Counted from the stretch's first letter, positions 1 through 61,943 are shown. The stretch: DNA of 61,943 bases from an uncultured bacterium (GCA_964524145.1 CAZGCA010000028.1:1-61943); one strand, 5' to 3'. The notes: generated by a model not told the origin, from the letters alone. A program made the numbers and translations.

Positions 1-60
1 GTCAGCAAATGCTCGATGGCGCGTTGTAGTTTCTGGTTGGCCGGTAGACGAATCGTATAC
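1..60 (-). mobile_element. Internal fragment of an IS1380-family transposase gene (runs off the window edge)
   Basis: 1-60 is nearly identical to 4351-4410 inside the IS1380 transposase; minus strand reads YTIRLPANQKLQRAIEHLLT. Confidence 0.85.
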
Positions 61-61
61 A

Positions 62-427
62 AGCAGATTCTCCTGTCTCGCAGACATCCTCGTCAAAGAT
101 CGCCGGTACGACGAAGCAGAGGCAGTTGTTCGGGCCGCAATTGCCGTGAAAGACGACCCCTACCGCCGCACGTGGCTGGGCATCGTCCATGATGCCTCAG
201 GGAAGTATGAACTCGCCGAACAACACTACCTCGAGGCGATTGCTATGCAGCCCAGCTACGAGTATGGACACTACCGATTGGCACAGCTCTACGCGAAGCG
301 CGACAGACGGGACGAAGCTGTCGCCGAGTTCGAAACGGTGCTCAGACTCAAGCCCAGCCCTCAAAGAGTTGAGGCGGTGCAGGCACAACTCGAAAAGCTT
401 GCGGCACGCGAGTCCGCAGCCAACTAG
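62..427 (+). pseudogene. 3' part of a TPR-repeat protein, N-terminus replaced by the IS1380 fragment
   Basis: Frame of ORF 146..427 stays open upstream (LADILVKDRRYDEAEAVVRAAIAVK); TPR-like helices LGIVHDASGKYELAEQHYLEAIAMQP and YRLAQLYAKRDRRDEAVAEFETVLRLKP. Confidence 0.7.
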
Positions 428-513
428 GCTCGTCGAGCAGGCGCAAACGTTGCCGTGCGGTAGAACGCATGACTCTTGGGGTTCCGGGAATCGATTGCCA
501 CGTCATTCCATCC

Positions 514-1443
514 TCAACTGGATTCTTTGATCCATTCGATAACGTCATCGATAGATTCGCGGAGTCTGTACTTGGGCTTGTACCCTAGATGATTGGTCGT
601 TTTGGTTATGTCGGCGATGGAGTTTCTCAACTCGCCGGGACGTTCGGGACCATGTGCGCATTCCATCGCCGGACTTATGCGGGAGCAGAGCATATCGCCT
701 ATCTGGTTTACTGAAGTTGCCGTGCCCGTACCGACGTTAAACACATCGCCCGTGGTATCGGCTCTCATCGCCAGCACATTCGCTTGTACAATGTCGAGAA
801 CGTGAACGAAATCGCGTCTTTGCTCACCACCACCAAAAATCGTCGGGCGCTCACCACGAAGCAGTTGGGTAGTGAATATCGTAATCACGCCAACATAGGG
901 TGTGAACGTTTGTCTTGGCCCATAGGTATTGAAGTATCTCAGAACAACGCAATCGATGCCAAGTGTTTGCGTTACGTCAAGACAGAATTTCTCGCTCGCG
1001 AGTTTTGATATGCCGTAGGGCGATATCGGCTCAGTAGCATAGTCGATGTCTATCGGAGTTGGCGTTTCACTGTCGGCGTAAACCGCCATTGACGATGCGT
1101 ACACTAGCTTCTTGACTTTGCTGTCTTGAAGGGCACGTAGCAGCTTCAGCGTACCCACGAGGTTGTTATCGGCGGCGTCGTAGAAGTCCTCAACCGACGA
1201 GCGGATGCTGACTCTGGCGGCTTCGTGGAAGACGATATCGACTTCTTCGAGCGACTCGGTCAAGTCTTCCGGATTGCGGATATCACCGACTATGAGCTTG
1301 GCGTCCTGCGGCACGTTCTCCCGCTTGCCAACTGAAAGGTTGTCAAGCACGACCACGTCGAGCCCCTCGCCCAGAAGGGCGTCAGCAAGGTGAGACCCAA
1401 TGAATCCCGCCCCACCGGTAACCAGCGCTCGTGAGTAGCTCAT
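514..1443 (-). CDS. NAD-dependent nucleotide-sugar epimerase/dehydratase (extended SDR, GalE/WbpP-like)
   Basis: VTGGAGFIGS, YASS, PYGISK (YxxxK), LRYFNTYGPRQ, RDFVHV. Confidence 0.93.
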   Translation of the reverse strand: MSYSRALVTGGAGFIGSHLADALLGEGLDVVVLDNLSVGKRENVPQDAKLIVGDIRNPEDLTESLEEVDIVFHEAARVSIRSSVEDFYDAADNNLVGTLKLLRALQDSKVKKLVYASSMAVYADSETPTPIDIDYATEPISPYGISKLASEKFCLDVTQTLGIDCVVLRYFNTYGPRQTFTPYVGVITIFTTQLLRGERPTIFGGGEQRRDFVHVLDIVQANVLAMRADTTGDVFNVGTGTATSVNQIGDMLCSRISPAMECAHGPERPGELRNSIADITKTTNHLGYKPKYRLRESIDDVIEWIKESS

Positions 1444-2405
1444 GTTGCAGATCCTTCGTCAGACGTTCTCCCGAAATTCACTATCCGTTCAGGTGTGACT
1501 ATGGCGGTGTCAATATCCTCCGTGGTCGTCACCTCTGATTCCGGCAGGATCACGCAGTTCGATATGTCAATAGGATTGCGGATCAAAGTCTCGTCACCTA
1601 TGACAGCATTCTCGATGCACGTTCCCTCGGACATCTGCACGTTCTCGCCGATGATACTCCTGCGGCCCAGACGTTTCAGTTCGAGCATGTTTATTGCCAG
1701 AAGGTCTTCCGGAAACGTAAGGTTGAGATCTTCCTTGATGAGAGTCCGGTGTCTGACCTTGAACCCGTAGTCTATCATAATCTGTACAGCGTCGGTGATC
1801 TCATACTCGTCCCGCATCGCCGTGCGCGGCGTCCGCCGGATGCAATCGAAGATGTGCTGGTCAAAGAGATAGAGGCCGCACCCTTTCGTCCTGGTCGAGA
1901 TGTAGCGCGGCTTCTCGACAACTCGCGACACATAACCGTCTTCGCTGGCAATGACCGCAAAGTTCCGTTTGATCGCGTCAGGATCTTTTTCAACCATCGT
2001 TGCGAGTACTGCATTAGCCTCGCCGGACCGTAGATCATCCAGCATCGGCGATAGGTCATCAGTTATAAAGAAGATGTCTCCAAGAAACAGCAGGAACGGC
2101 CGGTCCACGAGCGACTCGATCTTGCCCACAGCGTGCGCTATTCCCAACGTCTCACCCTGGTCCACATACCTGATCTTGACTCCGTACTTGCTGCCGTCCC
2201 CCAGTTCATTTGCGATACGAAAGCCGAGATGTGCAATGACAATAAACACCGTCTTTATCCCCAGCGAGCACATCGTTTCGACCTGGTACTCTATCAAGGG
2301 CTTGTTACAAATCGGCAACACCGGCTTTGGATACCTGTCGGAAAACGGGAACAGCCGCGTACCCTTGCCGGCAGCCAGAATCACTCCCAAAACATCATCT
2401 TTCAT
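1440..2405 (-). CDS. Sugar-1-phosphate nucleotidyltransferase (RmlA-long/GlgC-like) with C-terminal hexapeptide region
   Basis: ILAAGKGTRL, PKPVLPI, LGD, VEKP, EYEITD; overlaps the next gene by 4 nt. Confidence 0.92.
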   Translation of the reverse strand: MKDDVLGVILAAGKGTRLFPFSDRYPKPVLPICNKPLIEYQVETMCSLGIKTVFIVIAHLGFRIANELGDGSKYGVKIRYVDQGETLGIAHAVGKIESLVDRPFLLFLGDIFFITDDLSPMLDDLRSGEANAVLATMVEKDPDAIKRNFAVIASEDGYVSRVVEKPRYISTRTKGCGLYLFDQHIFDCIRRTPRTAMRDEYEITDAVQIMIDYGFKVRHRTLIKEDLNLTFPEDLLAINMLELKRLGRRSIIGENVQMSEGTCIENAVIGDETLIRNPIDISNCVILPESEVTTTEDIDTAIVTPERIVNFGRTSDEGSAT

Positions 2406-2429
2406 CTTCGAACACCGCTCCCAGTAAAC

Positions 2430-3167
2430 TCACAAGCTGTGAATGATGCGAAGCTGGTACAGCCATAACTCTATTCTCAAGTGCAGCAAAAACGCAAGCA
2501 TTTTCAGCCCCGTCTTGAACGGCTTGAGTTTTGAGATACCCCCTTGTCGCTCGCGATGCGTGATGCCCACCTCGCTAACCTTAAAACCGCGCGCGTTTGC
2601 GCGGAGAACGATTTCCGTGGGCGTCGGGTATCCGGCCGCCTCGAATCGTAGGCTGCGCAGCATATCACCCTTACACAACTTGAGCGCACAGTTGGTGTCG
2701 CGTAAGCTCACTCCGAACAACACTCGAATGATCATGTGCAGAACGCGGTCCGCGAGCACGCGAAAAGCCGTGTCCTTCTTCCCCATTCTGAAACCGGTGA
2801 CCAGGTCCGCATCATCCTCCTGCAGCTTCTCGAGCAGGCATTTGTACTCTCCTGCATCAAACTGGCCGTCGGAGTCTATCGTAAGCACGTATTCACCTTT
2901 CGTCGCCATGATGGCGTTGGCAAGTGCTTTTCCGTAGCCATAGTTTGTGTCGTGTGTTACTACACCAAGCTCTGGCATCTCGGTCTGTAGGTCGCGGAGT
3001 ATCTCTCCCGTTCTGTCGCTGCTACCATCGTTCGTAATGACGATCTCGCCCGCGATCCCTTCCTCCCGGAGGATTCTCCGCCAGTCGAGAACCGTGTCAC
3101 GGATGTTCTCTTCCTCGTTGTAAGCCGGCGAAGCGATCGAAATAAGGGGAGTAGCGATGTCGTCCAC
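2430..3167 (-). CDS. GT2 polyprenyl-phosphate glycosyltransferase (DPM synthase/ArnC-like)
   Basis: PAYNEEENI, NDGSSD, NYGYGKAL, IDSDGQFD, DTNCALK, R..G.SK. Confidence 0.9.
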   Translation of the reverse strand: MDDIATPLISIASPAYNEEENIRDTVLDWRRILREEGIAGEIVITNDGSSDRTGEILRDLQTEMPELGVVTHDTNYGYGKALANAIMATKGEYVLTIDSDGQFDAGEYKCLLEKLQEDDADLVTGFRMGKKDTAFRVLADRVLHMIIRVLFGVSLRDTNCALKLCKGDMLRSLRFEAAGYPTPTEIVLRANARGFKVSEVGITHRERQGGISKLKPFKTGLKMLAFLLHLRIELWLYQLRIIHSL

Positions 3168-3174
3168 GCCGGCC

Positions 3175-3531
3175 TCAGGTTCTCGAAATGCAGTATACGC
3201 CTACGCAGATTACCGCGATACCCGCGATGCGCATCGGTGAAAGGGTCTCGTGGAAGAAGATGTGCGCCATCACCGCCGCAAAGATGTAGCCCAGGCTAAT
3301 CATCGGGTACGCGTAACTCACGTCAACCTTCGAAAGCACAACCAACCATACACACACGCTGACCACGTAGCATGCAAGGCCTCCGATGACGTGGTAATTG
3401 ATGAAGACTCTCATGACGGTCTGGGGGAGTTCCGCCAACGAGAACCCAAGCGTGCCCGCGTTAGACATCCCCACTTTGAGAAGCAACTGAGCGATAGCGT
3501 TCAAGAAAACGCCTAACAGTATAAGTCTCAT
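3175..3531 (-). CDS. SMR/EamA small membrane protein, ArnE/ArnF-like lipid-sugar flippase subunit
   Basis: Four TM helices, AQLLLKVG, LSKVDVSYAYP, F(H)ETLS..RIAG; ATG at 3531 after a GAAAGG RBS. Confidence 0.82.
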   Translation of the reverse strand: MRLILLGVFLNAIAQLLLKVGMSNAGTLGFSLAELPQTVMRVFINYHVIGGLACYVVSVCVWLVVLSKVDVSYAYPMISLGYIFAAVMAHIFFHETLSPMRIAGIAVICVGVYCISRT

Positions 3532-3581
3532 TGTTCTGCCCCTTTCGGCAAGAGTTGTATCTTGCTCTGCTGCCGTTTTAG

Positions 3582-5262
3582 CCGACATTTCCCATATGGA
3601 CCCGCTCGCGACCGCCGCGACCCTGTTCTTCGCCATTATGCGGCCAGCGGTGGCTGTTGTCAACACTCGTTCGTCATAGGATCCATTAGGTACCCCGAAA
3701 TGCCTGAGGGAATGCGACCTTTAAGCGTGCGATTTCTGAGTTTGCGCAACCTGAGGCAGACCATCCCCGCCAGGTCCTGTCCCGTCTTCATTGATACTTT
3801 CGGTCGTCGTCTTCCTAACGTCCGTGCTGGTAACGGCGACCCAAGCCGCCGGATGCGTTGAAGAATGTCATCGAACAACCGTTGGGGAATAGCCACCTCG
3901 GCCATCTGAAACGTGACGTACCGTGCGTGAGTCACGACCTTGGCACCGATCTTGACCAGCTTCTCTCGCAATGTGGTCAACGACCAGTGCTTTACACTCC
4001 GGGGTAGCGCCAGCCTGCGCAGGAAGTTGCCCAGGTTGTACGCCAGTGCGAACAACTGCAGCCGTACCTGGTTGTCCACGAAGTCATGGCAAGAGAGCCG
4101 GGTCCACTTCACTGCGTTCTTGCCTTCCTTGATCCACTGTTCCGCAATACGCCGCCCGTTATAGAACTTCACCACAGCCGCATCGCTCCGGCGCAGGTTT
4201 GTGACAATGAAATCCACACGAGGAAACAGCTCCCCCTGATGCCACTCCACCTTGGCCACCACGCGACGAGTTTGATCCCAACTCTTGGCCTGATAGGCAA
4301 AACTCTCGTAGAGGACCTTCGGCTTCTTCGAGGGACGACCTACTGGACTCGTGAGCAAATGCTCGATGGCACGTTGTAGTTTCTGGTTGGCCGGTAGACG
4401 AATCGCATACAGGTAGTCTTCCTCTTCGAGAAATGCGTAGATGTCTGGGTTCGCAAATGCGGCGTCCCCCCGGAAGAATCGGCGGATGTCCGCCTCCCGG
4501 TAACGGGCCACGACTGGCTCCACCACACTGTGCCAGTCGTCGGCGCTGTGGACTTGGCCCTCGCGAAGCAACGCTCGTTCCAGGTCTCCAAACTGGTTGA
4601 AGCAGAACAAGGGATGATAGCAGGTGCAGCCAAAGTGTCCGTTGTACGCTGTGCCCTCCTGCGCACCGTAGGTTTCACTTACCGAACTGTCCAGGTCCAG
4701 GATCAATTCACGAATCGGTTTGCGTTCCCGCACCCGGTCAATCCACTTGCCCGACAAGCCCATCAGCGCATCCACATGGTAGAGGTCCGTCAACACCTCG
4801 GTTTCGAACCGGCCCATCTGGCTTGTGGAAGCTGCGCTACGCTCTTTTGCACTCCCACCCACAACGTGTCGCATGGCCGGGTCCACACAGAGCCGTTCGG
4901 CGTCGTTCGTGTCTTCGTAACCCGCCAATCGGCTGAAGACCGACTGGCGCAACAGGCCCGTCAGCGTATCCCGCGTGTTCTGCCCGGTTCTCCAATCGTC
5001 GAACACATCCTCCGACATCACGGTCAGCCCCAGCGCATCATCCAGTTCCCGGTACGCCAGCAGTCCAGCATCGCTCGTAACCCTGGAACCATGAAACTCG
5101 AGCTTCACACTCCGGTCAAAACTGACTCGTAACGCGGTCTCTTTCGTTTCACCCATTGGATTCCCCACTGTCTTGTGTCGTCATCCTCAGAACACCCTTT
5201 GTTCATAGGGTTAAACGATGTCGGCGGTTCTTAAGATGACTTCTTCAAATGGGAAATCCGGG
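3582..5262 (-). mobile_element. IS1380-family insertion sequence (about 1.68 kb)
   Basis: Imperfect terminal IRs CCGACATTTCCCATAT (3582-3597) and CCCGGATTTCCCATTT (reverse of 5247-5262), 12/16 match; no clear target duplication. Confidence 0.8.
3660..5168 (-). CDS. tnp: IS1380-family DDE transposase
   Basis: TSDAGLL, AGYED.ND, LDLDSS, YHPL, RGDAAF, FIVTNL, EQWIKEGK, LAYNL; true start may be the ATG at 5156. Confidence 0.95.
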   Translation of the reverse strand: MGNPMGETKETALRVSFDRSVKLEFHGSRVTSDAGLLAYRELDDALGLTVMSEDVFDDWRTGQNTRDTLTGLLRQSVFSRLAGYEDTNDAERLCVDPAMRHVVGGSAKERSAASTSQMGRFETEVLTDLYHVDALMGLSGKWIDRVRERKPIRELILDLDSSVSETYGAQEGTAYNGHFGCTCYHPLFCFNQFGDLERALLREGQVHSADDWHSVVEPVVARYREADIRRFFRGDAAFANPDIYAFLEEEDYLYAIRLPANQKLQRAIEHLLTSPVGRPSKKPKVLYESFAYQAKSWDQTRRVVAKVEWHQGELFPRVDFIVTNLRRSDAAVVKFYNGRRIAEQWIKEGKNAVKWTRLSCHDFVDNQVRLQLFALAYNLGNFLRRLALPRSVKHWSLTTLREKLVKIGAKVVTHARYVTFQMAEVAIPQRLFDDILQRIRRLGSPLPARTLGRRRPKVSMKTGQDLAGMVCLRLRKLRNRTLKGRIPSGISGYLMDPMTNEC

Positions 5263-5550
5263 ATCAGATAGAGCAACCTGTTCCGCATACTATCCTCCAG
5301 GCCAAAGAGTGCTGACTCACAGAATACGCGGGCGGCCCTTGCTGCTATTGTAAACCTATACAGACCGAGCCGCCGCCTCGGATGTGCAAAGGATAGCGTT
5401 TTCCAGCTATCCCATCAATGGTTAGCTGCACACGGCTTCACTCACGCTTTCTCTGCAGTCATCCCTTGAGATGGCCCCAAGCGGGAGACCGAGACCGGCG
5501 TGCCGTCAAAGATGCTATTTGATGTATCCCAAGGATCTCAAGTGTTCTTT

Positions 5551-8532
5551 TTATTTCTCGGTAAAGGCCGCCTTCCCTGGCTTGACGTGCGCCCTGTTTT
5601 CTTGTGCGTCATCAGCCCATTTCCGCAAGACCGTCTCCATTTGGAGCACGACATCTTCGTTTTCCTCAGCAACGTTCTCTTGTTCTACCGGGTCATGGTC
5701 CAAGTTGAACAGCTCTTTCGAACCCGTCTCTGGATCATAGATAAACTTCCACCCGTGCAGTATCACGGACTGCAGTGTAGCGTCTTTTCTGGTCTCACTG
5801 ATTATTGCCTTATCCCTGAGTGCTTGATGGTCCACCAGATCGATGAGCGATCCCTCGAATTCGCATCCCTCTGGGCTTTTCAGACCGATCACGTTCATGA
5901 TAGTTGGCAGCAAGTCAATCAACCCGACATGTTCACGTACAACGTCTGCCCGAGGGGTCCCCGGTAGCTTCATTATCAGCGGTACGTGCAACAGCTCCTG
6001 GTATAAGGTTCTCGTGTGCCCAATCCAGTGATCACCACGCTCTGAGAACTCCTCACCATGAGCACCGGTCACGATGATTAACGTTTCATCATATACGTCC
6101 CATCTCTTCAATTCGTCTATTAGCCTTCCAATACAGTCATCTGTAAAGGCAATCTCACAGTCATACAAGGCTTGGACGAAAGCGAGGTCTTCCGACGAGA
6201 TGCTTGGGAGCATTTCTCGCAGTTCAGAGATAGACATACCACTGTGGATCGGCCCGTCATAGTCTTGGTGATACTCGCAACCATCGTGTAGGATGTAATC
6301 ATAGTGGGGATCGAAGTAGTGCAGGAACAGGAAGAAAGAACCGCGGTCCCTGGGGGGTGCCTTGCACATTCTCAAGAAGGAGATGGCCTTCTCTGTTACA
6401 GACGGTGACGAGACATGACCATGGCCTTTTGCGTTCTCCTGGTCATATGAATCGAATCCCCGCTCAAACCCGAGAGAATGGGAAAGGAGGGTGTGGGACA
6501 CGATGGCTTTTGTTTGATAACTCCTTCGCTTCAGAAGCTCGGCCAATGTTGGGAATCTGTCATCGATGACAATCGGCTCATCCTCAAATCCGAGAACCGC
6601 AGGAGATTGGGATGTGAGGATGCTGGCAACGGACGGAGTTGTCCATGGTGCCTGAGCAATGGCATTCTTGAACAGTACGGATTCCGCCGCAAGTATGTCC
6701 AGGTTTGGCGATGTGTTTCTCTCGTACCCATAACAGCCAAGATGGTCGGCCCGCAATGTATCAACTACTATCAAGACAACGTTTGGTCCTTGGGGGCTCG
6801 GCTTGATCTTGCTGGGGAACGCAAGTGCAAGCTTGAGGTTTTCCGAAAAGTCATGAGTGTTGTATATTTTGCGTTCGATTATCTCAATGCTCTCGAGATT
6901 GTTCTCTATCCATTCGGGAGCTCTTCCTTCTTCGACTGCCTTCCGGTACATGCCTCGGCCGATCTTCTCAGAGGATATCAGGATGGAGCGTATGTCTTCT
7001 GCCAGCGTAAACAACCCGTACTTGTGGGCCGGTCTGGCGGAATTCATCTCTGTACGGGCCAGAATCGCATCCGTTAATCCAAACACGCTTATGATTCTCT
7101 TGTCAAAGCTTACGTAGCTCTTGACACACCAACCCTGACATAATATCCGACTCTCTCTAAGTTTAGGGTTGGCCAAGGCGGCCTTAAAGAGTTCAGGGTT
7201 CTCCGCTATACGCTTTGCGAAAAGGCTTTGCGTATTCTTGTGTTCACGGAACGTCTTCGAATTCACCTTCTTCCCCCATGAAAAGTAATGCAGGTCTCCG
7301 CGTTGCCTGTGAAAAGATGCATCACCGATCCCGTTCTTGTTTGCATACTCTTCCTCGAAAAGGAGAGGGTGGCGACCCTGAAGCTGGCGAGGTAGGAAAG
7401 AGAGAACGAGTAACGCAAGGACAACGCCTGCCAGGGGCATCAGCCGCCTGTACCTGTCAGCACAAAACGTGTTGCACGCGTGCTCCATAAGACCCGAAAA
7501 CGCACAGACTGCAAGGCAAAAGGGAAAGGCAAGATATCTGTAATGACCGTGATCTCCGCCAATCTTTATCACATACAAGGTGACAGAAGCGGCTGCCAGA
7601 ATCATCATCAAACGCTCCCCAACCTTCAGGTTAACGCGTTTTGTTCTCAGCAGAACCATCAATGCCAAGAAGACGGTACCTACAAGATAACAGTGGTACG
7701 CTCTCAGAGTATCGTGCAGGTATATGAGTCCCTGTTTGATATTAGTCACATTCTTCAGATAGAAGGTGTTAGGAAACAGGTCCGCGTAGTAGTATATTCT
7801 GAAGATGGTCCAGTAGCCCATAAGAGCAGCAGCGACGAACACCATTCCGAACGGGAACTTCTTCCGCCGCACCCAACCCCAGAGGGAACACAGAACAAAT
7901 GGAACGACCAATTCATGCCGGACCAGTGGCGAGACGGCCAAGAGGAATTGCAGAGCTTTTGATCTAGGATTAAGGATGTATAGTGCGTAGGCAACGGCTA
8001 TGACCTGGACCAACGGCGTTTCCATCCCTGAAGAGAAATAGCAGAGCACACCGTAATTGAATGCCAGATACGCTAAAGGGAAGTCTATGACCGGCGTTCC
8101 AGGCGAGAGCTTTCTGTTCACTCGCACAACCATCAGGGAGAACACTGTGAATGTGACGAAGGCCGTCAAGCGCACAGCAGCCCAATAGGTCATTCCTGTT
8201 AGGCGCATCAGGATGAGCAACACCGCCCACAGTGGACTGCTAAAACCCTCGACATACTCCCCCGGATTATAGACCAGTCCGTTACCCCAGAACAGGAGGT
8301 TGTCTATGTATCTGAAATAAACAAACGCATCATCCAGAAGCCAGAAATAGCACATGACAAGAAACAGGCCACCTGTGATATAGAACCACTCGACTGGCGA
8401 GGGCGCCTGAACCCTTAGCGGCTTGCGGCTTTTCTCAAGGGCAATCTTCTCGTCTGCCAAGGCTTCACAGCCTCTCGGTCCGTACTCATCCGTGTCAGTG
8501 GAGTCATCCACAATGTTCGCTTGGTCTGTCAT
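5551..8532 (-). CDS. GT-C-type multi-TM glycosyltransferase-like domain fused to a C-terminal sulfatase-superfamily domain; premature stop 11 codons before the natural end
   Basis: N-terminal DDAFVYFRY..N...GNGLVYNPGEYVEGFSSPLW and about 10 TMs; C-terminal PNVVLIVVDTLRADH, APWTTPS, HYFDPH, HGEEF, LHVPLI, ELFNLDHDPVEQEN. Confidence 0.82.
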   Translation of the reverse strand: MTDQANIVDDSTDTDEYGPRGCEALADEKIALEKSRKPLRVQAPSPVEWFYITGGLFLVMCYFWLLDDAFVYFRYIDNLLFWGNGLVYNPGEYVEGFSSPLWAVLLILMRLTGMTYWAAVRLTAFVTFTVFSLMVVRVNRKLSPGTPVIDFPLAYLAFNYGVLCYFSSGMETPLVQVIAVAYALYILNPRSKALQFLLAVSPLVRHELVVPFVLCSLWGWVRRKKFPFGMVFVAAALMGYWTIFRIYYYADLFPNTFYLKNVTNIKQGLIYLHDTLRAYHCYLVGTVFLALMVLLRTKRVNLKVGERLMMILAAASVTLYVIKIGGDHGHYRYLAFPFCLAVCAFSGLMEHACNTFCADRYRRLMPLAGVVLALLVLSFLPRQLQGRHPLLFEEEYANKNGIGDASFHRQRGDLHYFSWGKKVNSKTFREHKNTQSLFAKRIAENPELFKAALANPKLRESRILCQGWCVKSYVSFDKRIISVFGLTDAILARTEMNSARPAHKYGLFTLAEDIRSILISSEKIGRGMYRKAVEEGRAPEWIENNLESIEIIERKIYNTHDFSENLKLALAFPSKIKPSPQGPNVVLIVVDTLRADHLGCYGYERNTSPNLDILAAESVLFKNAIAQAPWTTPSVASILTSQSPAVLGFEDEPIVIDDRFPTLAELLKRRSYQTKAIVSHTLLSHSLGFERGFDSYDQENAKGHGHVSSPSVTEKAISFLRMCKAPPRDRGSFFLFLHYFDPHYDYILHDGCEYHQDYDGPIHSGMSISELREMLPSISSEDLAFVQALYDCEIAFTDDCIGRLIDELKRWDVYDETLIIVTGAHGEEFSERGDHWIGHTRTLYQELLHVPLIMKLPGTPRADVVREHVGLIDLLPTIMNVIGLKSPEGCEFEGSLIDLVDHQALRDKAIISETRKDATLQSVILHGWKFIYDPETGSKELFNLDHDPVEQENVAEENEDVVLQMETVLRKWADDAQENRAHVKPGKAAFTEK

Positions 8533-8619
8533 CGGGCCGTTTCCCCTTAGTCTGCAATCTTCCCGAAACAGCGAGCTGCTCAAATGCGTGATGCCTCTGC
8601 CCGTGCAGCTCGAACAGAT

Positions 8620-9696
8620 CTACAGCACTACAATCGCCTTCAGGGGATTGCCTTCGCGCGCCTTCACCTTGGCGAGAGCGTCCACGAGATCTTCGAGCGC
8701 GTACTCGTGCGTGAAGAGTGGGTCGAGGTCGACAAGTCCTTCCGCTATGGACCTGATCGCCGTCGGCCAGACGAGCGGTGCCAGCCACGAAAACCGTATG
8801 GTTTTGTCCCAGAGTATTGATTCGAGCACCGGCACTTTCAGGAGCGTGTCGTCGCCCGGCAGTCCGAACAGGACGATAACGGACCGTCTGCCGGTTATCG
8901 CCAACGCGGTCTCCATCGGTTTTTCGGAGCCTGTTGCGACGATAGCCCTGTCGGCCATGAGACCTCCCGTCAGGTCCGCGATAGCAGATTTCAGGTCTTC
9001 GACGTAGTACTTCGAGCTTGCGTCTTGAGGATTGAAGACAAAGTCCGCGCCAAACTGTTTCGCCGCGTCGAGTCGGTAGTCGCGTGTGCCCACCACCGCT
9101 GTCTTCCCCGCCCCGCGCGATTTGATCAGCTGCAGCATTACGAGACCGATCGGGCCCGGCCCGAAGACGACACAGAAATCGCCCGGCTGGACGTCAAGAT
9201 TCTTCACGCCGTAGGTTGCGCATGCAAGCGGTTCCGCGAACGCACCCTGTTTGAACGTGACGTTGTCCGGTAGCTTGTGGACAGCAGTGTACTTGGCTTT
9301 GACATACTCGGCGAACCCGCCGTCGCACGAGACGCCCAGCACGGATTTCGTCTCGCAAAGGTTGGGCTGCCCTTTGCAGCACGTGTCGCACGCGTTGCAG
9401 AACTGGACCGGGTCCGCCGTCACCCGGTCTCCCGGCGCGAACAGACCTTGCCGCGCGGGAATCTCGCCGACCTCTTGAACCACTCCCGATAACTCGTGGC
9501 CGAGAACGAGCGGGCCCTTTCCCGATTCGGTCTCGAGCGACGAGTCGCCGAAGTAGTACGCGACGTCGGAACCGCAGATGCCAGTCGCTTTCACCTGGAT
9601 GAGAACCTCGTCCGGCCCGAGGCTCGGTATATCGACCTCTTCGAGTTCCATCTTATTGGGCTCGTAGAAGATCATCGCTTTCATCTTGTCAGCCAT
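8620..9696 (-). CDS. Zn-dependent (MDR) sugar-alcohol dehydrogenase, sorbitol/iditol DH-like
   Basis: GICGSD, GHE, CxxCxxC..x7C structural Zn site, GPGPIG; GGAGG RBS. Confidence 0.92.
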   Translation of the reverse strand: MADKMKAMIFYEPNKMELEEVDIPSLGPDEVLIQVKATGICGSDVAYYFGDSSLETESGKGPLVLGHELSGVVQEVGEIPARQGLFAPGDRVTADPVQFCNACDTCCKGQPNLCETKSVLGVSCDGGFAEYVKAKYTAVHKLPDNVTFKQGAFAEPLACATYGVKNLDVQPGDFCVVFGPGPIGLVMLQLIKSRGAGKTAVVGTRDYRLDAAKQFGADFVFNPQDASSKYYVEDLKSAIADLTGGLMADRAIVATGSEKPMETALAITGRRSVIVLFGLPGDDTLLKVPVLESILWDKTIRFSWLAPLVWPTAIRSIAEGLVDLDPLFTHEYALEDLVDALAKVKAREGNPLKAIVVL

Positions 9697-9708
9697 CTCG
9701 CACACCTC

Positions 9709-10611
9709 CTAGATCTCGGCGAAAAGCTTGTCCACATACTGTTTACAGTCCGCGGTAACGTCCCACGCGTTGTCCCAGAAGCACAGGTCTATCGGCCACC
9801 ACCCGCTCGAGTATCCGGCTGCCTCGATAGCGGGCACCACTTTGTGGAAATCGATGACCCCCTGGCCGAACGGGGCGTGCGTGCTCGTATCGTCGTCGTG
9901 CAACGTGTTGTCCGAATCAATGATGTGTACGTGGTTGATCTTGCCCGCCAACATCTCGATGAACTCGAGCACGCCGCCGTCGAGTGTTTCTTTCTCGCCG
10001 TACTGTTTTGCGCCGACGACCGCGCACATCTGCACATGACACGTGTCGAGCAGCACACCGAAATTATCTTCGCCGACGTCCTCAACCATCTTCTTGATCT
10101 CGCTCGGCTTGTTGAATATGAACCCCGGCTCGAACTCCCAGGTAACGTTCGCCCCAACATCGGCCGCTTTGCGAGCGCATTTCTTGAACGTATCGACGAC
10201 ACGTTGCCACGTCTCCTCGTAGTCGAGCGCGTCGGGGAACGGCGATGCCGTGACGCAATCGAGCCGGAGCATCTTGATGCCGCAGTCGGTTGCGAACTCG
10301 ACTCCCTGGTCGAACGCGTCGTCGTACTGTTTGACGACAGCCGGGTCGCCCTCGGCGAACGGAAAGCCCCACAGGTCGGGCACGTAGGCCGAAACACCGA
10401 GCCCGTTGCCGGCGAGCATGTCCATCAGCTTCTGCCGGTCGGCCTTTGTCGGGTAGAGGTCGGGATGCGCGTGCGGTTTGAACCCGCCAAGTTCTATGCC
10501 GTCGAATTTCAGCTCGCCGAGCCGTTTTGCCACCTCGTCCAGCGGCACAGGCTTGCTCTCGTAAGGACCGATAGCGTACGCCCAACTCCCGATAGAGATC
10601 TTCCTATTCAT
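9709..10611 (-). CDS. Sugar phosphate isomerase/epimerase (xylose-isomerase-like TIM barrel, D-tagatose/psicose 3-epimerase-like)
   Basis: DGIEL, WEFEP, LDTCH, HVHIIDS, H.PFGQG.ID. Confidence 0.88.
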   Translation of the reverse strand: MNRKISIGSWAYAIGPYESKPVPLDEVAKRLGELKFDGIELGGFKPHAHPDLYPTKADRQKLMDMLAGNGLGVSAYVPDLWGFPFAEGDPAVVKQYDDAFDQGVEFATDCGIKMLRLDCVTASPFPDALDYEETWQRVVDTFKKCARKAADVGANVTWEFEPGFIFNKPSEIKKMVEDVGEDNFGVLLDTCHVQMCAVVGAKQYGEKETLDGGVLEFIEMLAGKINHVHIIDSDNTLHDDDTSTHAPFGQGVIDFHKVVPAIEAAGYSSGWWPIDLCFWDNAWDVTADCKQYVDKLFAEI

Positions 10612-10651
10612 GACACGCCTCCTTTCGCATGTTCCGCTCGCCGTCGATGTC

Positions 10652-11611
10652 TCAGTATGGTTTGACAGTCTCTCCGCTCGCCGCCGACCTCACTATAGCT
10701 GCCTCAAGCTGCAACTCACGCAACCCGTCCAGCCCGGTTACGGGCGGTTCTTGACCCGCGTTGATCGCGTCTATGAACGCGCGCATGTGCCGGCCGAACG
10801 AGAGATTGAACCCGTCACGGCCATGCAACGGTATCGGTCCGATGCTGCGCCTTTCCTTCGTCTTGTTATGTTCGAGTATAAACGGTCCGGCGAGATCCAC
10901 GATTCGCGCGCCGGCTTGTTCGCCGTTAATCTCGATCGAAAACAGCGGCCTGTGCCAGCCGCGCCGTTCCGTGCCGATTATCGTGCCCACCGCACCGTTC
11001 GCAAACTTCAAAGAGATAGCCCGGTCGGGCGCTTTGGCCGAGCCGGACTCCTTTGCCGACAGTTCTTCGACCTCGCCGGCGAAATGACGCATCAGGTCCA
11101 GCGAATGGCTCCAGCATGCGAGATGCGCGCAGATATGCACATACACTATCTCGCCTAACTCGCCGGAGTCAATCGCCTGTTTCATCAGCATCACGTGGTC
11201 CAGGAACCGGTAGTTGAACCCCATACCGAAGAAGACGCCCTTCCCTTTGGCTGCGTCCACCATCTGTTGCGCCGGCTCCAGGTCGCCGGGCTCAACACGT
11301 TCCTGTCCTTTGGCAGCAAACAGCGGCTTCTCGGTGAACGTGTGGCAGCCTGCCTCGACCACCTTGAGGATGGGTTCGAGCCTGTCCATCTCGCGTGTTA
11401 TACACGGACAGACGTCCGGTTTCTCTTTCTTTAGCATTTCGTCAACGCTGTTATAAGCCGGCACGCCAAACTCGTTGCCGATCTCTTCGGCGCGTTCCTT
11501 GATGAGGTCGCAGACAGCAACGAGCTCCGCACCGTCCGCAGCCACTACGCCCGGGATGTGGTGGCCCCGCGCCATACTCCCGCAACCGACAAACGCCACT
11601 CTCAACGCCAC
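10652..11611 (-). CDS. Gfo/Idh/MocA family oxidoreductase
   Basis: VGCGSMA, EKP, GFNYRF, HSLDL, DG..ELQ. Confidence 0.9.
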   Translation of the reverse strand: MALRVAFVGCGSMARGHHIPGVVAADGAELVAVCDLIKERAEEIGNEFGVPAYNSVDEMLKKEKPDVCPCITREMDRLEPILKVVEAGCHTFTEKPLFAAKGQERVEPGDLEPAQQMVDAAKGKGVFFGMGFNYRFLDHVMLMKQAIDSGELGEIVYVHICAHLACWSHSLDLMRHFAGEVEELSAKESGSAKAPDRAISLKFANGAVGTIIGTERRGWHRPLFSIEINGEQAGARIVDLAGPFILEHNKTKERRSIGPIPLHGRDGFNLSFGRHMRAFIDAINAGQEPPVTGLDGLRELQLEAAIVRSAASGETVKPY

Positions 11612-11665
11612 GTAACGCTCCTTTCAGACTACGACAAGACGGCCATCCTGACAGTCAACGGCAGC

Positions 11666-11694
11666 AGTATATCCCGACCGCTCGCACGAGTCAA
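11666..11694 (-). promoter_or_regulatory. sigma70-type promoter for the Gfo-epimerase-dehydrogenase operon
   Basis: Minus strand TTGACT-N17-TATACT about 55 nt upstream of the start. Confidence 0.55.
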
Positions 11695-11749
11695 GGTTTC
11701 AGGGCGTCCCGGGTCTATTATTCAATCCGAACGGGAGAGAACGCTACGC

Positions 11750-12739
11750 TCAAGACTCTTTCGTTTCTGCCACCAGAGCGTCGAGTTGTTCCCGGTAGTA
11801 GCGGAAGTGGTGGAAGGGAAGATAGTCACGGACAGTATCGTCGAGGTAGGGAACGTACCCGCCCTGTTCGAGCAAGGGCCGTACGGTTTGGTCCAGTACG
11901 TCGTCAATAGCTTTCGACCCTTGCATAACGGTGCGCCAATCAATCCCGCCGAAGAACCGTAGCTGAGGATCGAATTCGCGGCGCAACGCGGTGTAGGAGA
12001 TGCCTGCCAAGCCGGCTTGGTTGATTGCCAGCCCGTTGATTCCCGCTTCCAGCCAGAGCGGTATCAACGGCCGCACCTGGCCTGAGCTCCACACGAACCG
12101 GAAGGCTACCCCGTGATGCTCCAACCGTTCAACGACGCGCCGCAACGCAGGCAGGGCGAAGCGGGCGTATGTATCCGGCGATACGACCGGCCTCTTGTTC
12201 GAGGCTATCGGCTCGTAGAGTACCGCCAGGTCCACCTCGACATCGGCCAGTACGCGGTCCAGCAACCCTTCAAGGTACCCGGCGTAATGATCCATTGCAG
12301 CCTCCACCAACGCCGGTCGGTCGCAGAGCGCCGCAATCGCCATGTAAAACGATCTCCAGTCGCCGATACCGATTACCTGGAAAAAACCCTCGTTCCATGG
12401 GGCAATCGAAAGAGCGAAGTCGCGTGTGCGCCACTCTGGAAGGCGGTTCTGCCAGTCTTCGGGGAGCCGGTCCGCCCTGCCGGCATCATAGGCTCCACGA
12501 AACGACTCGAGGTCGGCTTCGGTTTCGACTACAGCCTTCTCCTCGGGATTCCGTCGCCATTGCACCGGCAGGTCTTCGCGCCGGTCGAGTCCGAAATACT
12601 CCTCAGGGGAGAGATCGTCCAGACCGCCCTGGGCCGTCCACGCCCGGATCACCTCGTCCGAGAACTGGTTCTCGTAACGCGGTGGCGGCACATCCTTTGA
12701 GAACGACAACGTGTGGCGAAGTTGAAGACGTGAGTTCAC
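11750..12739 (-). CDS. Uroporphyrinogen decarboxylase (URO-D/MtaA-CmuA) family protein
   Basis: SP..YARF.LP, SSGQVRPLIPLW.EAGIN, GGID, GGYVP.LD; GTG start after AAGGAGG; TTGACA-N17-TAACTT at 12789-12817. Confidence 0.8.
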   Translation of the reverse strand: MNSRLQLRHTLSFSKDVPPPRYENQFSDEVIRAWTAQGGLDDLSPEEYFGLDRREDLPVQWRRNPEEKAVVETEADLESFRGAYDAGRADRLPEDWQNRLPEWRTRDFALSIAPWNEGFFQVIGIGDWRSFYMAIAALCDRPALVEAAMDHYAGYLEGLLDRVLADVEVDLAVLYEPIASNKRPVVSPDTYARFALPALRRVVERLEHHGVAFRFVWSSGQVRPLIPLWLEAGINGLAINQAGLAGISYTALRREFDPQLRFFGGIDWRTVMQGSKAIDDVLDQTVRPLLEQGGYVPYLDDTVRDYLPFHHFRYYREQLDALVAETKES

Positions 12740-12903
12740 AAGTACGTATCCCTCCTTAATCCCTGATCTGTTCGACGGGCTCAGCCTCAAGTTAGCAGCA
12801 CACCCGAGCTTTGTCAAGTCTGACAGTCCAATTCCTACATTGGGCAGACACGCAGGTCTACGCCCACTTCATCGTGCAACTGAAGGATCGCGATGGCGGC
12901 AGC

Positions 12904-12933
12904 TTGACTTCATCGGCTCGGTTCCGCTAGACT
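12904..12933 (+). promoter_or_regulatory. Putative promoter of the lsrF operon
   Basis: TTGACT-N18-TAGACT. Confidence 0.45.
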
Positions 12934-13011
12934 TCTGCCAATCGGGGATCCTTGTGATCTAGGTGTTGTGGTCTCCGTAAGGGCAAGCGGTAGACGTGAG
13001 TGGATAAGGTT

Positions 13012-13224
13012 ATGGCGATAGAGGGATATGTAGACTACCAGAGGCGCGAGTACTGCAAGGATATCGAGTGTCCGGTGCAACTGCTGCTGGATAGACAGCA
13101 ACCGGATTCTGACGGGTACGAAAACGTGCGGCGGATATGCAAGACGAAATGCATACACACGACGTACGAGTTCCATCACTGGCTGATAGAGAAGGGATAT
13201 CTGGTCGTCAGGCCCGAGAACTAG
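13012..13224 (+). CDS. Small Cys/His-rich hypothetical protein (putative metal-binding)
   Basis: 70 aa; CKDIEC...CKTKCIH..EFHHW; ends 22 nt before lsrF. Confidence 0.72.
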   Translation: MAIEGYVDYQRREYCKDIECPVQLLLDRQQPDSDGYENVRRICKTKCIHTTYEFHHWLIEKGYLVVRPEN

Positions 13225-13246
13225 GACGACAAAGGAGGTAGTTCGA

Positions 13247-14041
13247 ATGGAGTGGGGAATGCAGAACCGAATGGCACAGATGATCAAATCGGACGGACGG
13301 TGCTTTTTCCTGCCGATTGACCACGGCTATTTTCAGGGGCCGACAACGTGCCTCGAGAAACCCGGCGAGACCATCAAACCGCTTCTCCGGTATGCCGACG
13401 CGCTGTTCGTGACACGCGGCGTGCTGCGCAACTGCGTGGATGCGGCAAAGAGCGTGCCGATCATTCTGAGGGTGTCCGGCTGCACGAGCATGGTCGGGGA
13501 AACGCTGACGAACGAAACGATCACCACGTCGATAGAAGAGATCATCCGGCTCAACGCATCTGCGGTCGGCGTTTCAGTGTTCATCGGCAGCGAGCACGAG
13601 CACCAGACGTTGAACAACCTCACAGAACTGGTCAACGACTGCGAGGATTACGGTATTCCGGTGATGGCGGTCACGGCGGTCGGTCGGGAGTTGGAGAAAC
13701 GCGACGCCCGGTATCTTGGCCTGTGCTGTCGAATCTGTGCTGAGCTTGGCGCGCGCGTCGTGAAGACTTACTGGTGCGAGGATTTCGACAAGGTCGTCGA
13801 AGGCTGCCCGGCTCCCGTAGTGATAGCGGGCGGCCCGATATGCGAGACGGAACTTGAGGTGATGGAATTCGTCTACGACGGGATCCAGAAAGGCGCCATC
13901 GGCATCAACCTCGGCAGAAACGTCTGGAAACACTCGCATCCCGTGCCAATGATGAGAGCACTGCGTGCGGTCGTCCACAAGAACGCGACGCCGAAAGAGG
14001 CGCTCGATATATACAACGAGCTGAAGAACTCCGGGAAGTAA
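13247..14041 (+). CDS. lsrF: LsrF-type 3-hydroxy-5-phosphonooxypentane-2,4-dione thiolase (DhnA class I aldolase family)
   Basis: MEWGMQNR, DHGYFQGPT, TRGVLR, RDARYL, AELGA.VVKTY, IAGG, GRNV; AGGAGG RBS. Confidence 0.92.
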   Translation: MEWGMQNRMAQMIKSDGRCFFLPIDHGYFQGPTTCLEKPGETIKPLLRYADALFVTRGVLRNCVDAAKSVPIILRVSGCTSMVGETLTNETITTSIEEIIRLNASAVGVSVFIGSEHEHQTLNNLTELVNDCEDYGIPVMAVTAVGRELEKRDARYLGLCCRICAELGARVVKTYWCEDFDKVVEGCPAPVVIAGGPICETELEVMEFVYDGIQKGAIGINLGRNVWKHSHPVPMMRALRAVVHKNATPKEALDIYNELKNSGK

Positions 14042-14199
14042 CGTAAGTAGGGGGTTCCGATCACAACTTCCAGGAACCGCGCGAATTCGTCGTTTCGATT
14101 CGGGGTCTGGGTTCGATGCTAAGTAAACACCTTACTCGAACAAATCGAGTGCAGGAAAGCCGACGCTGATGTCCTGAACACTCGAGAGAGAGGCTGAGT

Positions 14200-14469
14200 A
14201 TGATAACCGAGCACGATAGGGCTGTCATACTGCGGTGTGCCAAAGGGTATGGGGCTTCGTCTATCTTGCTTTTTGGCTCATCGATTGGCGCAGAGGGCGA
14301 ACCGAGTGATATAGACCTCGGAGTGGATGGCGTCCGGCCCGAGTTGTTCTTCAAGTTCTACGCGGATCTTATTAAGTATCTCTCCAAACCGGTTGATCTC
14401 GTTGATCTGTCCAAGAAGTCGTCTTTCAACGAACTCATCAGAGAGAACGGTATACAGATCTATGGGTGA
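14200..14469 (+). CDS. Minimal nucleotidyltransferase (MNT/MntA-like antitoxin)
   Basis: LFGS-x9-DID, VDLVDL, ends I.ENG..IYG. Confidence 0.88.
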   Translation: MITEHDRAVILRCAKGYGASSILLFGSSIGAEGEPSDIDLGVDGVRPELFFKFYADLIKYLSKPVDLVDLSKKSSFNELIRENGIQIYG

Positions 14470-14896
14470 CTTGGGGAGATACGTCGAGGCGCAAAAGGAG
14501 AACGTCCAGAGAACACTGTCCGACCTCGGCGAAGCGATGCGCAGAGAAGAGAAGTCGGTGATCGAGTTAGCAGCTCTCGCCACGTTTCTCCTCAATATAT
14601 ACAACGGTGTCGAGAACATCCTGAAGCAAAGCCTCAAAGCCTTAAACGCTGAGGTTCCCAAGTCTGGAACGTGGCACAAGAACTTGCTGGAACTGTCCGT
14701 GTCACGACAGATCATACCGGAGGAGGTTGCCGATAAGCTTCGGGAGTATCTTGCTTTCCGACATTTCTTTGTTCATGGATACGGATTCATGCTCGACGAA
14801 ACCCAGTTGTGCAAGTTGGCCAACGAAATTGAGGCAACGTGGTCGCAGTTTCTATCGGCAGTAGACGCGTTCATACAATCGCAAGGTGACAAGTAG
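14462..14896 (+). CDS. HEPN-domain RNase toxin (HepT/DUF86-like)
   Basis: Rx4HxY motif (RHFFVHGY), YNGVENIL, WHKNLL; start overlaps the MNT stop. Confidence 0.85.
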   Translation: MGDLGRYVEAQKENVQRTLSDLGEAMRREEKSVIELAALATFLLNIYNGVENILKQSLKALNAEVPKSGTWHKNLLELSVSRQIIPEEVADKLREYLAFRHFFVHGYGFMLDETQLCKLANEIEATWSQFLSAVDAFIQSQGDK

Positions 14897-15032
14897 GAAT
14901 TCAAGCATGTCGTTCTGGTTGGATACCGCGATTCATGACCACGTTTGTCAAGGTTTGTCGAGTGACCATGCTATGGTAAAAAGGTCACTTTTCCTGTTTA
15001 TGGTCCTGGATCGGAGGTGAAAGGCAAATACG

Positions 15033-16058
15033 ATGCGCGTGGCGATGTACTATAGCAACAGTGATGTGCGGCTCGAGGAGATGCCGACGCCGCAGATCGG
15101 TCCCGGCGAGATTCTCGTCAAGGTAATGGCGAGCGGGATATGCGGCAGCGATGTGATGGAATGGTATCGCATCAAGAAAGCGCCGATCGTGCTCGGCCAC
15201 GAGATCACCGGCGAGATCGTCGACGTGGGCAACGGCGTCAAGCGGTTCAGTACGGGCGACAGAGTGTTCGTGTCGCATCACGTTCCGTGCAACACGTGCC
15301 GGTACTGTTTACGCGGAAACCACACCGTCTGCGAGACGCTGCACACGACGAACTTCGACCCGGGCGGGTTTGCAGAGTACCTACGGATACCGAAGATCAA
15401 CGTTGACCGCGGCACGTTCATATTGCCGGACGAAATGTCGTATGAAGAAGGGGCGTTTATCGAGCCGCTCGCGTGCGTCATACGCGGCCAGAGGGTTGCG
15501 GGCTTCCAGCCGGGTCAAACCGTGCTCGTGCTCGGAAGCGGCATCTCCGGGATGCTCCACATACTGCTCGCCCGCGCCCTGGGTGCAGGACGAATAATCG
15601 CGACGGACGTGAGCGAGTACCGTCTGCAGAAAGCGCAGGAACTTGGTGCGGATGCGGTGATTGATGCAACTGAAGACGTGCCGGCACGAGTCCGCGAACT
15701 CAACGACGGCCACCCCGCCGACCTCGTTATCGTCTGTACTGGAGCGTTTTCCGCGTTCACCCAGTCGTTGGACTCGGTGGACAGGGGCGGCACGGTTCTC
15801 TGTTTCGCCACCACCGAGCCGGGCGTCGATCTTCCGGTTCCGATTAACGATTTCTGGCGTAATTCCATTACCGTACTGCCCTCGTACGCCAACAGCCCGT
15901 ATGATGCCGCGGTGGCGATAGACCTGATCCGAGCCGGCCGCGTGCGTGTCCAGGAGATGATCACCCACAGGTTGCGTCTCGCGGAGGCAGGTCTCGGGTT
16001 CAAGCTGGTTGCCGAAGCGAAAGAATCTCTCAAGGTGATCATCGAACCGCAGAGGTAA
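15033..16058 (+). CDS. Zn-dependent (MDR) dehydrogenase, sorbitol/threonine DH-like
   Basis: GICGSD, GHE, CNTCRYC...C, EPLAC, GSGISG. Confidence 0.92.
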   Translation: MRVAMYYSNSDVRLEEMPTPQIGPGEILVKVMASGICGSDVMEWYRIKKAPIVLGHEITGEIVDVGNGVKRFSTGDRVFVSHHVPCNTCRYCLRGNHTVCETLHTTNFDPGGFAEYLRIPKINVDRGTFILPDEMSYEEGAFIEPLACVIRGQRVAGFQPGQTVLVLGSGISGMLHILLARALGAGRIIATDVSEYRLQKAQELGADAVIDATEDVPARVRELNDGHPADLVIVCTGAFSAFTQSLDSVDRGGTVLCFATTEPGVDLPVPINDFWRNSITVLPSYANSPYDAAVAIDLIRAGRVRVQEMITHRLRLAEAGLGFKLVAEAKESLKVIIEPQR

Positions 16059-16100
16059 GGATAGCAGCGTCCCCGTGTCGTATACTAGAGGGCATTAAGG

Positions 16101-16129
16101 TTGACATGCGGTATATGCTGATGTATAAT
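16101..16129 (+). promoter_or_regulatory. Consensus sigma70 promoter inside the IS630 left end
   Basis: TTGACA-N17-TATAAT, 6 nt upstream of ATG 16136. Confidence 0.8.
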
Positions 16130-16135
16130 TACTGC

Positions 16136-17075
16136 ATGAAAATAGCAAGCGGAGAAGTGCGACAGCGGGCCATCGCGGCTTACGAGACCGGACAGGGTAC
16201 TCAGGCGCAGGTGGCGAGACTCTACGGCATTGACATCTCGACGTTCCAACGGTGGCTGAAGCGTTACCGTGAGAGCGGGCGCGCGGAACCGTTGCCACGC
16301 GGTCATAATCCCCCTGCGCTGGATGAGGCAAAGATGCAGCAGCTCGACGCGTTAGTCCAGCGCAGCCCGGATGCCACGCTTGCGCAGTTGCGCGAGATGT
16401 TGGGGGTGGGTTGCAGCGCGGTGGCGATTCACAACGCGCTGAAGCGACTGGGGTATCGGTATAAAAAAAACGCTACGGGCCAGCGAACGAGAACGCGCCG
16501 ATGTCCAACAGCTTCGTGACACGTGGGTTGCTCAACACGCGGACGTTGACCTGCGACGGGTGGTATTCGTCGATGAATCGGGAGCGAAGACGAACATGAC
16601 GCGTCTGCGAGGACGTGCGCTACACGGGAGGCGTGTTTTGGACAGCGCGCCACATGGCCACTGGCATACGACGACGATGATAGGCTCGATCCGTCTTGAC
16701 GGCACCAGCGTGTGCATGGCTGTTGAAGGTGCAACGGATACGGAGGTGTTCCGCGAATACGTGCGGCGTGTACTGGCCCCGGCGTTACGTCCTGGCGACA
16801 TCGTTGTGCTCGACAATCTCGCGGCGCACAAAGACGCGCAGGCAGAGGCTTTGATCGAGGCTGCCCACGCGGAGCTTCGTTTCTTGCCGCCCTACAGTCC
16901 GGACCTCAACCCCATCGAAAAGATGTGGAGCAAGGTCAAGGCATTCCTTCGCGCTGCCAAGGCGCGCACGCAGGAAGAGTTGTATGCCGCGATCGGCGCG
17001 GCGCTAAGAACAGTTACCCCACAGGATGCGGAGGGCTGGTTCAGATCATGCGGCTATGCCGCAGCTCAACACTAA
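16136..17075 (+). CDS. tnp: IS630 transposase split in two frames, joined by a +1 shift at an A8 run (16463-16470)
   Basis: ORF-A is an HTH ending LGYRYKK; the next frame continues KKTLRASERER..VFVDESG..DNL..H..LPPYSPDLNPIE. Confidence 0.9.
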
Positions 17076-17289
17076 AATGCTCTAGTGCCGAGCCAAAAAG
17101 CCATTGCAGTCGAGTGCGACAAGTCTTTTCGGAACGTATTCTGCGGCTGAACGATAACTTGTCGTTATTGTTTCGACGATTCCGCATTATGCTTGATATT
17201 TCGGTGGGGGTGTGCTACAATTCATTTCTGGAAGGGGGAACCCTCGAGGGATGATGACGTATGTGTAGTAGGCAAGAGAGGGTGAGCTA

Positions 17290-17979
17290 ATGAGTCTGAA
17301 AGATACGGTTGTCGTCGTAGATGACGATGAGCTGGTTCGAGTTGGGTTTTGCGAAGTCATCGAGGACGAGGGATACAGAGCGATACCATTGGCAAGTGGG
17401 GAGGGTCTGGACGAGCTGTTGTGCAAGAACGACGTATCGCTGGTACTGGTAGATCTACGAATGGCCGGCATGACCGGTCTGGACATTCTGCGTGATATCA
17501 AGGAGAAGCATCCCCGCACTGTGGTAGTTATTGTTACAGCGTACGCGTCGCTGGAGAGTGCGGTAGATGCGTTGAGACAAGGTGCCTACGATTATCTTCT
17601 CAAACCCTGCAGCAACGCGGATCTTATTTCAACGGTACGCCGAGCCCTGTATGCTCGACGCGCGGGTGCTGCAGAGATGGAGGAACTCCGGCTTCAATCG
17701 ATCCGCGAAGTCTCGGCAATGCTGAACCACGAGTTCGAACGGCCCCTTAGCGGTATCCGGCTTTATAGTGACCTGCTGCTGGAGAGAAGCCGCAAGGAAA
17801 TGGACGATGATCTGCGTACTATAGCGGAAACGCTTCTGCACTGTTCGGCGTTGATCGAAGATGTATTGAGAAAGCTCTCGTCAATAGTCAAACCCGTTGT
17901 GGCCACTCCGGTAACCGGAGAACGGAAGCCGATGCTCGACATTCGCGCGTCTCGCAGTAATGACAACCTGCTGCATTAG
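17290..17979 (+). CDS. Response regulator: receiver domain plus HisKA-like helical domain, no ATPase
   Basis: VVDDD, DLRM, TAY, KP receiver motifs, then MLNHEFERPLSGI. Confidence 0.85.
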   Translation: MSLKDTVVVVDDDELVRVGFCEVIEDEGYRAIPLASGEGLDELLCKNDVSLVLVDLRMAGMTGLDILRDIKEKHPRTVVVIVTAYASLESAVDALRQGAYDYLLKPCSNADLISTVRRALYARRAGAAEMEELRLQSIREVSAMLNHEFERPLSGIRLYSDLLLERSRKEMDDDLRTIAETLLHCSALIEDVLRKLSSIVKPVVATPVTGERKPMLDIRASRSNDNLLH

Positions 17980-18042
17980 GCCAGCCCCGGCGGTTTTGCC
18001 ATCGAGGTCCCTGACGGCGTAGGATTCAGCCGGCAGACTTCT

Positions 18043-19617
18043 CTATCCGGCCGGAGCAAACAGCACAACCCGCACGCAGTTTTCCTTCTTCCCCCGTTCG
18101 TAAGAGATCAGCAGGTCTTTTGCAGCATTGCGGTCGATGTCGGCAACGGAACAGTTGCCATAGGCTTCAACACTGACTTCGAAATCCGGGTCCCCCGAGA
18201 ACAGTCGCCCTTTCTCTCCAAGAAAGACTGCAACGGTATCCTTGCCCGTCGCAAACGCGAAATCAAGCAGCCCGTCTCCATCGAAATCTCCCCCGGCGCG
18301 TATTGGTTGTTCCCTGGCTTCAGGCACATCGAAGGAGAGCTTGGTCGAGAGTGAGGGTTTCTCGGCATAGGTCCCGTCGGGCTGCACCAACCGCGCCTCG
18401 ATCTCAAATGATACCTTGTGGCGTAGAAGATAGTTGAGGAAGAACGACACGCCCAGGTTGATTCGTGCGAGCACGAGATCCTTGCTGCCGTTAGCATCCA
18501 CATCCAGGAAGAAGGGCAGTGTCGCGCCGCCCCGGTCGGCGAAGACATGGTCAGGCTTGGCGGGAAACTCGGGCCCGGATTTGCCGAGAAATATCGAGAC
18601 CTCGCTGGCGACTTTCGAGATGCTCGTTCCGGAAAGCTGATGGTAGAAGAGGTCCATATTCCCGTCACCATTGAAATCCTCCGCGTTGTAGAAAACCATC
18701 CATTCCTCATGGAACTCGAGAGGCACATCAAAGGTGTAGGTGTGCAAGGGGAACGTGCCGTTACTCGTGCCAGAGGCAGCCGCCACTTGACGCTTGGATG
18801 CGAGCAGAATGTCGTCCACTCCGTCTCCGTCGAGGTCGTGGAGAACCAACCGGGGCAGGCTGAACCGCACGGTTGTGCTGTCAAGGGTGGCGTCAACAAC
18901 AACGCCGCTTTCTATGTCCACCTCGACCACCGTCGTCGGGGACGACGGGAATCCGGTCTGGTCCTGTAGAAACACCGCGTACCCCCTGGCGTTGGGGAGA
19001 ATGAGATCCTTGAGCCCGTCGTCATTGAGGTCGGCGAAGAGACTGCGCACAACCGGGTCAATCGTCGAGTCGGGGACGAGCGTCTCCCTGGTCTTCAAAG
19101 TCGTCGACAGGCCAAATTGCCCGGTCGTGTCGTCCCAGTGGTAGAACTGCACAAGTTGGCTGCGACATGCGACGATCTCTGTCAAGCCGTCGCCATCCAA
19201 ATCGTCGATGCCAATGATAGCGGTTTCGGCGTCGAGTGGCAGCACAGCATCGGGCTTCGGGTTGTATCGGTAGCTCGTAGAGGCAACGAATGCCGCCACG
19301 TACTTTGTCAGGTCCGCATCTCCCTTGGTGTAAAACACCAGTACGTCCTTGCGGTCATCACCGTTCACGTCGGCCGCAGCGCACCCGCATACCGCACCTT
19401 CGACTTTGAGCGTCTCGATCTTGTGCGTGGGTATGGTCTTGCAATACGAAGCCCGAGCCAAGCCCGCCCATGCGATCAGGGTGATCATCCAGCGCCCAAC
19501 GATCTTGACAGCGAACCGGTGCCTTCGACCGGATCCTCTTGACAGTCTAACCAGAGAAGCTACCATTCCGTTACTCCATCGTACGGCGTCCGTCGACGGG
19601 CCCACCCGCAACAACAC
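18043..19617 (-). CDS. Secreted FG-GAP/VCBS-repeat (beta-propeller) protein
   Basis: Many DxNGDGxxD repeats (DVNGDDRKD, DLDGDGLTE, DFNGDGNMD, DFDGDGLLD); start uncertain, possibly MITLIAWAG near 19488. Confidence 0.85.
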   Translation of the reverse strand: MLLRVGPSTDAVRWSNGMVASLVRLSRGSGRRHRFAVKIVGRWMITLIAWAGLARASYCKTIPTHKIETLKVEGAVCGCAAADVNGDDRKDVLVFYTKGDADLTKYVAAFVASTSYRYNPKPDAVLPLDAETAIIGIDDLDGDGLTEIVACRSQLVQFYHWDDTTGQFGLSTTLKTRETLVPDSTIDPVVRSLFADLNDDGLKDLILPNARGYAVFLQDQTGFPSSPTTVVEVDIESGVVVDATLDSTTVRFSLPRLVLHDLDGDGVDDILLASKRQVAAASGTSNGTFPLHTYTFDVPLEFHEEWMVFYNAEDFNGDGNMDLFYHQLSGTSISKVASEVSIFLGKSGPEFPAKPDHVFADRGGATLPFFLDVDANGSKDLVLARINLGVSFFLNYLLRHKVSFEIEARLVQPDGTYAEKPSLSTKLSFDVPEAREQPIRAGGDFDGDGLLDFAFATGKDTVAVFLGEKGRLFSGDPDFEVSVEAYGNCSVADIDRNAAKDLLISYERGKKENCVRVVLFAPAG

Positions 19618-19637
19618 TCATCCTCAGTCATGCCAGG

Positions 19638-21962
19638 TCACTGACCCACGTACCCCAACGCCTTGAGCTTGCGCAACACAGCGGGATCGACACCGACACC
19701 TTCCGCCTCTGGATGGCGTGACAACCACTCGTCGCGCACTCGTTCACCGTTCTTGACGTACTCTTCTATCTCCGCTTCGAGTTCCCTGGCTTTCTCAGGG
19801 CTCTCGGCCGTAATATCATGTATCTCGTAGGGATCGGAAGCAAGGTCAAACAGACTGCTGTCCAGTCCGGGAGGGTTGAGAAGCTTCATGTTCTTTGTTC
19901 GGACAGAGATGAAGAGTTCGTCGATAAGTAATTCGCTGAAGTGGTGCTGTCTGTCCGGGGCGGAAACGGACCGGTCACCCGAGATTACCTTGGCTAGACT
20001 TATTCCCTGCGCTTCCGCAGGCGTATCCAACCCACAGATTCCCAGGATTGTCGGCATAAGATCGAGCAGCGACACCTGACCGGGAATGACTTGTCCGGGC
20101 GGCACAACCCCCGGCATCCAAAACACCAACGGTACGAGCACCACCCCGTCGTTGAGTATAAATCCGTGACCTATGTATCCGTGTTCATTGAACTCCTCGC
20201 CGTGGTCGGCCGTGATGATGACGAGCGTGTTTCCGTCCAGACCAAGCTCGGTCAGTTTGTCCATCAGCCGACCGATATATCTGTCTGTGAAACGTATCTC
20301 GCCATCATAGAGCGTTTCCTTGACCCGTCCCTCGTCGGCTTGTGCTTGCGAAATCTTTCCCGCGTCGACCTGCGCGTTTCGCGCGAGCTCAGCAAGCTCG
20401 GCCGGCTCAGTATCGTCGAAGACAGCGTTGTAAGGTGCAGGCGGCGTATAGGGCCCGTGAACCTGGTACGTGTGAATGAAAAGAAAAAACGGGAACGGGT
20501 GGTACTCTTCGAGCCATCGAAACGCGCGAGCAAACGTCTTGGTGCAATAGCCCAGCGTCGACGTTATGTCCTTGGGAGAGCCGAAACCGTCAAAGTACGA
20601 GCGGAACCCGTCGTCGAAACCGAATATCGAGTCCACAAAGACGTCCTCTGTGAATGCAGCGGTGACGTAGCCTGCTTCCGCAAACACCTCTGCAAGCGTC
20701 GTCCTGGCGGGATGGAGCCGCGAGCCCGGTTTCTGGTATATCCCGTGGACGATCGGCGGCAGCGACGTGAACATCGACATGTGGGACGGTGTCGTGTAGG
20801 GCGCCGTACATACCACCTCCTCGAACCTGGTTCCCTCGCCCGCTACACGGTCGATGTTCGGGCTTGTGTGGCGCACGTAGCCGTAACAGCCGACGTGACG
20901 GGCAGAAAGCGTGTCGATGGACACGAGGATGACATTCGCGGGCGAGCTCGTGCGGCGCGGTGTGTCAACATGGGGAACCGCCCAGACGGCCCTCAGCGGG
21001 CGGGTGAGACCTTTCGGTCCGTAAAACCATAGTTTCCGCAACGTCGCTGTCACGGTCGAAAGGAAGCCGTCGCCTCCGCCGGCAAGACTTGTCCGGAAGA
21101 CGACGTCTATCTTCTGGCCGGCGTACTGCGATAGGTCCAATGTCCCGTTTGTCCATTCAGAAGACCGCGGCGGCAACTCGTGAACAAAAGCATCCTCGGA
21201 CAGCCCGGATTCATCCGCGATAGAAACCGAGAATCGCACGTTCCGGTCCAGTGCCTTGTCGAGTGTTCCAAACGCGAAGTGGAGCCTCGCGTTCTTATCA
21301 GTTTCGAAGGTGAATACAGCCTCGTTGGGTACCGGGACTACTATCGCCTTGCGGACCTCGAGACCGATCTTGGCGCTGTTGTGTCGCAGCATGGGCAACT
21401 CCGCTTCCAGCGCCATCGAGATGGTGTACGCTTTCGCCGCGAGAAACGCGACGAGCGCCATCGCGCAGACGTTCAGCGGCACCGACCGCCATCGCGATCG
21501 GGCGGCGTCCGGACGACGTCGGCGCAGCAACCGAACAAAAGAAATCAGGTAGCAGAGCCCGGTCAAGAGGGTCACAGGCGGCAACAGTTTTCTGCCAAGC
21601 ATGGGTATCGGCGTCAGGCTGGGCGGGAGAATACCTTTCGCTATCAGGAACCCGGTGAACCCTAGCAGATACAAGTACAGCAACAGTATCGGCAACGATG
21701 CGTACGCGTGGCTGCACAACGAGTCGCGAGAGTCGGTCCGGGTGAGAATGCTGATGAACGCAGAGTAGGCCCGCCAGCCAAACCAGAATGTGAGGATAGT
21801 CCCGAAAAAGGCAAATGGAAACCGGGGGCTGATGAGCCGTGCCTCGACATTGTTCTTGACGAGCACGCCGCAGAGAAACACCCCTGCTGCGGAACCACAG
21901 AAAAGCGCGGTACTATTGTACGCGACCGGTGTCTTCAACAGTTTCCGTAAGGAAGATGCCAT
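19638..21962 (-). CDS. Membrane-anchored sulfatase-superfamily protein (N-terminal TMs, beta-sandwich, catalytic domain)
   Basis: NVILVSIDTL, APYTTPSHMS, HTYQVHGPY, YDGEI, TADHGEEF, ends LKALGY. Confidence 0.87.
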   Translation of the reverse strand: MASSLRKLLKTPVAYNSTALFCGSAAGVFLCGVLVKNNVEARLISPRFPFAFFGTILTFWFGWRAYSAFISILTRTDSRDSLCSHAYASLPILLLYLYLLGFTGFLIAKGILPPSLTPIPMLGRKLLPPVTLLTGLCYLISFVRLLRRRRPDAARSRWRSVPLNVCAMALVAFLAAKAYTISMALEAELPMLRHNSAKIGLEVRKAIVVPVPNEAVFTFETDKNARLHFAFGTLDKALDRNVRFSVSIADESGLSEDAFVHELPPRSSEWTNGTLDLSQYAGQKIDVVFRTSLAGGGDGFLSTVTATLRKLWFYGPKGLTRPLRAVWAVPHVDTPRRTSSPANVILVSIDTLSARHVGCYGYVRHTSPNIDRVAGEGTRFEEVVCTAPYTTPSHMSMFTSLPPIVHGIYQKPGSRLHPARTTLAEVFAEAGYVTAAFTEDVFVDSIFGFDDGFRSYFDGFGSPKDITSTLGYCTKTFARAFRWLEEYHPFPFFLFIHTYQVHGPYTPPAPYNAVFDDTEPAELAELARNAQVDAGKISQAQADEGRVKETLYDGEIRFTDRYIGRLMDKLTELGLDGNTLVIITADHGEEFNEHGYIGHGFILNDGVVLVPLVFWMPGVVPPGQVIPGQVSLLDLMPTILGICGLDTPAEAQGISLAKVISGDRSVSAPDRQHHFSELLIDELFISVRTKNMKLLNPPGLDSSLFDLASDPYEIHDITAESPEKARELEAEIEEYVKNGERVRDEWLSRHPEAEGVGVDPAVLRKLKALGYVGQ

Positions 21963-22020
21963 CAGAACCTTCAGCCACTCTCGGTCATTACTTGTTCGGA
22001 TGCTTTCCGGCCGGCCCTCG

Positions 22021-22476
22021 TCACGGAGACCCGCCCGACGGGAACGCAATGCACCGGCCCTGCATGTCTCTGTGTACGATCTTCTGTAAATCCGCTCTGT
22101 CGATCTGGCCTTTGCTTTCCTGGTACCGCCAAGAGACGTTGATCGCCAGCGGAGCTGCAAATGACAACAACTGGTAAAGATTGATGCAGCCGTCCATTCC
22201 GCCAAACAGGTTTCTGATACGCCGGTAAAACCCCTTGGCGATCTTTGTACCGACAAGTTTTTCGACTGCCGGCTCTATGCAGTGGCACATCTCACTGGGC
22301 ACCCGTTCCATGCTAACAGCGGCCGACTCTATACAATACTCCGGCAGCGATATATCCAGAGAGAGTGTTATGTCGTGGTACGCGTCCTGGACCGATGCTC
22401 TTAGGCCGAGACGGTCTTCGCCAACTTCGGTAAACTTTATGTCAATCTGCCTATGAAACAGGTCTGTCACATGCAA
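22021..22476 (-). CDS. DUF2889-family protein
   Basis: FHRQI, DAYHDI, MERVP..MC, GGMDGCINL, C-terminal CIAF. Confidence 0.72.
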   Translation of the reverse strand: MHVTDLFHRQIDIKFTEVGEDRLGLRASVQDAYHDITLSLDISLPEYCIESAAVSMERVPSEMCHCIEPAVEKLVGTKIAKGFYRRIRNLFGGMDGCINLYQLLSFAAPLAINVSWRYQESKGQIDRADLQKIVHRDMQGRCIAFPSGGSP

Positions 22477-23227
22477 GCTTCCCTTTAACCTGGCGGACGA
22501 TTGCCGGCAAGATCTCGGTTGACGACCCCTGCAGAAAACAATCGGATATCCGATTGGTCAGGTCGGTGTGTTCGAGATTGATCTCGGCGACAAACGCGCC
22601 GTTTCTTTTCGCAATTCGCGGTATATCTGCCGCCGGATAGACGTACGCAAACGTGCCGATCGCGAGACATATCTCGCAGTCGGCCGCCTCGGTTTCCGCT
22701 CTCACGCGAGCTTCAGGCGGGATCAGTTCCCCAAAGAACACCACATCGGGTTTCAGCACCATATCGCACGAGCACTGCGGCGGGAACACGTCCGCATCGA
22801 TCTGGTCGCGGTCGTACTTCTTCCCGCAGCGGATACAGGCCAGCCGTTCGCCGTTGCCGTGGAACTCTATCACGTTGCGGCTGCCCGCTCGCTGGTGAAG
22901 CGAGTCGACGTTCTGGGTGACGAGCGCGCTCAACCGCCCCATGCGCTCAAGCTCAGCCAGAGCGATATGACCGGCGTTGGGGCTTGCTCTTGTTATGAGA
23001 TCGTGCATCTCTGCGAGCATTGTCCATACGCGCGCCGGATTCGAAACAAACGCGTCGATAGTGGCGTACTCGTTCGGGTCGTATTTCGTCCACAACCCCT
23101 GCGCTCCACGGAATGCGGGAATGCCGCTGTCAACCGATATGCCCGCACCCGTGAGAGCCATCACGCGGCTTGACGACGCTATGCGGTCCGCCACGTCCAT
23201 GATGGCGGCTTCGAGCTGATTGTCCAT
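22451..23227 (-). CDS. cobB: NAD-dependent protein deacylase (Sir2 family)
   Basis: TGAGISVDSGIPAFRG, TQNVDSLH, HG, CxxC..CxC, KPDVVFFGE. Confidence 0.94.
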   Translation of the reverse strand: MDNQLEAAIMDVADRIASSSRVMALTGAGISVDSGIPAFRGAQGLWTKYDPNEYATIDAFVSNPARVWTMLAEMHDLITRASPNAGHIALAELERMGRLSALVTQNVDSLHQRAGSRNVIEFHGNGERLACIRCGKKYDRDQIDADVFPPQCSCDMVLKPDVVFFGELIPPEARVRAETEAADCEICLAIGTFAYVYPAADIPRIAKRNGAFVAEINLEHTDLTNRISDCFLQGSSTEILPAIVRQVKGKLACDRPVS

Positions 23228-23233
23228 ACGGGT

Positions 23234-24121
23234 TCAGCCTTTCTCCGGGGCCGTAACATCGAGAGAAGCAACGATCTCGGTGAGCTTGGCCAAACAGAAA
23301 CGGCTCGCGCCTTCGGCTCCTTTCGAGAACTCCTCTCCGCCCGGGAGGTTCAACTCTTCTTCTGTGAGCTTGTCGGGACGGATATGGGTCTCGAGCGAGA
23401 CGTACCCTTCGTACCGGTCATCGACAAGCGCCTGCAACTGGCCCGGAATGTCTACTATACCGGCACCCAGTGCCACGCATTCCGGTTCGTCGCTCTGCGG
23501 GTCGCGCCGCGCGTCTTTCAGGTGAACGTGTACGAAATTCCCGCGCACGTTCTCGTAGCCGTCAGGGAACGGTACCTCCACTTCGGGGTCATAGACAACA
23601 TTGGCCGGGTCCCAGGTGATCCGGACGCGGTCGGTCCCCAGCTTCTCGACGAACGTGGCAACATGGCCGCCCGTGCCAAGAAAGGTGCTCGCCTCGTTTT
23701 CGAGCCCCAACGTCGCGCCGGCGGATTCCAGTATGGGCACAACGTCCTCGTAGCGACGCAGCATCTCGTCCCACGGCTTGTCGGTGCTGCCGTTCCGCCA
23801 GAACGCAAACCCGCGTATCAACCGGCAGTCCCAGCGGCGGCCGATATCGATACACCGGCGCAAGATGTCGAGATGCTCGGCCACGGCCTTATCGGAGTCT
23901 ATCGGGCACTTGAAGAACGGCGATGCGACACTGCATATCTTCAACCCGGCGTCGCTGACCGCGCGAGCGATCCGGTCCACCTCGGAGTCAGTAAGCTTTT
24001 CGACGCCTTTGTCCCACACGCTGCGTATCTCGAGCGCGGCTAGACCGTACTCTTTGGCGACGACTATTGCGCGATCGATCTCCTGCGAGACTTCGTCGTT
24101 GAATATCGCCAGTTTGAACAT
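23234..24121 (-). CDS. Sugar phosphate isomerase/epimerase (TIM barrel)
   Basis: DE.SQ, LEIR, LENE, WDPAN, HVHLKD, SLETH. Confidence 0.88.
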   Translation of the reverse strand: MFKLAIFNDEVSQEIDRAIVVAKEYGLAALEIRSVWDKGVEKLTDSEVDRIARAVSDAGLKICSVASPFFKCPIDSDKAVAEHLDILRRCIDIGRRWDCRLIRGFAFWRNGSTDKPWDEMLRRYEDVVPILESAGATLGLENEASTFLGTGGHVATFVEKLGTDRVRITWDPANVVYDPEVEVPFPDGYENVRGNFVHVHLKDARRDPQSDEPECVALGAGIVDIPGQLQALVDDRYEGYVSLETHIRPDKLTEEELNLPGGEEFSKGAEGASRFCLAKLTEIVASLDVTAPEKG

Positions 24122-24136
24122 TACACAGTCCTCAGC

Positions 24137-25129
24137 TCAATCCTGGAGAGGCAGGGAGACCTTCTTCCCGGTCTCTCCCGACCGATATGCCGCCATCGTG
24201 ACCTCGAGCGCCTTGTACCCGTCGTAACCCGTAATCGGCGGTTCGCCGTTGGTCTCGACCATCGTGATGAAATCGGATATGAGCCCCATATCCATGTCAT
24301 CACCCCAGTTGACCCACGTGGCGTGTGTCTCTTCCATGCTGTAGAGCGTCATCTTCTGGTTGAACGCATCAACATAGACGACACCCTTGTCGCCGAGAAC
24401 CTCCATCGTGACGTCGCCCCAGGTCGGATAGCACGGGAGCCGCGACCAGCTTGGATCGTGGGAGACGATCACGCCGCCTTCGTACTCGATGTTCAACATG
24501 CCGCAGTCTTCGGTGTCGATGTCGTCATAGAACCGGCGGTCGATCTCGGCGTAGAGGCTTACCGCCTCGATGCCGAATATCCAGCGGATGAGGTCGGCGA
24601 CATGGACGGTGTGGTCCATTACCGCACCGCCGCCCGAAAGCGCCTTGACGGGAAAGAACCCGCCGGGCATCGAGCCGTGGTTTGTCGTTCGAACGGCGAG
24701 CACTTTGCCGAACTTACCGTCGTTGACCATCTCCTTGACACGGATCAAAGAGGGCGCGTACCGGCACGGGAACGCTATCATCAACCGGACGCCGTTCTCC
24801 TGCGCGGTATCTATCATCTTCTTCGCGTCTTCGAGGGTGGTCGCTATCGGTTTTTCGCAGAGAATGTGTTTGTCGGCGTTCGCGGCGGCAACAGCCATCC
24901 CGCAGTGTTTTGCGTTCTCCGAACAAATGACCACAGCGTCTATCGGCTGCGCAAGAAGTTTGTCCTGGTCGGCGAAATAGTCGGTGCCGAGCGACTCGGC
25001 CATCTGCTTACCGCGTTCCTCGTCCTCGTCGAAGACGCCGCAGATGGTTGCGCCGGGATGCTCTTTCAGGCAGGCCGCGTAGCTGTGCTGGTGCAGATGC
25101 GCGAAACTCATCAATCCAACGTTAACCAT
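24137..25129 (-). CDS. Gfo/Idh/MocA family oxidoreductase
   Basis: SFAHLH, LCEKPIA, AFPCRY, GGGAVMDHTVH. Confidence 0.92.
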   Translation of the reverse strand: MVNVGLMSFAHLHQHSYAACLKEHPGATICGVFDEDEERGKQMAESLGTDYFADQDKLLAQPIDAVVICSENAKHCGMAVAAANADKHILCEKPIATTLEDAKKMIDTAQENGVRLMIAFPCRYAPSLIRVKEMVNDGKFGKVLAVRTTNHGSMPGGFFPVKALSGGGAVMDHTVHVADLIRWIFGIEAVSLYAEIDRRFYDDIDTEDCGMLNIEYEGGVIVSHDPSWSRLPCYPTWGDVTMEVLGDKGVVYVDAFNQKMTLYSMEETHATWVNWGDDMDMGLISDFITMVETNGEPPITGYDGYKALEVTMAAYRSGETGKKVSLPLQD

Positions 25130-25139
25130 CGTACCCTCC

Positions 25140-26123
25140 TCACAGCTCGACCGGCTCGCCCGAGTCGACGGATTCGAGCGCAGCCAAGGCTATCTTCATC
25201 GCTTCCAGCGCGTCCTGTGCCGAGACTCTCGGTTCGCGATCATCTTTCAACCACGCAACAAGATCTTCCCATTCGAGCCGGAACGGCGTCTTCAGTGTTG
25301 GGAGTTCCGGCACGGCAACGCCGCCGCCCGGCGCGTCGGTATCGTGAAGCTCGGTCCGGATCGGCGCCGCATCGTCGCTGCTGCCGTAGAGCAACCCTTT
25401 GCTGCCCGCGACCTCGTACTCGGTGCGGAAGTTGCCCGGATACGCCCAGGAGCCCGTCACATGGGCTATCACGCCGTTCTGGAACTTTATGCAGACAAGC
25501 GCGTAGTCCAGCTCCTTGATCCCGTGATGCTCGATGTTTTGTGCGAACACCCGTTTGGCGTCGCCAAAACACCAGCGAAGCCAGTCTATATCGTGGATCA
25601 GCATGTCGAGGATAAGCGTGCCGCTCTTCTCGCGCTCGTTGTACCAGGATTTGCCGCCGAACGGCGCCGGACCGCCTCGCAGCAGCCGGACAACCCCGAC
25701 TCGGCCAACCGCTCCCGCATCGATCTGTTCTTTCAGCTTGACGTACTCGTGAAAGTACCGAACCACCTGGCCGATGAAGAGACGCCCGCCCGCTTTGTCG
25801 ACCGCGTCGAGTATCTCCCGGCCCTGTTCGAGCGTGAGCGCCAGCGGTTTCTCGGCGAAGATGTTCTTGCCGGCCTTCGCAGCGGCAAGGATCAGGTCAC
25901 GGTGGCCCGGCGTCGGTACGCATACCGCAACGATGTCTATCGCGTCATCGTCGAGCACGTCCTCGACTTTCGCCGTTGCCTTCGCTCCTACCCTCGACGC
26001 AAGCGCCTCGGCTTTCTCCAACTCGAGGTCCGCAACCGTCGATACCGTCAGGTCAGGTATCTCGACGCAACAATCCGCGTGCATGTTGCCCATAGTTCCC
26101 GCACCTATGATTCCTACATTCAA
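25140..26123 (-). CDS. Gfo/Idh/MocA family oxidoreductase
   Basis: GAGTMG, EKPLA, DMLIHDID. Confidence 0.92.
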   Translation of the reverse strand: MNVGIIGAGTMGNMHADCCVEIPDLTVSTVADLELEKAEALASRVGAKATAKVEDVLDDDAIDIVAVCVPTPGHRDLILAAAKAGKNIFAEKPLALTLEQGREILDAVDKAGGRLFIGQVVRYFHEYVKLKEQIDAGAVGRVGVVRLLRGGPAPFGGKSWYNEREKSGTLILDMLIHDIDWLRWCFGDAKRVFAQNIEHHGIKELDYALVCIKFQNGVIAHVTGSWAYPGNFRTEYEVAGSKGLLYGSSDDAAPIRTELHDTDAPGGGVAVPELPTLKTPFRLEWEDLVAWLKDDREPRVSAQDALEAMKIALAALESVDSGEPVEL

Positions 26124-26185
26124 CTTGCCAACCCTCCTTTTGTTCTTATAGACAACATCTTAGGCAACTGCTCCTTGTTCAGTCC

Positions 26186-26213
26186 CTAGTAGCTAGTTGC
26201 TAGTTGCTAGTAT
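26186..26213. repeat. Tandem heptamer array (CTAGTTG)x4, imperfect
   Basis: ctagtag ctagttg ctagttg ctagtat, overlapping the four-helix gene stop. Confidence 0.85.
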
Positions 26214-26562
26214 CAAGTGAACGGATCAGACCGTTTATCAAGCGGCCAACCTCGTCCACGAGTTCGCAGAGCCTCTGGATCCCGTCTTTGCTCACTATCT
26301 CCAAATTCCTGGCAATCAGGACCTGGGTTTCGACTTCAAACAACGGCCCGCGTGCGTGGCCAAGAAACTGTTTGAATTCGCCAACCGATACCCGTCCTTG
26401 TCCTTCGGCAATGTTGCTCGGAACGGAGACAGCCGCCCGGCGCACCTGGGATATGAGTCCAAACCTCTCGTGCTTCGGAAAGCGCTCCGTAACTCGATAC
26501 ACCTCTGTCACCAGATCCATCGCTCTCTGCCACACTACCAGTTCCTTATAGTGTCTCGCCAA
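26200..26562 (-). CDS. Four-helix-bundle protein (23S rRNA IVS protein / S23 / bAvd-like, TIGR02436)
   Basis: YKELVVWQRAM, FPKHERFGL.SQ.RRAAVSVPSNIAEG, EVETQ; TTG start after AGGAG. Confidence 0.92.
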   Translation of the reverse strand: MARHYKELVVWQRAMDLVTEVYRVTERFPKHERFGLISQVRRAAVSVPSNIAEGQGRVSVGEFKQFLGHARGPLFEVETQVLIARNLEIVSKDGIQRLCELVDEVGRLINGLIRSLDTSN

Positions 26563-26577
26563 GACCAGGTTGTCTCC

Positions 26578-26598
26578 TAACCAGCAACTAGCAACTAT
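26578..26598. repeat. Tandem heptamer array (CAACTAG)x3, inverted relative to 26186-26213
   Basis: taaccag caactag caactat, just upstream of the four-helix gene RBS. Confidence 0.8.
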
Positions 26599-26612
26599 GA
26601 GCGACCCATGTT

Positions 26613-27449
26613 TCACATGGTCGCGATCGATTCCAGGCTAGTCAACGTGTGGCGCAGCATCGCCTCCTTGTCGTGTGTGTAGGCTGACAGCTCGGCTATC
26701 AGCGGGCCGTCGTACCCGATATCGCGGAACGCTTTCATTACTTCCGGCCAGTTGACGTCGCCTTCGAGCAAACCGACGAACGAGCCCATCCCCATCGTGT
26801 GCCACTTGAAATCTTTCACGTGAACCCGTTTGATGCGGTCCCCGAGGATGGGTATCCAGTGTTCGGGCATGCCGAACGCAAGCACGTTCCCGACGTCGAA
26901 ATACGCGGCCACGTACTCGCTCCCTACCTTGTCGATGAAATCGCGCATCTCGAGCGGGCTCATCAACATGCCGTTCCAGACGTTCTCGACGCCGATCGTG
27001 ACCTTGTGCTTCTCTGCGTCGGCCGCAAGCTCTTTCATAGCCTCGAGCGCTCGGTCGTACGCGAGGTCGTAAGGGACTACTTCCGCGCTCGAGTCCCACG
27101 GTATATGGACCGCGCCGGGCACGACCAGCACCGCGTCAACGCCAAGCCAGGACGCTATATCGAGCTGGTTCCTGCAGACCGCGCGGGCTTTTTCCCGCAC
27201 CTCGCCGTCGTTGCTCGTCAACGAATACTTCCAGTACAGGCCGGACGCGAAACTCGTGATGGCTATACCCGTCTCGTCAGCGAACTGCACAATAGACTCG
27301 ATCTCGTCCCTCGACGATTCGAGCGACGTCTCGCCCGTCTCGTTCTGGGCAAGCTCTATCGCCTCGTACCCGATATCTTTCGCTGTCCGGATAGCGTCCC
27401 TGACGCTCGTACCCGCTGCAAACCCCCAGATGCTGATACCCTTTTTCAT
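26613..27449 (-). CDS. Sugar phosphate isomerase/epimerase (hexulose-6-P isomerase / L-ribulose-5-P 3-epimerase-like)
   Basis: GYEAIEL, VLVVPG, ENVWN, YFDVGN, VHVKDF, GDVNW. Confidence 0.9.
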   Translation of the reverse strand: MKKGISIWGFAAGTSVRDAIRTAKDIGYEAIELAQNETGETSLESSRDEIESIVQFADETGIAITSFASGLYWKYSLTSNDGEVREKARAVCRNQLDIASWLGVDAVLVVPGAVHIPWDSSAEVVPYDLAYDRALEAMKELAADAEKHKVTIGVENVWNGMLMSPLEMRDFIDKVGSEYVAAYFDVGNVLAFGMPEHWIPILGDRIKRVHVKDFKWHTMGMGSFVGLLEGDVNWPEVMKAFRDIGYDGPLIAELSAYTHDKEAMLRHTLTSLESIATM

Positions 27450-27482
27450 ATGCTCGTCTCCACGCCGCATATTCTCAATCAC

Positions 27483-27614
27483 TAACCGTTAAGGCATTAT
27501 ATTTCCGGCGCTGAAACGATGTCAAGCGATGATGAGTCTGGAGTCTTCAGTCTGTAGTCTGGAGTCTGTAGTCCGCAGCCCCGTTCGTGGTCCCACCTTC
27601 AGGCGGTGGCATCA
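27483..27614. repeat. Direct repeat A1: promoter + AGTCT(G/T) heptamer array + REP half
   Basis: Aligns with 29134-29248 at roughly 80 percent by eye; contains minus-strand TTGACA-N18-TATAAT (27496-27525). Confidence 0.88.
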
Positions 27615-27685
27615 AACGGACGTGCCTCTCCTTCTCATTCTGGCAATGCAAGAGCCATTGCAGGGGATGACGATGGTGATCCGCG

Positions 27686-28966
27686 TCAGAGCACTGTAAC
27701 TGCAACCGGATAGCCCTTGACTCCATCTAATTGCCTGCGGAGCTTAGCTCGATGCGCAATCGAGACTCTGATCATCTTCACCGACAACTGTGATCCTCCG
27801 CCTGCCTGGAGACGAACTCGACGTGCCGACAGCCTGCCTCGCCTGACTTGGGAAGTATTTGTCAAAGGTCTATCCCAGTCTTGAAGGACGTCGCTCACTC
27901 TCAGTAGGCCGACAAGAGGACTGTCGCTGGACAGTGCAACAAGGGCATCCCGCTCAGGGCTCGTGAGTAGTGCTGACGTATGATCTATATTGTGATAGGC
28001 AATCGCCGCTGCTGCCGCCGCGAGGGAATTCTTCAGAAAGGCGGGATCCCAGCTTACACCTTTTGGCCACGGCGTACCCGGAATGCTGTAGTAATGACAT
28101 AACATATCGGCCAGCTTGTATATCAGCAGTGCTCCGAGAATCCCATGATCCTCTGCATCTGCATAGCATGTCCGGAGTTTCGCTCGGTAGGAAAGTAAGG
28201 CAAAGGGTCTTTTCGGAAGGGATTTCTCTATCAGATCAACAGCAGTAGTACCAGAGAAGCTCAGGTTGTTCAGTTCAGCAAAGTAGTTGGCAGGATTAAG
28301 GTGGACGACTGGCGGACACCCACCCGCCCTTGGAAGTGTGTCCATCACAGCATTTGCAGATTCCAGGAAACGGTCCAGTTGAGACACATGGCTTGACCCA
28401 GCGAAGAGCCGAAACGGATATGCAAGATCATGCAGAAGGGACGCGAGTCTCCATCTAAAGGAGAACTCCGTTTCCTTTGTGCCACCTGAAAGGCAAGAAG
28501 AAGACTTGGGCGGCGCAGATGCTACACTTGTCGATCCCAGGATGTCATTGTGTATCGCCTTCCGAAGTGGGGGAAACGATCCATACATATAAAGCCCAAG
28601 GCAATATACAAGACACGAATGGACAACGTGGTCTCGATGCCAGGGGGCGGTACCCAGAGGAGTGCTCTCGATGCGAGCGAGTTCCTTGAGCAAGGGACTG
28701 TAGGCGTGCAGTTTTGTATGAATACTCATCAATTTGTCGAACAAAGGAAAAGCGCGTGATGGTGTGGCACATCGAAGAAAGAGGCAGGTTTTCTTAAAAA
28801 GCTCCTTTAGGTGTTCTTCCTCGAGGTCATAGGTTTTTGCGATTGGGGCATGATTCTTCGAGCGTGAATCCAGAAGTGCGGTGGCAAGTTGCCTATTGAC
28901 GCCGGTTGGCCTCGCTGAGAAGAAACAACGGACGCGTTGGGCTACCGAACAAACAAACATGCTCAT
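27686..28966 (-). CDS. Uncharacterised HD-domain metal-dependent phosphohydrolase
   Basis: RDHVVH, LLHDLAYP, DHG, AIAYHN, DVLQDWDR; GGGAGG RBS; codon usage differs from flanking genes. Confidence 0.75.
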   Translation of the reverse strand: MSMFVCSVAQRVRCFFSARPTGVNRQLATALLDSRSKNHAPIAKTYDLEEEHLKELFKKTCLFLRCATPSRAFPLFDKLMSIHTKLHAYSPLLKELARIESTPLGTAPWHRDHVVHSCLVYCLGLYMYGSFPPLRKAIHNDILGSTSVASAPPKSSSCLSGGTKETEFSFRWRLASLLHDLAYPFRLFAGSSHVSQLDRFLESANAVMDTLPRAGGCPPVVHLNPANYFAELNNLSFSGTTAVDLIEKSLPKRPFALLSYRAKLRTCYADAEDHGILGALLIYKLADMLCHYYSIPGTPWPKGVSWDPAFLKNSLAAAAAAIAYHNIDHTSALLTSPERDALVALSSDSPLVGLLRVSDVLQDWDRPLTNTSQVRRGRLSARRVRLQAGGGSQLSVKMIRVSIAHRAKLRRQLDGVKGYPVAVTVL

Positions 28967-29133
28967 GTACGCCTCCCTTCCGTAGTTTGGGTGTCGATTG
29001 TTGAATAGCCATCTGTGAAAAGCTTCCAGCTAGCCGCAGCCTAATCGCTCCTCATGAGGCCCCGTGGGATAATGCAAAAGTTCCCGTCATCTGGCCACCT
29101 TTGCTCGTTTCCACGCTGCGTGCTCTCGCTTAT

Positions 29134-29248
29134 TAACCGCTCAGGCATTATATTTCCGCTGCTAAAACGATGTGAAGCGAGGATGGGTCTGGCTGGAGTC
29201 TGTAGACCGAAGTCCCGTTTGTAGTTCCGCCTTCATGCGGCAGGATCA
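29134..29248. repeat. Direct repeat A2 (copy of 27483-27614 lacking 17 nt of the heptamer array)
   Basis: taaccgctcaggcattatatttccgctgctaaaacgatgtgaagcga...; minus-strand TTCACA-N18-TATAAT. Confidence 0.88.
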
Positions 29249-29378
29249 GCAATCCTTCCCCAGGCCGTCGTTCCCACGAACACGGGAATCCCGACAAAAC
29301 GATGCCGTGCGGTCTCCGTTCCTTCCAAACGACCCTCAAACGAGTTTGAGGGTGCTACCCCTGGTGTCCACAAGATGG

Positions 29379-30386
29379 CTACAGATCGTTTTCGCCGATT
29401 TCAAACATGCGCTCCAGATAGAACTCGATGAATGCCCCCGCGTTCGCCGAAGTTGGCCGACTTTTCGGCCTATTCAAGAACATATCAAGGACTAGGTTGA
29501 AGATATCTTCTTCGACTGGCGGACAACGCAAACCGAGTGCAAACAGTTTTCCTGTTATGCTATCACGATTTCTCCGCACGCTCATGATCTCAAAAACGTG
29601 ATGCGGGCTGGGCAGGATCCTGCCGGTAAACAGCTCGAACAAAGTAATGCCAAGCGGAAACATGTCAGACCGAACCGTCACATCCTTCGGTCTGATGGCC
29701 TGTTCGGGTGACATGTACTTGAAAGTACCCAAGCCCCGCTGATGGGAGGCCGTAAGAGTCCCGGAGGCAGCCGCAGCCAGAAAATCCCCCCACTTGGTGA
29801 CGCCGAAATCGCCCAGCTTTACGACTGCTGGCTGAGAACCCACTGCTGTTGAAGACAGGAATATGTTTGCGGGCTTAACATCCCGGTGCGTTATCTTGCG
29901 CTCATGGAGGTAGCAAAGGGCACGACAGACTCTCGCCGCAACAGAGAGAGTCTGCTCCGTTATATTGCTGTTGCGGGACCCGGAACGCTCAACCCTCTTG
30001 ATCAGAGACTCTAGGCTACCCCCGCGCACGTACTCCATGACGATCAGTGGATTCTTGATTTTGCGGCTCTCGAAACAGTTTCCGTCCTCATTGTCTTCGT
30101 AGGCTATTATCCGAACGAGATTCTCGTGGCTCAGTCCAGCCCCCCTGAGCCCTTCACGTCGGAATCGCCTAGCCACATCATCAAACGCACTGACCTCAAT
30201 GTATTTCGGGTCGGGAGCCAGAAACTTCACCGCAACAACTCGACCTGTCTTCCGATCGGTTGCTTTTCTAACCAAGCCGACAGCACCGTCGCCGAGCGAA
30301 CCAAGCAGTACGTAGTCTCGGCCACCAGCCCGAATTCTCTGGCCCTTGCGGGGACGACACCTGCTCCGTTCCAGATCATGCTTCAT
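29379..30386 (-). CDS. Stand-alone Hanks-type Ser/Thr protein kinase (no TM or sensor domain)
   Basis: GDGAVG, VAVK, E in helix C (RREG), HRDVKPAN, DFG, YMSPEQ, SDMF.LG; GGGAGG RBS. Confidence 0.93.
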   Translation of the reverse strand: MKHDLERSRCRPRKGQRIRAGGRDYVLLGSLGDGAVGLVRKATDRKTGRVVAVKFLAPDPKYIEVSAFDDVARRFRREGLRGAGLSHENLVRIIAYEDNEDGNCFESRKIKNPLIVMEYVRGGSLESLIKRVERSGSRNSNITEQTLSVAARVCRALCYLHERKITHRDVKPANIFLSSTAVGSQPAVVKLGDFGVTKWGDFLAAAASGTLTASHQRGLGTFKYMSPEQAIRPKDVTVRSDMFPLGITLFELFTGRILPSPHHVFEIMSVRRNRDSITGKLFALGLRCPPVEEDIFNLVLDMFLNRPKSRPTSANAGAFIEFYLERMFEIGENDL

Positions 30387-30498
30387 CCTAATCCTCCCTG
30401 CGACAGCAAAATGGCTTCTTGGCATTGAGAGCAATGGGGCAAGTCAGACATGATGACACTCCCTGAAGTTTGTATCATGCTCACTCCTTGGTCACAGG

Positions 30499-31281
30499 CT
30501 AGGGTGCAAATGTGTCGCGAAGTTCTCTTGCCAAGCCATCGAGATCAGGGAACAAGGTCGAATAGCTTATGCCCAAGAGTTCGAGATCCTTTCTTATCGC
30601 GTCACGGGGTGCGTCACGGGGCAACCATGGTATGACCAGCTTGACCAGGTACCCATCAGAGCTAAGGGCGTGGTCGCGGAACTGGTCAACAAAACTCCTT
30701 GTATCCTTTCCGTGAATGGTGAACCTTCCGCATTGGGCAGTGATCCTGATATGTACCTCTGTTGGCGCCACAGCGATCGGGTACTCAGGCGGTTCCTCTG
30801 GCGCGTCAACGCGAAAGGCAAGTGCATAACTTTTCTTCACCGGACCTTTGTTCGAGGCTGGCGGCCCCTTTATCGCAGAGAGCTTGTTCAACTCGATGGG
30901 ATTCAATAGCCAGACCACTGCATCCAACTCTTCCCGCTCATGAACGGCAAAGAACAGTCCCGCCCCCGCACTCTCAGTCCAATCAAGCAAGCGCGTTGGA
31001 AGGCCAACATGCTGCATCAGAGACAGCTGCCGAGCGTGGGAATCCTCAGGAATGCCTCTTTCGGTATACATACGTGCGCGCCGTTTGAAGAAAGATGTAA
31101 GATCCCTCTCGTTCTCTGCTCCACCTTTCCGGAAGAGGCGTGGAAGCGGTGGTTTGCTGCCGTCGGACTGGCCTCGAAAATACGGTTTCACTCCCTTATC
31201 CAGTTTCCAGTCAGAAGTCAGTTCCTTGATTGTATCGAGATAGTCCGAAAAAGAGCTAATGGAGATCTCTTGAATTGCCAT
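30499..31281 (-). CDS. FRG-domain protein
   Basis: YFRGQ, MQHVGLPTRLLDWT, RITAQCGRFT, LFPDLDG. Confidence 0.93.
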   Translation of the reverse strand: MAIQEISISSFSDYLDTIKELTSDWKLDKGVKPYFRGQSDGSKPPLPRLFRKGGAENERDLTSFFKRRARMYTERGIPEDSHARQLSLMQHVGLPTRLLDWTESAGAGLFFAVHEREELDAVVWLLNPIELNKLSAIKGPPASNKGPVKKSYALAFRVDAPEEPPEYPIAVAPTEVHIRITAQCGRFTIHGKDTRSFVDQFRDHALSSDGYLVKLVIPWLPRDAPRDAIRKDLELLGISYSTLFPDLDGLARELRDTFAP

Positions 31282-31486
31282 CTGACTTACCCCCCGCTCT
31301 CACCAAGCCACTCCCTATCGTCGCTTAGAAACCAATCACTCAACGGAACTTGGGGAATTTACCCGGTACTCACGGACGCCTACGCGTCTGTCCGAGCGTT
31401 TGTGCAACGGGATATTCTGCACCGCCTCCATGGGTGGCGCGACCCCAGCTCTCAAGATGCCAGATCTGCTCATCCAATACGCTCAA

Positions 31487-31515
31487 ATCATATCGAAGCC
31501 ACGTGCGAATGTCAA
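31487..31515 (-). promoter_or_regulatory. sigma70-type promoter upstream of FRG-kinase
   Basis: Minus strand TTGACA-N17-TATGAT. Confidence 0.6.
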
Positions 31516-31728
31516 CCTTTTTATCTTTTTATCTCCCGTTGGCGCACATCCTTTGTTTCTTCACCAAATCCCGGTTGAGCGTTGAGGTGCGAGAAAGACG
31601 TCTGTTCCTGCATGCAAGACCATAGAGAACGGAATTGAGACCCTCTTTTCGTGAAAGGGCAACATGGTGGTTCGCGTGTGGCTATACAGGACAATAGACG
31701 CGTATGACATGAGGTTGGGCATGTAGTC

Positions 31729-31832
31729 TGTCATCCTGAGCGAATGCGAAGGATCTCCTCGTGAGCAACCGGGCGAGGCAAAAGCGCAGATCCCTCGTTG
31801 GGCCGGGATTCTTCACTGCGTTCAGAATGACA
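31729..31832. repeat. Palindromic repeat element (TGTCATCCTGAGC..GAAGGATCT / GATTCTTC..TCAGAATGACA family)
   Basis: Inverted ends tgtcatcctgagcgaatgcgaaggatc ... gattcttcactgcgttcagaatgaca. Confidence 0.75.
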
Positions 31833-31972
31833 CACGAAGGGCATGTTGGTGCGGAATGCATGAACGGAGGTGCGCCCTTTTCGGGGAACTCGGCAAGGTC
31901 CGCGCCTCTTCCCCGGCATTCCAGGATTCCCGCTTGTGCGATAGAAGGAAGGCGGTTGCACGTTCCTGCCGG

Positions 31973-33169
31973 CTACGCTGCCAAGACGTCGGCGATGGCC
32001 TGGCAGAGGCGGTCGATGTTCTTCTCGGTGATTCCCGCCACGTTGATACGGCCGGATCCGACGATGTAGATGGCGTATTGGTCTCGCAGACGGTTCACCT
32101 GGTCGGGTGTAAGCCCGGTGAATGAGAACATCCCACGCTGGTTTGCCATAAAGCTAAAATCCTGCTTCACCCCTTTGGCCGCGAGCGTTTTGACGAAGAG
32201 AGCGCGCATGGTGTTGAGCCTGCCGCGCATGGCCGCGACTTCTTCCAGCCACAGAGCGTGCAGTTCCGGGTCCGAAAGAACCTTGGTCACGACTTTGCCG
32301 CCGTGAGCGGGAGGGTTCGAGTAGTTTGCGCGAATGCACGTGCTGATATGGCTGAACGCTTTTGCGGCCGCTTCCGCGGTCGCGTCGACAACTGTAAGCG
32401 AGCCGACACGCTCGTTGTAGAGGCTCATGTTCTTCGAGAACGAGTTGGTTACCAGCAGTTTGCAGCCGGGAACGGCAAAGGTGCGGAGGCCCGCTGCGTC
32501 CTCGTCCAGCCCGTCGCCGAAACCCTGGTAGGCGAAGTCGAACAAAGGCAGGAACCCTTTCTCGCCGGCCAGAACGGCCAACTGCTGCCATTGCCCGGGC
32601 GTAGGATCGGCCCCGGTAGGGTTGTGGCAGCAGGCATGAAACAACACAATATCCCTTGCCGGTACCTCGGCAAGCGCGTTCATCATGTTGTCGAACCCGA
32701 TAGTCTTGCGCTGGGAGTCGTAGTACGGATAGGAGCATATTTCAAGACCGGCTGCGCGGAACACGTTCCTGTGGTTGGCCCAGGTCGGATCGCTCAGCCA
32801 GATCTTCGATCCCGGCAGCACCTTCTTGATGAAGTCTCCGGCCACGCGCAACGCTCCGGTACCGCCCGGTGTTTGCGCGGTAGCGGCCCGATTCGAACTG
32901 ATGATTTCATGGTCTTCGCCGAACAGAAGTTTCTGCACACAACAACCCAACTCCGGGGACCCTGTGATGCTCAGGTACTCCTTTGAAGCTTGTTCTTCGA
33001 GCAGAGCCGCCTCCGCACGCCGGACGGACTCGAGTACCGGTGTGGTGCCGTCTGCATCCTTGTACACGCCGACGCTGAGGTTGATCTTGTCCGGGTTGGG
33101 GTCAAGCTTGAACGCTTCCTTCAAGCCCAATATCGCATCGGGCGGCGCCATTTCAAGGTCTTCAAACAT
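31973..33169 (-). CDS. aspC: Aspartate/aromatic aminotransferase (class Ia)
   Basis: APPDAILGL, NLSVGVYK, TPGGTGAL, HACCHNPTG, DFAYQGF, SFSKN..LYNERVG, GMFSF, GRINVAG. Confidence 0.95.
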   Translation of the reverse strand: MFEDLEMAPPDAILGLKEAFKLDPNPDKINLSVGVYKDADGTTPVLESVRRAEAALLEEQASKEYLSITGSPELGCCVQKLLFGEDHEIISSNRAATAQTPGGTGALRVAGDFIKKVLPGSKIWLSDPTWANHRNVFRAAGLEICSYPYYDSQRKTIGFDNMMNALAEVPARDIVLFHACCHNPTGADPTPGQWQQLAVLAGEKGFLPLFDFAYQGFGDGLDEDAAGLRTFAVPGCKLLVTNSFSKNMSLYNERVGSLTVVDATAEAAAKAFSHISTCIRANYSNPPAHGGKVVTKVLSDPELHALWLEEVAAMRGRLNTMRALFVKTLAAKGVKQDFSFMANQRGMFSFTGLTPDQVNRLRDQYAIYIVGSGRINVAGITEKNIDRLCQAIADVLAA

Positions 33170-33321
33170 GTTCTTCTCCTTCAGCGCGTACTTGAGGGTG
33201 CCACTCAATGGTCACGCTTAGCCACGGCAGTTGCTAATCCATACCAGTGATCCTGCGCAGCACTATACCTTCAATGTGTTTGTCCGATCAAATCCTGTTA
33301 GCGCGGGGCCGCATCTCTTGC

Positions 33322-33371
33322 GTGGCTTGGGCATCCTTCCCAAGGCTTCTTGGGCGAGACGCCCAAGCTAC
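33322..33371. repeat. REP doublet (GTAG-type, GTAGCTTGGGC..GCCCAAG)
   Basis: gtggcttgggcatccttcccaag-gctt-cttgggcgagacgcccaagctac; same family at 57931-57980. Confidence 0.82.
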
Positions 33372-33472
33372 GAATGTACGCCGTCCCCGTCACAACGATC
33401 GTATTCCGTCTCCGTTACCGATGTGATGGTTGTGATCGATGTTACCACTGTCAGGGTTGCCGGCTGAGTGCC

Positions 33473-33706
33473 CTATCGGACAGGCCAGCGGATCTGGAAC
33501 TCGATCTCTTCTTTTTTCGAGCCTCGTTCGTGTTCGATGTTGATGACGGCGGTTGACGGGATTGAGACCCGTTCGCCTGCGACCTGGATTCTGAACCGTT
33601 TGCCCTGCTCGATACAGTCCGCCAATCGACGAAGTTTGGCAGCGAACTGTGTGAGAGGGTACGCCTTCTCGATATCCCGTTTGCGTTTCTTCTTTTTCGT
33701 GGCCAT
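33473..33706 (-). CDS. Amphi-Trp domain protein
   Basis: KLRRLAD.IE.G..FRIQVAGER..IP......EHE....EEIEFQIRW; AAGGAG RBS. Confidence 0.85.
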   Translation of the reverse strand: MATKKKKRKRDIEKAYPLTQFAAKLRRLADCIEQGKRFRIQVAGERVSIPSTAVINIEHERGSKKEEIEFQIRWPVR

Positions 33707-33860
33707 TCCCCGCTCCTTCTGATTCAGTCTTGAGGCTTCAGAGAGGTGTTGTCTGTGTCCTATCGTATCACAAGCCATTGGCCGCGACCACCGGTGAGGG
33801 CCGTGGCGGTCTTGGAAAGGGCCAGTAATCCCGCTACACTCACACGGGTTGAGGACATTC

Positions 33861-35408
33861 TCAACGTCTTGTCTCTGCTGCCGTAATCACCTGTTTGCCT
33901 GGTAACGGTGACGGTTCCCGATAGGCAATGCCGTACGACTTGCACAGCAGGTTCGAGGATATCCGCGCTGACTCGTAGATCGTCGGAAGACCGCTTCCGG
34001 GATGGGTGCCCCCACCCACCAGGTAGCAGTGTCTCAACTCCTCGAACTTGTTTCTGGGCCTGAAATAGAGCAGTTGTGAGAAACACGGTGACAGACTGAA
34101 CTCTGCGGCCTCGTAGACGTTGTAGTCTTGTTCCCACTCAGCCGGTGTGATGATCTTCTCGTGCTTGATATGCTGCCGTATGTCGGTCATGCCCGCCCTC
34201 TTTGCCAGCGAGTCGAGGACCTTTTCGCGAACCGCTTCCTTGTGTTCAGCCCAGTCGATTTGGCTCTGATTATTCGGAACGGGCAGAAGCACGTATATGG
34301 TCGATGCGCCGGCCGGAGCAAGAGACGGGTCGGTGACACAGGCGTTCTGAACGTAAAACGAGATGTCTTCCGAGAGCACCTTCCTGTCGAAAATGTCCTC
34401 TAGGTTCGACCGGTAATCGTCGGCAAAGACGATATTGTGATGGGGGGCATCGTACACCGTATCGACCGCAAGATACATCATAAACGTCGAGCAGGTGAGA
34501 CGCTTTTTCCGAAGCTTTTCCTCGGTGTGTTTCTTCAGCAATCCGGGTTCAACAAGGTTCGACATCGCGTAGCAGAAATCAGCGTTGATAACCACGTCAT
34601 CGGCGTGCACGCTTGTGCCGTCCTCGAGTTTGACGCCTGTGACGGTACGCCCGTCCGTGATCAGCTTCGCAACGGGAGTATCGGTATGGAGCTCGACCCC
34701 TTGCTCCTCCAAGACCTTTGCCATGGCCAACGATATTTGGTTGAGCCCGCCAGTCACATGATAGATACCGTATGCATGCTCGATGTAGGGAATCATCGTG
34801 AAGAGCGCAGGACATGTCCATGGCGACATCCCCAGGTACTTAGACTGGAACGTGAAACACAGTCGCAAAGCTTCCTGGTCAAAGTACTGGCTCAAGTTGT
34901 CCATTATTGAGCGCGGAAATGATATGTGCGGGAGCGCTCGTAGAAGTTTTCCGTAAGGGAGCGTCAACAGGCTCGAATAGGGTTTCTGCAAACAGGGAAA
35001 CAACCGTTCAAACCGCTTTGCTTCCCGACTGAAAAACCGATCGATCGCCGCATCGGACCGGGAAAACTTCTCGGCGATCTCGTCCTTGAGCTTCGCGCGG
35101 TCCGCCGGTAAATTGATCTCGACCTCAGGGAAAGTCAGCCGGTACAACGGATCGAGTCTCTCGAATTGAAGGTAATCCTCGACCGATCTTTCCGTTTCTT
35201 CAAAGAGCTCCTTCAGGACAAAGCTCATCATGAGGAATGTGGGGCCCGTGTCCCACGTGAACCCGCCCCATTGAATTGGAGCGTTTCTGCCTCCTACTTG
35301 GGATGCTTTCTCAAATACGGTGACCTTGAATCCCCTGTGTGCCAGAATCATCGCGCTCGCCAAGCCGCCGGGACCCGCGCCGACTATAACGACGTGTTTT
35401 TTGTCCAT
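33861..35408 (-). CDS. Phytoene/dehydrosqualene desaturase family (CrtI/CrtN-like) FAD oxidoreductase
   Basis: IVGAGPGGL, VGGRN, DTGPT, FQSKYLGMSP, LVGGGTHPGSGLP. Confidence 0.9.
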   Translation of the reverse strand: MDKKHVVIVGAGPGGLASAMILAHRGFKVTVFEKASQVGGRNAPIQWGGFTWDTGPTFLMMSFVLKELFEETERSVEDYLQFERLDPLYRLTFPEVEINLPADRAKLKDEIAEKFSRSDAAIDRFFSREAKRFERLFPCLQKPYSSLLTLPYGKLLRALPHISFPRSIMDNLSQYFDQEALRLCFTFQSKYLGMSPWTCPALFTMIPYIEHAYGIYHVTGGLNQISLAMAKVLEEQGVELHTDTPVAKLITDGRTVTGVKLEDGTSVHADDVVINADFCYAMSNLVEPGLLKKHTEEKLRKKRLTCSTFMMYLAVDTVYDAPHHNIVFADDYRSNLEDIFDRKVLSEDISFYVQNACVTDPSLAPAGASTIYVLLPVPNNQSQIDWAEHKEAVREKVLDSLAKRAGMTDIRQHIKHEKIITPAEWEQDYNVYEAAEFSLSPCFSQLLYFRPRNKFEELRHCYLVGGGTHPGSGLPTIYESARISSNLLCKSYGIAYREPSPLPGKQVITAAETRR

Positions 35409-35570
35409 GGTTCTTCCTCTGTTGGACAGTGCATTGGCAAACAAGGAGCTTGTGTCCTGCTTGCAGCGAACACCTTGTTGTCGCCTTCTGCTTCTCACCT
35501 CTGCTGAAGTGTATCAGAAATTATATGCGGCGGGCACTCCCGCTTCAACAGATTGGGTTCGGCCAGTATT

Positions 35571-38375
35571 TCATCTCCCCTGGAACGTGACGTGCACCGT
35601 CACGATCTTCTTGTGACCAACGGGAAAGCGCAACGTCTTTCCTTTGGAGCGCAATCCTTCCGCAGTCTCTTCGTTAAGGTTCGTGAGGGCCGCGATACGT
35701 ATCTTTTTTGAGAACCTTATCTCGGCCGGCAACTCCTGCTTCGTGGGGTTAAACAGTCTTAGAACCAACGATTGCCCGTCCTCGGACTGTTTCAACGCGC
35801 TGAGGACGAGGTTGGCGGGTTTGATGCTCATGAAGCTTTGGTGTTTGGGCATATCGCCGCCGTGCGGGCCAACCTGCGCGACACGCATCGGTACGGTGAG
35901 CCGTTCGGCTTCGGCGTAGACCCCGGCTTGGTCCCATGTTCCCGAATGAGGATATATCAGGTAGCGGAACTCGTGGATGCCCTGGGTTTGCGAAAGCATC
36001 ATCTCCGGGTGGCGCTCCCACCGTTTACTCACGGTCGTCAGCGAGACTTCGTACGCGCGAAGCAACGTCAACGCGATGGTGCGTTCGTCGTCGTCCGTTA
36101 CCTCGTACTCCCGCACACCGTCGTTTATGATGGCCATACCAACCACGCCGTCGCTTACGTCCACAAAACGGTGCTGCGGATGCGTCGGGTTGCTCGCCGC
36201 GAACCACGGGCTGTCGGGTTCGCGATCAATCTCGCGTTCGACAACGTCGAACGCCATCTCCGCAGCGGAATAAGTCGCCTTGATGTGTGTGGGGAACATC
36301 ACGCGCAACCGGTGGTTCCTGCACCGGTTGTCGAACCTCGTTGTCACCTCGACGCAACGCGACCCGCGTCTTAACCGGATCAGAGACACGATCTTCAATT
36401 CTTTCGTCTCTGCTGTCCGGCGGGATGCATCTCCGGAACCTTCAAGCCGTTTGGTGAAGTCGCCTCCCGCCTCGTCGAGCCCTTCAGGCACGCGCATCCT
36501 GTATTCGACTCGGTAGCTGGACACGAGCGGGCCGCTCTCTTCCAGCGCAACGGTCACGGGACAGTCCAGTGTCGTGACAATCTTGTCGACGGCAGGTTCG
36601 ATGTGCATCCATGCGTGGCCTGCCTCGCCGCCGTCCTCGAAGTAGTGGAGCCGGTCGAACGTCACGCCCGAGTCCTTGTGGCAGAGGGACAGTGTGCCGT
36701 CCGTATTGACCGTTACAGCCAAGTGCTCGTTCTCCATGGAGTTACGTCCCGTCACAAGCATGTCCTTCGTGATCGAGAGGTCGTCTTCATGTTCCAGCTT
36801 GTACGTGGTATACCCCATCGACGGCACGTCGCGTGTCTCGAGATGGAAGGTAACCTGTTCCGCGGGCATCTCCATCGTTGCATCGTCAAGATGTCTCACC
36901 ACGGCGTTATGGGGCCGTCTCGTCACAAGTTGGGTTGGCACTGCGCCACCCTTCGTGTCCGAGATCGAGAACTCTTTGTATCCGCACGAGTCCGGGAGAT
37001 CGACCGTCGCTGTGAGCACTTCCGACCGCGGGAACGGCGACGGGTTGAAGATCGTCAGTAGAACGTCGTCCGGCCCGGCGTCGGAGTTGTCGATCCGCAC
37101 CTGTACCTGTTGGAGCGCGCGTCCCGTCAGCGCATCGGCGATGTTGTTCGCCTGCTCGAGGCGGTGAACCACATCCTTCTCGATCTGGTCCACGCCGCTG
37201 CCGGCGATGCTGTCATGCGCGTGGCATTTCAACAGGTACTTCCACGCTATCTCAAGCAGCGATGCTGGATACTCGTCACCGAGATACCACGATATGGACG
37301 ACCAGGGCTCGGCCCAGCGTTGTAACACATGCTCGGTCAACGCGTTAAGGCGTTTCATGCGGACCCGGCCCGACGTCACTTCGCCGAACAGGTGCAGCCG
37401 CGGGCCCATGGGCGAGGGCGTGCGACGCTCTCCACTAAGCACCGTCAGGTTTCTCGCTGCCTTCTTGACCTTGGCGATGTACTCAGGCAGGCTGCTGTGG
37501 ACCATGGTGTCGTTGCCGAGAAACTTCTGCGCGGCGTCTATTGCCTTGAGTTCAAGCAGATCGGCGCCGCTGCTGTCGTGACCCTGCATGTAGGCGAGAT
37601 ACTTTGTGGTGGCAACGGCTGCCTCCTTCTCGCGCAGATCCTTGACGCACGGTCCAATCTTCGACTGGTGGAAGTGTTTGACCGGATCGGCAAGAAAATG
37701 ATGCCCGGTGCATCGTTCTTGGTCGCAGAAATGGAACGGCAACCCGCCCGCCTGCCACTCGTAGGTTCTTTCGTCGATAGTCTTGCCGTACACCACAGGC
37801 CTGTACAGGTAGAAGTAGAAGTTGTACCGGGCTTTCGAACTCATCTGCGAGCCGAACAGCCGCGACCCGTCTGGCCCCTCGACCATGAACTCGTTCGGCA
37901 CTTCGTCGTGGCTGACTCCGTGGTAGAAGAGGTTGGTGTCGATGCCGAACCCGCCATATATCTGAGGCATCTGCGACGTCTGGCCATAAGAGAACGGACT
38001 GTAGCCGACTTTCATGGCCCCGCCGAACTCGCCGGCGACCTTGTTGCCATACAGCAGGTTGCGCACGAGCGACTCGCCGTTCACGCAGAACTCTTCGGGA
38101 CACGTGTACCACGGCCCTATCAACAGTCGCCCGGTCGAGACGTGATCGCTGATCCGGTTGCGCTGTTCCGGTCGCACCTCGAGATAGTCCTCGACGGGCA
38201 CAACCTGTGAATCGAGCAGATAGGACTTGTACCGCGGCTCGGTATCAAGAATATCGAGCAACCGGTCGAAGAACTCGACCAGCATCATACGCGTTTGCTG
38301 GAAGTTGTACAGCCATTCCCTGTCCCAATGGGTGTTGGATATAACGTGTATTTCGTACGCCTTCCGTTTCCTCAT
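35571..38375 (-). CDS. GH38 alpha-mannosidase / mannosylglycerate hydrolase-like
   Basis: SNTHWDREW, LDSQ, IGPWY, GESLVRNL, FSYGQ.SQMPQI, HDSIAG, LTLLRA. Confidence 0.9.
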   Translation of the reverse strand: MRKRKAYEIHVISNTHWDREWLYNFQQTRMMLVEFFDRLLDILDTEPRYKSYLLDSQVVPVEDYLEVRPEQRNRISDHVSTGRLLIGPWYTCPEEFCVNGESLVRNLLYGNKVAGEFGGAMKVGYSPFSYGQTSQMPQIYGGFGIDTNLFYHGVSHDEVPNEFMVEGPDGSRLFGSQMSSKARYNFYFYLYRPVVYGKTIDERTYEWQAGGLPFHFCDQERCTGHHFLADPVKHFHQSKIGPCVKDLREKEAAVATTKYLAYMQGHDSSGADLLELKAIDAAQKFLGNDTMVHSSLPEYIAKVKKAARNLTVLSGERRTPSPMGPRLHLFGEVTSGRVRMKRLNALTEHVLQRWAEPWSSISWYLGDEYPASLLEIAWKYLLKCHAHDSIAGSGVDQIEKDVVHRLEQANNIADALTGRALQQVQVRIDNSDAGPDDVLLTIFNPSPFPRSEVLTATVDLPDSCGYKEFSISDTKGGAVPTQLVTRRPHNAVVRHLDDATMEMPAEQVTFHLETRDVPSMGYTTYKLEHEDDLSITKDMLVTGRNSMENEHLAVTVNTDGTLSLCHKDSGVTFDRLHYFEDGGEAGHAWMHIEPAVDKIVTTLDCPVTVALEESGPLVSSYRVEYRMRVPEGLDEAGGDFTKRLEGSGDASRRTAETKELKIVSLIRLRRGSRCVEVTTRFDNRCRNHRLRVMFPTHIKATYSAAEMAFDVVEREIDREPDSPWFAASNPTHPQHRFVDVSDGVVGMAIINDGVREYEVTDDDERTIALTLLRAYEVSLTTVSKRWERHPEMMLSQTQGIHEFRYLIYPHSGTWDQAGVYAEAERLTVPMRVAQVGPHGGDMPKHQSFMSIKPANLVLSALKQSEDGQSLVLRLFNPTKQELPAEIRFSKKIRIAALTNLNEETAEGLRSKGKTLRFPVGHKKIVTVHVTFQGR

Positions 38376-38380
38376 GGTCC

Positions 38381-39298
38381 TCACTCCGTCCGGTTCGCGG
38401 CTGCGAGCTTCTCCTCGGCACTTCGCCATCGCCTGTGCGCCCAAAGCCAGTGCTCGGGCGCGCTCAATATGCGTTCCTCAAGGATACCGGTCAGTCGCTG
38501 CAAGTCCGCGGCAAGCTCTTCATTTGTCGGCTTTCCGCGTGGCAGTTGTATGGGATCCTCTATCTCGAAGACGTACCTTCCGCGCGACGCACGGCGCACG
38601 AACGCCGGCAGGATTGGCGCACCGACCGCGCGCGCAAGTCGTACCGAACCCGGAAACGCGGTAGCCGGGCGGCCGAAAAACTCCACCAACACACCATGGC
38701 GAGCGTTCTGATCGAGCGGAAGCCATAATACACCACCTTTTCTCAGCCACCTGCTCGTGCCGATGGCACCGCGCTCCCGGTTGATCATGGTCACGCCCGC
38801 CTGCTTGCACATCCCGTCAAGCACGCGGCCGGCTGGTGCGGACGACATCTTTCGTCTCAACACAGCGACGGACACGCCCGCTCGGGCAAGTCGTACGACG
38901 GCAAGTGGAAAGTTGCTCAAGTGGCCGCTTGCAAGTATTACGCCCCTACCCTCCGCTATCGCAGACTCGAGTTTCTCGAATCCTTCGAGTTCAACGAGGC
39001 GGTTGAGCTTCTCATCCGGCAAAGCGTATCCGGACATCAGAACCACGCTGTCCTGGATGAAATGCACAAGCGCGCGCCGTGCCAGCTGCCGTTTCCGGCG
39101 CGGCGTCAACCGGTCGCCGTAGACTTTGCCGAGGTTGTCAATCGCGATACTGCGCCGTTTCGGAAGAATGCAATAGGCGACGTTGCCCACAATCCAGCCG
39201 AGAAGATACCCTGCGTCGACCGGAAGGATGCGCAAAACACCGACCAAGGCTCTTAGCAGGCACAGATAGCAGCTCTCTGCAACAGATTTCACAGACAT
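38381..39298 (-). CDS. LpxL/HtrB-family (lipid A/lysophospholipid) acyltransferase with atypical HLSNFP motif
   Basis: GRGVIL.SGH, DQ, VEFFGRPA, PEHWLWAHRRW. Confidence 0.85.
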   Translation of the reverse strand: MSVKSVAESCYLCLLRALVGVLRILPVDAGYLLGWIVGNVAYCILPKRRSIAIDNLGKVYGDRLTPRRKRQLARRALVHFIQDSVVLMSGYALPDEKLNRLVELEGFEKLESAIAEGRGVILASGHLSNFPLAVVRLARAGVSVAVLRRKMSSAPAGRVLDGMCKQAGVTMINRERGAIGTSRWLRKGGVLWLPLDQNARHGVLVEFFGRPATAFPGSVRLARAVGAPILPAFVRRASRGRYVFEIEDPIQLPRGKPTNEELAADLQRLTGILEERILSAPEHWLWAHRRWRSAEEKLAAANRTE

Positions 39299-39311
39299 GA
39301 GGTGCGGCTCA

Positions 39312-40865
39312 TTAGTCCGGGCGGCTCGACTGCTTCTCGCCTCGCAACGCCGCTCGGTCGATCTTCCCCACCGACGTCTTCGGCAGGACGTCGACAAACG
39401 TTATGTCGCGCGGCACCTTGTAGGAGGCCAGATGTTTCCGGGCCAGCGCGATCAGCTCGTCCGCAGTGACGGTCGCGCCGGGTTTCTTGACAACAAACGC
39501 GATGACGCGCTCGCCGCTATGGGGGTCGGGCTCGCCGACGACGGCGGCTTCCTGCACGTCCTGATGTATGAAGAGCACACTTTCGACTTCGTTGGGAAGC
39601 ACATTGAACCCGTGCACGATGACTATCTCTTTGTTGCGACCGGAGATGTAGAGGTAGCCTTCCTTATCGAAGAACCCCACGTCACCGGTGTAAAACGTTC
39701 CGTCCCGCATCACTTCACGAGTCGCTTCCGGCGCGTTCAGATACCCGGTCATCAGTGACGGTCCGCGAACCACGATTTCCCCGGGCTCTCCGGTCGGGCA
39801 TTCTTCACCGTTCTGGTCCACTATCCGGATGTCATTGTCTGGCAGTTCCACGATTTTCCCAAGGGACCCGAATCGATGCACGCCCACGCTCAACGGAGTG
39901 ACCGCAACGGTTGGTGCGACCTCCGTCAATCCATATCCGCTGATTGGGGCCGTTCCGAGCTTTTCAGTAATTTCTGCAAGCAGATCCGGCGTCATCGGAG
40001 CACCGAACACCACCATCCGTGTCGTCGCGCCCAGCTCGCGCAGCTCATCCGGTTGTAGCCCGGCGAGCAACACTCGCATCATCGACGGCGCCAACGACAG
40101 CAGCACGGGTTTGTGCTCTTTGACGAGCACGAGCAACCGACGAGGTGCAAACCGGTTCATTAAGACGATCTTAGCGGCAAAGTACACGCACGCGTTAAGA
40201 TACACGGGCCCAACGATATGGGACGCAGGTACCGGAAGGAGATGGACGAATCCCTCCTCGAGCAGCCAAACCTTCTCGAGGGCGTAGATGAACGTGTCCC
40301 ACACGCGCGCAGGCAACATCGCCAGCTTGGGATGACCGGTTGTTCCCGAGGTGAGCAGTAGAGCGGTCAGGTCTTCCGGCCCTACAGCAGCTGGCTCGAA
40401 GGCTTCGGCCGCGGCATCCGATTCGACCACCTCGGCAAGGTCCAGAGGCTCGACACTCGACGAGCCGGGCCAGTGCCCCCCTGCACTTATTACTATCTCG
40501 CAGTCGGGAGTGTTTTCACTTATCGAGGCCGCCAATCCGGCATACTCCGCTCTGGTGATCAGCGCGCGAGGACGCGCAGTTGCGGACTGTCGCACTATCT
40601 CTTCATCCGCCAGGCGCGGATCGAACGGCAAGAAGGGTGCTCCGAGATACGAACAGGCGTAGTATGTGTAGGCCAGCCCGACCGAATTGGGCAAGAGGAC
40701 GGCCACCGGCCCGTCTCTTCCGGCGCCGTGTTCGGCAAGCGCCGCCGCCAGTGCGCGCGAGCGCACCCGCAACTCGCCGAACGTCACCGTATCCTGACCG
40801 CACACCACCGCGGCGGCATCCCGGTGAGTTTTGCCGCGACGATCCAGCCACTCATGGGCTACCAT
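39312..40865 (-). CDS. Long-chain acyl-CoA ligase (class I adenylate-forming enzyme)
   Basis: TSGTTGHPK, GYGLTE, TGDVG, GR.KE, LPKT.VGKI. Confidence 0.92.
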   Translation of the reverse strand: MVAHEWLDRRGKTHRDAAAVVCGQDTVTFGELRVRSRALAAALAEHGAGRDGPVAVLLPNSVGLAYTYYACSYLGAPFLPFDPRLADEEIVRQSATARPRALITRAEYAGLAASISENTPDCEIVISAGGHWPGSSSVEPLDLAEVVESDAAAEAFEPAAVGPEDLTALLLTSGTTGHPKLAMLPARVWDTFIYALEKVWLLEEGFVHLLPVPASHIVGPVYLNACVYFAAKIVLMNRFAPRRLLVLVKEHKPVLLSLAPSMMRVLLAGLQPDELRELGATTRMVVFGAPMTPDLLAEITEKLGTAPISGYGLTEVAPTVAVTPLSVGVHRFGSLGKIVELPDNDIRIVDQNGEECPTGEPGEIVVRGPSLMTGYLNAPEATREVMRDGTFYTGDVGFFDKEGYLYISGRNKEIVIVHGFNVLPNEVESVLFIHQDVQEAAVVGEPDPHSGERVIAFVVKKPGATVTADELIALARKHLASYKVPRDITFVDVLPKTSVGKIDRAALRGEKQSSRPD

Positions 40866-40907
40866 TCAGCACTTCCTTCAACAGGTGGGGAATCCGAACG
40901 GTACGCC

Positions 40908-41780
40908 CTAATAGTACTTTCTGAAGTCGGGAACCGAGGCATGTACCTTTGCAAGGCCTGTGCAAACCGGAAACCTATCGGTTGGGTACTTATGAAACTC
41001 CACGTGACCGTCGAGGTAAGCGACGTTACATCCTCCCGGCACATGATTGAACTCCTCGATACTCTCGCTCGGAATATCCCAGAACACCGCTATCTCCGAC
41101 TGGGCCAATGCCGATGCCGCCGGGTTGTTGATGTCGGTAATGAAGAACCGCTCGATTCCTTCGCGCAACCTGTAGAGGGTACTCATCTGCCGGGTCCCGA
41201 TCGGCGCCAGTAGTAGAAGATCGGTATCAAGTGCCACCGGATTACTGGTGGCCGCCACGACGCTATCGAAAAACACCCCGATATCCTGCACACTGGTCAC
41301 ATCAAGAGGGAACGTGTACCCGGTGTAGTCATACGTCCACCAATCGATCCTGTCCGGGTTGACAGCGCCGTCTGGAGTGGGTTCATACTCGCCTGTGCCG
41401 GGATTATATATGGAAAGCCAGGGAGGGTCGTCTCCCGCCAGAGGCGATGACGGGCAGACGAACACCTTCATGTCAGAAAGGTACTCGGGGTAGATCGCCC
41501 GGCCACTCGGCGTGAATGTCGGTCTGTATCCGGAGGGGGAGGACGGGGAGACAGTTCTATCCATGTGGGGAAGCCGTCCGTTCCACTCGCCGGCGTACAT
41601 TTTGAACACAAGCATCGATTGCTTAAGATTGTTTGCGCACGAGGCGCGTCGTGCCGCTTCCCGCGCTCTGGCCAGCGCCGGCAAGAGTATCGCCGCGAGA
41701 ATCCCTATGATGGCGATCACCACGAGCAATTCAATAAGCGTGAATCCGCTCCAGTTTCTTGTGCTCTTCATGTTACCCAT
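40908..41780 (-). CDS. Prepilin-type N-terminal methylation / DUF1559 / H-X9-DG protein (paralogue 1)
   Basis: [51 protein letters not shown]. Confidence 0.92.
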
Positions 41781-41975
41781 CGTTCATCTCCCTCACATGT
41801 TACCAACGATTCCGGCAAACTCATACGGCGTACACTATCACAACAGAAGGCTCCGGTCAAGGGGCTGCTCCATTACGTTCCGGCACACCGTTCGAACGAG
41901 CGATTAAAAGCATGCTTGCGCCGTGGGCCGATTTGACAAGTGGCGTGCCGTCATGCAGCGTTTCCGCCGGAATAG

Positions 41976-42812
41976 CTAGTAGGACTTCCTGAAGTCCGGC
42001 ACCTCCCCATGTTTCATTGCAAGACCGGTGCAGACCGGGAAGGTCTCGGTTGGATACTTCTGGAACTCGACGTGACCGTCCATGAAGCCAACGTTGCATC
42101 CGCCCGGCACGTGGTTGAACTCGTCGATAGCCTCGCTGGGAATGTCCCAGATGACGGCTATCTCCGACTGAGCCGCAGCGGACGCTGCCGGGTTGTTTAT
42201 GTCGGTGATAAAGAACCGTTCGATACCTTCACGTATCCTGTACACGGTCGTTATTTGCCGCGCGCCAAGCCCCGGCGGTGGAAAGGAAAGGTCATTGTCA
42301 AGGGCTGACTCGCCAGTGACCGGATTCTGAATCCCGGCAAACACCGCGCCAAACCAAGTGTCTATGTCATCGTACCCCGGCGCGTCCGACGGGTAAGCGA
42401 ATCCCGCGTAATCGTACGTCCACCAGTCTATTCTGTCGGGGTTGACGGTTCCTTCTTCATTCAACCACGGAGGGTCTTCCCCAGCGAGAGGTGATGAGGG
42501 ACAGACAAACGGGTTCATGTCAGAGAGATACTCTGGGTATATCGCGCGGCCCCTCGGAGTGAACGTCGGTCTGTATGGCGGGCCGGTCGGCGGCACGAGA
42601 GGCGCCCTCGACATCGGTGGGAATCGACCGTTCCACTCGTTGGCGTACATCTTGAACGAAAGCATCACCTGTTTGATGTTGTTCGCACAGGACGCTCGTC
42701 TCGCGGCCTCCCGAGCCCTGGCAAGCGCAGGCAACAGTATTGCGGCGAGAATGCCTATGATAGCGATTACGACAAGCAGTTCAATCAGCGTAAACCCATT
42801 CGTTCTCTTCAT
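41976..42812 (-). CDS. Prepilin-type N-terminal methylation / DUF1559 / H-X9-DG protein (paralogue 2)
   Basis: Same motifs, [16 protein letters not shown]; GGGAGG RBS. Confidence 0.92.
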
Positions 42813-42880
42813 GTTCCAGTAAGCCTCCCTGACCCTATCCCCGTTTCGCGAGCTAAAGATACCCTGCTATGTCGGGCCAG

Positions 42881-42910
42881 ATTGTAACCCGGGAGCAGCT
42901 TATTAGTCAA
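42881..42910 (-). promoter_or_regulatory. Putative promoter for the pilin-like genes
   Basis: Minus strand TTGACT-N18-TACAAT. Confidence 0.5.
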
Positions 42911-43100
42911 ACTTCAGGGGTCTCGAACATTGAGATGGTATTCTGTCGAGAGTTGAGGACCTGCCGAGCCGGCACCATGACCGAGCAGGAATTGACTGCA
43001 TCCGCCGGTGCGCGTAGAATATCAGGATGCACGGCAACGCCTTGCTGACACTGGTTGCGAGCCGAATGAACGTCGAACAGTAGTTGGAACTTGATGTGCC

Positions 43101-44030
43101 GTGAGAGATAGACCCCTGATCGACAAGCCAACGTTTGTCCTCCTGTGGTGTCTGGTTCGCGTGCTTCGTTTGTTGCCGCTACCGCTTGTGCGATGGTTGG
43201 GCGCGTCCGTAGGGGGTCTGCTATATTACATGGTGCCGGGGCGCCGCAAGATCGGTCTCGCCAACCTCGATACGGTGTATGGAGACAGGCTGAGTCGGCG
43301 CGAGAAACGGCGGATCGCCCGAAAGAGCGCAAAGCACTTCCTGGAAAGCGCCCTGGTCTTTACCCGGTGTTACTGGTGGTCGCGAGAAAAGCTTGACGGG
43401 CTCATGGATGCACAAAGCATCGCGAGGCTCGATGAGCGGCTCGCGCGAGAGGATGGGAAGGGGTTGATAATAGTAAGCGGCCACCTCAGCAATTTTCCAC
43501 TCGTGATCGTGTACCTCAGACAGTGGGGAATGCCCGTTGCGGCGGAGGTGCGCAGGGGCGGCTTCAAACCGGTAGAACAGATGCTTGACAGAATACGCGA
43601 TGAGAGAGGCGTGAGTTCTCTGGCGCGCGGCAGCACCGCAGTGCGCGCGCGGAGGCTCCTCGAGGATGGCGGGGTGATCTGGTCCATTATTGACCAGGAC
43701 GCGCGCCCCGGGGTACTGGTCGATTTCTTTGGGAAACCAGCGACCACCTACCCGACTGCGGTCCGGCTGGCGCGCGCGTTTGACGTGCCCATCCTGCCGC
43801 TCTTCGTCCGCCAGAACGAGGCGGGCAAATACGTTCTCGATACCGAGAGTGTTATCAGGTTGCCCCACGGCAAACCCACGGGCGATGAATTGGTTGCGGA
43901 ATTGCGGCACCTCAACGGGTTGCTGGAACAGCATATCCTTCGCACGCCGGAGCAGTGGCTATGGACGCACCGTCGGTGGCGAACGGCCGAGAAGACCTTG
44001 CGACGACAGCAGTCAGTTGAGACGACGTGA
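43101..44030 (+). CDS. LpxL/HtrB-family acyltransferase (paralogue of 38381-39298), HLSNFP motif
   Basis: GKGLIIVSGHLSNFP, DQD, VDFFGKPA, PEQWLWTHRRW. Confidence 0.85.
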   Translation: MRDRPLIDKPTFVLLWCLVRVLRLLPLPLVRWLGASVGGLLYYMVPGRRKIGLANLDTVYGDRLSRREKRRIARKSAKHFLESALVFTRCYWWSREKLDGLMDAQSIARLDERLAREDGKGLIIVSGHLSNFPLVIVYLRQWGMPVAAEVRRGGFKPVEQMLDRIRDERGVSSLARGSTAVRARRLLEDGGVIWSIIDQDARPGVLVDFFGKPATTYPTAVRLARAFDVPILPLFVRQNEAGKYVLDTESVIRLPHGKPTGDELVAELRHLNGLLEQHILRTPEQWLWTHRRWRTAEKTLRRQQSVETT

Positions 44031-44130
44031 AGGTCGGGGAGATGCGCATCTCGTTGATCGCAGCCGGCCCATCGCATAGGCTCGTAAGGAGATGTTCCCA
44101 TTCGCCTGTCGGTCTGCACGGAAAGGAGAG

Positions 44131-45990
44131 ATGATGCGTTTTCTGGTGGTTTTCGTGACGGTGCTGTTTGCAGTTGGCGGTTTGTCTGCCGTTGAGGTCG
44201 AGTCGCCGGACGGGAAGATCGTGGTTACGTTTGACGTGAGGGACGACCGCGGGCAGAAGGGGTGCATGTTTTGGGCCGTCGCGTATCAGGGCACACCTAT
44301 CCTGGCCGGTTCGCGGTTGGGACTCGTGTTGGAGGACGGGCCGGCGCTGGACAGCGGGTTCGAGGTCGCCAGGTTGACCCGAAGCAGCGGCGACACCATG
44401 TGGGAACCGGTCTACGGCGAACGAAGCGAGATTCGCGATAATTACCAGCAGTTGGCGGTTGACCTGCGCGGCGTCCGGGATCCCGACCGGCGGCTGCGGG
44501 TGACGTTTCGCGCATACAACGAGGGAGCGGCCGTCTGCTACACGGTACCCGAGCAGGAGAACCTGCGGGACTTCGTCATCAAGACCGAGAACACCCAGTT
44601 CCGTTTCACCGACAACCACGTGGCATATCCGGTCTACTCGGCTCAAGGCGAGTACGAGACGACGCATATCGACAAGGTGAAAGGCAACTGTGAACGGCCG
44701 CTGACTGTCGAGATTGCCGGCGGGCCGGTGGTCGCCGTGGGCGAAGCGCGGTTGGTCGACTATGCGCGGATGCGGCTCAAGCCGGTCCGGGGCCGGTCCC
44801 ATACGCTCGTGAGCATGCTGGGCAGCAAAGTGACGGCTTCAACGCCTTACACCACGCCATGGCGCGTGCTGATGGTCGCCGACACGCCCGGCCAACTGCT
44901 CGAACGCAACTACCTGATCCTTAATCTGAACGATCCGTGCGCCATCGAAGACACCTCGTGGATCAAGCCCGGCAAGGTTATACGCGAGGTTACGCTGACG
45001 ACTGCGGGCGGCAAGGCGTGCGTCGATTTCGCGGTCGAACGCGGCCTGCAGTACGTCGAGTACGACGCGGGCTGGTACGGCCACGAGTACGACGATGAAT
45101 CCGACGCCAGGACAGTTAATGTGGACCCGGAACGGTCGAAGGGTCCGCTGGACCTGCACGGGGTTATCGAGTACGCAAAGGCACGGAATATCGGCGTTCT
45201 CGTCTACGTGAACCGGCGCCAGCTCGAACGGCAGCTCGACGAGATCCTCCCGCTGTACAAAAGCTGGGGCGTCAAAGGCGTCAAGTACGGATTCGTCCAG
45301 GTCGGCAGCCAGAAATGGACCGCGTGGCTGCACGAAGCGGTACGAAAGGCTGCCGAGCACGAACTGATGGTCGACGTACACGACGAGTATCGTCCAACCG
45401 GGTACAGCCGCACGTATCCGAACCTCATGACACAAGAAGGTATCCGCGGCAACGAATGCATGCCGACCGCCGAACACAACCTTATTCTGCCGTTCACACG
45501 ATCGTTGTGCGGCGCGGGCGATGCCACGGTCTGCTGGTACTCGAACCGTGTACAGAACACGCTCGCACACCAGTTGGCCGCGTCGGTCGTCTTCTACAGC
45601 CCGTTGCAGTTCATCTTCTGGTACGACAGGCCGCAGCAGTACCGGGGCGAACCCGAACTCGAGTTCTTCAAACATGTGCCGACGGTCTGGGACGAGACCC
45701 GCGTGATCGACGGCAAGATCGGGCAGTACGTGACGATTGCGCGCCGCAAGGGACGCGAATGGTACGTCGGCAGCATGAACGCAGTCGCCCGCCGCGAGCT
45801 CGAGGTTCCTCTCACGTTCCTCGAACCCGGCATCAAATACACCGCCCACATCCACTCCGACGGCAGCCCGGAAGGTCACGATCGAACCGGCGTCAGTATC
45901 CGCCGGCAGCCCGTCGATTCCAACACGATGATCAAGGCCGACATGGCAGCCAACGGCGGCCAGGCGATACGGATCGTTCCCGCGGAATAG
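44131..45990 (+). CDS. Secreted GH97 alpha-glucosidase/alpha-galactosidase
   Basis: Signal peptide; SPDGK, FRAYNEG, TPWR, SWIKPGK, DAGWY, GVKYGF, PTGYSRTYPN..TQEG.RGNE, PTVWDET. Confidence 0.93.
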   Translation: MMRFLVVFVTVLFAVGGLSAVEVESPDGKIVVTFDVRDDRGQKGCMFWAVAYQGTPILAGSRLGLVLEDGPALDSGFEVARLTRSSGDTMWEPVYGERSEIRDNYQQLAVDLRGVRDPDRRLRVTFRAYNEGAAVCYTVPEQENLRDFVIKTENTQFRFTDNHVAYPVYSAQGEYETTHIDKVKGNCERPLTVEIAGGPVVAVGEARLVDYARMRLKPVRGRSHTLVSMLGSKVTASTPYTTPWRVLMVADTPGQLLERNYLILNLNDPCAIEDTSWIKPGKVIREVTLTTAGGKACVDFAVERGLQYVEYDAGWYGHEYDDESDARTVNVDPERSKGPLDLHGVIEYAKARNIGVLVYVNRRQLERQLDEILPLYKSWGVKGVKYGFVQVGSQKWTAWLHEAVRKAAEHELMVDVHDEYRPTGYSRTYPNLMTQEGIRGNECMPTAEHNLILPFTRSLCGAGDATVCWYSNRVQNTLAHQLAASVVFYSPLQFIFWYDRPQQYRGEPELEFFKHVPTVWDETRVIDGKIGQYVTIARRKGREWYVGSMNAVARRELEVPLTFLEPGIKYTAHIHSDGSPEGHDRTGVSIRRQPVDSNTMIKADMAANGGQAIRIVPAE

Positions 45991-46208
45991 GCGCGACCTG
46001 CGGCCAAAAGATTTGATGAAACGCGATTACTGGGCGTATAATTATGTACGAGACTGTGGTTCCCGGGAACGTAAGGGCTTGTTTGCAGCGCGAAGTGCCG
46101 TTAGGTCATAATCACATGTCAACAACGTCACCAAACAGGGCGTTGAAACGACGCGAGAAAGTGCGCGCCTCAGGTTAACGGTTGGCTGCCCTCAAGAAGG
46201 ACAGCGAA

Positions 46209-47654
46209 ATGCAGACAGTTCGAGTTTGTAAAGACAGGGTTACGCGCCTCGTTGGCCTCGATGAACGGAGGAATGAGTTCGGCGGATTCGCGCTGTTCGA
46301 CCGAGCCCGGAAAGCGTTGGGTTATCGCGGCAAAGTTGCATTCTGCGCTTTTCTGGCCGTCCTGCCACTGCCGACAGCTTCGCTCGCTCAAGGTCTGGAG
46401 GTTGAGCCGGTTCCCGTTTTCGTCGAACCTCGCGATATCTTGAGGACCACTGCACAACACTTCGAAGCCGAGGCCCAAGCGCTGAAGCTGGGAGGACCTG
46501 CGTTCCACAGGCCGCCGCCAATGACACATCCCGTGGTACTGGAGGCGCTGCAGAATGCTGAGGAGGTCCCGATCCCTCATGGGACGAAGATGCTGTACTT
46601 CAAGGGGGATGGCAGTAAGGAAAGCCAGGCGGCTGTGCTGGCGTCATTCCGCACGCCTCTTGCGTGCACAGGCGGCCTGGGTCCGAAAACTCGTTCCGCG
46701 AGTCTCCCCCGTCAGTATACAACCGTGGAGGTGCCCTGGGATGTATACGTCTTCCGTACGGAAAACGTGTTGTTTGGCGAAGCTCCCGATGAGTTTGAGG
46801 TGCGGTTCTTGACGCTGCCACAGCAAGGAGGCATCTCGGGCGCTTGGGATGTGCATCAGGTCGAGGAGAACGACCGCCTGTTGCTGCAACTGGAACTGCC
46901 GCAACAGGAGGATCCTGCCTACGTGGTGCCTGGCGGATATGGAGCGGCTTTTCTAAGTCCCGACCCGCCGACATACGGCACAGCCGGGAACATACCGGTT
47001 GACAGATTGCTTGACAAAGAGTTTGCTGCGGCGCTCAGGGATGTGGGTTACGTCAGGCAACATAAGGTGATTGACTACCTCTTTCACTCTTGGCGGCCGT
47101 TTGCAGGCCCGAAGACCTTGCACGAGCTCGAGAAGTTGTCTCATTCGCCCGATCCCTGGTTAGCCATACATGCCGAATCGGGACTCGCGCGTCGGGGCAG
47201 TGTAGAAGCCGCCCGAAGCATAGTCTCGCGAGTCTTGCGGAAAGACCATCCTCTTCCGGTGGATGCGCAGTGGCCAGTCAGTATGTGGCTTTGTGCAGGG
47301 ATTGGGATGGCTGGACAGGCAGGACTGATTTCCGAACTGATTCAGCTTATTGAATCACCGGAAGTGGACACCTGGCACAAAACGACTGCCATCTCGGTCG
47401 TTACCACAACCTCGGACCCACAGGCAATACCCGTGCTCGTACGGCTATTGGATTCAGAAAACAGAGCACTCCAATACGAGGCCGTCAGGCAGCTATACTG
47501 TTCCTTCGCAACCCGACCGTTCATGCAGGGAGCGAAAGACAGCTACTTCACTTTATCGGAAGAAGAGTTTCGGGAAGATGCTGACGCTTATCTGGATAAA
47601 TGGCGCGAGTGGTGGGAAGAGCAAGGCCGACAGGAATATGGGGAAGCAGACTAG
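46209..47654 (+). CDS. Hypothetical exported protein with C-terminal HEAT-like repeats
   Basis: 481-aa ORF, AAGGA RBS, hydrophobic segment VAFCAFLAVLPLPTASLAQ, AIPVLVRLLDSENRALQYEAVRQL, WREWWEE tail. Confidence 0.68.
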   Translation: MQTVRVCKDRVTRLVGLDERRNEFGGFALFDRARKALGYRGKVAFCAFLAVLPLPTASLAQGLEVEPVPVFVEPRDILRTTAQHFEAEAQALKLGGPAFHRPPPMTHPVVLEALQNAEEVPIPHGTKMLYFKGDGSKESQAAVLASFRTPLACTGGLGPKTRSASLPRQYTTVEVPWDVYVFRTENVLFGEAPDEFEVRFLTLPQQGGISGAWDVHQVEENDRLLLQLELPQQEDPAYVVPGGYGAAFLSPDPPTYGTAGNIPVDRLLDKEFAAALRDVGYVRQHKVIDYLFHSWRPFAGPKTLHELEKLSHSPDPWLAIHAESGLARRGSVEAARSIVSRVLRKDHPLPVDAQWPVSMWLCAGIGMAGQAGLISELIQLIESPEVDTWHKTTAISVVTTTSDPQAIPVLVRLLDSENRALQYEAVRQLYCSFATRPFMQGAKDSYFTLSEEEFREDADAYLDKWREWWEEQGRQEYGEAD

Positions 47655-47994
47655 CCTGACCGATCCTGAAGTGCGAAAGGATGGGGGGCCGGGGGGGCAG
47701 GTCTGACATTATGACATTTCGGACGATTACGGTCATCAATTCGGACCCTTTTCACTGAAATCGAGGTTCCTCAATAGCTCAATTCGGGAGACACCATGAT
47801 TATCTGCCGCCGATGCTGCAGGAGTCCGCGCGCATTTGGGACGCCATACGGAGCCATTTGCGCTGCTGGCAAATGTTGTTATGGGAAGATGATGCAAAGC
47901 GGTAAGGAGACTTGTTACCCCAGAGATGTGGGCAATTCGTCGTGTTCTTGTGTTCTCCGACGGGAGAAGTGTCGAATTGACCCCCAAGCAGATG

Positions 47995-48104
47995 TGGAGT
48001 GCGCAAGCTTGCTTGCGCTTTTATCAGGACCAAGCTTGCTTGAGTCCGGCTTATTGGACAGCAAGCTGTCCAACAGAACAGCGGTAGCAAGCTACCGCAC
48101 TCCA
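47995..48104. repeat. REPIN-like element (TGGAGTGCG...CGCACTCCA) with four GCTTGC/GCAAGC-core palindromes
   Basis: Terminal inverted repeats; 48037-48127 is an inverted near-copy of 56074-56166. Confidence 0.85.
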
Positions 48105-48263
48105 AAACAGCCACAGCGCAAATGCCTTATACGTGTGTTCTGTTGATTGAGACCAGCGACGATGGTATGCTGTGGGCGCGGCACATAAGGCGCGCGTGCT
48201 GCTGAGTTTTCTGGCCATTGCGTTCTTTTGGGAACAGTTCTGACGAGGGATGTCCGAGAACAG

Positions 48264-48419
48264 ATGAGCTTCTGGAAATCGATACGACAATGGTGGTGGC
48301 AGAAACGGTGCCCGAACGAATTCCTTTGTGACAATTGTGTTTATGACTACCAGTCAGCATGTTCTCGTCCGGAACGGCCAAACGCCCGTAAGTGTCCCGA
48401 CTACAAGCCGCGAAGATGA
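48264..48419 (+). CDS. Small Cys-rich protein (51 aa)
   Basis: MSFWKSIRQWWWQKRCPNEFLCDNCVYDYQSACSRPERPNARKCPDY; GAGG upstream; CxxC-x7-C-x10-C pattern. Confidence 0.6.
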   Translation: MSFWKSIRQWWWQKRCPNEFLCDNCVYDYQSACSRPERPNARKCPDYKPRR

Positions 48420-48514
48420 ATGCCGAGGCGAGTCATGTTTTCTTGTGTTGCATGCGAGGCGGCCCGGTGTGTACCCTCCAAATGAGAATCCCGAGAAGGA
48501 GTAGATAGACAGAG

Positions 48515-50395
48515 ATGACCGCAATGAGGTTTGAGAGACGCGACTTTCTCATCGCCACGACTGCGGGCGCATTCCTGGGTAGCCCGGGAACGGCCGTTGC
48601 TTCAACACCGGAGAAGCTTTTCGCCCGGGCAAGGGTGCAGACCGACGTGCTCGTGGCCGGCGGCGGACTGGCAGGCGTGTGTGCCGCGATTGCGGCAGCG
48701 CGCAACGGGGCATCGGTCGTCCTGGTGCAGGACCGGTCGCGGCTGGGAGGCAATTCGAGCAGCGAGATCCGGATGCACGCCTTAGGAGCAAACAACCCCG
48801 AAGAGCTCCGCCTGTGGCGCGAAACGGGAATCATCGAGGAGCTGAAGCTCACGGAATCGGCCACAAACCTGCAACGGTCGTTCCATGTGTGGGATCTCAT
48901 CCTCTACGATAAGGTTATCTCGGAACCGAACATCACGTTGATGCTCGATACCGCCGTCATCGGTGCGGAAGTACAAGACGGACGTATCACCCGGGTCAAC
49001 GCTATCAGTCCGTTGCTCGAGGAGTATTACGACATCGAGGCCGACTACTACATCGATTGTACGGGCGATGCGACCCTGGCCGCGGCAGCCGGCGCGGACC
49101 ACGTGCACGGGCGCGAAGGGCGGGACGTCTACGGCGAATCGCTGGCCCCCGAAACGTCCGACAGGAAGACGATGGGCAGCAGCCTGCTGTTCTTCGCCAA
49201 GGAACACGATCGTCCCATGCCGTTCGAAGCGCCGGACTGGGCCCGCACGTTCACGGAGGAAGACTTCCGCCACCGTAGCATCCGATCCTGGGAGTACGGG
49301 TACTGGTGGATCGAGTGGGGCGGCGAACTCGACACCATCAAAGACAACCGCGAGATACGCCGCGAACTGATGCGTATCCTCATGGGCGTCTGGGACTATA
49401 TCAAGAACAGCGGCAAACACCCGGAATCGGCCAACTGGGCGCTCGATTTCGTCGGCATGATCCCGGGCAAACGCGAGAGCCGCCGCGTTCTCGGCGACCA
49501 TGTGATGGTGCAACGGGAACTCGAGAGCGCGGTCCCCTACCCCGACCGTGTGGCATACGGCGGCTGGCCCATGGACGACCATCCACCGGGCGGCATCGAC
49601 CGCAACGACCTGAAACCCTGCACCCAGATCTATCTCAAGCAACCGTACCACATTCCGCTGCGCTCGCTGTACAGCAGGAACCGGCCCAACCTGCTGATGG
49701 CCGGCAGGGATATCAGCGCCTCGCACGTCGCGTTTTCATCGTCACGCGTCATGGCCACCTGTGCGACCATGGGCCAGGCGGCAGGTGCCGCGGCGGCGTT
49801 TTGCGGGGAACAACACTGTCTCCCCCGCGATATCGTGGCGGACGAGACACGGTTGCGTACGTTCCAGCAACGGCTCCTGAAAGACGACCAGTCGCTCATC
49901 GGTATTGCGAACGAGGACGAGGCCGATCTGGCACGGTGCGCCCGCATCACCTGTTCCGCGGAGACAAAGCAGGGCAAGGCGGTGAACGTGATCGACGGCT
50001 GGAACCGTGAGATCGGCGACGCCAGAACGCACCAGTGGCAGGCGGCGATGCAAGACGGCGAGCCATGGCTGCAACTCGAGTGGGACTCGCCGCAGACCAT
50101 TCGCACCGTGCAACTGACGTTCGATACCGGACTTAACCGGCTCCTGTTCCTGAGCGGTCAGGACAGCGCCTACCTGTCTCAGAAACGGGGCGCGCAACCG
50201 GAGACCGTCGCCGACTACCGCATCGAGGCGCAGGTCAACGGCAAACGTGTGACCGTCGCCCAAGCCAAGAACAACTTCCTCCGCATGGTACGGCATCCCA
50301 TCGAAGTAGTAACCACGAAAACCCTGCGTGTGTCTATTCAGCGCACGAACGGGGACCGCCTCGCGCGGGTGTTCGAGATCCGTTGTTACGGCTGA
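48515..50395 (+). CDS. Tat-exported FAD-dependent oxidoreductase with C-terminal discoidin/F5-8-like domain
   Basis: ERRDFL twin-arginine signal; GGGLAG.CAA.AAAR.G, LGGNSSSE, IDCTGD, KRESRR, AGR.IS..H.A.SS.RVM. Confidence 0.88.
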   Translation: MTAMRFERRDFLIATTAGAFLGSPGTAVASTPEKLFARARVQTDVLVAGGGLAGVCAAIAAARNGASVVLVQDRSRLGGNSSSEIRMHALGANNPEELRLWRETGIIEELKLTESATNLQRSFHVWDLILYDKVISEPNITLMLDTAVIGAEVQDGRITRVNAISPLLEEYYDIEADYYIDCTGDATLAAAAGADHVHGREGRDVYGESLAPETSDRKTMGSSLLFFAKEHDRPMPFEAPDWARTFTEEDFRHRSIRSWEYGYWWIEWGGELDTIKDNREIRRELMRILMGVWDYIKNSGKHPESANWALDFVGMIPGKRESRRVLGDHVMVQRELESAVPYPDRVAYGGWPMDDHPPGGIDRNDLKPCTQIYLKQPYHIPLRSLYSRNRPNLLMAGRDISASHVAFSSSRVMATCATMGQAAGAAAAFCGEQHCLPRDIVADETRLRTFQQRLLKDDQSLIGIANEDEADLARCARITCSAETKQGKAVNVIDGWNREIGDARTHQWQAAMQDGEPWLQLEWDSPQTIRTVQLTFDTGLNRLLFLSGQDSAYLSQKRGAQPETVADYRIEAQVNGKRVTVAQAKNNFLRMVRHPIEVVTTKTLRVSIQRTNGDRLARVFEIRCYG

Positions 50396-50601
50396 GACCC
50401 CAAACGCATCGGAGGAGAAAACTCACTAGCCGGCTTTTCTTACCAGATGGATGGTGAAGGTTATCGAAGCACAAGAAAGAAGCGCTAGGTTACGGGTAGA
50501 ATGAATGGCTGTGCCCCAGACAGACTGTCTTCCATCAGTTGTTGCAAGCGAGTTACTCGCATGACAACCAATCGCCAGATAAGCGCAACCACACTGCCAA
50601 G

Positions 50602-50810
50602 CCCCGCAGGGACGGTTGAGAATAGCCCAGGAGTTCACTCCTGGGAGAGCGGTGCGACGCAACAAGTGCTCAGTCCCATAGGGACGGCTGAAGCGGTTGT
50701 CGGGTTGCGCTTCTTTCAATCGTCACTACGGGACTCGACTGGCTCGGCGGGGTGCGCACTTGGTCCCAGGAATGAATTCCTGGGCTATTATCGGTCGTCC
50801 CCTACGGGAC
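50602..50810. repeat. REPIN-like element (GTCCC.TAGGGACG / CCCAGGAATTCATTCCTGGG family)
   Basis: Nested palindromes; related copy at 61823-61902. Confidence 0.8.
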
Positions 50811-50993
50811 GGATTCCGATAGGGAAACTGAAGCATGTGGCAAGTGTCTTGTTCTCGAAGGCTCTTTCGTTGAGAAACGCGGGCTGGACGCTCTCTACCA
50901 TTGAGCCAGACTTTCAGATCGGGTTTGCATGCAGGCTCAGCGTCTTCGAAGGTGAAGTGGCCGGCGACTCATGCAGGTCGCGTCAAAGGGGGA

Positions 50994-51863
50994 TTAGTCC
51001 AAACGGATGCCTTGCTTCTCGAACCAGGCTTTCAGGTCGCCCATTTCCGTGTCGAACACTTCCTCGTCGTAGTCGTCTTCCATCTTACGTATATGTTCGG
51101 CCAGTTCGTCGCGGTCCTCGAGCACCTCGTTCAGTGACGTTTCGAACTCTTCGCTCATGGTTTTCAGCTCTTCAGTGTCAATGGGCACGTCGAGAATGCC
51201 CGCGATCTTCTTGACGGCCGCTTCGACGCACTTGACATTCTTACCCTGCAGATACGCGGGTATCTCCGCGACAATGGTGGCCATGTCCAGGCCTTGCTGC
51301 TTCGCCAGCACCATCAAGTAGGTGACAATGCTGGCCGGACCTTCGTAGTTGGTGAGCCGCAGGCCGTGCTGTTGCAGGAAGGGTGTGAGCCGTTCGTCGG
51401 AGACGGACCCGTGGAACCGGGGTTCGCGCGTGTGCGGAACGAGGCCCGCAACACTGCCCACAAAGTAGATCATGGTGACATTAAACTGTGCAGCCAGAAA
51501 CAGAATGCACTCGGCATACTCTTTCCAGTGCAAGTTCGGTTCTTTGCCGGAGAAGAGCACGAGGTTGTGTTTCTCGCAACAGAAGAACGTGTTGGACGGC
51601 TCCTCATAGACGTCTATCACGCCGTCTTCTATCTTCGTATGCGGCCTGAAGAGTGTCGATATCTCCATCGAGCCGGGGAAATTGTAGATGTAGAACTCTC
51701 CGGGATCGATCTCAGCGACCTCTTGTGCTTCGAGCGTCTGTACGAGGTAATCGATCGTCCCGGTGGACGTATCGCCGCCATCCATCCAGCCGGATAGCGC
51801 GATCACCATACGAGCATCGTGCAACTTGGGTCGGTGGCGAATCTTCACAAACCGGTCCGGCAT
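50994..51863 (-). CDS. PAC2 (proteasome assembly chaperone 2) family protein
   Basis: GWMDGG, G.EPNLHW, VPHTREP, YEGPASI, IPAYL, acidic coiled-coil tail. Confidence 0.87.
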   Translation of the reverse strand: MPDRFVKIRHRPKLHDARMVIALSGWMDGGDTSTGTIDYLVQTLEAQEVAEIDPGEFYIYNFPGSMEISTLFRPHTKIEDGVIDVYEEPSNTFFCCEKHNLVLFSGKEPNLHWKEYAECILFLAAQFNVTMIYFVGSVAGLVPHTREPRFHGSVSDERLTPFLQQHGLRLTNYEGPASIVTYLMVLAKQQGLDMATIVAEIPAYLQGKNVKCVEAAVKKIAGILDVPIDTEELKTMSEEFETSLNEVLEDRDELAEHIRKMEDDYDEEVFDTEMGDLKAWFEKQGIRLD

Positions 51864-51920
51864 CGTGTCACCATATCGCTCGTTCGAGATTATCGGGCCC
51901 ACCGGCAGTATATCACTGTC

Positions 51921-54900
51921 CTAGACACCTAGTGCAATGTTGATAACAAGCTGAACGTCAAGGGCGTCGACGAAGCCGTCGCCGTTGAGGTCGCAGTCCC
52001 AACCGGTTTCGATACCCAACGCCTCGTTTATGACGAGTTGGACGTCGAGCGCGTCGACTCTCGAGTCTCTGTTGACATCTCCCGGCAGGCACACGTTAAG
52101 CAGATCTTCGACTGTTACGGTTGCCTGGCAAGTGGCGACATTACCGCTCGTGTCGGCCACGATCAGCGTTACCGTGTTCTCGCCGAGATCCGCGCAGGTG
52201 AACGTGCTCGGGACTGCCGTCATCGTCCGGATTTCGCAGTTGTCGGCGCTGCCGCCGTCTATGTCCGCGCCGGTGATGGCAGCGGTTCCCGCAGAATCAA
52301 GCTCGACGGTGATGTCCCGGCACACTGCTGTCGGGAGGATATTGTCCTCGACCGTCAAGGTTGCCTGACATGTCGAGATGTTACCGCTGGTGTCTTCGAC
52401 CGTCAGCGTTACGGTGTTCTTACCCAGGTCCGCGCAGGTGAATGTGTCGGGGTCAACGGTCACCGAGGCAACGCCGCAGTTGTCGGTGCTGCCGGCGTCC
52501 ACGTCCGCGCCGGTGATGGCTGCGGTTCCCGCAGCGTCCAGTTCCACAGTGATATCCTGGCACACGGGTACCGGTAGTATGTTGTCCTCGACCGTCACGG
52601 TTGCCTGGCATGTCGCGGGATTCCCGCTGGTGTCGACTACCGTGAGGGTTACCGTGTTCTCGCCGCGGTCCGCGCAGGTGAACGTGTCCGGTTCGACGGT
52701 CATCGAACTGATACCGCAGTTGTCGGTGCTGCCTCCGTCCACATCCACGGCTGTGATGGTTGCGGTTCCCGCAGGATCAAGCTCGACGGTGATATCCTGG
52801 CACACGACTGTTGGCGGAAGGTTGTCCTCGACTGTCACCGTCGCCTGACACGTGTCGGTGTGATCACCGACATCGGTCACCGTCAGTGTCACCGTGTTCT
52901 CGCCGAGGTCCGCGCAGGTGAACGTGTCCGGGTCGACCGTTAGCGAACTGATCTCACAGTCATCGGTGCTGCCGCCATCCACCTGTTGGCCGGTGATAGT
53001 CACGATTCCGGCAGAGTCAAGCTCCACGGTAATATCCTGGCAGACGGCGGTCGGCGGATTGACGTCTATGAACTCGTCCACGCCGATGTCGTAGAGGGCG
53101 TTGAACGGCCTGTCGTCACCGTCGAAATCGGTCGCCGGCGCACCGGTCGACGTTCCCGCGTCTCGTGCGGGGGAATCCCAGGGAATGTGGTAGTCGACGA
53201 TCCGGTACGTGTCGCCGTCGCTCACGATGTACGTCACGTTGCCCGCCACCTCGATAGTCATAGCCGTGTTGGCTGTAACAAGCGCCTGGAACCGCTGGGC
53301 GGTGTTGGGGTTTATGATCGTTCCCACCAGGGCGCCGGGCGCAAGAGACGCGCCCGTGTCGGTCAAGATAGTGCGGTTCGTTGCCGGGACATAGCTGGGC
53401 TCGTCCGTCCATGTGCCGCTGACTCCCATCTGAAACAACGGGTCGCCGTCAACATTGTCACTCGCCTCGTCCAGAGCGTTGATGGCTGCCGGACCCGTCA
53501 ACGCTGTCGTGCCTTCATCCCAATAATCCCCGTCCGAGTTGCCATGGAACAGGCAATAGGTCACGGCCGGATCGGAGTTCTCGCCACTTTCCCAGACCGC
53601 GAAGTTCCCGTTGTCCCTAAGAATGGTGTTCGTGATGGTCGGGCTTGCCACTGTGCAGTATACACCGCCGCCGGAACCCGATGCCCAATTGCTGTCTATC
53701 GTGCAGTTGATGAGCGTGGGGTTTGAGCCGCCACAGTATACGCCGCCGCCGCGCTCGGCTTCGTTACCGCTGATGGTGCAGTTAACGATCGTGGGGTTTG
53801 AATCGCCACAGAACACCCCGCCGCCGGAATAGGCCAGATTTCCGGTGATCGTGCAGTTCGTGATAGTCGGGTCGGACTCAAAGCAATATACCCCGCCGCC
53901 GCCGCTGCCCCATATCCTGGTCTTGTTTCCGGTGATGGTGCAGTTGGCGATCGTGTTGGTGCTGTCGACATTGGTGCAGTAGAAGCCGCTTCCATCATCG
54001 TGCGGTTTGGTGCCGTCCGCTGAGCCGCCGGTAATAGTGAACCCGTCGATCCGCGCATCGGTAATGCTGTCCATCACCACGACGTGGTCGGCGGGACCCC
54101 CGGCGTCGGCAGTGCTCCCGTCGATTATGGTCGGATGGGCGCCGATTGTCCGGTCGGTCTCCGGATCGAATGTAATGGGATCCTCCGTACCGGCAAGATC
54201 GCCGTAGACGAAGACGCCGGTCGCCAACGTTATGGATTCCTCGTACGTACCTTCAGCCACCCAGACCTGGCTGCCGGGGACGGCAACGTCAAGAGCCGCC
54301 TGGACTGTAGTGAAGGCGTCTTCCCAGGAAGCGCCCGTGCCCGCGCCCGTAGCGTTCTCGTCCACGCACAGAAGGGGGTACGTGGCCGGGTCGAGAGGAT
54401 TCGTCCCTGCACGGATCTCGGTATAGTCGCTGAACCCGTCGCCGTCGGTATCCGGTTTCTCAAAATCCAGGTCCGTTCCGGTCGGGTTTGTGACCGGGTC
54501 GAAAGGGTCATAGTCCCACGGGTTGCCGTCGTACCCCGTCTCGAACCGGTCGGAAAGCCTGTCGCCGTCCGTATCGAAAAACTCGTCCGCGCCTATGTCG
54601 TAGTCCGAGCCGTCACCGGTGCCGCCTGTGCCAAGGCCGTCCCCGTCGAAACCGCGCGTGTCGCCGTCGAAATCGTTCCCCGGCGCGCTGCTGTCGGTAC
54701 CGTAGTCAATAGCAGCCGAAGGGAACGCCAAGTGGTAGTCGACGACCTGATACGGGTCGCTATTGGCCGTAAACGTTGCGTCACCCACCACCTCGATGGT
54801 CGTCTCCGTGTTGGCAGTGATGACCATCTGGAACCACTCGAACGGTATGGGAGCGGGTGAGGGGGATGAGGTGGTACTGGGTTTGACGGCCGAACCCACC

Positions 54901-55934
54901 AGGAGGCCGGGCACGAAAGATGCCGCCGAATCGGTTAACGTCGTGCGGTTTGTTACCGGGTCCCAGCTGGGGTCTTCCGTCCATGTGCCCGCAGCGCCCA
55001 TCTGGAACAGAGGATCGCCGCTCACATTATCGCCCGCCTCGTCGAGTGTGTTGATCTCGGATGCGCCGTTGTAGGGTGTCGTCCCCTCGTCCCAGTAATC
55101 TCCTTCGGGGTTGTTGTAGAACAGACAGTATATCACGATTGGATCGGAGTTCTCATCGCCTTCCCAAACCGCGTAGTTCCCGTTGTCCGTAAGGACTGTG
55201 TTGATAAGGGTTGGATCCGACGTAGTGTAGCAGCATATCCCGCCGCCGCTGCCTTGCGCATAATTGCCGGTTATCGTGCAATTGACGATGAGTGGGTCCG
55301 CAGCAATGCAACACACTCCCCCGCCATAGCCACCGACGTTGCCGCTTATCGTGCAGTTGGCGATCGTAGGGTCTGAGTCGTTGCAGAGTATTCCGCCGCC
55401 GAACATGCCCCAGTTGCCGATAATGGTGCAGTAGGCGATCGTGTTGGTGTTGTTCGTGCTGGTGCACTGGATAGCACCACCGACCGGATCCGTAGTAGTG
55501 CTCATCTTTTGAGCACCGGTCATCGTGAACCCGCCGATCCGCGCGTTGGCGACCGTGTCCATGACAACCACATGGGCAGCAGGACCACCAGCGTCGGCAG
55601 TGCTTGCGTCGATGATGGTGGGATAGGCACCAATGATCCTGTCGGTCTCGGGGTCGAATATAACAGGATCCTCGGTACCGGCAAGACCGCCGTAGAGTCG
55701 TACGCCATTCGCCATCGTGATCCATTCTCTGTATACGCCTCCAGCCACCCAGACGTCGTCGCCGGCAGTTGTAGCGGCAGTAATGCCGGCCTGGATGGTA
55801 GTAAACGCGTCGGTCCAGGAATCGCCCGTGCCTGCGCCGGCAGCGTTCTCGGCCACGTACCAGACCTCCCCAAACGCGATGTGACTGTGAGCCAGAACAA
55901 CAACTGCGGTGAGTAAGAAGGCTATTCGTTTCAT
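51921..55934 (-). CDS. Large secreted multidomain protein: two right-handed beta-helix modules, Ca-binding DxDxDG repeats, four HYR-like domains, C-terminal dockerin-like domain
   Basis: Signal peptide MKRIAFLL; NCTI.GN...GGG repeats; DIGADE; DTDGDG; GDVNRD..VDALDVQLVIN..LG twice; GGAGGAG RBS. Confidence 0.88.
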   Translation of the reverse strand: MKRIAFLLTAVVVLAHSHIAFGEVWYVAENAAGAGTGDSWTDAFTTIQAGITAATTAGDDVWVAGGVYREWITMANGVRLYGGLAGTEDPVIFDPETDRIIGAYPTIIDASTADAGGPAAHVVVMDTVANARIGGFTMTGAQKMSTTTDPVGGAIQCTSTNNTNTIAYCTIIGNWGMFGGGILCNDSDPTIANCTISGNVGGYGGGVCCIAADPLIVNCTITGNYAQGSGGGICCYTTSDPTLINTVLTDNGNYAVWEGDENSDPIVIYCLFYNNPEGDYWDEGTTPYNGASEINTLDEAGDNVSGDPLFQMGAAGTWTEDPSWDPVTNRTTLTDSAASFVPGLLVGSAVKPSTTSSPSPAPIPFEWFQMVITANTETTIEVVGDATFTANSDPYQVVDYHLAFPSAAIDYGTDSSAPGNDFDGDTRGFDGDGLGTGGTGDGSDYDIGADEFFDTDGDRLSDRFETGYDGNPWDYDPFDPVTNPTGTDLDFEKPDTDGDGFSDYTEIRAGTNPLDPATYPLLCVDENATGAGTGASWEDAFTTVQAALDVAVPGSQVWVAEGTYEESITLATGVFVYGDLAGTEDPITFDPETDRTIGAHPTIIDGSTADAGGPADHVVVMDSITDARIDGFTITGGSADGTKPHDDGSGFYCTNVDSTNTIANCTITGNKTRIWGSGGGGVYCFESDPTITNCTITGNLAYSGGGVFCGDSNPTIVNCTISGNEAERGGGVYCGGSNPTLINCTIDSNWASGSGGGVYCTVASPTITNTILRDNGNFAVWESGENSDPAVTYCLFHGNSDGDYWDEGTTALTGPAAINALDEASDNVDGDPLFQMGVSGTWTDEPSYVPATNRTILTDTGASLAPGALVGTIINPNTAQRFQALVTANTAMTIEVAGNVTYIVSDGDTYRIVDYHIPWDSPARDAGTSTGAPATDFDGDDRPFNALYDIGVDEFIDVNPPTAVCQDITVELDSAGIVTITGQQVDGGSTDDCEISSLTVDPDTFTCADLGENTVTLTVTDVGDHTDTCQATVTVEDNLPPTVVCQDITVELDPAGTATITAVDVDGGSTDNCGISSMTVEPDTFTCADRGENTVTLTVVDTSGNPATCQATVTVEDNILPVPVCQDITVELDAAGTAAITGADVDAGSTDNCGVASVTVDPDTFTCADLGKNTVTLTVEDTSGNISTCQATLTVEDNILPTAVCRDITVELDSAGTAAITGADIDGGSADNCEIRTMTAVPSTFTCADLGENTVTLIVADTSGNVATCQATVTVEDLLNVCLPGDVNRDSRVDALDVQLVINEALGIETGWDCDLNGDGFVDALDVQLVINIALGV
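52105..53064 (-). repeat. Four tandem 240-nt coding repeats (HYR-like domains)
   Basis: P..VCQDITVELD..G...ITG..VD.GSTDNC recurs every 240 nt. Confidence 0.9.
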
Positions 55935-55957
55935 CGGACCACGCTCCTCCTGCAACA

Positions 55958-56100
55958 GTAGTGACCGCGAACACGTGCTGCTGTCACCGACCGGGAAGCA
56001 CACCACCCGCCCAGTGTCGTAGCGTTATGATACAGCAGTCCTGCTGCCACTTGTCAACACGACCCCGGCGCTGAGGCATTTGCGTTGTGGCAGTTCTCTG
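55958..56100. repeat. Direct repeat B1 (5' UTR + promoter region of the large surface-protein gene)
   Basis: Ungapped alignment to 57789-57931 (offset 1831); contains minus-strand TTGACA...TATCAT. Confidence 0.9.
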
Positions 56101-56166
56101 GAGTGCGGTAGCTTGCTACCGCTTTTCAACCGGACAGCTTGCTGTCCAACAAGCCGGACTCAAGCA
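56100..56166. repeat. Truncated GGAG-type REP/REPIN
   Basis: ggagtgcggtagcttgctaccgc...ggacagcttgctgtcc; same family as 47995-48104. Confidence 0.8.
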
Positions 56167-56377
56167 CTTCCCGCCTGCGCGGGGACAAAGCTCGTCGGCA
56201 TCATTGCCATCTTCATCCTTCGCTCTTCATACTTCTCAATTCTTAATTCTCTCCCCCCCCTTCCTCCAGCCGCAGGAAATGCACCCGCCAATGAAATCCT
56301 GGGGGTTCGAGAATATGGGTGTTTTGTGGCCATGGCAAAATCGACACTTCATCGATGGCCGCGAATTCGTAGGCACC

Positions 56378-57637
56378 CTACCCTTTTTCACGCTCTACGT
56401 AAAAGTACGTGCCCACAAGTTCACTTTGCCAATGGTTGTTGGGATTGGTGCGCGCATATACCACCAGCAAAATGTCCGGAGCCACCTCCGCCAGGGAAAA
56501 ATAATTGCTGCAATCGGGCGGATAGAGGTCATGGTAAAAGGGGATGATAGGGCCCCAACTTTTTCCCTCGTCCTTGCTGAACATCATCCAGTTTCCTGGG
56601 CGACCATAGCTTACTACGAGAAGTCCATTCTCCATCAGAACTGCGTTGGGCCACACGCCATACGGCGATATCGGGTCGGCATTGCTCCAGATCTTGCCTC
56701 CATCGATAGAAGCACTCATATAAATGGGCGTCTGTTTTGCGTAACCAAAAGGCATTTCGACGGATGGATCGTTATTATTGAAACTGCCTATAGAAGCCTG
56801 GTAACTCGCACCGGACCGAATGAAGCTGAGAATCTTGCCATTGGGAAGGACCAAAAGAGACGTTTCGTCAAAGCCCTCACCCCTGACATCCTCTGTCGTG
56901 TCAAAGGCTATCGTTGACAGATAGAGCCAAGTTTTGCCGCGATCGGTCGAGCGCAACACCAAGCTTCGATACTTACGCTCAAGAACCGTTCCCTTCTGAT
57001 TCCTGCAGTACATGCTCATAAGCAGGCTCCCATCCTGAAGCGCGACGATCTTACGGCATAAAACACACGTCCAGTCGTGGAACGTTTCCGGCAGATGTAT
57101 TATGGCTGGGTCACTCACTCGACTAACCCCATTATCGTTTGAACGGAAGAACTTCGCCTCAAATACCCCCTTCTGATCGGTCTTGGTCATAGAAACTTCC
57201 GGCCTTCCTGCCCCAGAAGAATGCTCACTTGTATAGGAAGACTTGAACATGATTACTTCGCCATCCGGCTCCGGGTACTGATAGGTGGAATTCTCCAGGA
57301 CATGTTCTGCCTGATGCCAGGTCTTTCCGCCATCGCTGGAGCGCCGGTCATATACCTGGATATCGCCATTGTTGAATTTGAAAACACTTCCAGCAGGACA
57401 GAAGCTTTCGTGTTCGGGGACGATAAATTGGGTTTTACCCCTGATGACTTTGATCCCCGGGACGTAGCTCACTCTGGATTTGACCGACTCGTACGCCGGA
57501 TCAAGACTCCAATGCGACGCACCTGTATTGGCCGAGTCGCCTGTTGAGTTTTCCTGAGCAGATGAGGTCGTCGCAAGAAACCAGATAACAGGCAAGAAAA
57601 GGAGAGCCCTTGAAGTGGGACATTTGTAGGCTTGCAT
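56378..57637 (-). CDS. Secreted sialidase-like BNR/Asp-box beta-propeller protein
   Basis: Signal peptide; Asp boxes SSDGGKTW, SNDNGVS, STDRGKTW, SIDGGKIW, SKDEGKSW. Confidence 0.82.
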   Translation of the reverse strand: MQAYKCPTSRALLFLPVIWFLATTSSAQENSTGDSANTGASHWSLDPAYESVKSRVSYVPGIKVIRGKTQFIVPEHESFCPAGSVFKFNNGDIQVYDRRSSDGGKTWHQAEHVLENSTYQYPEPDGEVIMFKSSYTSEHSSGAGRPEVSMTKTDQKGVFEAKFFRSNDNGVSRVSDPAIIHLPETFHDWTCVLCRKIVALQDGSLLMSMYCRNQKGTVLERKYRSLVLRSTDRGKTWLYLSTIAFDTTEDVRGEGFDETSLLVLPNGKILSFIRSGASYQASIGSFNNNDPSVEMPFGYAKQTPIYMSASIDGGKIWSNADPISPYGVWPNAVLMENGLLVVSYGRPGNWMMFSKDEGKSWGPIIPFYHDLYPPDCSNYFSLAEVAPDILLVVYARTNPNNHWQSELVGTYFYVEREKG

Positions 57638-57788
57638 TCTTGTCCTCCGAGTATGTTGATCTCTATCGCTCATTCCCTGGAAACGCCGGTTTGGGAGTGA
57701 AGCGGGTGGCCGCTTAGAAGTGTAGCACCCGATGCCGTAATTATAGCCAGTTTGGTGGGGTGATTCAAGTGAGCTGGTGGGCCTTGGG

Positions 57789-57931
57789 GTAGTGCCCGCC
57801 AACACGTGCTGGTTCCGCCGATTGGGAAGTAGACGACCCGCCCGGTACGGTGACGTTATGATACAGCAGTTCTGCCGCCACTTGTCAACACGAGCCCGGC
57901 ACTGAGCCATTTGCGTTGTGCCGGTATTCTG
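57789..57931. repeat. Direct repeat B2 (copy of 55958-56100)
   Basis: gtagtgcccgccaacacgtgctg...cttgtcaacacga...atttgcgttgtg..tctg. Confidence 0.9.
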
Positions 57932-57980
57932 TAGGTTGGGCGTCTCGCCCAAGAGGCCTTGGGCAGGATGCCCAAGCTAC
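57931..57980. repeat. REP doublet (GTAG-type, same family as 33322-33371)
   Basis: gtaggttgggcgtctcgcccaag-aggc-cttgggcaggatgcccaagctac. Confidence 0.82.
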
Positions 57981-58255
57981 GCAAACCACTGCTGATCGGC
58001 ACGCCAGCTTTGGGCGATCACAACGATCGACCCTACAGAAACGGTTCAGTCAGAACAGTCTTTGGGAAAGGCGGGAAGGGCTGCGTCCGAGAACGCCTTG
58101 TTGATACTTGGCGGATTGCTCCTTCATTTCAGATACACCATCCTTGGGAACTCGATGCCTCAGTCCAATACATGAACTCCGAATTCAGCACGTTCGACGA
58201 AGGGCGACGGAAGCTCCATTGGGACTTAACAGGTGAAGTCTTCGGACAGGTGTGC

Positions 58256-59761
58256 TTAGCGGTTCTTAACGTTCCGGCACGTTAGCCTCGAGCGTATAAT
58301 CCGATAACTAGTCAGGGTAACCAGCAAACCGGCAAGCGCTGCGAAGCCAATTGCACTTGAGACCGGTAGTCGACTCTCAGGATCAGTAGGATCCGTGCCA
58401 TTTAGCCAGACTTCGGTCCCGTCATTCTGTCCGTCTCCGTCAGTATCAGCAACAAGCGGATTTGCACCGTGCTCTACCTCAAGACCATCGATCAGGCCGT
58501 CATTGTCGGAGTCCATGACGTCTGGATCAGTGCCCAGTACCCCTTCTTCATCGTCTCTTAAGCCGTCTCGGTCGGTGTCGGGAGAGGTAAGAAATGGGAC
58601 GTAATTGACTCTGCCTAACTGTGGGTCGTCATTCTCGTCATGGATTCTTGATCCTATCACCGGCACACTGGTTGTTCCCCAATAGTTGAACTGAGCGTCC
58701 ACGTCTTCAGTTGTCTCCAGCGTAACACCGTACGAGGTGAAATCGTTGGCCTCAAATTCAAAGACCAGTGGACTGGCGTAAGTATCGAGGACGAGAATGC
58801 CGCTGTGGAATGTGTTGTGCCTTATGATTACACTGTCGAGCGCGTTGAAAAGGACAATGTCCCAATTCCACGAGTTGTCGAAAAGGTTGTACTGAATATC
58901 GAGGGTCAAATTATCGGGAGGGCTGGCTACACATTCATTCCAGACGTTACCAAGATGGCAAGCGACTACATATCCCGACCCGTGTTTGCACGTCTCCAAG
59001 TTGTTGTCAAAGCGAGATCGCGACGCTAGGGTGTTATTCAAACTCCCTGTCCCCGCAATCTGGCAATCCACTACGATGGCATAATCAACAATTCCATTGG
59101 AGAAGTGGAGGCCGCGCCAGTCAAAAGGTGTCAATTCAGAAGCTGATGCGTCCGATGCAAAAAGAATTGGATTATCCTCCTCTCCTTTGGCAATAAGCAC
59201 GCCGTCGCACCAGAGGTCCGCGAAGTGATTTATATATGGGGCCTGATAGATCATGGTCTGAAGCAACCCGCCAGCTCCCGGGTCCACAGCATAGGCATCC
59301 CTCAGGTCTTGTATCAGAGCTGGCGAAAGCTGCCCCCCCGTCACATCGTCATTGAAAGCCGAGAACAGCACTAGGGTCCCAGGCAGAATCGTCAATACCT
59401 GATCGAGATCCACAACAGTCTCACCCGTAACGTAGACGATATCCTCGTCGTCTCCCCAGGTCTCAAGAGCCGGTTCCTCTGGCAGAAGTCCAGAAACATA
59501 CCTTATGCTCATAGGGTTCTTTCCCGTGATATTCCCAGGTACGTCGATTGAGGTCTGGCGGCTATCAAGTCTTGCCGCTCTGGCAGCATCGATTATGTCC
59601 TGATATGACGACCTCTGCCATTTGGGCTGGCTTGTGTCGGGGATACGCGGATCCATCATGACACGGGCGATCTCGCGCTCAAGATTGAAAGACGAGGCGA
59701 CCGCATTGGCGGCCAAGAACATACAAGCAACAAGCATGAAGAACGTCTTCTTGTGTTTCAT
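58256..59761 (-). CDS. Secreted beta-helix protein with Ca-binding DxDxDG repeats and a C-terminal LPV-TM-basic anchor
   Basis: Signal peptide; LTILPGT.V.F, G..DNPILF, NYWG, DTDRDGL/DSDNDGL/DTDGDG; LPVSSAIGFAALAGLLVTL...RIIRSR; promoter TTGACA-N17-TATCTT at 59798-59826. Confidence 0.8.
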   Translation of the reverse strand: MKHKKTFFMLVACMFLAANAVASSFNLEREIARVMMDPRIPDTSQPKWQRSSYQDIIDAARAARLDSRQTSIDVPGNITGKNPMSIRYVSGLLPEEPALETWGDDEDIVYVTGETVVDLDQVLTILPGTLVLFSAFNDDVTGGQLSPALIQDLRDAYAVDPGAGGLLQTMIYQAPYINHFADLWCDGVLIAKGEEDNPILFASDASASELTPFDWRGLHFSNGIVDYAIVVDCQIAGTGSLNNTLASRSRFDNNLETCKHGSGYVVACHLGNVWNECVASPPDNLTLDIQYNLFDNSWNWDIVLFNALDSVIIRHNTFHSGILVLDTYASPLVFEFEANDFTSYGVTLETTEDVDAQFNYWGTTSVPVIGSRIHDENDDPQLGRVNYVPFLTSPDTDRDGLRDDEEGVLGTDPDVMDSDNDGLIDGLEVEHGANPLVADTDGDGQNDGTEVWLNGTDPTDPESRLPVSSAIGFAALAGLLVTLTSYRIIRSRLTCRNVKNR

Positions 59762-59896
59762 CGCAACACCTCCCGTCCCATGGTTCCCAGCACGATGAAG
59801 ATACTATAGGTATCACCCCTTGTCAACTGGGTAAGCAGCGTGTCCCGACGCGGCACTCCCAGCTGTCATTTCTCCACGGCAAGTCTTTGACCCGAG

Positions 59897-61579
59897 TCAG
59901 GCGCGCACCTCGTCACGAATGGCGAGCAGTTCCTTCATCACTTCGAACAGGCTCTCGCTGTATTCCTTCGTGCCGAAACTGTCGTGCAGCCGCCGGTATT
60001 GCAGATAGAGTCTGTCGTAGATGGCGCGGTTCGCAGCTACGGGATCGAAATGCTGGTCAAGCACTCCCGTCATTGCTTCAATGGCGCCATCGAACTCGTC
60101 ATACCCGCCGTTGGCCTTCCCCGCGACGACTGCGCCGGCCATCGCCGCGCCCAGCGCGCAGGTCTGTTCGCTGCGCGATATCTCGAGACGGCGGCCCATC
60201 ACGTTGGCGTAGATCTGCATCACCATCGGGTTCTTCACGGAGATCCCACCGCAGTTGACCACGCGGTCGACCTTCACGCCGTACTCTTCGAAACGCTCCA
60301 TGATCGTTCGCGCGCCGAACGCCGTCGCCTCGACCAGCGCACGGTACATCTCGGCCGGCGTTGTGTGCAGAGTCATACCTACCATCAGTCCCGTCAACCG
60401 CTGGTCGACCAGTACGGTCCGGTTGCCGTTATTCCAGTCGAGAGACAGCAGCCCGCTCTCGCCGGGTTTGAGCCGTTCAGCCTGCTGCGTCAACTCTTCG
60501 TGGCCCATACCGGCCGGTTTCACGTAGTTCACGAACCAGTTGAAGATGTCGCCTACAGCCGACTGGCCCGCTTCAAGACCGAAGTACTCCGGCAGGATCG
60601 ATTCGGGCACGATGCCGCATAAACCGGGGATATCGGGCAGGTCCTGTGACAGCGGCGACACCATCATATCGCACGTCGACGTGCCGATGATCTTGACTAG
60701 GGTGCCCGGTCTTATGCCTGAACCCACAGCGCCCAGATGCGCGTCGAACGCACCCACGGCAACGGGTATGCCCGCGCGCAGCCCCAGCCGTTCGGCCCAG
60801 GTTGCGGACAGCCCGCCGGCGGCGTCGGCGACGTTGTATGCCGTGTCCGGCAACGTCTTGCGCAGGCGGACGAGCTTCTTGTCCAGAGCTCCGGCAAACT
60901 CCTCATCCGGGTACCCGTTCCAGCCGGGGTTGAACATGGCTTTGTGGCCGGCCGCGCAGATGCCTCGCTTGAGCACGCTCGGTGTCGAAGTGTCTGTGAG
61001 GAAAGCTGGAATCCAGTCCGCGCACTCGACCCACGTGTACGCGGCGTCAAACACCTTCGGCGCAACCCGCAGACAATGCAAAGCCTTCGACCAAAGCCAC
61101 TCCGAGGAATAAGTTCCGCCGCACTTGGTCAAATACTCCGGGCGCATCTTCGCTGCCAGTTCCGTGATCTCGGCCGCCTCGGCATGGCCGGTATGGTCTT
61201 TCCAAAGCCAGGCCATCGCGGCCAGGTTGTCGCTGAACTCGTCCCGAAACGCGAGCGGTTCGCCCGTATCGTCTACCGGAATCGGCGTGCTGCCGGTCGT
61301 GTCGACACCTATCCCGATGACGTTCTCCGGAGAGAAACCTTTCCTACCGGCAGCCTGCGCGAGCGTGTCCTTCACCGTTTTCTCGATACCATCGACATAC
61401 TCGGCGGGATGTTGACGCGCGAGATTCGGATCTTTCGGGTCCAGAAGTATACCCGCCTCGCCGCGCGTGTACTCCCACACGCTCGTGGCGATCTCCTCGC
61501 CCGTCGATACGTCAACAATCACGGTCCGCGCCGAATTCGTTCCGAAATCCAGACCGATAGAATACTTGCCCTGACTCAT
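59897..61579 (-). CDS. araB: Ribulokinase (FGGY family)
   Basis: GLDFGTNSAR, GIGVDTTGST, LWKDHT, YSSEW, CAAGHKAM, FDAH, GTSTC, EAGQSAVGD, LDWNNGNRT. Confidence 0.95.
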   Translation of the reverse strand: MSQGKYSIGLDFGTNSARTVIVDVSTGEEIATSVWEYTRGEAGILLDPKDPNLARQHPAEYVDGIEKTVKDTLAQAAGRKGFSPENVIGIGVDTTGSTPIPVDDTGEPLAFRDEFSDNLAAMAWLWKDHTGHAEAAEITELAAKMRPEYLTKCGGTYSSEWLWSKALHCLRVAPKVFDAAYTWVECADWIPAFLTDTSTPSVLKRGICAAGHKAMFNPGWNGYPDEEFAGALDKKLVRLRKTLPDTAYNVADAAGGLSATWAERLGLRAGIPVAVGAFDAHLGAVGSGIRPGTLVKIIGTSTCDMMVSPLSQDLPDIPGLCGIVPESILPEYFGLEAGQSAVGDIFNWFVNYVKPAGMGHEELTQQAERLKPGESGLLSLDWNNGNRTVLVDQRLTGLMVGMTLHTTPAEMYRALVEATAFGARTIMERFEEYGVKVDRVVNCGGISVKNPMVMQIYANVMGRRLEISRSEQTCALGAAMAGAVVAGKANGGYDEFDGAIEAMTGVLDQHFDPVAANRAIYDRLYLQYRRLHDSFGTKEYSESLFEVMKELLAIRDEVRA

Positions 61580-61822
61580 CTCAGTTCTCCTTTGCCATGC
61601 CGAGACCTATTGCGTCGACGAGATAGTAAGACAGTGAACCACAGTTCAGACCTGCGCGCCCTTCCATTGACAACGCCTGCAATCCTCGCCCTTGCTCAGA
61701 TTCAGCTATTATACAGCCTGCTTTGCCTGCGTACAATGCCTCGTGTTCAACCCTAAGCGTTCAGCCAATGGCTGAGTGAGCGAGAACTCCAGCAGCCGGC
61801 AGTCGCCCGACGGGTTTCTGCA

Positions 61823-61902
61823 GAGTCCCGTAGAGACGAACGACAATAGCCCAGGAATTCATTCCTGGGATCAGATGCGTACCCCTACATATCGAGTCCC
61901 GT
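61823..61902. repeat. REP-like palindromes (family of 50602-50810)
   Basis: agtcccgtagagacga...aatagcccaggaattcattcctggg...agtcccgtag. Confidence 0.75.
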
Positions 61903-61943
61903 AGATAGAATGGAATGACCGGCACCAAAAAGTGTAGAGTGAG

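Follow-up and report, generated by a model that had tools for sequence, protein, structure and literature searches.

Do an FRG-domain protein, a stand-alone Ser/Thr kinase and an HD-type phosphohydrolase encoded side by side form one undescribed defence system, as the original prediction for this locus proposed? The genes lie in a 61,943-nucleotide stretch of DNA (the window) from a marine-sediment bacterium. Their open reading frames were found exactly where they had been predicted, co-oriented on the minus strand between a sugar operon (xylose-isomerase-like TIM-barrel and GFO/IDH/MocA genes) and an aspC-like class I/II aminotransferase gene (Table 1). The odd composition previously noticed by eye is reflected in the GC content, which is 0.52–0.54 in the three genes versus 0.59–0.61 in the flanking genes, and in GC3, which is 0.51–0.60 versus 0.75–0.80. 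The catalytic and signature motifs described as intact were found in all three proteins.

Together, the genes occupy a foreign-looking insert of about 4.4 kb, which we refer to as the islet. A single metagenome contig from run X3 represents the empty site, fusing position 27566 to 31951 with 29 REP-like letters in between (side 49, depth 3). In this one contig (n = 1), the FRG, kinase and HD genes are all missing. Their shared absence would also fit a single block. No restriction-modification (R-M) genes adjoin the islet within the window.

Table 1. Features of the islet and its borders, in window positions.
Feature	Position	Strand	Basis
Islet, insertion/deletion difference between populations	27567–31950		X3 contig junction
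Repeat copy 1: REP-like element, heptamer run, perfect promoter (27496–27525) and leader of the TIM-barrel gene (26613–27449)	27451–27614		Sequence comparison
HD/phosphodiesterase-fold gene, 426 aa, unannotated family, own transcription unit	27686–28966	-	AF2 fold, invariant H/D set
Repeat copy 2, duplicated from the sugar-isomerase gene and comprising a REP-like hairpin element, promoter and 5' leader	29102–29248		Sequence comparison
Sigma-70-like promoter TTCACA-18-TATAAT (11/12), ~180 nt upstream of the HD gene, within repeat copy 2	29147–29176	-	Promoter scan
GC-rich 9-bp hairpin 25 nt past the kinase stop, then UCGUUUGG; terminator-like, weak U tract	29332–29353	-	Fold prediction
Stand-alone Hanks-type Ser/Thr kinase gene, 335 aa	29379–30386	-	Pkinase, motifs, Shine-Dalgarno
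FRG-domain gene, 260 aa, first of the FRG-kinase unit	30499–31281	-	Pfam FRG, PADLOC PDC-S15, PHROG 4962
Sigma-70-like promoter TTGACA-17-TATGAT (11/12), ~205 nt upstream of the FRG gene	31487–31515	-	Promoter scan

The FRG protein matches the Pfam family FRG (PF08867) over residues 34–119 with an E-value of 2.2e-16 and a score of 61 bits, well above the curated cut-off (25). It carries the motifs FRGQ and QHVGLPTRLLDW, with YFRGQ at residues 34–38 and MQHVGLPTRLLDW at 89–101. Residues F35, R36, G37, Q90, H91 and P95–W101 are invariant among 20 close relatives. The protein further matches PHROG 4962 (E 1.8e-24) and 14 PADLOC models of PDC-S15, of which PDLC04938 aligns residues 4–258 with its positions 41–270 of 276 (E 2.5e-43). 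Judged by sequence, the gene is the catalogued, putative defence candidate PDC-S15. Payne et al. (2024, bioRxiv 10.1101/2024.01.29.577857) present the 145 PDC systems as candidates only, and their main text does not mention PDC-S15 by name. The likeness to PDC-S15 consists in the near full-length model match and the stand-alone size of about 250–280 aa, which is common among the 1670 FRG homologues; however, PDC-S15 is catalogued as one gene on its own, whereas the islet FRG gene is followed by a kinase gene in the same operon. IMG/VR contigs hold 179 FRG relatives. Among the relatives listed, 19 share 51–61% identity, after which identity drops to 44%.

Our AlphaFold2 (AF2) model of the FRG protein is of middling quality (pLDDT 69.1, pTM 0.71), with a best structural Z of 4.7. 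Judged by entry titles, about one third of the best 50 structural matches to this middling model are ART-fold entries with Z values of 3.0–4.2, comprising tRNA 2'-phosphotransferase, Arr, PARP10 and diphtheria-, pertussis-, LT- and cholix-type domains. The original prediction had described FRG as a proposed NAD+ enzyme of the ART type, and such a proposal is indeed published, with Frg put forward as an ART-superfamily NADase-type effector (PMC9503650).

FRG genes often have a coupled downstream partner. In 17 of the 160 FRG loci that we compared, the next gene encodes a nuclease-less DUF262/GmrSD_N protein and overlaps the stop codon of FRG, and all six tested members of this DUF262 group match GmrSD_N. 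These cassettes resemble the islet in having a same-strand partner of about 350 aa after the FRG gene. They differ in that their partner overlaps the FRG stop, whereas the islet has a kinase gene 112 nt downstream and is without DUF262. The position taken by the islet kinase is exactly the downstream one that DUF262 holds in the cassettes. The second FRG gene of the genome is also part of a low-GC pair, with a 289-aa gene of no known kind downstream.

The kinase reading frame (29379–30434) is open from a TTG at 30434, corresponding to 351 aa, yet the true start is likely the ATG at 30386, which lies behind the Shine-Dalgarno sequence GGGAGGA and yields 335 aa. The protein matches Pkinase (PF00069) over residues 41–331 of 351 (E 4.8e-37), and Pfam revealed no second domain beyond it. 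Its peak 19-residue hydropathy is only 1.07, and a membrane segment is therefore not expected, in agreement with the prediction of a soluble kinase that lacks a sensor or transmembrane domain. The protein has the G-loop, VAVK, HRDVKPAN, DFG and SPE motifs, all of which are unchanged across 20 relatives; the invariant residues of these 20 sequences (335-aa numbering) are G32/G34, K54, the αC Glu E78, H167-R168-D169, K171, N174, D193-F194-G195 and S226-P227-E228. Mean column identity across the 20 sequences is 71%. Among the matches listed, the family comprises at least 120 clusters whose members measure about 330 aa and are 59–68% identical across phyla. Its distribution is very patchy, both within and across phyla. 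Among 135 genomes searched in the host phylum, the kinase occurs in its own genome only, and it was found in one of 401 and none of 401 genomes in the phyla of a Pirellulales MAG (G135, locus L018) and a Desulfomonilia MAG (G137, locus L013), respectively. In two of three loci encoding kinases 46–49% identical to that of the islet, the type I R-M genes hsdM-hsdS-hsdR adjoin the kinase gene, which directly borders hsdR or hsdM (L124, L125). In the third (L123), the neighbour is a RimK-type ATP-grasp gene rather than a defence gene.

Comparing the kinase with named defence systems yields strong PADLOC matches to mad6 (E 2.1e-52) and to more than 20 models of PD-T4-6 (best E 1.8e-47), including near full-length coverage of PDLC04042 (292 positions). 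These matches are not specific and mirror the common kinase fold. They are not to be taken as system calls, because the cut-off of the NCBIfam MAD6 model NF047741 is widely missed despite them (87.7 bits against 460, residues 158–340 only). In line with this, PADLOC assigns PD-T4-6 to all S. thermophilus strains listed in PMC11514479, on a kinase gene that, according to that paper, all of its genomes carry. The single-gene defence kinases PD-T4-6 of E. coli and Stk2 of Staphylococcus are likewise soluble Hanks kinases with no other catalytic domain. Their likeness to the islet kinase is that of the shared fold, and the match to the PADLOC Stk2 model is partial, covering residues 159–284 only (E 6.9e-13). 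MAD6 and PglW share kinase-domain similarity with the islet protein, but they measure 600–1400 aa and belong to multi-gene methylation systems, whereas the islet kinase is flanked by metabolic genes. We reject MADS on the low NF047741 score and the sugar and aminotransferase flanks, and BREX on a PglW (NF033442) score of 28.6 bits, where 990 would be required, and a length of 335–351 aa, compared with about 1400 aa for the multidomain PglW. A TerY-P triad is rejected as well, as neither neighbour of the kinase (FRG upstream, HD-fold downstream) has a TerY (vWA) or PP2C domain.

The third protein matches no Pfam family at E ≤ 0.1 (including HD, PF01966, and PDEase, PF00233) and no NCBIfam, PHROG or PADLOC model. 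A profile built from nine family sequences found no PDB chain below E 0.35. The AF2 model (pLDDT 75.9, pTM 0.83) reveals an HD-superfamily enzyme by predicted fold: the best 50 structural matches all belong to the HD/PDEase superfamily. Class I cyclic-nucleotide phosphodiesterases superimpose over 220–241 residues (Z 9.6–11.0, RMSD 4.4–5.0) despite the lack of a Pfam match, and the top match is PDE7A (Z 11.0, 229 residues, RMSD 4.7). PPX/GppA aligns with Z 10.0 and an RMSD of 3.3 over 160 residues, and Foldseek ranks the PPX C-terminal domain best with a probability of 0.84 at an E-value of only 0.04. The model has an additional small C-terminal β/α unit. In a single Atlas cluster of look-alikes, which is a lead only, PF01966 is found on 16% of the members.

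The motifs of the HD protein are RDHxxH, HD..YP, (D/C)HG, HN and SD.LQ.W.R. Twelve residues are invariant in 55 family members (R111, D112, H113, H116, H179, D180, H274, H325, D359, Q362, W364 and R366), and the H..HD..H..H..D set among them would fit a two-metal site. The identification as an HD phosphohydrolase thus holds on fold and invariant H/D residues, but it finds no counterpart in a sequence-profile match to Pfam HD. The substrates of HD-fold enzymes are nucleotides and nucleic acids. The family motif HD(V/L)(G/A)YP resembles, but does not reproduce, the signature HDxxHxG of class I phosphodiesterases. The fold is shared with the nucleotide enzymes of the superfamily, namely class I PDEs, the C-terminal domain of PPX/GppA, HD-GYP, PgpH and SAMHD1/dGTPase (Z 11.0–6.2, 150–240 residues); however, the islet family is set apart by the motifs RDHVVH, HD(V/L)(G/A)YP and LLxxSDxLQxWxRP. 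The family has 3218 representatives at E ≤ 1e-3 in bacteria and archaea. In a set of 41 genomes, the gene was found in its own genome, together with one weak partial match.

Defence-type genes neighbour the HD relatives in seven of 23 loci, a raw count without matched background. One relative lies between hsdS and hsdR of a type I R-M operon (L020); others adjoin a TIR-ORC/CDC6-like gene (L029), an AbiJ N-terminal-domain gene (L035), Mrr and DpnII nuclease genes (L033), NACHT/STAND NTPase genes (L034, L028) or an N6-methylase gene (L014). Embedding in type I R-M, the 'guilt by embedding' described by Payne et al. (2024), applies to the HD homologue of L020, and the kinases of L124 and L125 directly adjoin such genes, whereas the islet itself is without adjoining R-M genes.

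At the level of transcription, the FRG and kinase genes share one promoter and the HD gene is a separate unit. No further promoter-like site on the same strand lies between FRG and kinase. Minimum-energy and centroid predictions agree on the hairpin behind the kinase gene, which a simple terminator scan did not flag. The hairpin falls inside the 412 nt that separate the kinase from the HD gene. The HD promoter sits within the second copy of a repeat whose two copies are about 80–81% identical and are the only long copies in the 5.7-Mb assembly. The caveat that the HD gene has its own duplicated promoter was therefore well placed.

To determine whether the three families belong together, we compared 23 bacterial and archaeal HD loci, 160 FRG loci (80 metagenomic, 80 from a viral collection) and the three kinase loci. 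The relatives placed in contigs are distant, at 24–42% identity for FRG, 46–49% for the kinase and 21–27% for HD, and the closest relatives (51–61%, 59–68% and 37–41%, respectively) lie outside these counts. FRG was found in none of the 23 HD loci, and these loci have no neighbour family in common. Kinases occur in two of them, neither related to that of the islet; in one of these (L028), the HD homologue follows 25 nt after a kinase gene whose product is 26% identical to the islet kinase. Conversely, neither HD nor the compact kinase family was found in any of the 160 FRG loci, two of which encode long kinases in the other orientation, and none of the three kinase loci holds FRG or HD. Because relatives elsewhere do not travel together, the islet reads as a stack of separate genes. 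With moderate confidence, we regard it as a horizontally acquired accessory islet, a mini defence island composed of two independent units. The original prediction had named, among others, two findings that together would speak against it: homologues that never co-occur and surroundings not enriched in defence genes. The former is what we observed, but each family separately lies among defence genes.

These counts speak against the proposed trio, in which the kinase would be the writer, the HD enzyme the eraser or nucleotide-depleting component and FRG the NAD+ consumer. All three genes share strand and low-GC islet, they are jointly absent from the single empty-site contig, and the distant locus L028 does pair an HD homologue with a kinase. 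However, the HD gene has its own promoter, duplicated from a neighbour, behind 412 nt and a terminator-like hairpin; the homologues fail to co-occur (0/23, 0/160, 0/3), and the L028 kinase is only remotely similar. Furthermore, HD-fold enzymes are not known to act as protein phosphatases. We thus consider a single writer/eraser/effector system highly improbable. A genuine two-gene FRG-kinase system with HD as a separate passenger fares better, although we still deem it unlikely. Here, the kinase would sense infection and switch on the FRG effector, or FRG would modify the kinase, which would represent a new partner type in the DUF262 slot. The shared promoter, the short gap lacking an internal promoter-like site, the hairpin only after the kinase, the coupled partners in 17 of 160 FRG loci and the second low-GC FRG pair of the genome all point in this direction. 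The absence of the kinase family from all 160 FRG loci argues against it, as do the three kinase loci, where the kinase stands without FRG, beside type I R-M. Family sizes also differ (at least 120 kinase clusters at 59% identity or more versus 19 FRG relatives at 51–61%), and in a weak comparison, the longest contigs of the 19 FRG clusters match in size none of those of the 120 listed kinase clusters. Because only distant relatives were seen in contigs, the pair nevertheless keeps a small share of the probability.

The genes could also be accessory but non-defensive, the kinase and HD protein being ordinary signalling enzymes, for example in second-messenger turnover, that are chance neighbours of a selfish FRG gene. 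The strong conservation of the kinase family suggests a fixed cellular substrate, the top structural matches of the HD model are cyclic-nucleotide phosphodiesterases, and the kinase relative of L123 has no defence neighbours. However, the patchy distribution, the foreign composition and the recurrence of relatives near R-M, Abi and STAND genes and mobile elements make this explanation rather improbable.

For the stacked islet, we propose the following working, in which the defence role of the genes and every substrate are what we infer. The first unit would be the FRG-kinase operon, transcribed from the promoter upstream of FRG and ending at the terminator-like hairpin. FRG, the single-gene candidate PDC-S15, is predicted to be an NAD+-consuming effector of the ART superfamily. 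The compact, soluble Hanks kinase may act like known single-gene defence kinases, sensing infection and then phosphorylating host or phage proteins. The second unit would be the lone HD/phosphodiesterase-fold gene, with a promoter that was duplicated from the neighbouring sugar gene and has since diverged, and encoding a predicted two-metal enzyme that might hydrolyse a nucleotide or cyclic-nucleotide substrate. A stronger reading, in which FRG and kinase form a two-gene abortive-infection module and HD is a stand-alone anti-phage gene of an unnamed family, is doubtful as a whole. If true, a conserved, horizontally spread kinase would fill the DUF262 partner slot and control an NAD+-consuming FRG effector, and the HD family would protect alone, for instance through the breakdown of a nucleotide signal or pool.

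A three-gene system would be new; the evidence points instead to an ordinary small defence islet of separate genes. The conserved compact Hanks kinase family near type I R-M genes is a by-product worth keeping. The HD/phosphodiesterase-fold family (about 350 aa), for which Pfam, NCBIfam and PADLOC v2 have no entry, is widespread in bacteria and archaea. It shows invariant motifs of its own, is repeatedly placed next to or within restriction-modification, Abi, TIR and STAND genes, and is a concrete candidate for a new single-gene defence family.

The three ORFs of the islet (27567-31950) lie on the minus strand exactly where the original prediction had placed them as one defence module of an FRG protein, a kinase and an HD protein. 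They are flanked by housekeeping genes, with xylose-isomerase-like TIM-barrel and GFO/IDH/MocA oxidoreductase genes on one side and a class I/II aminotransferase gene on the other. The distinct composition first judged by eye is borne out by GC values of 0.52-0.54 in the three islet genes versus 0.59-0.61 in the flanks, and by GC3 values of 0.51-0.60 versus 0.75-0.80. No membrane helix is expected in any of the three proteins, whose hydrophobic segments are all too short. Searches against Rfam (E ≤ 0.1, 26000-34000) and for tRNAs across the whole window found nothing; neither RNA genes nor tRNA attachment sites are tied to the islet. Between aspC and a phytoene-desaturase-like gene lies a 101-aa ORF with an Amphi-Trp domain (33473-33778, minus strand; E 2e-6, 28.2 bits versus a cut-off of 27).

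Genes of the islet and promoter-like sites within and near it
Feature	Position	Strand	Description
FRG gene	30499-31281	minus	ORF, 260 aa
Kinase gene	29379-30434	minus	ORF; ATG at 30386 behind GGGAGGA gives 335 aa
HD gene (third)	27686-28966	minus	ORF, 426 aa
Strong sigma-70-like promoter upstream of FRG	31515-31487	minus	
Strong sigma-70-like promoter upstream of HD	29176-29147	minus	
Strong sigma-70-like promoter upstream of TIM-barrel gene	27525-27496	minus	

The islet is present in contigs from three marine-sediment or subsurface metagenome studies. Comparison of contigs from four sequencing runs over 24000-35000 revealed one contig, in run X3, in which 27566 is joined to 31951 with 29 REP-like letters between them (side 49, depth 3). 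This contig represents the site without the islet, all three genes being absent; being single and of low depth, it shows only an insertion/deletion difference and not the number of arrival steps. Three other joints (26212 to 31724, 29240 to 33321 and 31834 to 33315) were rejected as repeat artefacts, their sides being 21-26 letters long and falling in dispersed repeats. Short dispersed repeats occupy 27535-27614, 29193-29248, 31707-32073 and 33175-33541, and the stretch around 31800-31850 reads like what we take to be a widespread 'HSERSEES'-type repeat. A heptamer run of the CTGGAGTCTGTAGTC type recurs, as about 10 partial copies, in other parts of the genome, and REP-like hairpin elements show a 2-3-fold increase in summed contig depth, with loose ends, in all four runs. 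Within the sugar operon, a 138-aa four-helix-bundle gene (26200-26616, minus strand) matches the 23S rRNA-intervening-sequence protein (E 2.9e-36) and a bAvd-like family (1.3e-9). It has a lower GC content (0.54) and 18-19-nt inverted repeats on either side (26187-26211 and 26579-26597). In run X2, 26142 and 26624 are linked in one contig by 24 other letters, which makes this a variant lacking the gene; the gene itself looks like a small mobile insertion.

The arrangement of regulatory sites divides the islet. No promoter-like site is found in the gap between FRG and kinase, and a 9-bp hairpin lies 3' of the kinase stop. The HD promoter is located inside 29102-29248, a 147-nt copy, about 80% identical, of the sequence at 27451-27614 that holds the promoter and leader of the TIM-barrel gene; the genome has no further long copy. 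Because of the promoter sites, the post-kinase hairpin and the duplicated HD promoter, the sequence suggests a single operon for FRG and kinase, and for HD a unit of its own, separately driven, with direct repeats on both sides. This agrees with a caveat of the original prediction, namely that HD might be a separate unit with its own duplicated promoter.

To assess co-occurrence, we worked outward from each gene, through relatives 21-27% (HD), 24-42% (FRG) and 46-49% (kinase) identical to the islet proteins; the closest relatives (37-41%, 51-61% and 59-68%, respectively) lie outside these counts. The HD set comprised 23 loci spread very widely over bacteria and archaea. A kinase was found within two genes of the HD relative at two of these loci, at just one of which (L028) was it adjacent and co-oriented, with 26% identity to the islet kinase; no neighbour family recurred among the 23. 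A search of metagenome contigs with the single FRG protein gave 311 pattern matches and no relatives, and an FRG alignment gave 579 relatives. The best 80 of these 579 were used, none of them above 40% identity, with relatives of 51-61% lying outside the set; long kinases on the opposite strand were seen at two of these 80 loci, and HD at none. Nor did any of 80 FRG loci from IMG/VR, which holds 179 FRG relatives, carry an islet-type kinase or HD. Taken together, FRG was absent from all 23 HD loci, HD from all 160 FRG loci (the two FRG sets overlap, with at least one contig, seen as L104 and L127, common to both) and both FRG and HD from the three loci of kinase relatives with 46-49% identity, so that co-occurrence as one module found no support among these relatives.

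The sole recurrent FRG partner, at 17 of the 160 loci, is a nuclease-less GmrSD_N/DUF262 gene overlapping the FRG stop, and all six DUF262 partners tested gave a GmrSD_N match. In such units (e.g. L129:7899-9820, L127:1154-2958 and L130:7836-9751) the partner is about 350-370 aa long and has no match past its N-terminal domain. The islet's own genome contains a second FRG gene (G000:C62, L208:8292-10087; 284 aa, Pfam FRG E 2e-21), followed after 71 nt by a gene for 289 aa that neither Pfam nor PHROG matches. With a GC content of 0.51-0.52, against about 0.60 in its surroundings, this pair is a possible further FRG-plus-partner cassette. Two points favour FRG and kinase as a genuine pair, a reading which we regard as a live minority one: coupled partners are frequent among FRG proteins, this low-GC pair included, and the FRG-kinase layout fits a single operon. 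A prediction of the kinase-FRG complex, in two runs without controls, scored 0.00 in both and speaks neither for nor against the pair. The FRG locus L088 (34% identical to the islet FRG) lies on a metagenome contig of 16194 nt, and the longest contig of the kinase cluster P0352 (64% identical to the islet kinase) also measures 16194 nt; if the two share one contig, the kinase is more than 6 kb from FRG.

At the protein level, the islet FRG scores 61 bits with the Pfam FRG model, whose cut-off is 25, and is matched by 14 models of PADLOC PDC-S15, the top one (E 2.5e-43) spanning almost the whole protein. Its homologues of similar size number 1670. PMC9503650 places the Frg domain in the ART superfamily and names it as a possible NADase effector of immunity in prokaryotes. 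The predicted FRG structure is mediocre (pLDDT 69), and a search with this model gave weak matches only (Z ≤ 4.7), many of them to ART-fold proteins.

The kinase is a bare Hanks domain (Pkinase E 4.8e-37) with all catalytic motifs intact, and its 335-aa length equals that of its relatives. Its family includes over 120 clusters, each about 330 aa long and 59-68% identical to it, the few with a named source coming from Planctomycetota, Gammaproteobacteria and Acidoferrales MAGs. Despite this number of clusters, the family is rare in species-representative genomes. In its own phylum (135 genomes searched), the kinase occurs in its own genome only. Searches of 401 genomes each, with at most five candidates scored per genome so that matches may be missed, found it in one genome (47% identity) of the phylum of the Pirellulales MAG G135 (L018) and in none of that of the Desulfomonilia MAG G137 (L013). 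Plasmids and phage genomes gave no match at E ≤ 1e-30. Among named kinase systems, MAD6 and PglW fell far below curated cut-offs, a TerY-P-type reading found neither a TerY nor a PP2C gene present, and matches to the PD-T4-6 model are not diagnostic; such identities are thus excluded or unproven.

The third protein has no match in Pfam, NCBIfam, PADLOC or PHROG, its profile found no relative among PDB sequences (nothing below E 0.35), and its alignment found none among viral contigs. While a word-index search retrieved only eight relatives, a profile run against 1.84 billion representatives yielded 3218 at E ≤ 1e-3, or 1342 at E ≤ 1e-10, most of them about 350 aa long. R111, D112, H113, H116, H179, D180, H274, H325, D359, Q362, W364 and R366 are invariant in 55 family members. 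In an exhaustive structural search with the AF2 model (pLDDT 75.9, pTM 0.83), the 50 best matches all belong to the HD/PDEase superfamily. Class I phosphodiesterases gave Z values of 10-11 over 220-240 residues, which on their own would mean little for a helical protein; other matches were the PPX/GppA C-terminal domain, YhaM, HD-GYP, PgpH, the SpoT hydrolase and SAMHD1. Foldseek found nothing in the PDB at E ≤ 0.001, its weak best matches being PPX/GppA C-terminal domains. Because the structural list is uniform and the H..HD..H..H..D pattern invariant, the original view of this protein as an HD enzyme stands, and the prediction of an HD-superfamily two-metal phosphohydrolase or phosphodiesterase is well supported.

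Relatives of both the kinase and the HD protein occur beside defence genes. At two IMG/VR loci, compact kinases with 46-49% identity to that of the islet accompany type I restriction-modification (R-M) genes, either adjoining them (L124, 2677-8858; hsdM, hsdS, hsdR, kinase) or one gene away from hsdM-hsdS-x-hsdR (L125, 7995-16722); at L123 a kinase relative adjoins a RimK-type gene. In an Anaerolineales MAG contig (L020, 6166-15764) the HD relative (9998-11038) lies within a type I R-M operon, in the order hsdM, PRiA4_ORF3/wHTH gene, hsdS, HD, a 450-aa gene of unknown function on the other strand, and hsdR. PADLOC PDC candidates were likewise drawn from genes that lie inside type I R-M, BREX and DISARM systems (10.1101/2024.01.29.577857). 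Further HD relatives follow a TIR-ORC/CDC6-like and a methylase-like gene (L029) or an AbiJ N-terminal-domain gene (L035), lie among Mrr and DpnII nuclease genes (L033) or near NACHT/STAND NTPase genes (L034 and, with a TrwC relaxase gene, L028), or adjoin a 942-aa N6-methylase gene (L014). Recognisable defence-type neighbours were counted at seven of the 23 HD loci, a raw count with no background control.

Searches of open-access text found no account of an FRG-kinase system, an FRG-kinase-HD system or the HD family of the islet. Of the original module, the assignment to conflict-type accessory genes holds. Rather than a single three-gene system, we favour an islet in which two units, FRG-kinase and HD, are stacked.
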